Assembly: GCA_963924565.1 (NCBI GenBank)
Contig: OZ004609.1
Coordinates: 21,390,001 to 21,454,000, forward strand
DNA from: Ascidiella aspersa
Lineage: Eukaryota
Direction of reading: 5' to 3'
DNA: 64,000 nt
Part shown: in pieces, positions 1 through 64,000 of the stretch
How positions within the stretch are numbered: the stretch's first letter is position 1
Layout: the number at the start of each line of letters is the position of its first letter
The notes under the pieces: model-generated
Databases searched by the model: none
Told to the model about the DNA's origin: nothing
Seen by the model: only the letters and a program-made list of their open reading frames with translations
Translations under genes and position numbers: made by a program

Positions 1-3000
1 ACCTAGGATATTATATAGTCTTGAAACTCGTCTCATTGTTTCGCTTTTAACGCAAAAGCTACCTTTGTTCAAACTCGAAGAGTGGCATGATGTATTGGAA
101 AGATTTGCTTACAATATTCTTGGCTCTAGGCCTATTATTGAGGGAGGCGATTCAGTTCCAACTTAGTTTGTTAAAAGCGTTAAGGAATTATGCAAGAACA
201 GTTAAGGTACCAACTAGTGTTTGGTGTCAACAATGTTGAAATCAAATAAACTGCTTAAACAAAAATGATTCATGACATGCCATTTCTAATCTATCTTCTT
301 AAAACTATAATTATAGTTTTAACTCACTGCCGTCGACCACGAGGTTTGCGGTATGGTTTCCGCCGAGTCCGCTTAGACGATACATGGCTATGTCGTCACG
401 AGTGACGTCATTGATGATGAGGGATCGAGCGCACCCCTGTGCGATGAATTCGTAACGAGGGTCGCTGTTGGCATCGATCGGGGCATCGTTCATGAACCAT
501 GCAACCTTGTAAAGGCAATATATCTTAGCTTCTCCATACCTTTAATTGAATCAGGTATACCTTTTAAAGCAATGTCGGCCGTTCCATCGGTTTAGGACAG
601 GGGCTAAACTATTTTTATTACACCTTTTCATTGTGATCATGGATAACGCTCCACTGACTACAATTGTAAACCAAACAAACGCAAAAGCATTTTTTTGCAG
701 TATCGCCTTCTTCTTAACTTAGGCTAATTAGACCCATTTTCAAATGCAAAACATCCTAATCCTATGTTTGCCACTGATTAATAGTTGTTATTATGAAACG
801 CTAAAAACTATTTTACAAAAGTTTTAGATAAAAATTACTGCCCGAGTATGGGTCAGGGTCGCGACTAGGGAAAGGTTCCCGAGCCCTGGTTTTAAGCGAT
901 TGTTAATTACATTAATTACAACATTAACACCGCATGAATTACTAAAATCAAATACATTAGAGAGCATATTTTACGTCATGAATTATTTCCTTCAGCGCAG
1001 GTAGAAAATTGTTTTATCAACTACCTAACATGATTTTCCAGATTTAGCGAAGCGTATAAATCATTTTGTAAACGCAAAATGTTTTCAGTTCAATTGGGGT
1101 CATTCATAAATACATTCAGACAAAAAAGTACAATGTGGCGCTAAAACATTTTATATTTAAATAAGCTACCTTGACGTTTGGCTTTGAGAACAAACAATCG
1201 AAGACGGCCTTTCGCCCTTCCGTAATGTAAACGTCTCCGTGCGGTTTAAGAAAATGAAGAGGTTGCACTTAAATAGAAGAAACGCGAGTTATTTAGAAAT
1301 ATCTAAATATAAGCAATGTAGGGCACACCGTATACATAAGTCACCGAGAGTTCAGTACAAATAACATTCATAACTTAACGTAACGTTTTCTTTAAAAAAT
1401 AAAAATAAAACTTAACCAATGTTAGAAATGTTTAGCTGTCGGCTCTTTAGTATTCGACTTAAGCTTTCATCAAGCTATAATTTAAATATTGGTAAAATAT
1501 GTGAACCTTATTTATCTTAAGAAACTGTTAAGTGGACGAGAAAACTTACTTTCGCCGACGATGAGATCCGCTGTGCACGTGCAGTCATTATATAGTGCCA
1601 CACAGTGTACAACCTGAACATCTTCCGCTTGGCAGTCGTTCACGATTAATGACCGTATCGTTCCCACGCTTATGACGTCATATTTTCCGGCGGGCCCAAC
1701 TGGAATCTAATAGCAACAATAAAGAGTAGAATAATAAATTTATTTTTGATAAGTTCAAACATACGGGTCAATCTGCACTTTGAATATACAGGCATAATGG
1801 TAGTTGTATTTCAAAGTCATACCTCTTTTCCGTTTCCGAAAAACCACTTTACTTTCGTTTTTGAATCTTTCACCTTGCATTCAAACAAAGCTTTACCTCC
1901 GACGTCCGCATAGCAATCGGAGATTTTAAAGATATATGCTGAAATAATAAAGTTTGTTTAAAAAGCAAGATATAAAGAATAAAAACGTCCACCACATAAC
2001 TGGTATAAAACACGTGTTTGGGGTTGACATATAAAGAGTTTCAAATATATCTTTATGCCTTTAGTTGTAAATTTAAATTTAATAACAGTATGATAAAATA
2101 GAATGACTCATAAATAAAATTGTAGTTACTTTTACCTTCTCTTCGTTCAGCTTCCTCCAGCAAACGCAACCTCTCCAATTCCTCTTCCCTTTTCTTTCGT
2201 GCAATCTCGCGTATCGCTTCTTGCCGGTTCATTACTTCGTCTAGAATCGCAAAGTTATATCGCTTTTGAGAAATTTTAACAAACCAAAGAAGCTTGAAAA
2301 CGGAGATAACTTTCCACAGCGAAACGTAGTAAAATATATTTTTTTCACAAACCGAGTACCGTATTATTAATATAAACGAAATGTTTTAAACTCCCTTTGC
2401 CCCAATATTGTGTAGTTGTATTCTTTCTTACTCAAAACTTGTTTGAAATGAAAATTTTGTACTATACTGTAGGCCTATTATATTTTTTGTTAGTGCGATT
2501 TTTTAACTATGTTACCGAAAGGTTCTCCTGGTGTAATGTAGCACGATTGAAGAGACGGAAGTCCTGTACCAATTTGGTTGACGGCTGTCACTCGAAAGAA
2601 ATATGTGTTGCCTATATTAAAACGAAAAAATACATTACGGTACAAACAACAGACAAGTGCATAACTTTAAAAATAACGTATGATGCAATATTTTTTGATA
2701 ATATACCTTTAACTAATCCAGCTACTGTGTACTTCTCTTTTTGAACTTGCTCCGGTAATTTGTTGCAGGGAATCCAGTTTTCGGAATGTTCTTTTCGTCT
2801 GTGGTAACAAATATACAAAACAATCGTGATAGGTGTAATATTAAAATAAATAAATTCATTCAATTTGCTGCTATTTATATTGGTGTTAAAATTATTGAGA
2901 TGGAGCTTAGCGTATTCGTAACATCATTTGTACCTTTCCACCAGGTAACCCATAAATTCGCCGTATCCCATGCGTTCGGGCTTTTTCCATGACAACTTGA

Positions 3001-6000
3001 CGCAATCCTCAGTGAGGTCATCAATATTTACTTCTCGTGGGTCGCTCGGTCGATCTGAACAAAACGGTTGTTTGAAGTGCGAGCTTGCTTTAGGTTTTCA
3101 CAGCAATGTCAGGGTAAACGTTAGTTAAACAGCAAATTAAAAAAACAGCTCGAACACCCTCGTTGTGTTGTTGTTATAAACACTGACACAAATATATAAT
3201 TAAACGCAGATAAAATATCGTACGTTTCAGCCTCATCGTTAGCTATAGATTTCTATAGATTTACCTTGGTTCCACTACAAATTTTGGTAAATCGCATATC
3301 CAATAGGCACGGTATTTTATGATGAGTAGGCCTATGCCGTAATTATTTAGTTCTTTGTAGCAGATTACAGTATATACTCACGGGTATGTTAATGCTCAGT
3401 TAGATAATTGGTTAGATAAAATGAATTAAATTTTATGCGGAATGGAGTTTCTTATATTTTCTTAACTTTAGTTTATACAGCGTTAACAAATTTTTATTAC
3501 GACTTCTAATCAGGATTTATCTTTGCTTTGACGTGTCATATGGATGTAGATAAACCTGAACAGTAACGATAAATATTTGCTAAAAAGGTATAGTGTGCTT
3601 TCGTAGTCCGCAAAGTTCTTGCCAACCTGGTTCTTTCGCTTGAATCACGCCGGGTAAAGTCTTCCACTCCCCGCAACCCGCGACGTTGCAAGCTCGGACC
3701 CGGAACTCAAAGAACTCTCCTGGGTTAAGGTCACCCACGGTAAAGTGACGTTGAGTCAGCGCCTTGTTGTTGACTGGTTTGAACTTGCCGCCTGCTGGAC
3801 GACTGTAGGCGGAAAGTTTCAAGACGTGTTTACGATAGATCAGTTAAGAATTTTTTTTATAAAATTGTTAACTTTAAAAGCAAAATTTAAAAACCGTGTT
3901 TTGCAACATATATTTCCACAAACAACAAAGGCAAATGGGTGCCTTCTTACCCTCTCTAAATAGCTATATGAAACAAAATCCTGTTTGGTTAAAAATGATT
4001 TGTTCAGCACCGATTTGTACAAGTCCAAACGTGTCAAAATGACCAAATGTAAGATGTGATTATGATGAACTCTGCTTGTCAAAATGAATTTGGCAAAATT
4101 TTAACCGTCATTGCTATAGTCACTTACTATTCCAAGAAGTATCCAGTGACGTTTGACCCGCCATCGCTTCGCGGAGCTTCCCAGCAAACTTTGATTGACG
4201 TCGATGTCACGCATGGCTGACCTTTATCGTCAGCAACGCGGAAGATTCCCTGCACCCCGCCCCACCAGTTGGGTGGCTCTATTTATTAAAAAGCACAGAG
4301 AACAATTAATTACAAGCATAGATCAAACTGCCTGGAGGGTATCTTCACTCGTCATCAGTGACATATTAAATTACGTTTTGTATCAAGTCCGACAAGTGTC
4401 GAGCAAAGTGTAACAAAAATGTTGGTCGATTATGATACGAAGACGATTACGTGTTTTATGACTCGTTTTACATTGTTTAATATTATATGCTATTTTACGC
4501 AAATATTTCAATTATTATTATAACCTATGTCGTGGTCCGATTGATCTAAATATATTTATTCTTGGTGGTCCAGATCTTTAGAAAAGTTCGATTTTAGCTT
4601 TTGCGTATTAAAGGAATTTATGTCACCCAAAAGTGTGGGACGTGTTCCAATATTTAATATGCTTTTTGGGAAAAAAAGCTTTACAACGTCATAACAGTAT
4701 ATGTCGGAATTTTATCTAAGATGTTTGAACTGTCACTCTACGTTCAAGGACTATCAAGCATTTTATATCAACCGTTTGCAATAAATCTGTTGACGACGCA
4801 ATCCATTACATTTAGCCCTTACTTATTCCATCACTTGCCAGCACAGCCTCGCTTGTCTCCGAGAAAGGACTAGTCCCGTTGCTGTTGACCGCTCTTACCC
4901 TGAACATGTACCTTTCACCGGGTTCCAAGCCACCCACTGGATAACGTGTGTACCTTTTAATAACAAAATACCTTTTTAATCCATTTACTGCAGCAACGGC
5001 ATCTCTTCCTGCTTTTTATATCACTTTATTACGATAAAATTCCTCTTCGCTTTAAGTTTATTGTTTGATTCACAGCAATACTTGGATTATACTTTCATTT
5101 TTGGAGGCGTATCTCTGAATCCACTATGAAACTGAATCCACTATTTTTTTTAATATTTAACGATTTTGGACAACAAACTAGAAAATAGCCGTTGTATACT
5201 TTTATCAGTGTTGTAAATTTTTAAAACTAGTGTGTATTGTACATAAGCTTTAATAAAACATAATTCGTTGTCTAAAGCATATTTGCTATTTATTACCTCA
5301 CTGGAGTGTGATTGGCAGCAAGCCACGTATCAGAACCCAACATCTTGTACTCGATATAATATCGGGGCTGATCGCCGCCAGAGCGCGCTGGTGGCACCCA
5401 GCCGATCTCGATGTACTCCCGCGTGCACTGAATTAGATAAAAGAGTTATTTATAATATAAATATCGTTTGAATGCAAGCGCCTAATCACAATACATGCGG
5501 CGCAATTGTATTTAAAAGGATAAAATGTAGAGAAAGTAAAACGTAAAACAATGAGTTATAATTGGTTGCGCTTGGCCTACAACTAATTACTAAAATTGGA
5601 CGCTGCTATACGGCGATATGAGGTTATTGAGCGAAGAATTCGGAAAGGACGAGAATTCGATAATCGATTTATTATCCAACGTGATTTCACTGCAGCAAAC
5701 TTGCGGTGTTATACCTTGATGGATCGCACTTCTCTTGGTGTTGTCGGCACCCCGCGATATCTCTCGATTGTCTTCTTGGATTTGTCCGAGCAATTGGCAT
5801 CCAACTTTTGGAAATCTTCTTCCTTTTCTAGCTGCTCATTCGTGACGTCACCACACAATTTCCCTTCCACGGGGGAAACTGCCAAATGGTATGTCATTTG
5901 AGTTTTCTAATTTTGTCATTCAATATATAAACTGTTGCTACCAGGCATAGTAATATAAGTCAAAAACAGCTCCTCTGGTAATTGTAATTCTTTACCAACG

Positions 6001-9000
6001 TTTCAGCAACCTATGCAAGTCGCCTTAGTCCGGGTGAATGACACCGTTCGCTCGTACAATACATGGAAAACACACAAATGTCATTCGTTGTTAAATAAAT
6101 AAATCTATCACTTTTGTTTTCCTCAAAATGTTTAAATAGAATGTACTTGTAAATTATTCTGTTTATTTTAATATAGATTTACTGCTACATTGCGGTATTC
6201 AGTTACCTTCAGAGACAATGGAAATGACGTCACTCGGATTACTCGGTTCACTACTTCCGGCGCCGTTTACAGCGATGACGCGAAATCTATACAAGAAATC
6301 AATCAAAGTGAAGTTGTGAACCGTTAATCCGGTTTAAACCATGACCTTCGTAAAATGCAATGGTTAAAAAGTTTGGTGTAGTTAATCAACCATTTACACA
6401 GAAACTACGTGGGAAATTACAGAGATACTTTGATATTTTTTGGACACTTATTAGCTCGTGTATTGTATAAAAATGGTATGACATTTATTTTCTTTGTGAA
6501 ATCCGAAAATATGGATACTTCCCTCTAATACTTATATAAAACAGGTTCGATTTAATCTTAGATTAGATTTAGCGCATAGGTAAATAAACTGTCTCGAGGT
6601 GTGACACATTAAATACAACAAATGCCGCCTGTCACGCGTACATGTTAATTGTAACCCACCGACCCATCAGCGTACATTTACCTGTAAGACTTTTCACTTT
6701 CAAGGCCCATAACTGGATAGGGGTCGGTTGTTTGCAGAGCATCGGCGTTGACGCATCGCCATTCCTCGTGACTCTCTACGTCACAATACTCGACGAAAAA
6801 GCCAGCAACCTCGTCACTATCGGGCGCCAACCAACTCACGCTCGCACAGTTGCCGCTCGAAGATAAAGTGGCAGTCACATTGCAAGGAATGCCTGCATTT
6901 GAAGTTCATTTATTCAACTCAAAATAATTTGTAGAAGATGAATGGCGTGTACTTGGGTACAGTATGCACGGCTCTGTAATGTAGCTGGATAATGAATTGC
7001 AAAAGCCAAACAGGTCGAGTAGATCGACATCATGTTGATTAAGACGTTTTGATACGAGCTTGTATCATCTTCACATTAACTGAAGCTCGTATCGAAAACG
7101 TATTAATCAAGATAATGTCGATTTGCTCGACCTTTTTGGCTTTGCAATTCATTAATGACTATAAAGATTTTCGTTTTACCGCTATATGTACTGTGAGAAC
7201 ATACACTTTTTGCGCCGTCAGTTTCAAGACGTCGCGCTACGATCGGAGTAAAAATCACGAACTTTGACGTCACTCTTAGATCACAATAGACTTACCTGGT
7301 ACGTCATCGGGCTCTTCTTCTTCAACAACAATGTCCTCTGCCTCGGGAGATACCAAGTCCATCAGTTCTGAAAACAGAAACAATAGGTGAATGCCCTCCC
7401 ATGGCAACAGAGGCTATACACTCATGTATTGCGTGTAGTTAACACACCAAGCGAAGCACTAAAATGGTATATCCTTTTTATTACAAAGTTAGAACAGGGA
7501 ATCTCTGTGTTGTTTTAATTAGGTTTTATAAACCAATCCAAAATAACCTGTGTAAAGCAATATGTTCCCCAGAAGTAAAAACCGACAAGCCCTCACCTAC
7601 AACTTTAATGGTACGCTGCTTACTATAAAAATATGTTGTTAACACTTTGTAGGCCAACAAGTAAAACTTCAATATGATCGGCATTAACTGATGTAACGCA
7701 TGTCCTCCATATATACCGTTTTCGAATAACTGTCACTTTCATACAATTCGTTGGACGTTTGGAAATTTGCGACACTTCAGAAAATGTTATTTTATCGCTT
7801 GCAACTCTTCGCACAAACTAGAGTTTAAAAACAGAACTAATACTAACTACAGAAACATAACTAAAAATAGTTTCCCCAAGTTCTTCAACCCAAACTCTTC
7901 CATGTAATTCGCTGGATGCTTGGTGATTTGCGACACAAACCTAAACGTTATTTTATCGCTTGCAACTCTTTGCACAAACTGAAGTCTGAAAACAGAACTA
8001 TCACTAACTACTGAAACATAACTAAAAATAGTTCTTCAAGTGCTTGAACCCAAACTTACCGATATCAAGACGTGGAGTGCCAGGATCTCTCATGGCCACT
8101 GGGCCCACAGCCAATGAAGAAGGACCCTTGCCCCATCGGTTGAACGCACGGACACGAAAGAAATATCCACTTCCTTCGATCAGACCAGTGACAGGAGTGG
8201 AGGTCAATCGTACCGGTTTTGCTATTGCTTTGCGCCAAATACTTGATCCGGCTTCAGCCCTATGCGAAAGGTATTTTTGTCTGTGGGTATGATGCTTTAA
8301 AGGGAAATTTTATTGATTTGAAAGAAACTTCATAGAGTCATTATAATGACTTATGATGGGTTGTGCTTTCGACGTTTACTCGCTTAGTTTTTAAACAAGC
8401 CGACGCCCAAATAAATAACGGCACAGACAAACATGATTTTTTGTTTAGCGTCATTTGTTTGGTTTGAAAACCACGTGTGCTTGATCCACATCATCGTATC
8501 TTTTAGTTTGACACCTACTTCTCTATCCAATATCCCTGAATAGGCGCTCCGCCGAAGTGACCGAAATACCCAGGAGGCTTCCAGCTGAGCGTGACGTGGT
8601 TTCGCGTGACGTCAGCATACTGGAGGTCGGTGGGGGCTGAAGGGGGAGAACTCAAGCCCGTGACGGACAAGAAGCAGCGAGAAGTAGAGGCGCCGCACGA
8701 GTTGTACGCTCGACAAACGTATTCACCTATAGGTTTTGAGCAGTAATATTATAGGACTGTCTTGCTATTGTAGGGTAAATCGTGCCTGGGGTACTTCAAG
8801 CGTACTACGCGAAAAGTTTATAAAATATGGAATGGCATGGCATGAAAAGAATAGCATGCTATCGCGCTATATGTCAATTTTATTAAAAGCAACTCGTACT
8901 GTCATGTATATATTCTGACATCTCAAAAAACGAATTGCAGAACTACGTTTTATGCTTCACTACAAGGCTGACATGTCAACAACGCATTGTTCTACGCCAC

Positions 9001-12000
9001 ACGTGCGTTTTGCAACAAAATACCTACAATACGCAAGTATATATTATTTGGTCACGCATAACTGTCGTATACCTTCGTCGTCAGTGTAGGCCTTAAGAAT
9101 TGTGAGTGACGCAGTTTTTCCGTCAAACTCCGTCTGCACGTGATTAACTTTGTTGTCCAAGTTGCGACCTGCGGGCATTATTGACGTTTAATCATTATAG
9201 TTAAACGTTTAGTTACAATGTTTTTATCAAATCGACGTTGTTAGGGCTATCACCGAAAGTTGTAAACCTGCTTTGGACTTCAGAAGGTACAATTACTTTT
9301 CTGTATAAAAAACAACTTTTTTAATTAAAAAATTGCCCGATTACAAAATCTTCTCGTAAAAGAAGGCGTTTTTCATTTTAGGCTACCTGTAATGTAAACC
9401 GTTTCATAAACAAAACAACTGTACAGTAAACTGTTCTTAAACAGATCAAATTGTATTGCGTCACTTTGAAACAGTAAGAATTGTATTTATAGATTCTCGT
9501 TTAGCTACAAAGCTTAATTTGAAATTGTGTTTACAGGTATAAGCGGTTTAGCTGGACTGGAAGCAACAATGAACTGTGGCGTGAAATACAAACCATTCAA
9601 GGTCCAGAAAACGTCAGGTGAAGGTCGTCCCTCAACCTCACACGTCATCACCACAGCTCCACCTTCTTTGACCTTTCTGTTGAAGAGCCCGGTCACAAAG
9701 CGAGGATAACCTATAGGCAAGTGTTAAAATGCATTGACCTGACCCGTCTGTTAATTTTAAAGATAAGTTATAGTAATATTACGTTATTATACATTTCATC
9801 GCACACAACTAAACAAAAAAATATCTATTGTTATTATACATACCAATGTGATATTATAAACACGGAATGTGTTGTACCGATATACTAACTGATAACCTGT
9901 TATAATTAAAATCTCGGGTAATCTAGATACTCGTTGTTTTCACGCCTCCCTCAACTGTTTCTCGCAAACTTGCCTCGCATAATACATTGTAAGACTATTT
10001 ATTATATTTTTCGGGTAACATTGCCATTATTTTAGGTAACTCTGTTTGTAAAAACATAGACAAGCAAACATATTTTTTAACTGTAGGCCTACATCTTTGA
10101 AAGAACATTCTTATTGTACATTTCTAAAATAACATGTAATATTAACAGAAACAAACCAACAACAAAGCAATACAATTTCTTCCGGTTTCTCTTGAAACAT
10201 TCGCAGTTACTTTAGTTACAGTTTTCGTACAAAAAAAAACACTTCAAGACGCGTCTCGCAGTAACTCATCAACATTATCAGTGACAATTTTTGGCGCCGA
10301 TTTCGGAGCAACCACCTCCTCCGACACTTGGCCGCCATCCGCCGCCCTGTCCACGACAGTTTGTTTGCGCGTCGAGCTCTCGTAACTGTGATTTAAAGTC
10401 TCGGACAGGCAATTCCCGAACTCTCCGATACTTTCTTTCGCGAGACCCTCGCCCCTTCGTTTGGCTTTGCTCCTGTCTTCTCCTGCCCCCTTGGATGCCA
10501 CGATGTTCTCTTCCACCATCTCGTAGGTGAGCTTGTCCGCCTTGGCCGGGATGCGGAGTTCCAAAACGCTCTCGAACTTTCCACCAGAAACCTCGGCGCT
10601 CGAACCCTTGTACGTCACGACTTTCGATGACGCGTCGGCCGCCGAGGCCTTCTGCAGCGGGCCGATCACCAGCTCTGCCCGCTCCAAATCCGGCTCGACA
10701 TGATTCGACGCATTTTCCCACTCGGGTGCCATCGAAACGCTTTCTTCTGGGAAATAAGTGTAAATCTTATATATATATACTTTTTACATAGCAATTGGTA
10801 AAAACCACAAACAACTGTTATAGCCTAATTGATTTTTATGAATAATTTGGGAATGATAACATGCGTGTTACTCTTGCAAAGAATGTACCAAATAAATAGT
10901 TGGGTCCTAACAGTTATTTTTAAACTCTGTATCGCAAGAGATTGACAAGCATTTAGGGTGAATGTGAATTTATAAAGGTATAAGCAGGGCCCTCCATTAA
11001 ACCGTATTTTTTGCCTATATTAACGACATAAATTTTTTTTTGTAAAGTTTTAAACGTTAATAAGGTTTAAAGTAGACTATAGGTATGACAAAATAAACCG
11101 TATATTTAGGACGTGTTACAAGATCCAAGGCAAAACATAACGAAAAATTGAAATAACTCACCAATAAACATTGAAGATGAAAGCGAGGGTGAGCAACCAA
11201 AATGAAGGTGAAAGAACAAATGAGATGTTATTATGACGAATTGAAAAAATGATTGCAAACAGCCAGAAACCATATTCAATGTACAATATGCTTTAACAAA
11301 TGTTATGTAAACTGCCCTTCATCTCAAATATATCCTGGATTAGCCACTACAAAAAATAATATTTGTCTACATCTGCAATTTTTTTCCGCCTGACTGACTT
11401 CACTGAACTAGGAGTTCCCAACTATAGATAGCAAACACCTTTTGAGACTGAGGCAAGTCGCTGACTTTCTTTCGCAAATAATTTAAAACATGCAAACAGC
11501 CATTGTGACCACTTTGTCATTTGTTGTAAATGAATGTCATGACATTGGATTGTCATTGAAAGTTTTGTGAAAATACAGGCTTCGCGGTTTGTTTCGCAAA
11601 ATTACCGGTCAATATCACTTACCAGGAACGTTCAGCTTTTCCACATCAGGGTAGTCAGAGGGCTTTCTCATGTTGTATCCCGACTTGATGTCGTAGTATC
11701 CCACCTTACCGTCGTCATAGCGACGTACCAGTAGTGTAGCGTAACTGGAAATCTCGCCCTTGTGATTCTGAGCAGAGATCCTATAGGTACCCGAGTCGCT
11801 CAACTCAGCCCTGTAAATAAAAAGTTAATGCTGGTAGGTCTTCGCCTACTGTTTCAACATTTGTATGTTAGCTGCAAAACGGACACAGGTGTTATTAACC
11901 ATATTCAATTTACAAAAGGATACAACAGGTTTATCGAGATAATTAAAACTTTTCAAAGCTGTAATTGTAATTCTAGTTGTTTTTTTAGTTGCTGTGCCTA

Positions 12001-15000
12001 GTAGTGTTGTATCTTACTTGAAAATCTCTAAGGTATAGACGCCGTATTGGTTTGAGATCTTTACTTTTCCTGGATCCATTAGTATGGGTTCAATGGGAAC
12101 CATATCGTGGTACCAAGTTATTTTTGGTGGCGGGGAACCGTTGATAGTGCAAGTGAACTTCACATACATCTAGAAATATATATACAATGGGTATGGCATA
12201 TAAAGTATAACGTCGTACATTCAATCATCACAGTAAACGTTTTATGTACTTAAATGCAAGAAATGTGAATTTTTGGCGAGGCGCTACTAATGTTATTACC
12301 ATTGTGTAACAACATCTATAGTTAATAACTAGCATTTCGTTGGCATTATATTGCTATTGCCAAAACACGAAGAAATTATAATGGTGGAAACTAACTACCT
12401 TTTCCCAGATCACGTGACTTCTCAGCTTCATCATGAACATTGGAGCATGCTGCAAGTTTTCCCGCGATTTTTTCTGGACGCTCCAGGGTTCATCGCAGTC
12501 GGTCAAAGCCGGTCCACGTGTGCGGTACCTTTTCCACAAATGTGTTGGTTTATGGCAGAATGAGAACAGTAATAAAAAATATGAGGTTTAATGTCATCAA
12601 AAGGTAAGAAATAGTATTAAGAAGACTAAGCGGCTTTATTTGCAGAGCAAACCTTGTACACTATTCCAATTAACGTTATGGATAGTTTTTTGTGCAATTA
12701 GAAATGGCAAAACAGATCCAACACGCATAATTGTCACAAATATCTTACAACTTTATAATGATCCAATTGTCACACGACGCCTATATTGTAGTTTGGATTT
12801 CCCGCAGGGGTCAAAAAAATCTTAATTAACTCACTGATATTTGCTCTTCTTCATCGTGAACCGGTCATCGTCGTCCTCTACACCATACTCCTTCCTCTTG
12901 GCGATGTAACTTGCTATTTCGCGCACGGCATCTTCTTCCTCCTCAAGCGAACTATCAGGTCGCCTGCAATTTCATTTCAAAGGCCTTACGTTTCACAAAA
13001 ACTACATCGGAAAAAAGTAAAATCAAGAGCAAAATTGCATGTTCAAGTTAAAACCGTAGCTTGTTTGCGTTAGGGTGTATCAGCTAGCTCATATATCAAT
13101 AAAATGAGTTTTTAAATGTGTACGGAAGCCCAATAAGTTGTATTTGATAAACAAACATTGTACTTAGATGTTGAGCAATTGATCTAGCATACCAGAGAAT
13201 CAGCGTAAGCAACAAAATAAATCGTTTTAAGTGAAACAGCCCCTAATAAATGATAAAATTATAAGGAGACCATATTGCCTAACGTTCATCAACTACTTAT
13301 AATCGCAAACCTCTTGGCAACTGGCATGACGTAGTGATCAACCTGTTGCCGCGCCCCCCCTCTTCTGCCTTCCTCCCTCTTCAGCTGCCCTTCCATCTTC
13401 ACGTAATCGTAGGCCGGAGATTCCGCCTCGTTTTCCCTATTCAGCTCCTCGTAATAGCGCTCTCTGGTGGAACGTGGTGGCTGCGCGTAGTCCTCCTCAG
13501 CGTCCCAGTACAAGCTGCTTGCTGGTTTGCTCCTTCCTTGCTGCTGATGTTGATGGTGGCGCTGACGTGGATCTCCGCTGCTTCTCTTGGAGCGCGAGAG
13601 CTGAGGCGGTAGCGGTACGCCGAACTCCTCCGATTCGTAGTCATCCATGTAGGCCAGCGCGTGTCGGACCGGGGTGCTGAGATCCTGACGCCTGTGTCGC
13701 AATTTAAAACGGATGGGTCTAAGGCAGGGGTGGGCAACCTACGGTCTGCGGGCCAAATCCGGCCCGCCAATGTAAACATGCGGCCCGTGTATTACAAACT
13801 GAACACGAAACCATTCATATATTTAGGTTATTTCAACCTACATAAAAGCATTTTTTTACGATTTGTCTTGTTCTTCCATCGAGTATTAATTGAAAAATAC
13901 CCCCTATAGTTTTATCCATGATTAGCAGTCGTTGCAGTTGTTATAGGATGCATAAAGTATACATAGTTCAAATTACGGTCCGCAGAGACCTTCTGAGTTT
14001 GTTTTTGGCCCGCGACTAGAAAAATGTTGCCCAACTCTGGTCTAAGGCGTCTAATACCTAAACAAATTTAAATGCATATATTTATTACTTGGAGAGGCAA
14101 ACAGCATGTTATTAAACCTCGAAGCTTTATAAGAGGTGATTCAGAGGGTACAAATAACAGCATAAAATTTGTAACTGATTTTTGTGTGGCTTTTACAAAA
14201 TGCGCGACTCGAATCTGTAACTTGCTTAGATTGAAGCGAAACTCCTCACTATAATAGTTAGGATGAGATATTTTAAAAGCATGAGATTTCTGAAAAATAA
14301 ATAAATAAACAGAACTCTAACGTTGACGACAAAAGCCAGGTATAACGATCTCGTCATTAACTCGAACCGCCCTTTGCTTCTCCTCACATCTAGCTATCGT
14401 CTGCTGGAATTAGCAAGGGACGACAAATGTATTTTTGGATTGTAATCGCTTGATTACGCAAAACGGTACCAGTTCGATGAGTGACCAGTAACTATAATAG
14501 CATAATTATAAATAAGCTCATGTTCTGCAAGTAAATCGTAATGCATTAACATACCTGTAAGAAGATGGTCGCGGTTCGTACGTTGGGGAATCGCAACTGG
14601 AAGAGCTTCCCTAAAGAAATAAAAACATGGAAAGATTAAAGTTGTTGGAATGTCTTCATTTAGCACCCAGGCTGGTTTGATTACAGCAAAAGCACAACAA
14701 AAAAGTAAAGAATAAATCCCTGGCTATTTAAGATAAGAGAGTTCTATATAAGAGAGTTCTATTGGGGAAAAAGTATTAGTAAGCTATAGAAGAAACTGGA
14801 TTACGACAAGTAGTTAAGTGAAATTGGTATCATAAACAAACCCCGAATGACGAAAGTCGCTTGCTTGGCGGCGGACCCAGTTGATTGACTCGAAGTGGAG
14901 AGCTCACTTGAGACAAAACCTTGTCGTAATCTTCCCGTCCAAATCTGTGACAAATTTAGATTAACGTGCAAGTAACATATGTCATTTAAAACCCACAAAG

Positions 15001-15417
15001 CTTGCAACTTTGCTCCATTTATTTTGATGAAATATTTCATGTTTTGAACCAAGAGTCATAAAAAACTAAGATACACTAAAAACTGGAAAGAGTATACAAC
15101 GATAAGGTCAATCTTTCTGAGATTTGGTTGCTCAGAACCAATCTCAGTAAATCTGACAATGTGACCTACTGCAGTCGCCGACTCGGCATAAATAAACGGC
15201 AACCTGTTGGTTAAAAAAACACTGCCATCATCCGGGGCAAGCAGCTTATTCCAAAATTGCGTTTAGTTTGGTCTCAGACTAACTATTCATAATTACACAA
15301 TAATTCTCACCTGCGCTCTTGGGCGAAATCGCGGGATGCATTTCTTCTCGATGAATAAGAATAGTCGTCTTCTTCTTCATAATTACGAGTTTTAGCTCCG
15401 GGTAGTCTGACAGGCAT
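1..15417 (-). CDS. Myomesin-like sarcomeric Ig/Fn3 protein (multi-exon, 3' end beyond the left edge of the window)
   Basis: Phase-consistent GT-AG exons at approx. 15417-15311, 13691-13311, 12963-12835, 12528-12399, 12168-12018, 11810-11621, 9711-9592, 9168-9073, 8727-8518, 8258-8060, 7346-7276, 6892-6681, 6287-6207, 5879-5715, 5427-5297, 4953-4824, 4277-4128, 3802-3626, 3054-2934, 2798-2707, 2611-2516, 2240-2136, 1938-1823, 1706-1550, 1267-1170 and 506-327, with a further acceptor at 3-4. The first Ig (HAPMFMMKLRSHVIWEK...KFTCTINGSPPPKITWY...YRISAQNHKGEISSYATLLVRRY) closely resembles the My2 domain of vertebrate myomesin. Order: unique head, 2 Ig, 5 Fn3, charged helix, further Ig. Confidence 0.85.
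7745..8060. repeat. Diverged ~161-bp tandem duplication in a myomesin intron
   Basis: TTATTTTATCGCTTGCAACTCTT..CACAAACT...AACAGAACTA...GAAACATAACTAAAAATAGTT occurs at ~7787 and ~7948; the second copy abuts the splice donor at ~8059. Confidence 0.85.
10244..10746 (-). CDS. GC-rich coding-like ORF inside a myomesin intron; candidate alternative terminal exon
   Basis: Acceptor TTATTTCCCAG at ~10747, 162-aa ORF ending in TGA at 10244-10246, GC-rich against AT-rich intron, no convincing donor site. Confidence 0.4.
13725..14039. mobile_element. hAT-type MITE (315 bp)
   Basis: Termini CAGGGGTGGGCAAC / GTTGCCCAACTCTG; perfect 8-bp TSD GTCTAAGG at 13717-13724 and 14040-14047. Confidence 0.9.
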
Positions 15418-15713
15418 CGCAAATTATTTTGCTTTCGTACACGATTCGGTAACCACCAATACAGCTTATGAGACCTATGTCGTAAACTCTAACTGCCTGA
15501 ACAACAAGCACGCATCTTGATGCTATTTAATTTTTGTTTGAATATATGATTTGATCTTCTGTTATTCACAAGTTCACTACACAATTTTGTTATATTCCGG
15601 TACCACTGTAGCACTGAATATGTGATAGTGGAAAACACCTTGACCCTTGAAAGATAAATGTCGACCTTAATTCCTGATCAGAAATAGTAAAATACTCTAT
15701 CGCAAAACAAGTA

Positions 15714-15771
15714 ATTTAGGTCAGACACTTTTTTATTATTTTAACATCTATGAAAAATGTCTGACCTAAAT
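15714..15771. repeat. Perfect 14-bp inverted repeat upstream of the myomesin ATG
   Basis: ATTTAGGTCAGACA ... TGTCTGACCTAAAT with a 30-bp spacer. Confidence 0.7.
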
Positions 15772-18700
15772 GACTTTATTCTGCTATTCCGGTACCATTT
15801 GTTTTCCTTTAAAGTTTAAACAATTCGAATAAAAACATTAATTCAAAAAAGGTGTTTTCAGTATCGATTGAACTCGCCTTTTAATCTGCACAGTTTCCTA
15901 AAAAATTATTTGCAGTGCTGCAATCATTTCGCAATGACCACTTCCAACGCACTCTAATACAAACTAAAGCGATGGCGCTACAAATTAACTTACACATGTT
16001 ACTACTTTCTGGCAATTCGCTGGCATGCTAAGACGGCGGTGATGACATGATCCATCTGGTCCAAACAGCTGTGAGCCTACGTCATCGTCATTTTTTAACT
16101 TAACACCACCGTCGTCAAGATATGTTACCAGGCGTTAAGTATGCTGGCGATACTGTCATTGCATTTCGCTTATTCTTTTATAGCGACGAAATAGCATGCC
16201 ATTGCTATTGCAAAATAAAACTGTCCGCCAACTTTGCTCTTTTTTCTGAGTGCATAACATTTCTATATCAGTATAAAGATGACAAATTTGTAATACAAAG
16301 ACAACTTTTGTTTACCTGACACAAATTACGTTTTATTTAGGCTTCTGCATGAAATATCACACTTATAGAAATCCAATTGGAAAATCTTTTACCTTTACAC
16401 GTAACCTGTGTACATAAAAAACATAAAGTGTATTTAAGTAAAGTTTCTTTGTAATATAATAGTCTCCGTAGGCGAATGATACCGTCAAACTGCAAAAAGG
16501 CGCGTTAAGAATAAGGGCTGGCGACTGATACTTGCATCTGATTACGTTGACAGTAGCAAGACCTCTATTTCAAGGGTTGAAGAGTGACAAATATGTCACC
16601 ATAGAAAGAAACCAGCTGGCCGCAACTGACAACTTCGCATTTGTGTGGTCGAGGCGCTTCGCACTTGGGTTTGCAAACATCAAAAAAAAGAGGATTACGT
16701 TTGCTGGTTTTAGAAAAATAAGACGTTTACTTGCTGGATCTCGTAAACCCAACTAAGCCTTGATATACCTCCTGTTCATTTGGCATATTCGTTATTATAG
16801 GATTTATGTTGCCCTTTTCGTAAGGAAATCGTCAGAGTTAATATTATTTATTTTACCAATTGCCGTTTTTTTGAAAAACACCCTAAGTGTCCTTTATAAA
16901 TTACTAAATTCGCCCTTAGTGTTATTGGATTATTGGCCAGACAAAAAACTGAATAAATTATAATCAAACAAAATCAAACTTGATCAAACAAAATTAAATA
17001 ACAGAATCGCAATCACCTCAACAAAAACCGAGCAACAACGAATCGCAACTACCTTGAAGTATTTGTCTTATTTATACAAATTTATTTTAACAAAATACAA
17101 GAACAGGCGTTACGAGTTGAACGACGTGTAATCCCCATACGCGGTGACGTAATTAGCGTTGTATCGGGAATAGACCGAGACTGGAAATGTCAGCTGTCGT
17201 TCTCTTATAGCGCCTCAATCGCTAAAGCGCTAATGTATCTCAACCACAGCACGAATAGGGGAAAGCTGATTTTTCACTTTTCTTTCAATCAATAGTATAC
17301 TCACAGTAGCCCTCTCTTATAGAGGTGGACGGTCCGACAGATTTTGATATACACAGACAAACCACAGTTACTTTACATTTGAGATGCCACTTTTTGAAAA
17401 TTACCTATAATCTTGACCCAAAGTTAACGATAAGAAACGCTAGAAAGTAGCCTGAAATAAACGTTCGCAAATTTGATGCAAACCGGCTGGAATATGCAAA
17501 AATGTGTATTACAAAAGCAACGTGTGTGGCACGTGTAAAATTACGTATAGTATGTTCGATGGTAATGAAACGCGCTCGATGCGCACCCGTGAGGGCACAC
17601 CGGTGTGACAACCGGATGTTTAATTGCTTAAAATACCACACAGCACAGGATGTGACTATATATGCGCAATACAAAATTTTACTTAGCGAAAATAGATTGA
17701 AAAGTTTAAATTAGAATGGTATGATTTGTATTTGAATTTGTGAATTACTTGTATTTTCTTTTTTCTATGTTAGAGAAGACTAAATAGCAGGGGTTGAAAA
17801 CCCAATAGTTGTAAAAAATTCAGTAAAAATTAAAATAGTATTGAGTTGCAAATATTCAGTCGGTTTTGTAGGTTACTAATTCAGCCGATCCTACAAGGCT
17901 TACAATTAGCACAGTCCCGACACATCGTCACCATAATGGAAGGGGAATTACAATGAATATGGACAACTTCTTCAATAGGTGACCTGCGGATTAGCAAGTC
18001 CGGTGCTTTGTGTTCCGTCTACATGCGGAAAATACGAGCGACTGACAGCAGAATTAGTCTAAATTGAAATTTGACGGCATTTTGCCATTAAGTGTACGTT
18101 TGTATGCATTGCGTTTCCTGTTACACAGCATAAGGGTATAAGAGGAGATATTACAGTCAGCAGTGGTGGGTAATACCGAGGTAGTCGATTTTTCATGAGG
18201 CAGATTTTAGCAGGCAACGTTTTCTACAGGTAAACGTCAAGTGACAGCGATGAAAAATGCATCTTAAGGTTTTGCAGGGTTCCTTTGACCAACCAACGTA
18301 TACAACAGAAAGGAAGCTTTGAGTCACGGGAAATCCCAAACGTGCTAAAGATATTTCACTTTTGATGATAAAACAGCTTAAGGTAAAGCCGAATATTGCG
18401 GGGTCTTATAGAGCCTTTATGCTATTGTTTGCCCACTTATTCGGTAGAGTTAGGCTTTGCGGTACGAAACTGCCTATAGGTGACTTGCGATTGAACTGAC
18501 TCGCTTTAATAAAATAGGCGATTTAATTGCGTCCCTAACGCCGAATTAGTTTGTGGCAAAATCTTCCTCGTATTTCAAATAATGATGACATCCTGGAAAA
18601 AGTCACGAAAATACTAGTTCGACCCCTGGCATTTTGTACAGCGTGTAAAGACCATTTTTCACCAACCCTGTAATTAACGTATAAATACCCCTAAAACATG

Positions 18701-18875
18701 CACAGCAAATTGATGTAATGCACCCGCAGGCGTAATCAGATGTTACTTAACATTAAAGCGAGAAGAACTATTTCGAACTTCCGTGAAATTATTTTAGTAA
18801 TACGCGATTCGATTATAGCGCTGCGTTATCGGTCAGAAGAACAGGCATATATGCACAAAATCGTACTTTTTGTTA

Positions 18876-19096
18876 AATTCCACAAAAGCTAACCATTAAT
18901 GTAAAAAACTAACTCCACATATTGTTAAAGTTGCCATTTTCCAAGTTGTAAACACCCGGTTTTTATCCTTTTTCTTTTTCTGAAAAACACTTTAGGTAAA
19001 AATCCGCAAAAGCGAATCATTAGGTAAGAATAAATAGTTTTTGTAAAACTATACACCACATATTGTTAAAGTTGCCATTTTCAAGTTGTAAATACC
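18876..19096. repeat. Local imperfect direct duplication
   Basis: CCACATATTGTTAAAGTTGCCATTTT(C)CAAGTTGTAAA.ACC at ~18914 and ~19056, with similar upstream sequence. Confidence 0.8.
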
Positions 19097-21545
19097 TTTT
19101 TTTGCGTGTTTCTTTATCCATATTGCCCTTTACGTAGAAGTGTTAAGTCAATACCAGTTTTTCTTAAAATATTTGTTCAATTGCTAGTAAATTGTATCTC
19201 CTTCACCCAGTTATTTGGGAGCCTCCCCCAGTGCGAGTTTTTTTAGGGCAACTATTTAATAGTCTTACAAATTTGTGATTGGGAAACAGGGATCTAGACT
19301 TTTCTGCGTTTCAGTTCGGTCACAGCACTGAAGTAAAATATGTGAATACAACTCAGGTTAAACGGTGGAAGGAAAACGATATCTATTACCCATACTATCG
19401 GGAAAGAGATGTATTTACATTTTTCTACTTCAACGCAATAGCAGAGCGTGATCGGTTTGTCATATGGCAACCGTTTAATGACTTCTTTTAAGTTCTGTTT
19501 AACAAATGATAATGATTTGACACCCTGACATCTGCGCGTGACCTATATAGATGTCGATTACACGCGATTTAAGGTGTCAGTTTATTTCCGTCACCCTTAC
19601 TACGCACGAGCGTGCCTATGTACATCTCTTGGCACGAGTCCTTCAGGGGTCACCATAAGTTGGTGATTAGCGCCAGAAATACAGAACCGCCCTGGTGGAA
19701 CCCGCGCGACACCATTTGTTACGTCACGTCCCTTTGATCGGCTGCGAGCAGGCACGTTTGAGACTTGGCACTTCTAATTTAGCATGCCGGTGGTGCAATT
19801 ACCCGGCGGAAGTGTCTTATAATAATCGGAAGTGACTGTATGGTAAAAAGTTAACGCGACGGTGGGTGTGTTTTAACGGGTCAGATTTGTTCGGCTCCTT
19901 TATTGCCATTCAATTAACAAAACCGCCTTGCCAGTTTCGAAATAACGCTTCCTGACATTAGATGAAATTCCACGAAGTCGTTGGTAAATCGGGAATACGC
20001 ACAATTGGCATTATACGGTTTCTGCCGGATCTCCGGTCCGCGTCATAGTTGGAATAAAAATATATTGATGCATCACAACCAACCATCCAAGGTTTCTATT
20101 TTTATTCGAAATATGCAATTCAGTATTAACACCGCCAAGGCATAATTAAACAATATAGCTTTGTCTGAAAAAGTTGAACGCGATTTCAACAATACGACAC
20201 AACAGATATTGTTGATTGACTTTTTTTGACACAGACAATTTAAAATCGTCATAACGCGGTAGAGGTTGTAACCGGAAATATTACGACAGGCTGGTTTTGT
20301 CGCGTGTATCAACAACGTATTAAGCGAAACATTGGTGCACTTATTTCACTTTAATTTATCGCAAAGGTCTTTGCGACCAGTGTGCCACGAATCCAACAAG
20401 CTGAAAGGTTTGTTGTATTAAATAAGGCATCCCATATTGAATATACGGTAGCCTACACATTAAGTGGCGTACATCGATTCACTGACATTACGATTCGGGG
20501 CACATCATGCAAATCTCAGAATAAAATAATTGTGTAACGTCACGAAACTAAAGCATTCGGGTGAAATTGACCAGAGGATGTTTTTTATCTGTCCCAATTA
20601 TACCGAATTAATTGCGAACCCATAATTTTTTTCAAACCCATGGTGAGGATCGCTAACTGACCTAAGAGTATAGTGCGAAAAAGAACTAAGAGTATAGTGC
20701 GAAAACGGAAAAGGGCTGTCGACAGATATTATTACTTTTAATAATTCGCTGCGTTTCTTCAGAACGCTGTTGATGGCAACCAACTAATGTTTAATGAAAT
20801 GCTTGCTTGCCATTGGTGCTATCAGGTTTTGCCTATAAAGGCAATAATAATATTATAACTCTGACGCAATGAACGCCCTGGAATAAGTTCTATGACGTGG
20901 CACGTGAAATCATCTTTGTGTGACAAGCAATTCGTAAGAGTTGTTGTTTTCGGCATTGCACGTTTGCCATTGCTCATCTTCCTCTTTACTTTAACTTCGT
21001 TTAAATCATTGAGCGTTAGGCCGTAATGAAAGGACGTATACGCTATTTTTATAAAGGTAAAAATACACATCTGTTAATTTCCAGGTTAACTAAATGTAGT
21101 CAAATTACCTTAACAAGGTGCTAACGTCCAACTATTCGAAAATCAACTACTCAATATGTATATGTTGCGTAAAGTGCGAAATGCGTTTAGAAAACGAACT
21201 GGCGAAATGTAAAATAACGCAAACCTTATAAAAAAAACGCATGGAAGACAAATGTAATATAACACAAAAAAACGGTAAACTGCACTAATGCAACAATGAG
21301 CTCGGTTAATTAACGTTTTTAAATGTTGACAAATGGTAAACAAGTGGTGTACGTAACTTTAAACATTTCGGTGATTTGCGATTTTAAATGACCGCGAGTT
21401 GCTATCCTATTCGAATTAAACTATTCTGTGTGACAAGAGTGACTATGCATTGCGTGTTAGGGCCCCTACAGGTTGAACTCGCATCACCAGAATCTTTCCG
21501 CCTCCCTATCGTTTGTCCGATAGGTTGGTTGACCAGCAGCAATAG

Positions 21546-21597
21546 CCTTATAAGGGATCTGGCCCGGTGATGTCACGTCACGCCTGCTCGGTATAAA
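21546..21597 (+). promoter_or_regulatory. Putative proximal promoter of the protease gene: CArG box, CRE-like sites, TATA box
   Basis: CCTTATAAGG at 21546-21555 fits CC(A/T)6GG; TGATGTCACGTCA at 21568-21580; TATAAA at 21592-21597; ATG ~215 bp downstream. Confidence 0.5.
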
Positions 21598-21812
21598 TGT
21601 CGCGCTTTTCGGAAAGCGCATTCAAACCAGTCCTCCAATCGCTACAGAAACAATTGCAAGGACAAGAAAAGCGAACCGACCTTTACCGCAGTAAATCGAA
21701 AAACAGTTTAATTGTTTTCTGTTTGTTAGCAAGCCGTAATTTTATAGGCAACTCGAAAAGGGTTATTTAGCTGATATATCTTCCGAATTGCGACGTCGGA
21801 GTAATCTCAGCA

Positions 21813-24800
21813 ATGAACAAACTCGCGTCATTTTTTCTGGCGCTGTGCCTTTTTGGAGCATGCACATGTAAGTGACAATATCATAAGATAATATATGTTT
21901 TTTAAGATTTTATAATATTGCTATATTGGTTATCGAGTTTTTTTTACTAATTATTTATAATTCTTGTCTGCGTAACATATCATTGATCAGTTGGAAATTT
22001 ATCCAATGGTTTCAACACTTCTAACAATACGCAGTAAAATTCTGGAAAACACATTTTAAATCGTAAGCATGTAGCAGGTAGACTTGCTTATTACACGATA
22101 TGTTGTTGTGTTTCTAACGTAATTTAATGTAATTCCAGGCAACCCTCTTCTCGAGCCCCCGGCACCCTTTGTTGCTACGGACGAATATGAAATCAACCAG
22201 GCAGCCCGTAAGTTTCATATTATGATTAGTTTTATGTAAAACTGGATTTAACTGTGAAATTAGTGTGCAAACTGTTCTAAAAAGCTTATTCTATGTGAAC
22301 CCAACTTTGTTATACTCAAATTGGCCAGTTTTCATATAAAACAGTTAACTTGCAAAGTAAAAGAAAATTATTTGTCTAATATTATATGCATTATTTTGGT
22401 ATTTGAAGAAAAGCAGCGTAGTGCATCGACCACCGAATGCATGACTGCAAATGAATGTATGGCATCATGCCCGGTGGGATACAAATTTGATGGCAACTGC
22501 ACTTGTGAATGCAAAACCGATGGGGTGTTCGAGGGCGACATCATTGTAGACAGTAAGTACATTTAGTAGGGTGAAAATCATTGTAAATGGCAACTATAAA
22601 TGTCTTCTTTGCTATCTACATATATATCATATTTTAAATTTAATGCTTCAGACACGACTTGAATAATAGTAGACTTTGTCACTTCAAAATAACATTTTTC
22701 GCTATATGTAATGTTACAAAACCCTTTTTTTTATGTCACTTCTTAATTGATGGGTGTACTAACTGCACATGTTTGCCAATAACCAAGTCATTTTAACCAA
22801 AACTAGAGGCAACGGGAACATTCGACGCCGTGCTAACCCAGTATGGAGCAAAACAATGCGACGGAAAAGAAACTCGAGGAGCCATGAAAGACACATCAAG
22901 GGAGTGGCCCAAGACAGGAGATGTTGTTACCATTCCGATCGCCTTTGATTCACAAATAGGTAAGCGCTATATTATGTCTGGCTTTAAATAATTATTTTTT
23001 TAGGAATGTAAAACCACCGTCCGGGTATGTTTCGCACAACCAGACATTGGTAAAAAGTGGTGGCAAGTTAATTGACATGGGTATAAGTTGGGTTGTTTTG
23101 TCTAATTGGGTTGGTTAAAAGTTACCGTTGGACGGGATTACTATTTAATAAAAACACTGATTTTAATTATCTATGACCCTATAATGTAATGCTAGTCTTG
23201 TGTGGCATGTTAACGTTTTTTGGTAGGCTAATCAGACATCGTAAGCCTATACTTATGAAGGCGATGAAATTCCGATTTACCAAAAAAAAAGTAATGCTGT
23301 ATACAAACTAAAATATGCATAGCTACGTTCCACCTTTAAATCTAAATCAGGTGGTTATACGTATAGCGGTGATGTCGCCTTTCGACATTTGAAAGATTCC
23401 GTGACCCGTAGCATGTTTATTGAAAAATTACTCACAATGATGATAAACTTTTAACTGTTCATTTGGCACATGCGTCACAAAACTAAATGTATCACCGAGT
23501 TTCTCACCTATCTTGTGTCTACGCCTGAGTTACGTTAGACAATGGGTCATCGGGAAATGAGGCATACTGTTGTTTAACGGTCGCACACAAATCATAAATT
23601 TCGTACAGCACTCTACATAGCGTTTATTGTAAATAAAAAAAAGTTATTTCAACTTTGCGAGTAACAACCATGAGAACCTAAAATTTCTATGACACACTTT
23701 TTCACATAATACAAAATTCATATATATTTTTCCTACTTTTAAAATTGAACCTGCCAGTAACTGAGTATACTTCAACACAGGAACCGATAAACGTGACAAC
23801 ATTTTGAGAGCCATCGAAAAATATCACGAAAACACGTGCATCAGGTTTGTTACCAGGCAAAGCGAAGTTGATTACATCGAGTTCCACGGTACACAAGGTT
23901 GCATGTCATACGTGGGCAAAACAGGCGGGAGGCAAAAGGTAAGTGTCGCAAATTTGCTAATGCTAATCATAACTAAATAAAGATCAAACTATTTGTAGTT
24001 AATTCACAAAAAAGAGCGACGGTCCCGATATGGCCCGAGGTCGTGAGTTCGAACCTCATCGCAAGCAATATATAGTTGTTTTTTTTATAAGCTGCCTTGC
24101 TTGCATCATTGATCGGCTGATTCGGTTAGTCTGACGAAGGCTTCCGGTGTTCTTAAAACCTTTGCATAGTTTGTCGAGTGCGCAGTGTATATTACTTGTT
24201 TCCCACCAAAAGAAATTTGTTGTAGTAGCAACAGCAATTCATTGACAGTTCACCAAACGTTTACGGCCGACTTTTTTGCAGGTGTACATCGGACCTAATT
24301 GCGACTTATCCCAAGGCACGATATTGCACGAACTCATGCACGCTCTCGGATTCTGGCATGAACAGTCACGGGGTGATCGGGACTCCTACGTCACAATCAA
24401 CTGGGACAACATTATAACCAGTAAGACGCATGAGTCATTGAGTCAGGTCTTTGATTAATTATTAACCTTCATTAGTACCATGTACCATTGACATAATTTT
24501 TTCATTCTGCCTTGAGGTCGATTTGCTAAAAATGTTTTCTCAGTCCTGGTGGTTTAAAATAATGTTACCTTATTTAAAATCCCCCTTTGTATTTGTTATT
24601 TCGTCCGGATTTTTATTTCCGCCGTGAAATGGCCTAAAAAATTGCGCTAAACACAAAACTTCAACACCATACTCCAGTCTGTTAAAAATGTCGTTTTCAC
24701 TTTCCAGGTGCCAAAGGAAACTTTCAAAAACAATCGGCTTCAACTTGGAACTCCTATGGCTCGCCTTATGACTATACTTCTGTCATGCACTACGGAGGTT

Positions 24801-27800
24801 ACTTCTTTAGCATCGATCGAAACAATCTGCCAACTATCCTGCATAAGCAGTAAGTGGTTGCGACGTTTAACAAACGTTTTTCCCGTTAATAAAACATACT
24901 AATCGATTCTAAAATAATCAGCAATTTTACAATCGCTTTCTTTGATATTTTGATATATTTTTGGTTTATAATATAAAAATAAAAGATGCTGAAATGATAT
25001 GCATTCGTGTTTTGTTTCAACAACAGAAAAATTGCAAAATAAATGCTATATCTTTTAGAACTGGTCAACCAGTCTCGCATCAAAGAAACGGTTTTTCCGC
25101 AGAAGACATTAAGCAGATTAACGCAAAATACAGCTGCGGAGGTAAGAAACAGTATTTATAAGCGCCTCTTTTTACTATGCATAAACATGCGGCCACGGAA
25201 GGTTATTAACTAAGAGTTTTTTTTGCATGGTTTACAGGTGGTGGTGGTGGTGGTGGTGGAGGTGCTACTACAACACCGACCGTCGCACCCATAACGACTA
25301 CCACAGTGGGCGTTTGCAAAGACACGGTAACCTCGTAAGTATTTGTGCCGTAACTAATAAAACCCTTAGAACTTCTAACATAGATTTTCCGACAAATCAA
25401 AAGGCTACGGTTTGTTCGACACAACAGGCAAAGTCATAGTTGTTGTATTCAAGTAGGGATCTTTATGATGCGAGTTGTGCCAGGTATATTAAGGCAATCG
25501 ATGTCTTAAAAATCTGTACATTTTCAGGCTGGTTTTTGGCATATAGGCTAACTATTTTTTTCTTGTTTTCTGAAAGGTGCGCATCCTACGTCAGTCAAGG
25601 TTTCTGTACGAAATACCAAGTTGTCCGCGACACATACTGCCCCAAATCGTGCACCGGTTGTACAGGTAAATCCTACGCGTAATCAATTAAAAATATCGAC
25701 CTGCCGCTTTGTCAGTTTTTATAACTTGGTATACTCGACAGGGGTTGTGATAACGACACAGCCGATCACCACCACGACAATGGCGACAACGACGACAACA
25801 CGAGCAACAACCACCACAGCTACTGGAAGCTGCCGGGACACGAACCAGTGAGCTTTATAGGAATAACCTAGGGCTATGCACGGTAGCATCAAGCTATAAT
25901 TTTAACCCCTTGAGGAACTACGTGGGTTCATAAACCATAAAACTAATTCATACTATGCGATAATTTATGTACCGCCGAATTCATTCTTATTGCATTTAGA
26001 ATACCTAAATACAACCCTGAATTATTATATATTATTTCTGGAGGTTTTCGTGGCTAAATGTACCTCGCCGCGCCTTGTGTGATGTCAAGCAATGCAATTA
26101 CAAGCCTTTAATCACTTTTTGCAGACATTGTTCCTACTGGACAGGCAAAGGGTACTGCACTGGTCAGTACGCATCATACATGAGCAAAAACTGCAAACAA
26201 AGCTGCGGCATATGTGCAGGTACCAACGTTCGCATATATAAGAGTTCCAACTAAACTGGTTACCAGGATAAACTATAATAAACCAAGCGTTGTTACTAGG
26301 ATACACCGAGCGGTAAATAGGAAAAAATCGAGCGTTTTAAATACGCCGGCTATCGTTGTTTTGTGGTACTCAGTAGAGGTAAAATTTAGTAAAAACAATT
26401 ACTGGAGAAATGGGTAAGGTTTTCTTACAAAATTGTATAAACGAGTAAAACATGCTGTATGGTAATTAAGTCGCAAAAACATTTTATTTAAAACATAAAA
26501 CAAGTAAGCATTTTCACTCAAAGTGTAATATAAATTAAAGCGATTTGTTCAAAGGTTTTGCACAACACGAATTAGCTGTTGTTTAAACAATAACCAGGAT
26601 TTTAATTGGTACCTACATGCAAACTAAGCTCTAATTGTCGCTTTTTATGTGTTTTTGTTATCAGGAAATACGTAACAAAGTAATAGTGTGAAAATAATTT
26701 ACAGTTACAGTTACCACGGTGAGACCAACTTCTTCGAATGCCTGCCTCGATAAGTTCACGTAAGTCCTTACTAATCCTGAAATTTTTACAATTATATTTT
26801 CTACAAAACTTTTTGCATCCGTAGTCTTATACAGGCACGAATTCAGGATTTTGCTTAAGTAAGGACATGGATTTTTCAAAAATAAAGTCACAAAGTTACA
26901 TACAAACTTTACGCCATGATAAAGTATCCTAAAGAACATCACATCGTTCGTTTATTTTATTAAAGTTTTCGTGGGAAAGTATTGATAAAGAAGTACGCCC
27001 AACCCGACAAAATACCTTTATATATTGTTTAGGACAGGTTGCCAATAGTTCCGTTTTCGAACCTTTGAGCTAAAACGATTTTATGAAAATTGACTAAGAC
27101 ATACGAGAAACATTATTACGATTGAAAATTGTTTGTGTTTACGACTTACGTGTTGTTAAAATTAAAAAATATACAGTTTTTAGGGGGAGCATGTCCTGTG
27201 TCCCGCCGGACCCGCCCCTATTACAATCGGCTGTACTTTTTCGGTTGCTTATAATTTTTTATTTCCACTTCACAGAAGCTGCAAATACTGGGAGACGCAA
27301 AACTATTGCAAAGAAACGCACGTCACCTTTATGGAAAGTAACTGCAAGAAAAGCTGTGGCCTTTGCGGGGGAGCCGTGTCAACAACCCCGGCCCAATGCA
27401 AAAACAATCACAAGAGGTACACATAAAAGTTGTCTATCATGTTTGGTTTTACACAAGATTCTTCGCAAAGGGATATCTCGTCGTAAAACTTCTCCCGGGA
27501 CAAATTATATAGGCCTAGGGGTTCAACCAAACTAAAAAAACGACAAGTCCTCATTGACAAACATCTTTTAATTTAGACGGTTATTGCATGATAAAAAAAC
27601 TTAAAAGCGATATATTTGCTGTTGGACAAGTTGGTGCGAAACACAGTAGCCTATAAAATAATTGAAAGGCGTTAACCATAAAAAAATTGTATTCTACACA
27701 TTTTGCTTAATACATAGTGCGAAACTCCTTTCACGTTTTGCATTGTTGATTCTAGCTGCGAGAGCTGGCAGTCCTTCGGATACTGTACAGAGAGGTACGT

Positions 27801-30800
27801 TACATACATGGCCAAAAACTGCAGGGCAGCGTGTGGATTTTGCGGCGTTACCACCACTACAACCGTGGTCCCCACTCAAGCAGCAGGGGCCGGAGGTAAC
27901 GACTTGAGTTTGTTTAAATCTAACTCTAAGTGGCAGAAACGTTTGTTCAGTTATACCAGTAAGAAAATCATATTCCGACAACTTCTGAAATATGTTAGTG
28001 TGCTGCCATCAAACTTTGCGTGATAAAACAAAGGAATTGTGTGCAAAAAATAATTTCAAAAATCCTTTTTAACATTTTTTAACCTAAAACTGAAACAGAG
28101 TATTTATGCTGTAAACTTTGATTCAGAAATATAGCCTACCCTTCAATCCTTCATGCTTTTAAAAATTATTCAAACACTATAAGTAAACAATTATCTGTCC
28201 TTAACATATGCGTGACTCAAAATTATTCACACTTTAAAACTATGCTATTCACAATTGTTAGGATTGTTATTCCTTAACATATGCGTGACTCAAAATTATT
28301 CACACTTTAAAACTATGCTATTCACAATTGTTAGGATTGTTATAATTTATTAAGGTATTCCTAATGGCGATGCATAAAAAGAGTTCTTATCGATTCATGG
28401 AAAAAAATTCTTGTTACGGTACCATGTAAAACTTGTTGTTTGTTCTCTCACAGCATCGTACACTGGAGGTTGCGGCAGGCCGGCTGTTTCCCTTCTCTAT
28501 CGCATTGTTGGAGGTAAGGCCATTAGTTATTTGCCTATATGCAGATGGTATTAAAATATATAGGCCTACACTTAAAAATTAACAACGTCATTGCTGTCCT
28601 ATCTACATCATTTGCCTATCATTTTAGGCAAAGAAGCGGAAATGAAATCGAGTCCTTGGTTGGCCAGTCTGCGTCAAGCTAACGGCCTGGATATCTGTGG
28701 AGCAAGTTTAATTTCAGACCAATACCTGATTACCGCTGCGCACTGTTTCGGCGGGTAAGATTGGCCCAGGAAATCAGTAAAACTTCTGATTCATATTTTT
28801 TTTTAATTAATTTACGTTCGTGAATGATCGTTGTTTACACGAGTTAATTTCCAGGAAGGAATAATAATATCAACACAATATTTGTTAGTTTTTATTACAG
28901 CGTTGAGACAATAGGGTAGCCTACTTTGTACTTTTGTAACTAAATCTTTTTTACCTTGGTAACTTTTAGGTATTTTTCATACCTATAACACTATTTTTTA
29001 TTACAGAACCTTTACCCCGAAAGCCGAAAATTACCACCTATACTTGGGAAAACATTATAGAAATAAAGCAACTACTGGACAGATCCGAGTCTATATTTCA
29101 TCGATCAAAGTCCATCCACAGTACAATCACTATACGAGCGAAAATGATATTGCTATCCTTAAGGTACGTAAAATACTTTAAGTCCATCGGCGGCGCACTG
29201 TTAATCACTTTTAGGTGTCCTTATATTATTCTTTGGTTGCCATTTATAAAAGTGAAAGGGTAAACTGAGACATAAGGTTATAAAAGTATCGTAATAAATC
29301 AACTTGACGACGTGTATTATTGCATAGAACCTGGTTTTACTATTATATATTTAATGGTAGTCAGCGTTTGAGAAACTTAAAACCCAACAAACGATGGTAT
29401 TATTCTTTTATTGGTAGTCTATAAGATTACTATTGCGCTTTAATAGGTCATGATTTGGTTGTGCGTTAATCGATTGTTTGCTCGTTCTTTTAGCTGACGA
29501 AACCTGTTGAGTTCAACGATTACGTTCGTCCGGTGTGCCTCCCGCAACCTTATTCTGAGCCCGTTACGGACACGCTAGGTCTAGTGACGGGATGGGGAGC
29601 CACAAAAAGTGGGTATTTTGCTTTCTCGACCTTTATAACTTACAACCGGATTGTTTAGTTTGCACGTTACTTAGCAGGCTTGTAGTTATCAACCTTCTCA
29701 TCCCGTGGACCCCTTTAACCGATATCATCAAGCTTAATTTCACACTAACAAAAACAGAGCCTGCAAGTAAACATATAATAACTCAAAACAAAAATAAGCA
29801 TAACCTCTTTCAAAGTGAAAAGCCGCTACTTTAGTACCAAATCATCAGTAATCCTAATCAATTTGCTGAAATACATTTTATTAAAACCAATTATGTTGTC
29901 GAAGTGAATAGCAAAAAACACTCATAGCGCACTGTGACGTAATAATATGTGAACTGTACCTTTAGTCTCCCTTGCAAAAATACCTGTACCCTGTTCATAA
30001 CTTGCTCCAATATGCAAATGCACGCGAATTTTGCCCCAACTAAAATGTGCTTTGTTTGGTTTAAATTGGTAATATTGTATAATGTATATAATTTAGTTAT
30101 AGGGTCTATATACCTTGGTGTTTTTAACATTAACTATAATACCGGTACCTATAAAAACCATAAGTAAAAAAGTATTTTCCGGTGGCATGGTTTCGGAACA
30201 TTTTTGGTTCATTAATTTATTCCAGGGGTTCTTAAACTTTTTTTACCGCGGACCCCCCAAATTTTTGTTTTTGTTTCGCGTGGCCACGTAGGCAAAAAAT
30301 AAAAAATGACGTCATAAATTTACGTCACACAATACAAATAGACTTCATAAATCTGCTGATTTCGGTCCAAACATGTGAAAGTGAAATGGAGTCTTAATAC
30401 ATTTAGTACAAAACCGTTTTATTTTTTATTAAACTGTTTTCTTTGATAAGTTTATTACTACTTAATTATACACTAATATTTCAAGTATGGCTTCATGGAC
30501 CCTCCAAAACTAGTTCACGGACCCCTAAGGGGTCCATGGACCCAGTTTAAGAATCCCTGATTTATTCGTTTACTGACTTCACCTATTGGGCCAAAATATC
30601 AGCCTGTTGCTCGTTAATTTGCACCAATATTACAACCAATAAGGGATAATTTTTTTTTTCAAATTTCCTCTTTAAACTTAAAAATTCCATCCTATTGGGG
30701 GAATTCACCCCTATGCTTTAAGCCAGTGCTTTTCAACCCGTGGGATGGTACGCACTTGTGCGGATCAAAAAATTTTTAATGCGGATGACTTACGTCGTGC

Positions 30801-31806
30801 GAATGAATGTGCGGATAAAAATGGTGCATGTTATTATTCTTTATTGTGTGTAAAACAGTAATCAAATAAGCTGGTGTGCCCACTTATGCGTACAGGTACA
30901 GTAAATATAGTCTCGTATAGTGGTTCATTGCACCTTAAGCTATCTATTTTATATCGGTCAAGGCTAAGCACACGGTTTTAATACACAAACCCTTTCATTG
31001 TTATTTCACCAATAAAACTAAAAGTTGCCAACTTACTGTGCATGTTCCGCGCGGATGGAAATTTTTCGAAATAAAAAAGTGCGGATGAAAATTTTAAAGG
31101 TTGAAAAGCACTGCTTTAAGCCATATATAGGTGATCAACGTAAAAATTATATTTTTACATTTGTCAATTTAGCTTCCAGCTCTAGCAGCGTCTTGCTACA
31201 AGTGGATGTCAAAATCATAAACAGGGAAGTTTGCAACCAATGGCTGGGACTACGTGATAACAAATATCAAGTTACGAACGATATGTTCTGCGCTGGGCAC
31301 GAAGCCGGCGCCAAAGATGCTTGCCAGGTATGTAAAGAACTTTATAAAGCGTAAATAACAATATTTAAAAAAAAAAGTGTTTGCCAACTTTAAGGAAATA
31401 AGGAATTGAGCATTGCGAGTATAGTTATTCGTAATAAAAACTAATCGATTAATCTACAATAGGGAGACAGTGGCGGTCCGCTAGTGCAGCAGTTCAACGG
31501 AGCCCACACCCTGGTTGGAGTCGTGTCATGGGGCGACGGATGTGCTGTCGCTAAGAAACCAGGTGTCTACACTAAGGTGAGTGCCGACCAAAGCTTCACA
31601 GAAACCAGTGTCAGTAAAAGCAGTGTATACTTGTATAGTCTTTATTTGTTTGGATACCGTGAATATCGTAAAACACTGATTTTCGCTTGAAAGGGCAAAC
31701 AAAATGTTTTCATAGTGGTTATCCAATGCTTAGCATAAACCTAACCAAACACGTTTGCACACAGGTTTCCGGCTTGGTCAACTGGATTAACCAAAACACA
31801 CCTTAA
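21813..31806 (+). CDS. Secreted multidomain protease: signal peptide, antistasin-like module, astacin (M12A), 4x ShK, trypsin-like (S1A) serine protease
   Basis: Exons approx. 21813-21867, 22139-22207, 22409-22552, 22807-22959, 23781-23938, 24282-24420, 24708-24849, 25059-25141, 25238-25334, 25577-25665, 25742-25847, 26125-26219, 26705-26759, 27276-27416, 27755-27895, 28454-28513, 28628-28754, 29007-29163, 29494-29608, 31173-31327, 31463-31576, 31765-31806 (22 segments as traced; the exact count needs cDNA), joined with compatible phases. Motifs: [19 protein letters not shown] signal, [21 protein letters not shown] Met-turn, four 6-Cys ShK units, R-IVGG, TAAHC, NDIAIL, DACQGDSGGP, then VNWINQNTP-stop; AATAAA at 32074. 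Confidence 0.9.
24012..24215 (+). mobile_element. Possible tRNA-derived SINE fragment in an astacin intron
   Basis: AGAGCGACGGTCCCGATATGGCCCGAGGTCGTGAGTTCGAACCTCA contains a Pol III B box (GTTCGAACC) in a T-arm-like stem; no full cloverleaf. Confidence 0.4.
28198..28343. repeat. Perfect 73-bp tandem duplication (2 copies), intronic
   Basis: TCCTTAACATATGCGTGACTC...GTTAGGATTGTTAT at 28198-28270 and 28271-28343. Confidence 0.95.
30223..30559. mobile_element. hAT-type MITE, same family as 36841-37221
   Basis: Termini CAGGGGTTCTTAAACT / AGTTTAAGAATCCCTG; perfect TSD ATTTATTC at 30215-30222 and 30560-30567. Confidence 0.9.
30724..31113. mobile_element. hAT-type MITE (390 bp)
   Basis: Termini CAGTGCTTTTCAACC / GGTTGAAAAGCACTG (perfect 15 bp); TSD CTTTAAGC at 30716-30723 and 31114-31121; repeated GCGGAT subterminal motifs. 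Confidence 0.92.
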
Positions 31807-32564
31807 AACAGAGGGTGCTAAAGAAAGGAGCCGGAACGTTAAGCTAATTATTTTTTTCTACATCAGCCTACTGTATTACTTGCTCTTTGTATTACGCGCA
31901 TTTTTATATATATTTATCTTTTAAAGCAGGTACATTCCGTTCATTCATTCCAAATGTTGTGTAAATATCGTTCGGCCAAACTCAATTTCCCACGTGCAAT
32001 AGTATCTATATTCTGTGGTATTCCGAATGTGCTCGTTGTGATAACATCGGCATTTTTTACTGATTATGAAAAGAATAAAAAATATATATTAAGTATGTGT
32101 GCACTTTTGTGCAAAGGCGTCTAAGTAACTCTAAACCCAAATTTCACTAGCAAAGGTTTATTGACCAAATAAACATCGACATAACAAGTAGAAAAGTAGA
32201 TTTGTCGGAACCGATGATAGTCCACACACACAAAGTGATTTCTATCTGCATAGGTTACCGGACTTATTTCAGGAAGGACGTTCTAAGTTCAATGCAGTTG
32301 TTGTCAGAATTTTACCGAGAAAATTAATTGATGGTGGATTTGCAAAAGCAGCAATTGTATATTAACAAAATTGCTCACGTCAGAAAACGCAAATAAATGC
32401 ATACCATGCTCACAAATCCCTTCAAGAAAACTTGACAGTGGTGAAATTAACGCAAGCACCAAAACGAAAGGGCACAACCAAATATTAAACTTTTCGACTT
32501 TTTCACCGGAACTTGTAGGTGTGATATCATAGTCATGGCGAAATGACAGACATGAGGAAGTTGT

Positions 32565-35500
32565 CTATCTCCTTGCACCTAAAAAAATGTGTCGCGTCAA
32601 TAGTCTGTCTAAGAAAACTACATAAAAAACCTACTATGCAAATGTGCCGAAAGAAGTGCGTCCATCGCCGCTTTGTCTCGGTCGAGATTGCTAGATCCCT
32701 TAAGCAAAATAATATTACTATATTTTTATATAGAACTGAGCGCTTTATTGTTGTTTTTCCTATCGCTTACACTTATTGCCGTAAATTGACGATACACAAA
32801 AGAAAACCAAATGATCTGTTTTGTGCATAGCTCAACAAACAGGAGTTTTTTCAATAATATTTATATAGTTTCGCCAACCGCTAACCACAACTTTTTTTTA
32901 GCTTGTCCTAAAAAATTTAGCTAGTAAAAATGTGCGATTCGCGTTAAAATTAGGAAAAATTAGGAGCGGGATCAAAAAAACAAAAACTTTCCGCGATATA
33001 CACAACAACACAAGGTAAATAAATTTCAACGACAAAAGCTCACCTTGGATCCAGTCCGATGGGGTAATTGATTGAACTGCAAAAACGAATCTGTTGGTAA
33101 GAAGTTTGGTACCGAAGTTGGGGGTGTTTTGGAAGGTAGGGGAGAGGTGGGTGAGGTTCTTAGAGCGGACCCCGTTGCGAAAGGGGACCCCGGAGGATGA
33201 AACGGAAACACAGGACCAGAGAAGGGCAAGGGACTGGCCTGGCTGCTGTAGCTAGCAGCAGAGCTGGTGTGCTTTGAAGAGTACGCTGGTCCGGTGGACG
33301 GCGAAGTCGTAGGACTCTTGTAAAAGTCGTTGGGCGAGTGGTGGGTATAGGCGCCCGGGTAGACGGGCCTAGATGGCGGTTTCGGTGCCGCAAAGGTCTG
33401 CTGGGGCTTCCCGCTCCCTTCTTTTTTGCACTTGCCAGATAAAGTGGAAATTGTGGCCGGCGGCGGTTTGGCGCATTCGCCGTAGCCACGCGCCGAGGAA
33501 CCGCCGTTGACAGCGGTCTGTTGCTGATGTTGATGCTGTTTATGATGCTGGGAGTTGTGTTGCGTGGCGTGCTTTATCGCTTTCACTTTGCCCGTGTTAG
33601 GAGGATCCCCGAAGTGTTGTCGGGAGGCGGGATGGTGCTTGGACGAGGATGGGGAGGAGGTTGATGGCGACGATGAGGAAGCTGTTTGTGGTGGATGCGA
33701 GGACTTTTGGTTGGAAGCTGAAGTCGTCGCGTGTTTAAACGTTTTCGACTGCTGCAGCGGAGTTGAAGTTTTGGCGAGTTTAGACGCGTACTTTTGCTGC
33801 TGGGCGAAGCTCGACGCTGGCAGAGTGTTCTGCATCGCCATCTGTTGCATGCTAATCAGGGCGGCTAACTCGTCCACGCTGGAAGACGAGGTGGACACGG
33901 GTTGTTGGGGATTCACGGGTAGCATGGACGGAAAATTCATGGAGGAAATGACGTTGAGCATTTGATTGTCGAGCGCTGCGCCGCCCGGCGCCCCAACCAT
34001 CATAGCTGCGTATTTTAGAAAATCGGACCCGTATGGATCCATAATGTGGTTAGGCTGCGGCGCTTTCCCGGTAGATTGTTTGCTTGATTTTTTCGAAGGC
34101 TTTGCATTGGACATGGAAGACGAAATCACGCTTGATGGTACCGCTTTAAACAGCGACGGATTGGCGTTTTTCGTCGTCGCAACGGACGATTTCGAAAGTT
34201 CTTGACTCGCCTTGGAGCCCATTTCACTCCACATCTTAATTGTGTTGTCGACGTCGTTGCTGCTGCCGTGCTTGGTGTGCTTTATTATCTCGCTTTTGAT
34301 GTGCTTCGATTCGGCGTGCTTCTGCTGCTGCGCCTTGGCGGAAGCGGTTTGATGGTGGTGCGAGTGTTGGCGATCGGCGCCATACTTTGCGCTGGTTCCG
34401 GCCGCCGAAATATTGGACACCACGCTTGCGACCGACGTGTTCGTTTCCTTTGCGGAGGTGGAGTTTGGCGGGGCGAGCTTTGTCGCATTCTGCTGTTGGC
34501 TGTGGCTCGCCTTTTTGCCGGCGGCGGCCTCCTTTTGCGCGCTCACGATGGTCTGGTGCAGGAGGTCGCTGTGTTTGGAGCCGAGCAAGTACTCGGCGTC
34601 GCAGCCCAGGTTCAGGCTGATCGAAAGGCCGCCGTCGGGCTTGCTGTGGTCCTTGAAGAGCTGCTTAGACGCTTTGCCAGTGACGGGCGAAACTATTTCG
34701 TGGTTGAAGGTGTTCTTGCCCGCTGATAATGATGAGGAAGTGGCGGCCGGAGGACTGCTAAAGCTTGTCGGCGGCGAAACACTGGCGGTGGCGCTTCGCT
34801 GCTTCTCGGCTTTGCCCAGGCCGACGGACTTTTTGCCGACGCTTAAAATTGTGGCTGAAAGAAAAACGGGGTGATACAAAAACAGATAGAATAGGCTCAG
34901 TGACGTAACCTATTTTACAAACATCACAACAGATAACAAAACACAAAAAAGCAAACCTCTGAAGAGAAGAATTAACAAAGCCTTTCGTGAAAAGCGTATA
35001 AAATTAGTGAGCCACAGGTGCATAACGTGTATTGATTTACTCGTAAAAAAAAAGATGATATTTTAATTTTCCGTTAGGCACAGTCATCACAATTGGAAAG
35101 TGTTTAGTATTTAAAAAAACAAATTAAACTAATCTTTTTAGGTAAAGCAAAACCAGCTTAAACAGATTTAAAACGACAGAATTATAGGGCGTTATGTTTA
35201 CAGAAAATTTCCAAAATTTTCTTTTTTTCGAAAACTTAAAGCGGTTTACGAAGCAAAGCGATGCCAATTTAGAATGATCATCATTTAACGGTTTGAACCC
35301 TGGACTGCTACAGAAGTTACACTCTTATAAAAAATTGAAATAAATGGTTAATAAATATCCTAAAAGAGATTTTATAAATTAACCAATTTCAGCTAAAAAA
35401 GAGTAGTATATCAATAAATGTCATCCAAGCTCACCTTTCTTGGTCTTGTTTCTAAAAAAACAAAAGTTATTTTAGATGGATAAAATAAATTCCAAACGCA

Positions 35501-38500
35501 ATATATTGATATAATATGTTAGACAGGCCGTAGTTCTTGCATTGTGCTTAAATAAGATATTTTGTAGATCAATTGAGCCGCTTAAAAATACGTAACAAGC
35601 TCTAAGCGAATGACATGCTCCCCCAATAAGATTTTTTTTTATTAGGATGACTTTGGGCAAGTGGTCCATTTCGATATATAATAAAAGTAGGTCGATGACG
35701 TTTTGACTTTCAAAAAAGTCGAGATATGTCGAAATTTTCACGTTAGGTCAAAATTTGTCAAACTTAAAGCGGCCGGCATAACTTAAGAATTGACAACGGC
35801 ATGTAAGTATTTCGTTATCGTTAAACGAAGGATATTTAAATAATCATTTTATAAAAACTGTAATGAGTTTTTAAGAATGTCGTTCAGTTTAATGATATGT
35901 AAAAAAAGAATGTACAGTGTACACACAACAAATTTCAACTGCATTTATTTTTTTAAGAGCAATTTATACGAGCCAGACAAAAATAACTACGCAAGCCTGG
36001 TTTACCGCCTGAGCTTTAACTCGAACGAATTTATTGAACAGTATTTGCTGTATTTTTTCGGACTAATTATAAGACATAATGACTTTATTTACTAGGTAAA
36101 ATGCCCCCTTGTAAGAGTCCAGAGGACTCATATTATGACCATTGCACAAGTAAACTAGATGGGAACGATTACAGCATAATCATAATAATATACGGAGTGC
36201 CTTCAAAAAGGCTATTAACGAAATCATGTTTCCAGCCCTGCTTTGCTTTTACTAAAATCTTGACAATAAGGAATAAGTCAAGTCATCTCGGCGGCCTTTC
36301 CAAAAGTTTCCGGTATTATAAACAAATAGATGCTGTTTATCACGAATTTCTTCCGCCCGCAGAAACAAAACATTCACTTACTGATTGTTGGCATAGTGCG
36401 AATTCTCGCGACTTTCTTTCAGTAGCATTCTGGCTTGCATCCAACCTTTCGGCCAAAGGTTCTTAACGTCGTTCTCGTAGAAATTCTGCGCAAAAAATGG
36501 ATCGAAACCAGGCTATTCAACAATGCACGTTACAATCGAGAGTATTACACCAATAAATGGTAACAGATCAATCACAAGATTTGACAAATTGGAACCATAG
36601 AAATGTAAATCTTCCTAAAAAAAATAGTACAATCTTACCTTCAAGTATTCTTCTAAGGTTTGACTCGTTCGTTTTGACTCAAACTGACCCAATTTTACTT
36701 TGGTGAGTTCGCGCAAATAGCCCCTGTAAATTTGGAAACTGTTTTTAAGTAGCGAAACTTTTACCAAAACGAAGTTTTGGCATGATTCAGCAAAACAACT
36801 CGAGAATAATATTTATTTTTAGAAATTTTTTTACTTAAAGCAGGGGTTCTTCAACTGGGGTCCATGGACCCCTTGGGGGGTCGTGAACTAGTTTTCGGGG
36901 GTCCATGAAGGCCTAAGTGAAATGTTAGTGTATATTTTTAAAAGTAGTATTCAATTATTTAAAAAAAGGTTAAATTAAAAATAAAACGTTTAATCACTGA
37001 ATGTATTTCGACTCCATTTAACTTCCACAATTTTTGGACCGAAGTCGGCAGATTTCTAAAGTTTATTTGTATTTTGACGTAAATTTATGACGACATCTCT
37101 GAAATTTTCTTGCCTATAGGGTCCACGCAAAGCAAAAAAATAAATTAGCGGTCCGCGGTAAAAAAAAGTTTTAGAAACAAAAAAGTTTAAGAAAAAAAGT
37201 TTTAAGAGTTCTTAACCCCTGACTCAAGGCAACTTGAAACATTCGCCTAGCAGCGACCTTAACTCGTCGTTCCACTTAAACTTTCTCCTGGGTGCGTAAG
37301 TCCGCTTCGTCTTCTCCTCTCCCTGGGACGCGGTGACGTTGCCGTCCTCATCTTCGTCGGTTGAGGCTGCGAGGATCTGACGGTCGTCCATTCTACGTAG
37401 CAATATATGATAGTACACTTGGTTGATTACCATAAACTTTAGCATTCAGGCAACAATCGCAAACAAGAAAACAGTCTTGGGAGAGCACACATGACGCTGG
37501 AGATAACGGGCTCTTCACTCCAACCACTGAGTTGCACAGGCTTAGTGGTAAAGTCAGTTGAGAATTTCAACTAGCACCGTTGCCAATCAACGACTGACAC
37601 TTTTCAGCTGAGCTATTTTTTAAAACAGCAATCAAAATTTATCACCGTGACAAACACAATTAAAAGCGACAAGACGAAAATTACATGGAAATATAGGCAT
37701 TCGAATGGTAGAAAATGGTTCTCCAATTTGTCCCGCGTATCACAGAACATACGAGAAGCCCGTTCAGGCTTATACTTTTTCAAAAACTTATTCTGCTACA
37801 CAGAGACACTTTTGAAAGTTATCTAGTTGTGTTAAAAGTACGATTTCGTAAAAAGGGAGTTAAACGAGCGCTTGTGTGGTCTTAAAAGCTGTTTTTCGGT
37901 CAACTTAACGATTTTTATGCAAAGCGTGCACCGCATAAAAATGCACTTCTACTATCTACAATAGTATTTTCTGTTTTACAAACAAGCGTTCCACAGAGTA
38001 ACAGACAGAGGAGTCATACTTTGCCATTTGTTGCGCCACACAATCGTCGTTATATTGCTTAATTTGATCTTCCATCACAGCATCAATTGCCTTCTTCAAG
38101 CGTTCCATTGGTTCTTTTATGTTTTCATCCTGTTTTAAGTGTTCAGTTGAAATTTCGAACAGGAACGATTTACAGTTACGGGTTTCAGGCCTATACTATA
38201 TGGAATTAAGGGTTAGAAAAGCGGGATAATTTGCTGCAGCTCTTGTAGTATTTTTGTTACAGTTACAAGTGTTACAACAACCAATTTGCTTAAACAAAAT
38301 ATCAAAAAATGACCAAATCAACATAAAAAAATTGCATGAATTTATAAACTGCATGATGATTTAAATACGCTCCGACTTATTTAAGTCTATGAACGAATAA
38401 AACCTTAAATGTAAGAAATTAAAAGCAATCTGTAGCAAGTTGATACCTGTTTTGAGGAGTGAAGTTTCTTCATTCGTTTAATGAGCGTGTCTTTGGAGCA

Positions 38501-41500
38501 AGGTACGTGAGGTGTAAGGTGTTGGTAGATTCCTGAGCGTTCCCGATTACTGAGGTTTTGTGAGGCGCTTTCAATTCCCAGAAGCAACTTGTTGATGTCG
38601 GGAGAAAAGAATTTCATTTTTCCCTCCTTCTCGTTAGATTTCGCAATCTGCATTTTTATGTTTAAACTTCATTCGACTTTAATTAACCAGATGGTATTTC
38701 TGTTATTTTCTAATAATGTTATCAGTAGTTTTCAACATATAAAATTAAGTATAAAGTAAAATATTAAACTGGCAGTTGTCATTTTGTGGACAAACATTTC
38801 AAAAAATTCATTCAATGGAAGAGATGAGATATTTTATATGTTTTCACCTTAGTTTAAAAAATGAGTCTTTTATGACTTGTATTGGAAACAAACTAATTAT
38901 GCCTTATTATGGAGTCACAGGGCTTTTTTTATTGTGAGAATGAAAAATGGCCCTTTTCATGCTTCGTAAGGTACTTCTTTCCTGCAGCCTCTTGTTAAGC
39001 TGATACACTACATACCTTTGTAAGGGAAGAGATTTTCTCTTTGACATTATTGGGAATTGATAGAGGTAAGTTGTCAATTGCATCTTCGCCCTTGGAAGGT
39101 GAGGACTTGCTGTAATCAACATGCACTGCTGTGGTACCTAAAATTAAATTTAATAACTCCTTTCAACTTTACAAAATTCGATCTGTAATTTGGAGCATAT
39201 TGGTTGGAGGTTGTAGTAAGACGTAATAAGAATATCAAAGCCCATAAAGAAGTAGGTATCATTTTGAACTTTCGAAAAACTCTTTCTTCATTTTCAACAT
39301 CAATGTTAAAAAGGAAGAGTTATTCGAAACGTTCAAAATGATACCTACTTCTGTATGGGCTTTGATATTCTTGTTATGATATCGGTATTGTTTTAATGAA
39401 AATAATATACACTGTAAGGTAAACATAGGCGAATGTATGGCTAAATTTAAATACCATTTCAAAAGTTTGAGAAAATAAAGCTTATACCTTAAACTATTAA
39501 AGTGTTTTGTCACAAAAACATTTTATGAAAATTTACCAGGTATCCAAAATTATTAAATGTTGCTTGTTATACTAAGCACGATTATTTTAGTTTGTTACCT
39601 GTTTTTCCAGAAAATTCAACATGCTGATCATTCAAGAAGTCCAACAAGTCACGTTCTGTGTTCTAAAAAGTGTAAAAAGCAAAAATAAGAGTATGCCATA
39701 AGACTTTTGGCATAATTTTAAAGATTTATTAATAAGTAGGTACCTTATTTTCACCATTGCTAAGGCTCTTGTGATTTTGGGAAGACAGGTGTGGCTTGGA
39801 AACACCTGATTTGTCAGAACCTATAATAAATGCATTCCGAAGGTTATTGTGAAACAGACAAAATAAAATAGCTTTTTCATCTGTAAGTTGAACCTAAAGT
39901 AACAATTAGAGATTACCCGATATATCTGTTCGGCTGTCTGCTCTCACCGATATACAGGTATTACTCGGTATTAGTAAATTTGGACTGAAACTTTTGTGGA
40001 TATTTTACTATGAAAATAATATATAGTTTGCCCTAAAACAAACAAATTTCTTTTTTTTTTGAACTTGCAAATTTGTGATTTGTTTCCATTTTAATTGCTA
40101 CCAGATATAACATAGTGTTTAGTTTACAGTGTTCATCATCATGCAAAGTTAATACACAATAAAAAGTTGTATTATTAAATAGTTAGATAGACTTAAAAAA
40201 ACATTGGTATCGGTTATTGGGTATCGGTGGGCATAAACATAAAAAATCGGTCATGGTTTGTCCAAAGAGTTATGACTAGGGCCATTTTTATTTTAACCTA
40301 AAAAATTTTTTTTAACTTTATCAAATTTTAACTTTATTTTAACCTAACAAAATGGCTTGTTTGTAGAGGCCACAGTTCTTCCTTAAATTGATGCCAGTTA
40401 CCCAAACATAATATTTTGTCGATTTCAGACCCAAACGTAATATTTTGTCGCAAAGTCAAGGTGTTTTATGGTTGTTGATCTTCAAGAAGACCACGTTTAT
40501 GAAGATAAAGTGTTTTATAAGAATTATTCAAATACGTAACAATAAATAAAAAAATGGACAATTTGCGATAAAAGTTACCACTGATCCAAGTGGGCATTGT
40601 GACATTTTGCCTGCTTTTATGGGTTAATATGGTTTAATTGTGTCGCAGTTCCTGATTTACAACGCTTCCACGACGATTTTTACAAAAATTACTCTCAAGA
40701 AACACAAAAACTTTGTCTAAAGCCAAAATTTGAAAAAATTTAAATTTATTAAAAAAATGTAACTTTATTGTAAATTTTAACTTTATTCTGACCTATAAAC
40801 TTCTTAAAAACAGTCCCCTAGGGGCCGAAAACAACTTAATTCTTAGATTCGAGGACAGACGAGGTTCTTAAAAAATTTTAACTTTATTAACTTTTGCGGG
40901 TGCTAGTTATGATGGTCAATCTCTAATAACAGTTGTTATTTTAATATGAAGATTGATAGAATAAAAGCTGAAGTAGAAAGCTAAGCAGTGACATGACACC
41001 AGGAGTGAAGTATTTTTACCAGATGACGAAAGGTGGTGTTGAGCCTTGGCCTTCGCAACCAGCAACTGCACTTTGGTCTGCTTTTTTTTGCTGTCAACAA
41101 TAACAATTTATATTAGAAAAGAAAACATAATCACAAAAAATGCTTTTTGATTCAATGAATAACTTTTGAAAGGAAATTAGGTTTTATTAAGTAATATAAC
41201 AAATGATTACCTTTTTCCCAACTTTCCCAGCTTATCTTTACCCTGTAATGAAATCTTTCTTCTTCGTTTGCTCTCCATGGTAGTGCTACTTGTTCGCTTC
41301 ATTGCCTAAAATTGCAGCATATGCACAATTTTATATTAAATACTGGTTTTACAGTGGTAAATTATAGGGATATATGGTTGAAAACATATATTACCATTGT
41401 CTTTTTGCTCTTAACCAACACTTAAAAATACTTCTAACATCTGAAATATTACCTTTAAAAAGCAAAGTTAGAGCAAAACAATTTTGGGATAAACTGGAAT

Positions 41501-42630
41501 ATAAAGGGCTTTAGTGCGCATCAGGTAATATGAAGGAGTTTACTAGGTATCTGATATTTGTAAACATAATATACACATATTTAAATAAAGTAAATATACT
41601 ATTTCATGTTTCACCAAGTTTGGTGGGAATCTGGAACCCGTTATTTTTTACATTTCTTATATTTTAATAAAAAATTAAAGTTGAATGTAAGGTTCACCTT
41701 TTTCTTTTTTACCAATGAATTTGTCTCTTTAAACTCATCCTCGCTTTCATCTGAAAATTGCATTTTTCTTCGCTTTTTTAGATGTGCAGAAAGTGGAAGG
41801 GAATCTTCTTCATCATCATCCACATTGGAATCTTCCGAAACATGTTTGAACTCCAGCTTTCCACTGTTGATGTAAAATCCTCCAAACTGTGTAGTCAAGC
41901 TTGTTGGTACCACTTCATCATACTGTGAACAATTTTGAAAAGTGATTACATACATAACTCAAGAGTTGTGAGGCACATGGAACACGAAAATTGGGTAACT
42001 TTAAGACAAACAGCAAATTAATGAAGACGGTACAATATTGGTTTTAGGCTTTTCTGTAACAAAAAAAGAAAAACATACACATTCAGAATTGTCAACAAAT
42101 GGATCATTTTCGTCGTAACCATATCCAACATCCGCCAAGTCCTTTGCTTTATTGCGACGCTTTTTCAACTTAGATGTGCTGCTGCCTCCACCATACTTTG
42201 CCTCATAATATTTAGCCAGTGATTCAGCTTCAGATTTACTTTGATCATCCTCATCTATAGAACTGGTACCATTGGAAATCGATTTTGACTTATTTTTCTG
42301 TAAACGATAAGTTAGAATAGTAAAAAACTACAAAAGATAGAATAATTTTAGCAAAATTATGTAAATTGCACAGCATGTAAAACAAACTTTAACACAAATT
42401 ATCTTTTTTGTTTTTATCTGGTAAAATGTATGAATGTAACTGATTTATTTACATCGAATTCTAACCTTGTTAGCCTCTAAAACCAAGCTTGCATATGAGA
42501 ACTCTGGACATGTAGAGTCACTGGATGGTTTTAGGGTTAACTCGAAGCGCCGACTCTTTGTCTTGATTTTACCAGATGCCTTGTTGCCTTTTAATGCAGC
42601 TTTCGTTTGTGGTGAAAATAGTTCATCCAT
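32565..42630 (-). CDS. UBN1: Ubinuclein (HIRA histone H3.3 chaperone complex subunit, UBN1/UBN2 homolog)
   Basis: HRD motif [43 protein letters not shown] (exons 42297-42079 and ~41923-41698); middle-domain motifs [54 protein letters not shown]; 17-nt exon at 35451-35435; large S/Q/P/H-rich exon at 34854-33044; terminal exon(s) start at 32698 (stop at ~32618 or ~32565). Probably a pro-ortholog of UBN1/2. Confidence 0.88.
36841..37221. mobile_element. hAT-type MITE, inverted copy of the 30223-30559 family
   Basis: Starts CAGGGGTTCTTCAACTGGGGTCCATGGACCCC; body is the reverse complement of the 30223 element; ends AACCCCTG; degenerate TSD ACTTAAAG / ACTCAAGG. Confidence 0.85.
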
Positions 42631-42789
42631 GTTACCACCTTGTTTAGCAGCATAAGCAAGACAGACAATATTCAGTACATAAAATGGAAGACAATATTTG
42701 AGTAATTCACACTTGAAACATGTTACTGCATGACTGCAATTCTAAACAATAAAAAACAATTCCAAAGTCATGTTTTTTCAATTAATAAG

Positions 42790-42972
42790 CCTGTCTGGAA
42801 AGAATTGCAGGTATCGATGAGATCTCGCGGGTGCACTGCTGAAACAAATAGGGGCAACCGGGTGCAATTAGGGTCAAAAGTGCACCCCACTATGTGCACA
42901 TTTATATTATGAGGTTACAGTTTTAGGATTTTGAAAAAAATCGTGGTTGGACTTGCCATACTTTCCATAGTG
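42790..42972. mobile_element. Degenerate short TIR element, family shared with 45223-45509
   Basis: GTCTGGAAAG start and GCCATACTTTCCATAGTG end; GGACTTGCCATACTTTCCATAGTG matches the reverse complement of 45223-45246 at 22/24 positions. Confidence 0.55.
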
Positions 42973-44360
42973 CATAATAAGTAACATGAAATTTTTTTTA
43001 TTACAGAGACTAAATTAACATTTACCACTGAAGTTGTGATTTCACCAATTACTTGGTTAATGTTAGACAAAGCTACATGAATGGACGTCGGTGAAGTTTT
43101 TTTAAACACCATCTCCAAGCCCGCAGATGGAGTCTTCCAAAGGATTCCGTCTGTAAAGCATGGCAGATCTCAAGGTCAAAAGTGAACCCAGTCCAGATTA
43201 GAAACTTTGGATTTTGCGCGGGGGAGATGATTTTGCAGCTTGAAATTGCATGGCTGTAATTGCGTTATTTGTAAAATTCGCCTGGCTGAAAGTGGAGTAC
43301 CATACTGAAAACCGTTAGCTCGACGAAAGTTTTACATGTTTGAGCTTTTTTTTGCAGCTGACCGCATGCTGATTTTACATAAAATGCACGGCTATGACTG
43401 TGGCCGAGAGGGAAACTGGACAAATCTCTTGCACAGGCCTTACATAGTGGCAGAGGGGTTGGTAGCCAATGTCGCTTACAACGATTAACTTTTAGTGATT
43501 ACCGTGTAATTTCAGCAAGGCAGTTTTAACTTTTTAAACACTTGTTCAGCTCAAACCCAAGGCTGCGTTGTATGGCACTCTTCATTAGGATCTCAGGTGT
43601 GCAGCACCATTTTTTTTATCGAATGCTACTTAAGCTAGGAATGTTACCACAACTCACATTTTTTTAAAAATTTAGATGTGTTATTTACTGAGTATAGGGG
43701 AGGACACAACTTTCTTAAAAAATCTCGGGTGTGTAAATGCCACATAATGCAAACAGCCAAAATATCCATATTATTTATTAATAATAAACTATTTGATACA
43801 GGATTAAATTTCCAAAGATGAGCAAAGCCGGCGGGCCCTAGTTTAAATGTCGTCCGGATCCGGATGGTGGTAACAAAAGTCTCTTAAAGTTGTCTATAGC
43901 GGAGATACTCATAAAGATTTTCGTAAATATTAAACAAAAAACAATAAATAGAAGGTTAATTTTACAAGGACAATTTAGAAGTCAAGTTATAAGTTATTAT
44001 AAAATTAGGACAATAAGCAATAAAATATTCTCTATTACACCAGGTGTCACTATTGAGCAAAGCCGCTGTCGAAGAATAAATTGATTGTAAACGTCAAACG
44101 CTAAGAAGATTAAATTAAAACTTTATGTTTAAGAAGTGGATATTTAGTGTAATTACAAAGTTTTGCCTAATTTGCTTTATTCTAGTTGCGACTAATTAAA
44201 AACATCATTTTTATAGTAACAAGATTTTACAACTTACAACTCTAATCCTTCATAGGCACTGGACGTAAATTAGCATAAAACCTGTCAATCATTAGGTAAA
44301 CTTCTTGCTAAAGCTAACTTGGAGTGCAGGTGCTATCTAATTTAGTCCGAAAGAGGTGCG

Positions 44361-44939
44361 ATGGATATAGTTTCCCAATCCACGCTGGACGGTTTACGCT
44401 TATGTGGCGACACAACATTGATACCAGACCGTAGCTTCGATCTGTTAGTTGAACATGCATGTCAAACCATTTTAAGTACGGCCAGAGACAAATCGCTTAC
44501 CTGCAATAAACCAGTGGCCGGGTGCCAAAACCAAGATGCTGTGAAACAAAACCACGCGTCGATTATTATCCTAATGTTGGAGGCTGCCAAAGCGGACTTA
44601 CATAAAGAACAGCTGTCCTTGCTTTTAGATGATTGCCAACTGCCAACAAAGCGTAAAGACACCATCATTGCCAGTTTTGTACACTATAAGTCTGACCTAA
44701 GAAATCACCTTTCTCGTGTCGGCGTACAAGCCCCAAACTTAATTGACCTAGATTGGCGACTGGACTATCAATTAAAGAACAGCCATGTTCATAAAATAAA
44801 CGAAGTTCAATACACAATAAGTTTAAAGCAGGATAGCGGTGAGACAATTGATTTTGTCTGCTCTCGAGACGAACTGCAAGATCTTGTTGGAAAACTTAAA
44901 GAAGCCTCAAAGGCCATTGAAAGAGCAAGCCAAACATAA
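44361..44939 (+). CDS. COMMD3: COMM domain-containing protein 3, single-exon CDS
   Basis: 192 aa; COMM domain PNLIDLDWRLDYQLKN and C-terminus FVCSRDELQDLVGKLKEASKAIERASQT match remembered COMMD3 sequence along the whole length. Confidence 0.93.
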   Translation: MDIVSQSTLDGLRLCGDTTLIPDRSFDLLVEHACQTILSTARDKSLTCNKPVAGCQNQDAVKQNHASIIILMLEAAKADLHKEQLSLLLDDCQLPTKRKDTIIASFVHYKSDLRNHLSRVGVQAPNLIDLDWRLDYQLKNSHVHKINEVQYTISLKQDSGETIDFVCSRDELQDLVGKLKEASKAIERASQT

Positions 44940-45222
44940 AATTTTCCAAAACAACTTTTTCATATTTTTTCATTCTGATTTATATTTTTACAATAGAAAA
45001 TTAATGCATCAGTGCCAATGTGGAAATTATTTGCCAAGTGCACTGTCAAGTTGTTTTTAACAGACCCAACCTGCACCCTTAAATTAAAGTTCGCACCCCA
45101 GATTTTTCAAAGTGTAAAACAAGTCGTGCACTTTTGACCTATGGCCCCCACAATGGATCTGCTATACTTTTGTGGTGGGCATTAGTGATAATTGATTTCT
45201 TAGGTTGTGCAATATCTATGTC

Positions 45223-45509
45223 CACTGTGGAAAGGATGGCAAGTCCACCAGCAAGTTTTTTCAACCTTTTAAAAGTGCACCCCTAAAAAATCTTACCTGC
45301 ACCCCAAATATTAAAAACGCTTGTGCGCTACGGTAACAGTGCATTTTTTGCAATACAGAATGTATAACAAAATGATAAAGTGCACCCTGAAGTTAGAAAA
45401 TGCTCTCGAGGTGCACTTTTTAACCGTTGTTGTTGCAATAGTCCAACTGGGTTTTTTTCGGCCATGCACCTGCAAAATCACATTGAGATCTGCCATACTT
45501 TCCAGACTG
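45223..45509. mobile_element. Short TIR element (CACTGTGGAAAG...CTTTCCAGACTG)
   Basis: Imperfect terminal inverted repeats; repeated AAAGTGCACCC internal motifs; homologous, in inverted orientation, to 42790-42972. Confidence 0.55.
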
Positions 45510-46015
45510 GATCTATGTCGAGGAATCCAAACTCTAGACTGGAGCCTACTAGTTTAAGAATGAAGTTAAATTCTACTAATTACTATTTAAACAGGCCGTG
45601 TGCCACTGTATCAGACTACTAATGGTTGTTTTATTTAATTATTTTATGATTTCATTTGTCATTTTGATTAAGAAAATATTTTATAATACCAAGCAGTGAT
45701 ATTGTGTATCGTTTAAAGCTTGTACAACTGTTCTGAGAAAATTATAAAACAACATATGCTAATTGTTCAGAGTGTTTAACTATGCTACCAAGTGCACACT
45801 AACTGCATAAAAGAACAGTAAAAACAAAAAGGCAGGAAAGAATAAAGGTAAAAAAACATAAAAGGATTGTAAACAAAGCACTTGCAAAGCAACAGGGGTT
45901 TGAAGATACAGTGGGAGACTAAATATCATCCAGTTAAGAAATTTAAACAATCACAGTGTAAATGGTAACTCAATGAGGAAACCTTACATTAAAATACAAC
46001 TTTTCCGAGACATTT

Positions 46016-49000
46016 TCAGGGATTGATGAAACAGCACAGGTAAATTAGCTGAGTAATACATAGCATGTTTCCAGTGTCTCAAAATCCACTTTGCTTTTGC
46101 ACTTTTCATAAACGTCTCCTATACTGAAACCCTGTTTGAATAAGGCCTTGATGCGGTTATACATGTCTTCACCAATCGTATCTGCAATTCATAGGTTATA
46201 ATATGAAATCTGTATATAGTTATATATAATTGTTTGCACTACAATTAATTATATTAGTTGCGACAGTCTGCTTCATGAAACATTACTCCTACTTCAACTC
46301 GGTTATATTAAAAGATATCTAATATTCTACTACATTTAAAATATAAAAAATTAGGCAAAAGTGGAAAATAATTTAGTAATTTTTAAATAATAAAAATAAA
46401 CAAGCCTTTTTAAATTAGGTATATTTTTGGGCAATTTTTTTTGGTTAAGTTAATAAAAGCTGCATAAAAAAATATTTTTTTTAATTTGTTTAAAACAGTA
46501 AACTATGAAAGAAAGCAAGCATAAAAAGCTATAAGTTTAGAAATCCATTTTTGAGAAGTGAAACTTTAATATGCCAACTTTGCAATATAAAATCTTTTTC
46601 ATAAAACATTGTGGTTCAACAAAAACCTTGACACACCACATGTTTTTTCTTACCAATACAATCCTGTTGCACAAGCAGCAATGATGATACTGGTTTCATA
46701 TTTGTCATGGTAGCTGTCTCATCGAAGTCACTATTGTCTGCAAAACATGAATGTTACTCTAAAACAGGGGCCGCCGGGATGGCAACCTTTTTCTAGTTGT
46801 GGGCCAAAACCAAACTTGGAAAGGTCTCTGCGGGCCGCAAAAAATGTTAACTAAGAATTGTGAAAAAAGTCTGTTGTTTGGTTTAAAATTCGAGTTCACA
46901 CGCGTCAATCATGCTCCTAATGAAAAGTGTAAAAAAAATACTTTTTGGAACGCGATAACATTTAAAGGTAGTGCGCGATTTTTTTTTTGGTATACCGGCA
47001 TTTCTTGTTTTTATTACATTGCCAAAAAAAAAAAAAAAAAAAGATATGTTCACTATTTTTAAAAACGTTTTCCGTTTTCCGCGACGCACTTGGCAGCCGT
47101 CCACGGCGCAACGGTAAAGAAGTGCTGATCCAGTTGAAAGACAGCACGAAAACGTAAACAAACCTGACATAGAAAGATCATTCTCGCAAAGCGCGAAAAT
47201 TGTTGGCACTTATGTAGTTAAAATATTCAAAAAGTGTGTTAAATGGTGTCTAATTTGTCAAAGAGGCGGCGGGCTGGATGAATTACATCGGCGGGCCGTA
47301 GGTTGCCGACCCCTGCTGTAAAACAATATTAAATCATACTAATAGATAATTCGTTAGAAATGCTAATGAGATATGGTATTAACTGTTACAATAAGATAAT
47401 CAAAGGGTTTAAATTAAGGCAGCAGCCTCTTTTTCATTATAGCTCACTTTGCACTTTTTGGGGGAGTTAATTGTTATGCTAACCATTTTGAATGTTATTA
47501 TATGGCTAAAGCTTTCTTTCTGTATTTTACTAACAGCTTACCACTTGCATCAGAATCATCTTCAAAATCATCAGCATAGTCATCATCATTATTCATGTTA
47601 TTATCGTCTATAAAAAACACAAAAAAGTTAAGAATTTCACACACAGGAAGCAAAGCTCGGGTTTTACTTTTCTAACTTAGTTTAATTGCGTCTTTATTCT
47701 ATTTACTTTATTGGAAAGCACACTAACTTTAGCTTTGTCAGTCATAAAACTTATAATTAGATCAGACAGCATAACAACTAATCAAAGGACTTTAGTACTT
47801 TTAATAGATTTCAATTTCCCTGCTTTAATAGGGAGCTTTCATAGTATACTGGTGGTATGTTTTATACTAAAGGTATTTAAATATAGTTTCTATTTTACCC
47901 GGGTTACTGGTAATTACAGCATTGCAAAAGTTATGCATTAAGGAAAGTTATAATGAATTATGATATATACCTTGATACTCGTCAGAAACATTTTGACCTA
48001 TTTTAGGATGTTCTTCAACCATACTTTTTGATGCATTGTCTGCCTTAGGTGCTGCAACAATATTAATAAATTAAAATAAATCGTGATAATTTCGTGTTCG
48101 TAGACTTTAAAATCAGTGTACAATCCTAATTGTTAAAAGTAAAATAAACACAGTTGGCTCATAATTTTTTGTGTGTGCGTTTTGCACCACAACCACATTT
48201 GAGGGGTTGCCATTACAGATGTACAAAGTAGAAAATCAGATGCTTAGGATTGAACCTGGATTCTTTTCTGACGTTTATATCGGGTTTATTGGTTGCATCT
48301 AATTCTACATAAACAATGGTAAGATAAAGACCTGCCACTGTGGTAAAATATAGTGCTTGCATAAGTATAGCAATGTTGTACCGCAGCAGCGTTTTTTAAA
48401 CTACCAGTAATTTCATGATTAGATAACCTTAACCTAATCGGGACTAAATGAAAATAAACTGTTATTCAGCGAGCGACATACGTGTAATGCTGTATATGTA
48501 CAGTGTTTTGTTATTTCCTTAAATAAGTCAAGTTGCAAGTAGCATTCTATTGTAAAATGCGTTTGCAGTGGACAAAAGCACTACATGGTTAGTCGACATT
48601 CTCTGTAGTAAAAGACAACTAAAACACTATGACCTATAAAACCAACTGAATTTGTGTCCATTGTGTTACATTGCACTTACTATACCAGCAAAAATTAGGT
48701 TTAGGTAACAAAATGGTATTCGGCTATTCATATAAGGTTTTTGTTTGTTTTTAGGTAGGTATGCAAAACAATTTGAATAACTTATTCAAATGGCTGTTAT
48801 TTAAAGTGTTAACCATTTGAAGTGTTTTTATCGCAACAAACAATGCTTGCAAAATGTTTTGCAATAAATTGGTGTTATATTATATTAACTCCTACAAAAA
48901 GGGAAATTATTAATTAAACACATAGTAGGATTTGTTATTCAAACTCATAACCTATTACTTTGTGAGTCCACTTTGAATATCCATAGTTGCAATTTCTAGT

Positions 49001-52000
49001 GGTATATCAAGTGCTCCTATAAGCAAAATTATATGTTAATTACCTGTATTATCACCAAACATATGGGTATCTTTCTTGTTCAGAAGCCAGCCACTTCCTG
49101 GAAGGCGTTTTTTCTTTTCCAAACTGTTTCTCCTTAAACCAGGGTTGCCCAAAACGACTTCTTCTGGCCTTGATTCTCGCTTCAACCAGGAGCTTCCAGG
49201 GAGTCTTTCCTTTCTGTTCTTTATAGGCTGCAGAGTGGATTTGTGGGCCTTGTTGTTGTTCTGACTATCACGCCTTCTCATTTCTGGGTTTAGTGAGAGT
49301 CTACTGTCTGATGGCTGCACCCTTTGAACTGTACTGACAATGACAGGTAATGATTGCCTAACATCATCTTGCTTTCTGCGTAGCACCTACAAAAATACCT
49401 CAAGGTTACCAATGTAATTTTAGTGAATATAAAGGTGAATGAGGTCAGGTTGAAGGAACATAAAAGCAATTTCCAATACAATAAAATCTAAATATAACTA
49501 ATTAACTTTATTTCAGAGCCTGTTGAAGCAATAGCCCGCACAATCAGCACTCTAAACAGTAAATAAGGTTTAAGAGTATGCTATGCGGCTTTATTTCATT
49601 TTCAAAAAGTAAGTAGTACACAGACTTTAAGTTTGAGACAAATAAAAACCTCCTCCTATTTAAATTAAGCAAACACCTTTTAGGTTAAACCGAAATCCAA
49701 CCTTTGATGGTTGTAAGTACTATGTCAATGCCAAACTTATTTAAAAAAATATATATTAAAATCCTCTTGATTTGGTTCATGCTTAACTTCTAGCCTAGCC
49801 AGTATACATTGCAATATGGCAACAATATATCTATATCTGTTTCCAGTGGCGTATCCAGGGGGGGGGTTGGGGGTTACTCAAGGTTTCAGGTGAACCCCTT
49901 GACTGCAACGCGTATTGATTTCTTTTTAATATCGGAGTCATTATTAAATTACCTAAATTCCGCAAATATCACACCAGGCATTAAATCAGATCATAAAATA
50001 GTAACCCTTTCGATGACAGTCGAGTTCTCCTCGTGGCAAAGGATACTAAACACAAATCTCTTGCTCAACAACGAATACATAAAAAACACGAGGCGCACAA
50101 TACGTGATTATGTGGCCAACAATCCTAAACATGAGGTGAATCCACACATTCGGTGGGATGCTCTTAAAGCAGTAATCCGTGGGGAGTCTATTAAACACAG
50201 CGCCAAAGTAAAACGAGCAAACTACAGCCAACAGCAATATTTAGAACGGGCGATAGAAGACATTGAACGAGAATTAACACGAAGTACTTTCTAAACTTAG
50301 AGAAACGCCACGTCCAAAAAAAAATCAATCAACCGCCTAAAAGTGGGTGATCAAATCCAAACAGATCCAAAGAACATTCTAAAGGAACTGCCCAATTTTT
50401 TTGAAAGTCTATACAAACGATGCTAAATATACTAAGACCCAAATTAATGTACACTTATCGACATTAAATCTGCCGAGGCTAGACGCAATGCAGAAAGAAT
50501 CTACCGAGCGCCCAATCACGCTTGAGGAAATTCTAGCGGCCATTAACACTATGCTGAGGAATAAATCCCCGGGCCTTGATGGATTGCCGGTAGAATTTTA
50601 TCAGACTTTTTGGCATGAGATAAAAACCTTGTTTTGCGACGCTTGGATGTATACTGAAGAAACGGGTAAATTTAGTCAAAGTCAAGCGCAAGGTGTAGTA
50701 ACACTGATCCCCAAGGCACATAAAGATCCTTCGCTGATAACTGATCACTGCCCCATCTTTTTGCTTAATGTGGACTATAAAATTATGTCAAAAGTTATAA
50801 ACAACAGGTTAAAATCCAATATCGAGTTCCTAATCAGTGGAGACCAAAATGGCTTTATGAAGGGTAGATATATTGGGGATAATCTTCGCCTGCTCTTTGA
50901 TATTATCGATTCCTCCGATTTTTATAAAATTCCGGGTTCCATACTATCTTTGGACATTTACAAAGCGTTTGACACTGTTGGTTGGGATTTTATTTACGCA
51001 GCATTTAGAAATTTTGGCTTTGGATATAACCTAATAAACTGGATAAAATGTTGTTATGCGGAACCTACCTGTAAAATAACCAACAACAACTTTTTGTCGC
51101 GCGAATTTAAAATCGAAAGAGGTATCCGGCAAGGAGACCCATTATCTCTGACGCTTTTTTTGCTATGTATCGAATGTCTAGCAACGGCGTTGCGAAAAGA
51201 CGAATTTGTAGAAATACAATTGAATAACGACGAATTTAAAGTATCTCTACTTGCTGATGATACGTTAGTTTTTTTAAGAGGCGAGCAGAAAGATTTCGAA
51301 CGAATATTTGGTGTGCTAGATAAATTTGGAGACATGTCCGGATGTAAAATCAATATGCCAAAATCGCTTGCATTCCATGTAGGAGCCAATCGCTCTTCGT
51401 CAGAAAAACCTTACGCGAACAAAGGCCTCGAGTGGCCAGAACACTCATTTAAGTACTTAGGTGTAAAAATTCCACTAAAAAACCCAAAGGAACTGTTTCC
51501 GCTTAACTTTGGTGAAGTTATAAATAAAATTAGTGCAGTCTTAAACATTTGGTCCGCTCAGGGGCTAACTCTTCTGGGACGAATTTGTATCCTAAAAAGC
51601 TTAGTGATTCCCACACTAACTTTACAAAATTAGTGTTCTTCCGGTCAACTTTTCGAAGCACGGATGCGTAAACTAAACACGAAATTATTTCAGTTTATAT
51701 GGGGGTCTAGATGGGAGAGAGTTAAGCGAACAAAAATATGCGCAAATACTGAACACGGAGGAGAAAATATGTTGGACGTTGACGCATACATTATGTCGCT
51801 GAATATTAAATGGGTGTCAAAACTTCTTGACGACGAGTATAATGTACCGTGGAAAACGCTTGAAAAAGGCGTTCTAACAGACAAAGAACTCGAATGCTGG
51901 CTGCGAGGAGACTTATCTGTCGCATCGAGACAATGTTCTAAACTAATACCTTTAGGCACTACTAGAAAGGCAATATCAGACTGTAGGAAGTATATGACAA

Positions 52001-55000
52001 TAACACAATTGCAAACACTCAAGGCCCGTCCTTTATGGGTAAACAAAAACGTCTGACTCAAGACAGAAACGTTTTATGCAAAGCCACTTATCAATGCGGG
52101 AATTTTTGACCATAATGATCTACTAAACGACTCGGGACACTATATGACATATGACCAACTGGCAGTTAATTACAAATTCCACCCAAACAATATAGATTTT
52201 AAAACCTTTATTAAAATGATCGCTGCTCTCCCACCTGAGTGGAACCACTCCACAGCAGGATCTCCACCCGATACTAAACTAGTCACCACTTTAAGGCAGA
52301 TACTTCAGGTACATAACTCATCAAAAACTTTATACAATGAGATAAAAACATACACTACTGATCGTCCCCATAAAGAACAACGCAAGTGGGAACGGGATTT
52401 AAATCTTGTACCGAACACAACTCCTTGGGACAGGTTATATGAAAACACTCGTAAAGCCACAATTGAAACTAAACTGCGATCCTTTTAAATTAAACTTAAT
52501 CTTCGTGCGATTGTGACCAATGATGCGCTATTCTCTTTTGATATAACTGAAACCAACCGGTGTGTTTGTTGCAATTTAAACGTTGAAACAATTTCTCATG
52601 TGTTTTTCTATTGCGAACATGTCGTAAAGTTTTGGGAAGAAGTCACTGCTTGGATTTTAGCAAAACTTTTTATATCCCTACAAACCATTGCAGTAACTGT
52701 TCTGTTTGGTACTGTAAATGAGGATGATTTGCTAAACTGTTTACTGATTTGTGCTCGCTTTGTGATTTATCGATGTAAATATGCCAAAACTTTTCCTTCT
52801 TTCTTAATGTTCAAGAACATGGTAAAAACAGTAAAAAAATCAGAATACCATATTGCGCTAGGAAATAAGAATCTTGCTGCTTTTCGAGTCAAATGGTCCA
52901 GTCTGTAAACATATACCTGTCGCTTCTTATTAAGTGCTATCCATCTTTTATCTCTCGTGCGTCATTTTCTTCTGCCGTGCAACTTATTATCACGTAATAA
53001 AAAAAAAAAGTTTTGACAAAAAAAAAAAAAAAACTAACTATTAAAGTTATACCGTTTCTTCGAAGTAGTTTGATATGTCGCGCTAATCGACAAAAAAAAC
53101 ACCCGGGAAAGACGATCTCCGTTTAGTATTGCAGGTGGCGACAGACGTGCTTGTAATTTAGCCTAGTCCCGTACACGGATCTACCAAAATCAATCACACA
53201 TATTTCACGGTCTTGGTTTAGTTTTTCGCCTGAAGTTAACGATTGCACACTAAGCGGTTTCGCAGTTGGCGCCTGGCAGGATTGTCGATAACGCATGTGT
53301 TCGCTTTGCGTCTAAATGTTCGCTTTTGCTGGCTTTAATTGGCTGTTTCGGATGATTTTTTTTCTTGTTTATGACGTCATTACCATCGCTATTTTATGAC
53401 GTCATATCCGTCATTATTTTATGACGTCATTAACGTCAGACAAAAAAACAACGGGGAATTCCCTAAGTTGAAAATTCGGAACTCCTCCTTTTTGAATTTC
53501 TGGATACGCCCCGCTGTCTGTTTCAACCAACCTGGGCACGTTTTGATAGTAACCAAGCACTGCCTGGAAGATTGCGAGTTTGAACAGGAGTCACATTCGA
53601 TATATCAACCATTTTACCAGGACTATTTATTGCCGAGGACAATTGGTCGTAATCTTCTGCCACTTCAATCACTTCTGGAATTTCATCATCTCCTATAAAC
53701 AGGCAAAATATTTTTTGAAATTAAGTAAACAGCAGATTAAGGTCTGTATTTGAAATCAAGTTTAAATTATATCTTGATTTCACGTGAATAACAATTACCA
53801 GCTGTTGTGTTTAACTTTGACTCTTCATCAGATGACGTGGAAAAGTCATCAGATGAATAATCCCTTGATCTGATAATCACACAAAAAATATTTATGACAT
53901 TCAGTCATATTTAAAAATAATGTGATTCAACCTTATTATTTTTCCTGTAATAATAGCATAATTAGATTGATTTGTAGAGCAACGCTAACCAATCGTTCAC
54001 ATTAAATGTATAAATTCTTAATTCTTAATGACACTTGAAAAAATATTACCGCTGGGTGTATATTTTCTCATGATCCGATTCATCACTACTGCTAGAAAGA
54101 TTTAGTCGGTGGTGTTTCCCACTTGTATGATGACTACCTCTGTCCCCATAACCAGACCAAGTTGCCACTGAGTCTAATGTGGAAAGCACCACAGTCCTGG
54201 CAGAGTGTGGGCAAGTTTGTGGTCGATTATTTTCAAGGTCATCTTCAGCATCATCAACAGCTGCTTTTTCTGCGGTGTAATCCCCGTAAACAGAAAAGGA
54301 ACGCTTAGTGTCAGTTCCATTGGAGCCAGAAACTGGTTTTGATGGTGGCATATCCATCAGATCGTCCACCTCAATAGAATTAAGTAGCTCATCAAGATCA
54401 TCCAGTTCATTGTGATTCATTTCCTCATGAAAAACTGGTGCAGCAGCAGTAGAAGTGTCTACAAATCCAGCTGTCAATTCAGGGCTTCTGATCCTCAACT
54501 TTGTGGAATACTTTTGCAAGATTGGCAGCTTTAACAGCTCTTCAGCAGTGGGGCGTTTACCTGGATCTCTGGTTAGCACTTTCGCGATGAAGTCTTTAGC
54601 CGCAGAAGAGCAGGTGTTAGGAAGCACAGCATACTTACAGTTTACTATCTTATAAAACAAGCTGACCAGGTTTGCAGCATCGAAAGCAGGGGCCAGGGCC
54701 AACATCTCAAATACCAAACAACCCAATGCCCAAATATCTGACTTAAAGCTGTAGGGGATGTCCTGACAGAGCTCTGGACTTAGATAGCATGGTGTTCCTA
54801 CACATGTGCTGGCTTTGTCTAGTGTGTGGTCGATTTCCTTGGAAATTCCAAAGTCGCCTAACTTCACATCTCCACTCCTGTTGAACAGTAATCATGCTTA
54901 ACAATTAGTAAACCTAATTTAAAAAGTATCAAACAGTATTTAATGTATATTATTTTATGTTAACATGCTACTACTGAAATCAAACAGTAAAACTCAAGTG

Positions 55001-56115
55001 TATAATTACATATAATAATATGTAATAATTTTGTTCCGTTTAATACAAATTATATGTGGCAGTATTTACTAATAATTGGGCATTCAGCCAGGCAGCCTAT
55101 ATGACAACAACACAACAATAAAACTACTCTACAGGGTCTTTTAAGAAGTATTACCTTACACAATAGAATATTTGAAAGGCATTCTACCGTAAATACAATG
55201 AACTATCACTCTTTTGACACAGGGCTGTAATGTAAACACACATTGAGTCTTGTTGCAACAAGAGTCTACTCACTTAAGCAAAAATACATTTTCAGACTTC
55301 AAATCTCGATGTAGAATTCTTCTTTCGTGTATGTAACACACTGCTGATGTGATTTGTGTGGTCCATGTTAAAACTCTGTTTTCTGGAAGAGGTTGTTGTT
55401 GTAACTGGGCAGTTTTTATTCTGTCTTGTATTGTGCCTCCATCACAGTACTCTAAAACCATGCACATCATTGCATCCTAAAAAACATGGAAATTACATTG
55501 ATTCAATATACAGTTGTTTTAAAAGTTTGATTTATTTACCCCTTGGTATTGTGAGTGCAAATTAATCCAAAACTATACATAGTTTTATTGTATTGTACTA
55601 ACTTATTAAAGTGGCAAAAATCTAGTTTAGTTATGCTGTATAATTTTTAAAATGTCAACCTAAAAAAATTTATCCAGGTTAGATTGATTATATATATATT
55701 GTGAACAGTTTTTAACAAACATTTAAAGGTATTTTACAAACTAGAATGCATTTATTTTATTCCAACCTGGCCAGTTAAAAACCACTCTTGGCATTTGACA
55801 ATGTGAAAATGGCTCAAGGTTCGTAAGATGTTAGCTTCCCTGGTGACTGATTTGCGACTTCTAGATTTGCGTGAATCATCAATCTCAATCTTTTTAATAG
55901 CAACAAGTTTGGACTGTAATATAAAATTGTTCATATGCCTCTACTCAATGGTACACAAACTTTTATTTTAGCTAAATAAGGTATCAGGCCAAACTAAAAT
56001 AAAAGTAACTTTAAAAAAGGGGAAATATAGAAACCTTTTGTTTACTGTTTCTTGCAAGGAAAACTGATCCACTTGAACCCTTTCCAATTTTAGTTATGAT
56101 GTCATATGCATCCAT
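46016..56115 (-). CDS. NIMA-related (NEK family) Ser/Thr kinase
   Basis: Exons approx. 56115-56035 (MDAYDIITKIGKGSSGSVFL), 55914-55767 (VAIKKI), 55476-55274 (HRDLKSENVFL), 54877-54050 (KLGDFGISK, VGTPCYLSPELCQDIPYSFKSDIWALGC), 53869-53799, 53692-53532, 49386-49044, 49017-48952, 48052-47972, 47607-47542, 46737-46654, 46181-46016 (stop TGA). Subfamily not assignable by eye. Confidence 0.88.
46765..47315. mobile_element. hAT-type MITE related to the 13725 element
   Basis: CAGGGG...GGCAACC / GGTTGCCGACCCCTG termini; GCGGGCCG subterminal motifs; TSD CTCTAAAA / CTGTAAAA (7/8). Confidence 0.8.
49844..53516. mobile_element. Non-autonomous hAT-type DNA transposon containing a LINE insertion
   Basis: Termini CAGTGGCGTATCCAG / CTGGATACGCCCCGCTG; perfect 8-bp TSD TCTGTTTC at 49836-49843 and 53517-53524. 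Confidence 0.85.
49903..53032 (+). mobile_element. 5'-truncated, decayed L1/Tx1-like non-LTR retrotransposon (ORF2 pseudogene)
   Basis: End of the APE endonuclease (RIDFFLIS...SDH); RT motifs KSPGLDGLPVEFY, DYKIMSK, LDIYKAFD, RQGDPLS, LADD, KYLG; C-terminal CxxC-x7-H-x4-C; poly(A) at 52998-53032; ORF broken near 50292, 50400, 51631, 52054 and 52486. Confidence 0.92.
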
Positions 56116-57645
56116 TATGTTCTATTCATACTTGCACTTTCCGGGTTAATAAATTTGATTTTTAATCAGCCTAAATCACAGTTTACCAGATTCAGAAACC
56201 AATCTATTCCGAACGAAATCGATAAAAGATCCTTTAAAAAATAAAAATATTTTTTTTTATTGAATGAAAAGCAGGTATGTTTGTTTGTGATACATATTTT
56301 TTAAATCTCATGATACACACTTACACACTAGTACTTGTTTGAAAAATAGGACTGTAATGTGGGAAATTTCAAGCCACGTTGCCAAGAGGAAACCTTTTTA
56401 AAACTTGATATTTTATGATCTGGATAAATTAGTGCAGTTATTTAAACCAGCAAGTCATTATACAACACCAGAAAACCTAGCTAGCAAAAAGATCAGAATT
56501 TGTAGTAATAATTGTTGGACCCATTTGCAACTTAGATAATTTAATTAGAAACAATTCCTTACAAAAAAATATATTAAAGTTTGTATTTAAACATTTCAAA
56601 AATCTGTTGGCATGTTTGATCTGGTATGCTCAATTCAGTATTATCAATGTTAAAATCTAGAGCAGAATGGCGAACTACTGACATGCAGTTCATACAGTGA
56701 CCCATTACAGATTTCCAGTGACCCACTTGCCTTTTTAAAATAAACAAAATACAACCAAATTTTAAAAATAGAACAATTGTTTCAGGAAAAAACAAACTTT
56801 ATAACCATGTGATAACACCATTCTTACTGCATGGTGCCAAATTTGTTTGACATTTGTAAAGTGACCAACACAATACAAAAGCTGGCATACCAAGCACTAG
56901 TAAATGCTCTTTTTTCTTAACTGCAATTTCTATGTTTTACAGGCAACTTAACCCAACACTGCATAATATAATGAAAAACATAACAGGCTATAATCCCACC
57001 ACACACGGGTGGAAATCAACTTACTACACGACATTAGTTTGGTAGTGCAGGCCAACTGAATTAGGTTTCGTTTGGGGCTTTTATTGCTCAAATTATTCGG
57101 GTTAGGGTGCGAACTAGAGTTTAGGTGGGTCAAGTTATATTATAATATTTATTGCAATTTTGATTTTGACAACTTGTTACGTTACCGTAAAAAAGTAGTA
57201 CGATTTCAGCTGAAAATGAAGTACTATATCGAAAAAGCGACTGAAGTTCGTGCAGGTAGTTTTGCGCGGTAAAACGATTTTTTCGCGGCTGACGCATTTC
57301 ACGCCGATTTTCCTCAAAGAGCGCGGCAACGGCCATTGCTGAGAGAGCAACACGTTTAATTTTAGGCAAAACATTCCAGTCTGATCCCGAATCTTGTTCG
57401 ATGCAGAATCCGTTAAAAAACTGCCACAGTCCGGTTATTCCATTAACAGCTGACATTTATCAAATTAATTGCTCCTAGATAGACAAAACAAGAAACAACA
57501 ATTAATAACAAACACATTTTTGTAAATATTAGTTTTACAGCCGGTCACGCATCACAAAGTCAGTTTTTGACAACCATAGACATCTTATAATTCACAGCAT
57601 CCACTGCGACCACTTGTGGCCTGTCTGTTTGTCATTTGTTTAAAT

Positions 57646-57990
57646 CAGTGCTCCGCAACTTTTTCACGTGCGGCACCAAACAGTGCAAAGACAGTTTGGC
57701 GGTACACCTACAAAATAATAACGATTGACAACAGATGCAAAATATCCAAGACTGCCCAGAGAAAACAAGCGTTTTATCATAATTTAAGTAATGGGGTAGC
57801 CTATACATGGCGCCTTATAAGGAAAGTATTTTACAAAAGTAGGACAAAACATACAAGAGAACCAAATTAGGAATATACGAATAAGTAGCATTGCATCACC
57901 ATTACAGTTAAATGGTTATAAATCGGCCGTACATAAACTGCCTTATTTCTCTTATGCTATATTAGGGTAACCCAAAGTTGACAGCATCGC
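57646..57990. mobile_element. Probable truncated hAT-type MITE
   Basis: Starts CAGTGCTCCGCAACT after GTTTAAAT; related start at ~63630; no matching right terminus found, so the end coordinate is approximate. Confidence 0.35.
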
Positions 57991-59089
57991 GAGCCACATA
58001 AAGCAGTGCGTGCCAGGAGCGGACCAACGATTTTTATTAGCTCGGGACATAAAAAACTGTCTTCCTGAACAGCTAATCAAAACATACAACAACAGAAAGT
58101 CCCAAGTTGAGGTACACAAGTTACACTAACGAACTACTTAATTGTCGGGGTCCGTTTTTCCCCTGTTATTCCATTTTTTTATCGAGCGACAATTAACCAG
58201 TTAAAAAGTATTAAGTTGGTATATATAAAGCTTTTCAATAATACGGTTTTGTACTGTCTTAATAAAGATACATTATTGTTTCAACATATTGTCTACTACT
58301 CTAAACTCAACAAAATTCATTTTCCTTCCTATTAAAAGCTGCTGGTCAGTGGCCACATATTCTCACAAGATTCGTACTGAAGACACTCCCATTTTTTACT
58401 CTACTCCATTTTTTTTTCCTTTTTCAAGTTTAGCTCCAAACCACAAACCTGTCGAGAAACACCTTTTAGTTGAATTGTGGAACAGCTCTGTGACAAGATG
58501 CCAGAGCGATCATTTGCATGGTCTGTTAACACATTTGTGCGAATGTGCAGCGAGAAAGTGACGCATAAACTTAGGAAATTGTTCACAGGTCACAGGACAT
58601 TAACCTAGCCTAGTGTGTTTTTCACATTTGGTCTTACCAGTTTAACCACAGCCCGCAGTGTAACCAAATGGATTTGTTCAAATATGGAAAACGATAGTTA
58701 GCCTATTAGCTGTTATGGAATCGGAAATCTGTTTTGGAATAAACTAAACAAGCTTATCGTACAATCAGTAGTCGGAAATACTTATGAGATGCCCTATACA
58801 CCAGCATTTAATATAAATAAACTGACTAAACATTAAATTATTGATTCTTGTACGTTCTTGCTGGGAGAAAATGTGTTGTTCTGTCTGTAAAAGCAAAATA
58901 TCTGGACACGTGGGGCTTTTGCCTACGCAAACATATAAATGTGTCATTGCTAGAGTTTTGTATTTTACTGTACGACCCCGCACAAGGAAGTATTTGACAT
59001 GGATAACTTAACTAAAACGTAAACAGTGAGGTCCATTAATATTGTCTTGCAAGTCGAGTAGAGTACACAACGCCAAGGTTTGCCACTTT

Positions 59090-59491
59090 ATGCGACGCTT
59101 CGTATTACCGTTTTTGCTCGCGATACACTTGGGTGTGGCGCAAAATATGGAAGTGTGGACATCTGGAACCAGCGTCAACGTGACTAAATATGAAAACATC
59201 AATACAATATATACCATCACAGAAGATAATGCAACGGAACAAGGCCGGTAGATGACAATTGTACCTTCCCCTGCATATCAGCCTACCACTCTGGTAACTA
59301 TCAAAACAATGAATAGCACTCCGCTGCTTTTGGGATTAACTTCAGTTGGCATTGTGGTGACAGTTTTAGTGATAGTTCTCGTTTGTGTAAACCGCAAGCT
59401 GCCCGATGGCGACAGAGAAGATCTCATTAATGTCTCGGATCAGCAAACTAACCGAACAGTGCCTTTGCCAGTTTCATTAGAAACTGTGTAA
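59090..59491 (+). CDS. Small type-I membrane glycoprotein ORF interrupted by one in-frame TAG (59249-59251): readthrough gene, nonsense allele or young pseudogene
   Basis: MRRFVLPFLLAIHLGVA signal-like start; Thr/Asn-rich segment with NVT and NAT sequons; TAG; same frame continues with NST, hydrophobic LLLGLTSVGIVVTVLVIVLVCV, NRK stop-transfer and C-terminal ETV; AATAAA at ~59702. Confidence 0.6.
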
Positions 59492-59792
59492 AGGTCTCAT
59501 TCTCTTTTTTGTACATTTTCTATTTATTGGTACTGTATGTTACAAATTAAGACGTTTTAAATCAAGGCTAGGCAATTTGGTTTATGTGGAAAACAGAGAA
59601 AGTTAAAAAAGCGTGAACTATAAATCATAAATTGCTGTTAATTCGTAAACTATATATCATATCTTTTCTGTCAATAAGTATTGTGGTTAGTTCACTTTAC
59701 AAATAAAAATCTGTAAAAGCAGTTCGTTTTCCCATATTGGGTTAATTTTAGGAATCAAATATTTTTCCTGGGCATTGGTCGCTAAAGATCCG

Positions 59793-60013
59793 CTTTTACT
59801 CGGTTAACCACAAAGGGTCGAAAAGTAAAATAATTTTTCTCCTGAACGATGTTGAATTTTTCTCGGAAATTTATAGGAATGTAGTCCTAAAGTTACATAA
59901 TATAGAACCTCAAAAAGCAAGGATAGCTAAGGCGCTGGTCGTCAAAAACAAATACGTATTCCTGGTGCCAAATTAATCTCGGTAAAGAGTAAAAGAAATG
60001 TAAGATCATTTCA
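59793..60013 (+). mobile_element. Short Helentron-like non-autonomous element
   Basis: CTTTTACTC at 59793 and its inverse GAGTAAAAG at 59987-59995, followed by the hairpin GAAATG-taagat-CATTTC. Confidence 0.45.
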
Positions 60014-60243
60014 AGCAGTGTCCTCTTAATAACTATTACGTTTTATGTTGTAGCCTTCGACCCCGCATCAATTTGCTTAAGCCGCGTGTTGTTGCCGATG
60101 ATTTAAAAAAAATGGTTATGGCATTATAACATGGTAAATTAAAGTAATGTTACGAACAACATTATATTCTTGCTACGATGCTGAATACTAAGAAAACAGT
60201 ATGTAAAATGACAAAACTTAATTTCACTACGTTTTTTTTTTTT

Positions 60244-61642
60244 ATTATATGGGCCGAAAATTTATTTTCGGGACATATCTTGTTTTTGCCGCTATTCTTT
60301 TTTGGTTTCCTATGGTATGTTTCAGACCGATTTTTGTCCGAAGCTTTATCGAAAAAGTAGACATCGTAGAACCTTCAAATTTTCAGACATGGCGTAGAGT
60401 GGTATGTAGGTGCTTTGTAAAAGTTTATGAGGCTGCACCCCCAGGGGCCTTTGCTTGGGGGGCAAAAACCTGAAACATTGCGTTTTAGCACTTTGTAGCT
60501 AACGACTGCCTTCTAGCAGCAGAAAAACTTTCATACAGAATTCGTTCATATTCGCTTGCTTTGTCCAGCTTGTGAAGTGACGAAGCGACTTACCGCCTGC
60601 TGGGCTTTATTGTCCCGCGCGTGAGACTTTCATTGTGCGAAGTGCCACGTCCTAAACTGGGCTCGTGCGACTTGCATTTTAAAACAAGGCTTCTCTTTAG
60701 TAAAATTACTTAATGCTGTTAAGAAACAACTTATTTTACCGCCGCAAATTTAAATGCGAAATCTGGTGGCAACTCTAATCCAACATATCAACACCAGGCC
60801 TACACAACTTAAAATTGTGTGTTGATATGTTGGATTGGAGTAACATACTATACAGGTGCAAATAGCAAATAAAACTCCAAATACGATTTTTCCAATATTC
60901 TCCAAATCGTATTTCATCGAATTGTCGCGGTAATACACAAAGAGGTAAGGCCGTGAATAAAGTTTCACCCACCGTACAATTAACGGAGGGAAGCATTGCG
61001 AGTAGAGATGTTCAAAGCAGAATATCGGCGACTCATTTATAATGCTTGCTTTCAATGCGGCGTTAGTTTTTTTTCGGCGACCAATTACTTCGCGATAATC
61101 TTCGCCTAATAATTAAGTGTCAATAGGGTGTATTTACCGCCGCAAGTTTAAATGCGAAATCTTAAGGCAGTCTACGCCTCTCTGTTAGCACCTGTCTGCA
61201 TCTTGCTCCAACCAGCATACTACCAACATCAGGCCTAAACATCTAGCAAAATTTTCGATTTAGTAGTTTGCGTATTGAGAACATAATAGTGTTTTTCATA
61301 TTGTTTAAAACTACAGATTTAAAGCCTGTTTTAACAGTGATTGCTCGGCCCAAGCCATGGTAAAAAATTACCGAGTAAAAGTTTGCAAAAGTATAGCAAA
61401 CCAAAGGCGTTAAACCATTTTTAGTCTTTAAGAGAATAATAATATTTGCTTTTCAAACACGTAAGCTGGTCTAAATTTAATAAAATCACCATACGCATTA
61501 TCTACGTAAATTCTATTTATCAAATATATGTTTCGATCATTCCCCAAATTCTACGCCATATTTGAACCCCTTCCGCATCAAAGGCATATTTTAAGTGGGG
61601 AAGTTTTCGGCCCATATCTGTTTTTGCTTGCAGAAACAAGTT
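60244..61642 (+). mobile_element. Helentron/DINE-1-like non-autonomous rolling-circle element
   Basis: Follows a T run; sub-TIR ATATGGGCCGAAAA at 60247-60260 with adjacent partial inverse TTTTCGGGACATAT; perfect inverse TTTTCGGCCCATAT at 61604-61617 followed by the hairpin TGTTTTTGC-tt-GCAGAAACA; no TSD; internal ~400-bp-spaced direct repeat (60732, 61131). Confidence 0.7.
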
Positions 61643-63286
61643 AAGGAAAATAAAAAACAAAATATATAATATAAAGTACACAATACAAAATATTAAAAAA
61701 AAAAAAATAAAAAAAAAAAAAATAAAGTAAAAATTGAAAATAAACACTAAGCCCTGAAAATATACCCCCTGACAAAATATACAACAACCGCACCCCCGTC
61801 TAGTTTTATTGTGTTTTCCGTCGTTGCTGCTATAAAGTTTGCTGTTATTGTTGATGCTTTTCCTTTCAATCTCTTCGAACTTTTGTCATGTGTAAGAATA
61901 TTATTCTTATGTTTAAATGTTCATATATCTGTGCGTTTCCGTCATTTGTGTTTCCGCGTTAAAACGTGTGTTTTTTGCTGTTATTGTGAATGATTTTGCG
62001 TCAACCTCCTTGAACTTTTGGTATGAGTAATTGTATTATTTGTATTTAAGTTGTAAATATACCACTGTGTTCATGTTATTTCTAGCAGTAAACTTGCGTT
62101 GTCGTATGATTTTTCGTTGTTATCTTATCCTTCTTGTGTTTCCAATGTATCACATTACTTGTGTGTTAGGTAAATGTTTTGTTATTTCCAACGAGCATTT
62201 GTGCAAACAGGGTGCAGTTGATTCGATGTACCTTACGGTCTTTTGCTCCATCCTGGAACAAACCACTGTAATTTGTAACTTTGTACTGCGTTTTGGATGT
62301 TTCGGTTCCAAAAAATAAACTCTATTTATCTATCTCAAATAAATTTCATATTCTGTATGATTTTTTGTCATTTCGCGAAGCAAAACATGATAGCTTTATA
62401 GTTGTAAAACAGCAATATCTCGTCTCTATACGCTGTTAGCCACTTGTGTGAAATGGGTTGACTAAATACTTTTTCCAATAAATGAACAGTAAAACCTTAT
62501 ACGAATATCAATATATCGATTGAGCGTAATACTAATATAACACATGAATAAAACAAATATGTAATCCCGCTACTAAATCGTTATCGAGATGGTCATTGAT
62601 CATCCTTAACAAATCCGCTTTCTCGGTGCCAAATCATTCTCCGAAAGGTTGATAATTTGGCGCTAACACAAACGGCTTCCAAATTAACGAAATTGCATCT
62701 TATATATATTTTAGAACGTTTGTGAGTCGTCAGCATGTTCGCCCGGTCTGTTGCTGACAGAGCAACGTCGTCGTTGACTACAAAAGGACCGGCAACTCCC
62801 GTCGTGTGCTCGCCACTCCCCGGGCGCACGCGCGACATATCATACATCTCTTAACGTATCCGCGCAAAACCTTTTTTCAAGCGCAATTACCTGCGTTGGC
62901 ATAAAAAATCAAATTAGGTATATTGCCCTAACAAAAAATAAATTCCTTACAGCGGTTTTGATAGTAACCAATTTCCAGTTCAAGCGAGATTTTACTTACG
63001 TTCGAAGAAGTATGGTACCGGGATTACGTAAAAAGCACATCACATGTTATAATTCATGTTAACGAACGTGTGCAACATTCCAAGTAAAGACTTAAGTTTA
63101 ACTTCGCAAAATATCGCGTTTGTTGTCGCAGTTTGAACAGTAAGCAATTTATATTTTTCAACGGGTTCCAGGTTTGTCTGACGTTGGACGCAGCTTAATT
63201 TGGCGTTTAGTGCAAAGGTTTAGCAATTTTCACTTTTTTGAAACATACTGAATAAACATCAGAAAACCTACACGGATATCTTACAA

Positions 63287-63700
63287 CAGGGGTTTTCAAC
63301 CTATGGGCCATGGCCCAGCAGTGGGCCACGGCAGTGTTTTCAGTGGGCCACAGAGCTTGGCATACAACGATACCAGAAATCATGTCATTATGAACACATA
63401 TGAGTCCGACATATAAATAACAAACACCTCGACGTAATGCTATGTTTGTAACATCATTTGTTTTCACAATACAATGTGTTTGGTTTGTTTTTACAATGTG
63501 TTTTCTCGCCACCCAACATGTGGTACGGATGCCGGGAAGGTTTTCCAAACGTAACAATCGCCTTGCTTACGTATTATCCTTTGTTACGTTTATTTTTTGT
63601 TTGCGAGCATTAATTTTGCCTGGTTTAGGACAGTGCTCCCACTGCTCCGCAACCGGTGTGCAGCGACATTTTCGTAGGTGTGTTAATTGTGCTTCAGGGT
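63287..63700. mobile_element. hAT-type MITE left ends (63287 and ~63630), right ends not found
   Basis: CAGGGGTTTTCAACCT...TGGGCCAC subterminal repeats after TCTTACAA; CAGTGCTCC...CTCCGCAACC after GTTTAGGA. Confidence 0.5.
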
Positions 63701-64000
63701 ACTTTTTGATCATTCGAATTAACACGAAAATGTATATCTCATTAAGGTAAGTGTTTTGACCTTATGTATTATTCCAGGTGTAAATTCATGAACTTCAATA
63801 TTATGTAAAACATTTTTAAAAACTATACGATCGTCATAAATCGAAATATTGACTTAACCACCAGGAACTACCAGGAGTATAAAAACACAACAATTGTTTT
63901 CAAATTTTACACCAACGTGGAAAGGGAGATTAACCATGCGCTCGAAACCCATAAAATATCATAAATATATTATTGGCATTTTGTGATAAAGTATAATTAG

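What the first reader, a model, noticed from the sequence alone, without database searches (positions are those of the whole stretch)
22438..22512. Antistasin-like protease-inhibitor module inside the astacin propeptide
Seen: [25 protein letters not shown] (C-x5-C-x3-C-xxGYxxDxx-C-x-C-x-C) sits immediately before the FEGDI aspartate-switch motif. Established: this spacing resembles antistasin-family serine protease inhibitor domains, where P1 follows the second Cys (here Met, as in the elastase/chymotrypsin inhibitor guamerin). Inference: the zymogen may carry its own serine protease inhibitor, released when the propeptide is cut. P1 Met does not match the Asp189 trypsin pocket of the fused protease, so the target could be an external enzyme.
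Basis: partly seen in the sequence, partly recalled or inferred. Interest (0 to 1): 0.7.

Follow-up and report, generated by a model that had tools for sequence, protein, structure and literature searches.

The report
Antistasin-like knot in sea-squirt astacin propeptides
Many secreted astacin proteases of sea squirts, this one included, carry a small six-cysteine domain related to leech protease inhibitors right in front of the switch that keeps the enzyme inactive; it likely serves as a folded cap that steadies the inactive form rather than as a released inhibitor.

Summary
The six-Cys stretch is real. It lies in a spliced, expressed exon of an 809-aa signal-propeptide-astacin-4xShK-trypsin gene, five residues before FEGDI. 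The window copy has no Pfam hit, but it belongs to a family: 24 of 52 astacin loci surveyed in this genome carry the full module, as do Ciona, Styela and Clavelina astacins, including the sperm Tast proteases. A profile of 42 copies ranks antistasin, hirustasin, guamerin and bdellastasin first in the PDB, so antistasin kinship holds. The inhibitor story is weaker. P1 Met occurs in 1 of 68 copies; Asp, Thr and Ser lead, and orthologs have Ala, Phe, Ile or Thr. None of 18 other module-bearing astacins scanned has a trypsin domain. What is fixed is position: the last Cys sits nine residues before the zinc-blocking Asp in 65 of 66 copies. Best reading (0.55): an antistasin-derived disulfide cap on the aspartate-switch loop. 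An elastase/chymotrypsin-type inhibitor stays possible (0.2). Structure tests were inconclusive and nothing was assayed. Pfam already auto-labels three Clavelina orthologs; ten literature searches found no description.

The parts
21813..21867 (+). Exon 1 coding part: start codon and predicted signal peptide (aa 1-18)
   Evidence: Sequence; junction 21867-22139 in RNA. Signal peptide judged by eye, no predictor run.
22139..22207 (+). Exon 2: N-terminal part of the propeptide (aa 19-41)
   Evidence: Junctions in contig of run X3; translation
22409..22552 (+). Exon 3 (phase 1-1): carries the six-Cys module and the FEGDI motif together (aa 42-89)
   Evidence: paralogs hold module and motif in one open frame too
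22438..22512 (+). Antistasin-like six-Cys module (Cys52-Cys76); residue after the second Cys (P1 position) is Met59
22528..22542 (+). FEGDI propeptide motif; Asp85 (22537-22539) is the predicted zinc-blocking aspartate, nine residues after the module's last Cys
   Evidence: motif and mechanism from PMC9629494 passages
22807..22959 (+). Exon 4: end of propeptide, an extra Cys107 (22857-22859), predicted maturation site Arg113/Gly114 (22875-22880), start of the catalytic domain
   Evidence: site inferred from register with crayfish astacin in the alignment seen
23781..25141 (+). Exons 5-8: astacin catalytic domain with [12 protein letters not shown] (24327-24362) and Met-turn SVMHY
   Evidence: Pfam PF01400 over cut-off on three exons; junctions; motifs
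25238..27895 (+). Exons 9-15: Gly/Thr-rich linkers and four ShK-like domains (aa 341-536)
   Evidence: Pfam PF01549 on 4 exon frames; Cys count; boundaries predicted from GT/AG and frame
28454..31806 (+). Exons 16-22: activation site Arg570/Ile571 and trypsin-like serine protease domain, to the stop codon
   Evidence: Pfam PF00089 on 5 exon frames; gene model; offsets of a second X3 contig fit the last exons

Best explanation
The stretch is a divergent antistasin-family six-cysteine unit built into the propeptide of many ascidian astacins, nine residues ahead of the conserved aspartate, and it likely works as a folded disulfide cap that braces the aspartate-switch loop and keeps the zymogen latent, not as a free serine-protease inhibitor. 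Shown: the sequence, its splicing, its family-wide presence, its profile kinship with leech antistasins and its fixed register to the Asp. From established astacin biology: the FxGD aspartate binds the zinc, and the propeptide is cut off at maturation. Inferred: that the unit folds with antistasin disulfides, rests against the catalytic domain at the end of the cleft, makes the propeptide harder to displace or clip, and leaves with the propeptide after cleavage at Arg113/Gly114.
For: (1) Register: last Cys to Asp is 9 residues in 65 of 66 copies that have the motif in the same sequence, 11 in one, while C1-C2 varies 4-8, C3-C4 9-12 and C4-C5 1-3. All 15 full genomic copies found by family searches blind to this spacing also give 9. 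(2) Three paralogs keep only two Cys in that exon, and the last is still nine before the Asp (L069, L070, L075). (3) The would-be reactive loop (P3, P1, P1', P2') holds the four most variable of 26 positions tabulated (3.3-3.8 bits). P1 is Asp 16, Thr 15, Ser 7, Gly 4, Pro 4, Ala 4, Glu 3, Gln 3, Ile 3 of 68; Lys/Arg 3, Met 1, whereas characterised leech inhibitors use Arg, Lys or Met (PMC6265900 passage). The P4 Val/Ile/Leu of the four solved leech inhibitors (S4 contact in PMC3014083) is kept in 6 of 68. (4) The module precedes astacins of four C-terminal architectures (none, TSP1/FG-GAP, ShK, ShK-trypsin), so it goes with the astacin domain, not with the serine protease. (5) AlphaFold2 of the closest short relative P0026 gives pLDDT 85-93 from the second half of the module through the motif, and its best structural match is the Limulus astacin zymogen 8a28 (Z 25.0, rmsd 2.4, 217 aligned).
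Against: The fixed distance could simply reflect shared descent of one exon; many copies are recent paralogs, and the library hits were found with a profile that held both module and motif. Crayfish pro-astacin has the same Gly five residues before the Asp without any module (alignment), and solved animal zymogens stay latent with unstructured propeptides (PMC9848320 section 2.1), so the cap is not needed in general. Two genomic copies lie on their own exon and do not show the register (L091, L092). Variable P1 residues are also typical of true canonical inhibitors (recalled), the x3 loop length is kept in 63 of 68 copies, and in the window's own clade P1 is always apolar or small. The first half of the module is poorly modelled in P0026 (pLDDT 63-67).
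Confidence: 0.55

Rival explanations
1. The module is a working canonical serine-protease inhibitor. In this clade (P1 Met/Ala/Phe/Ile/Thr) it would block elastase- or chymotrypsin-type enzymes, either on the zymogen (guarding it from premature activation) or after release with the propeptide.
For: Profile kinship with four solved inhibitors; Cys-x3-Cys loop kept in 63 of 68 copies; orthologs have near-canonical x10/x2/x1 spacing and three carry a precomputed PF02822 label; all 7 clade members have apolar or small P1; guamerin with P1 Met inhibits chymotrypsin- and elastase-like enzymes (PMC6265900); six-Cys repeats are described in a Hydra antistasin-like inhibitor (PMC7851590).
Against: Met is unique to this copy (1 of 68); 27 of 68 copies have Asp, Glu, Gly or Pro at P1; the window copy is two residues shorter than its orthologs between the third and fifth Cys; leech spacing is met in 4 of 68 copies and 0 of 24 genomic rows; the low-confidence model of the window exon puts a helix across the loop (residues 13-19, pTM 0.36), though the P0026 model does not.
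Confidence: 0.2
2. The module is a binding or folding aid with no part in latency or inhibition: it helps the zymogen fold, travel, pair up or dock on a surface.
For: Antistasin-like units occur in proteins proposed to be structural, such as sea-star and mussel adhesive proteins (PMC9382459 passages); the nearest Atlas models to the Clavelina ortholog's module include CRIM1-like clusters (TM 0.42-0.45, under the tool's bar, a lead only); a Phe-Asp pair after the first Cys is kept in many copies (Phe 42, Asp 33 of 68).
Against: Does not by itself explain the exact register to the Asp or the two-Cys remnants that keep it.
Confidence: 0.18
3. The module is a leftover of an old exon-shuffling event with little present function.
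For: Reduced to two Cys in 3 paralogs, frameshifted in 1; not found at 22 of 52 surveyed loci.
Against: All six Cys are kept in 24 genomic copies and in Ciona, Styela and Clavelina proteins; at most of the 22 blank loci the propeptide exon was not located at all.
Confidence: 0.07

Closest known systems
Antistasin family (Pfam PF02822; antistasin 1SKZ, hirustasin 1BX7/1HIA, guamerin 3BG4, bdellastasin 1C9P)
   Same: Six-Cys core with Cys-x3-Cys loop, Gly-aromatic and Asp-x-x-Gly in the long loop, terminal Cys-x-Cys; the five sequences of these four proteins are the top five of six PDB hits of the family profile (E 5e-4 to 0.65).
   Different: Only the six-Cys unit, not the ten-Cys leech domain; spacing 5/3/9/1/1 here against 4/3/10/2-3/1; no conserved Arg/Lys/Met at P1; embedded in a protease propeptide; no activity data.
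Solved astacin zymogens (crayfish 3LQ0, Limulus 8A28, human pro-meprin)
   Same: FxGDI motif, aspartate switch, HEXXHXXGXXHE, Met-turn, same fold.
   Different: Their propeptides are described as essentially unstructured (PMC9848320); here a six-Cys unit abuts the motif. The review's list of accessory domains has neither antistasin nor trypsin.
Tast sperm astacins of Ciona and Halocynthia (PMC6353882, PMC11673157)
   Same: Carry the same module in the same register: P0033 is Tast1 (XP_002131733.1), and it is visible in the four Ciona Tast rows shown and, in part, in HrTast2c in the supplementary alignments.
   Different: Tasts have TSP1 repeats and an N-terminal membrane anchor (PMC11673157) instead of signal peptide, ShK and trypsin. 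Neither paper's text or held supplement contains 'antistasin'.
Clavelina lepadiformis uncharacterised LOC143463330, LOC143463339, LOC143469186
   Same: Same architecture, module + astacin + ShK + trypsin, already carrying a precomputed PF02822 label; same clade as the window protein (99/99).
   Different: P1 is Ala; spacing 5-6/3/10/2/1; uncharacterised.

Membership tests
Antistasin family (PF02822) | Six-Cys core with Cys-x3-Cys loop and terminal Cys-x-Cys | tested here: met
   five Cys invariant and the other 90% or more in a 42-row alignment, six counted by pattern in 68 copies
Antistasin family (PF02822) | Profile-level homology to solved members | tested here: met
   42-copy profile ranks antistasin (E 5e-4), hirustasin, guamerin, bdellastasin first; the earlier 9-copy profile found none of them
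Antistasin family (PF02822) | Pfam score over the curated cut-off (21.2 bits) | tested here: not met
   Window copy: no hit. Relatives: 0 of 8 paralog frames over cut-off, 6 of 8 with sub-threshold hits; 17 of 42 library proteins at or over cut-off, 15 below, 10 none
Antistasin family (PF02822) | Spacing of characterised inhibitors, x4/x3/x10/x2-3/x1 | tested here: not met
   Window 5/3/9/1/1; met in 4 of 68 copies
Leech antistasin-type inhibitors | Ten-Cys domain with five disulfides | tested here: not met
   Six Cys only between signal region and FEGDI; definition from PMC7851590 and PMC6265900 passages
Leech antistasin-type inhibitors | P1 Arg, Lys or Met after the P2 cysteine, conserved among orthologs | tested here: not met
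   Met here, but Ala/Ala/Ala/Phe/Ile/Thr in the six other clade members; Arg, Lys or Met in 4 of 68 copies
Antistasin family (PF02822) | Antistasin fold with an exposed extended binding loop | tested here: inconclusive
   Model of the exon alone is weak (pLDDT 66, pTM 0.36); Atlas structure rows 1-4 for the ortholog are antistasin clusters but under the tool's bar
Antistasin family (PF02822) | Disulfide pairing first-fourth, second-fifth, third-sixth Cys of the unit | not testable with these tools
   Pattern 5-8, 6-9, 7-10 cited in PMC6265900; model coordinates not available
Antistasin family (PF02822) | Inhibition of a serine protease | not testable with these tools
   Needs an assay
Astacin (M12A, PF01400) | HEXXHXXGXXHE, Met-turn SxMHY, FxGDI propeptide motif | tested here: met
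Trypsin-like serine protease (PF00089) | His/Asp/Ser triad motifs, IVGG activation site, Asp in the S1 pocket | tested here: met
   TAAHC, NDIA, KDACQGDSGGP, RIVGG; Pfam
CXCXC repeat (silk/VEGF-C type; family recalled) | Tandem Cys-x10-Cys-x-Cys-x-Cys repeats with a Pfam CXCXC match | tested here: not met
   Single copy; no such family listed; 63 of 68 copies have 2-3 residues between fourth and fifth Cys

The most novel reading that the evidence does not exclude
Ascidian astacin zymogens carry a working antistasin-type serine-protease inhibitor in their own propeptide, whose P1 residue has been retuned gene by gene (Met here), so that each zymogen blocks the protease that would activate or degrade it, or releases an inhibitor when it is switched on.
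Probability: 0.2. Interest if true: 0.7.

Novelty: new variant of a known kind. Interest (0 to 1): 0.42.

Why it matters
Solved astacin propeptides are described as unstructured. A disulfide-knotted unit welded to the aspartate switch across many ascidian astacins, including the Tast proteases studied in sperm penetration of the egg coat, would be a different way of holding this enzyme class latent and a case of an inhibitor fold put to another use. It bears on how Tasts are activated, which their authors list as open. If the module does inhibit serine proteases, it would link two protease classes in one zymogen. The parts are all known families and databases already auto-label some orthologs, so the surprise is moderate.

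Tried and rejected
Pfam scan of the window module: no family at E<=10. Word-index homolog search with the exon alone: 0 hits of 1 candidate; with the 9-copy alignment: 1 hit of 1700 candidates. PDB search with the 9-copy profile: two unrelated weak hits only. Fold search with the 47-residue model: no Foldseek match at E<=0.001 (best rows ferredoxins, E 1.4 and worse) and no VIA match at Z>=2; the model is too weak to count either way. Atlas feature searches: best scores 0.78 and 0.75, leads only. The tree (27 rows; P0002, P0089, P0091 left out as truncated or redundant; only 3 non-ascidian rows) resolves the window's clade but not the deep branches, so a single origin of the module is not shown. 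Range outside ascidians is untested: the profile search over 1.84 billion proteins reaches only E<=0.001, and no FxGD-type motif was found by pattern in the four non-ascidian astacins at hand. CXCXC-repeat reading rejected (see membership test). The run index listed no RNA holder; expression evidence comes from laying reads. Earlier scan notes: 3 look-ups, nothing. Two papers asked for by id were not held, so the antistasin structure paper and the 2002 ascidian astacin paper were not seen.

Full report
Observation. window:22438-22512 on the + strand gives the 25 residues quoted. It sits in a 144-nt exon (22409-22552) that also holds FEGDI five residues later. A contig of run X3 shows the first seven introns removed at GT..AG, and RNA reads of run X4 span two of these junctions (3 reads and 1 read). 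Built from these and from splice signals, the gene has 22 exons and 809 residues without a stop: signal peptide, propeptide, astacin domain, four ShK-like domains, trypsin domain. No single contig bridges the astacin and trypsin halves; a second X3 contig covers the 3' exons, and five relatives hold both domains in one protein. The named relatives are all ascidians, so the window is most likely from one (inference).

Is it antistasin-like? The window copy has no Pfam hit. A search of the genome with the exon found eight more copies before FxGD-type motifs among 32 matches; 6 of 8 give sub-threshold PF02822 hits. The PF02822 search of the genome gave 21 matches, six of them upstream of astacin exons, two of these clearly over the cut-off. 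A profile search of 1.84 billion proteins returned 48 hits: 41 are module-plus-motif sequences, 7 are other Cys-rich repeat proteins, 5 of which hit PF02822. Of those 41 plus P0002, 17 reach the Pfam cut-off, 15 hit below it and 10 do not hit. A profile of 42 copies ranks the five PDB sequences of antistasin, hirustasin, guamerin and bdellastasin above everything else (6 hits in all); a 9-copy profile had not. The window exon scores 17.1 bits on a module-only profile built without it, above 2000 of 2000 shuffles that keep the Cys positions. Kinship is therefore supported, with the window copy a divergent member: spacing 5/3/9/1/1 against 4/3/10/2-3/1 in the solved inhibitors and 5-6/3/10/2/1 in its orthologs.

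How widespread? I took 51 stretches of up to 9.9 kb around astacin exons picked from the 108 matches, 52 loci with the window. 24 carry the full module in one frame with the Asp motif, 1 carries it with a frameshift (L055), 2 on an exon of its own (L091, L092), 3 keep a two-Cys remnant (L069, L070, L075), and 22 show none, mostly without the propeptide exon being located. Of 29 module-bearing clusters looked up, 13 are named: Ciona, Styela, Clavelina. P0033 is Ciona Tast1, and the module is visible in the Tast alignments of both Tast papers' supplements. Range beyond ascidians was not established.

What is conserved? I tabulated 68 copies: 24 genomic and 44 from libraries; 3 of 47 library proteins and 2 genomic copies missed the pattern, the latter two were read separately. 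The last Cys lies nine residues before the Asp in 65 of the 66 rows with the motif, and in both extra genomic copies. Fifteen genomic copies found without using that spacing all give nine, as do the three two-Cys remnants. These are not independent events: many are close paralogs. By contrast the loop that binds the protease in leech inhibitors holds the most variable positions. P1 is Asp 16, Thr 15, Ser 7, Gly 4, Pro 4, Ala 4, Glu 3, Gln 3, Ile 3, Phe 2, Lys 2, Asn 2, Met 1, Arg 1, Leu 1. In the tree the window protein falls in a 99/99 clade of seven, with P1 Met, Ala, Ala, Ala, Phe, Ile, Thr. The guamerin comparison thus rests on a residue private to this copy, although the clade's residues would all suit an elastase- or chymotrypsin-type pocket (inference from PMC6265900). 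None of 18 module-bearing proteins with an astacin hit has a trypsin hit (two may be incomplete), so the module did not come with the fused protease.

Structure. AlphaFold2 of relative P0026 with 29 rows gave mean pLDDT 76.8, 63-67 over the first half of the module and 85-93 over the second half and motif; best match is the Limulus zymogen 8a28 (Z 25.0). The window exon folded alone is weak (pLDDT 66, pTM 0.36) with a helix over the loop and matched nothing. Atlas structure rows 1-4 for the Clavelina ortholog are antistasin-containing clusters, below the tool's bar. No contact is shown.

Mechanism. In solved animal zymogens the propeptide lies backwards in the cleft and a loop from seven residues before the Asp to one after it sets the Asp on the zinc (PMC9629494 passages). 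Here the module's last Cys is two residues before that loop, so the folded unit would sit at the edge of the cleft. I infer a cap that stiffens the loop and shields it, shed on cleavage at Arg113/Gly114 (0.55). Rivals: working inhibitor (0.2), binding or folding aid (0.18), relic (0.07). Against my reading: the register may reflect descent from one exon, crayfish astacin manages without a module, and real inhibitors also vary at P1 (recalled).

Literature. Ten full-text searches were answered. 'antistasin'+'astacin' gave 11 papers, seen as listings, one (PMC9382459) as passages; none of the titles or abstract starts concerns this fusion. 'antistasin'+'tunicate' gave 2, and 'antistasin'+'metalloprotease'+'prodomain' 0. 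'antistasin' does not occur in the main text of PMC9848320 (passages and section 2.1 read), PMC6353882 (passages, one section, supplement search), PMC11673157 (passages, supplement search) or PMC1867822 (passages). PMC7851590, PMC6265900, PMC3014083 and PMC9629494 were read as passages. Subscription papers, figures and the review's supplementary table were not seen, and the 2002 ascidian astacin paper was not held. Pfam labels on three Clavelina orthologs already show the combination.

Verdict. Real, family-wide, antistasin-derived; the released-inhibitor model is possible but not favoured. New variant of a known kind; interest 0.42.

Noticed in passing
window:22857-22859: Cys107, six residues before the predicted maturation site, has no evident partner in the chain; three Clavelina orthologs have it too (P0083 has an odd total of 49 Cys), P0080, P0081 and P0026 do not. 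It could link zymogens or pair with Cys19.
   Followed up: partly
window:21813-31806: The host gene fuses two intact proteases, astacin and trypsin, around four ShK-like domains; five relatives share this layout. The astacin review's domain list does not include trypsin.
   Followed up: partly
L069, L070, L075 (G000:C2 near 24.22, 29.67, 24.26 Mb): Astacin paralogs whose motif exon keeps only Cys-x4-Cys, with the last Cys still nine residues before the Asp.
   Followed up: partly
L055:4790-4990 (G000:C4 near 12.90 Mb): A near-copy of the L047 module exon has a frameshift inside the module: pseudogene or assembly error.
   Followed up: partly
P0091 (Clavelina LOC143463330): Carries the module and motif twice in tandem; a real duplication or a gene-model artefact.
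   Followed up: no
L024-L036 (G000:C2 near 24.02 Mb) and L021, L022, L037 (G000:C3 near 32.27 Mb): Two other genes with repeated antistasin-like exons; the first alternates them with Kunitz-like and thyroglobulin-like exons, by eye.
   Followed up: no
window:30222-31113 and 24013-24140: High-copy repeats inside introns of the gene (contig depth up to tens of thousands against about 65-120 for the gene).
   Followed up: no
window:49794-52908 (+): Stop-interrupted frames resembling a LINE-type endonuclease/reverse transcriptase, by eye.
   Followed up: no
window:44346-44939 (+), 54046-54891 (-), 33026-34909 (-): Neighbouring frames: a COMM-domain-like protein, a NEK-like kinase and a long Ser/Gln-rich exon, all by eye.
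   Followed up: no
G000:C1:16645000-16668000 (L010-L020): Array of Sushi-like exons that scored weakly against the module exon; unrelated to it.
   Followed up: partly
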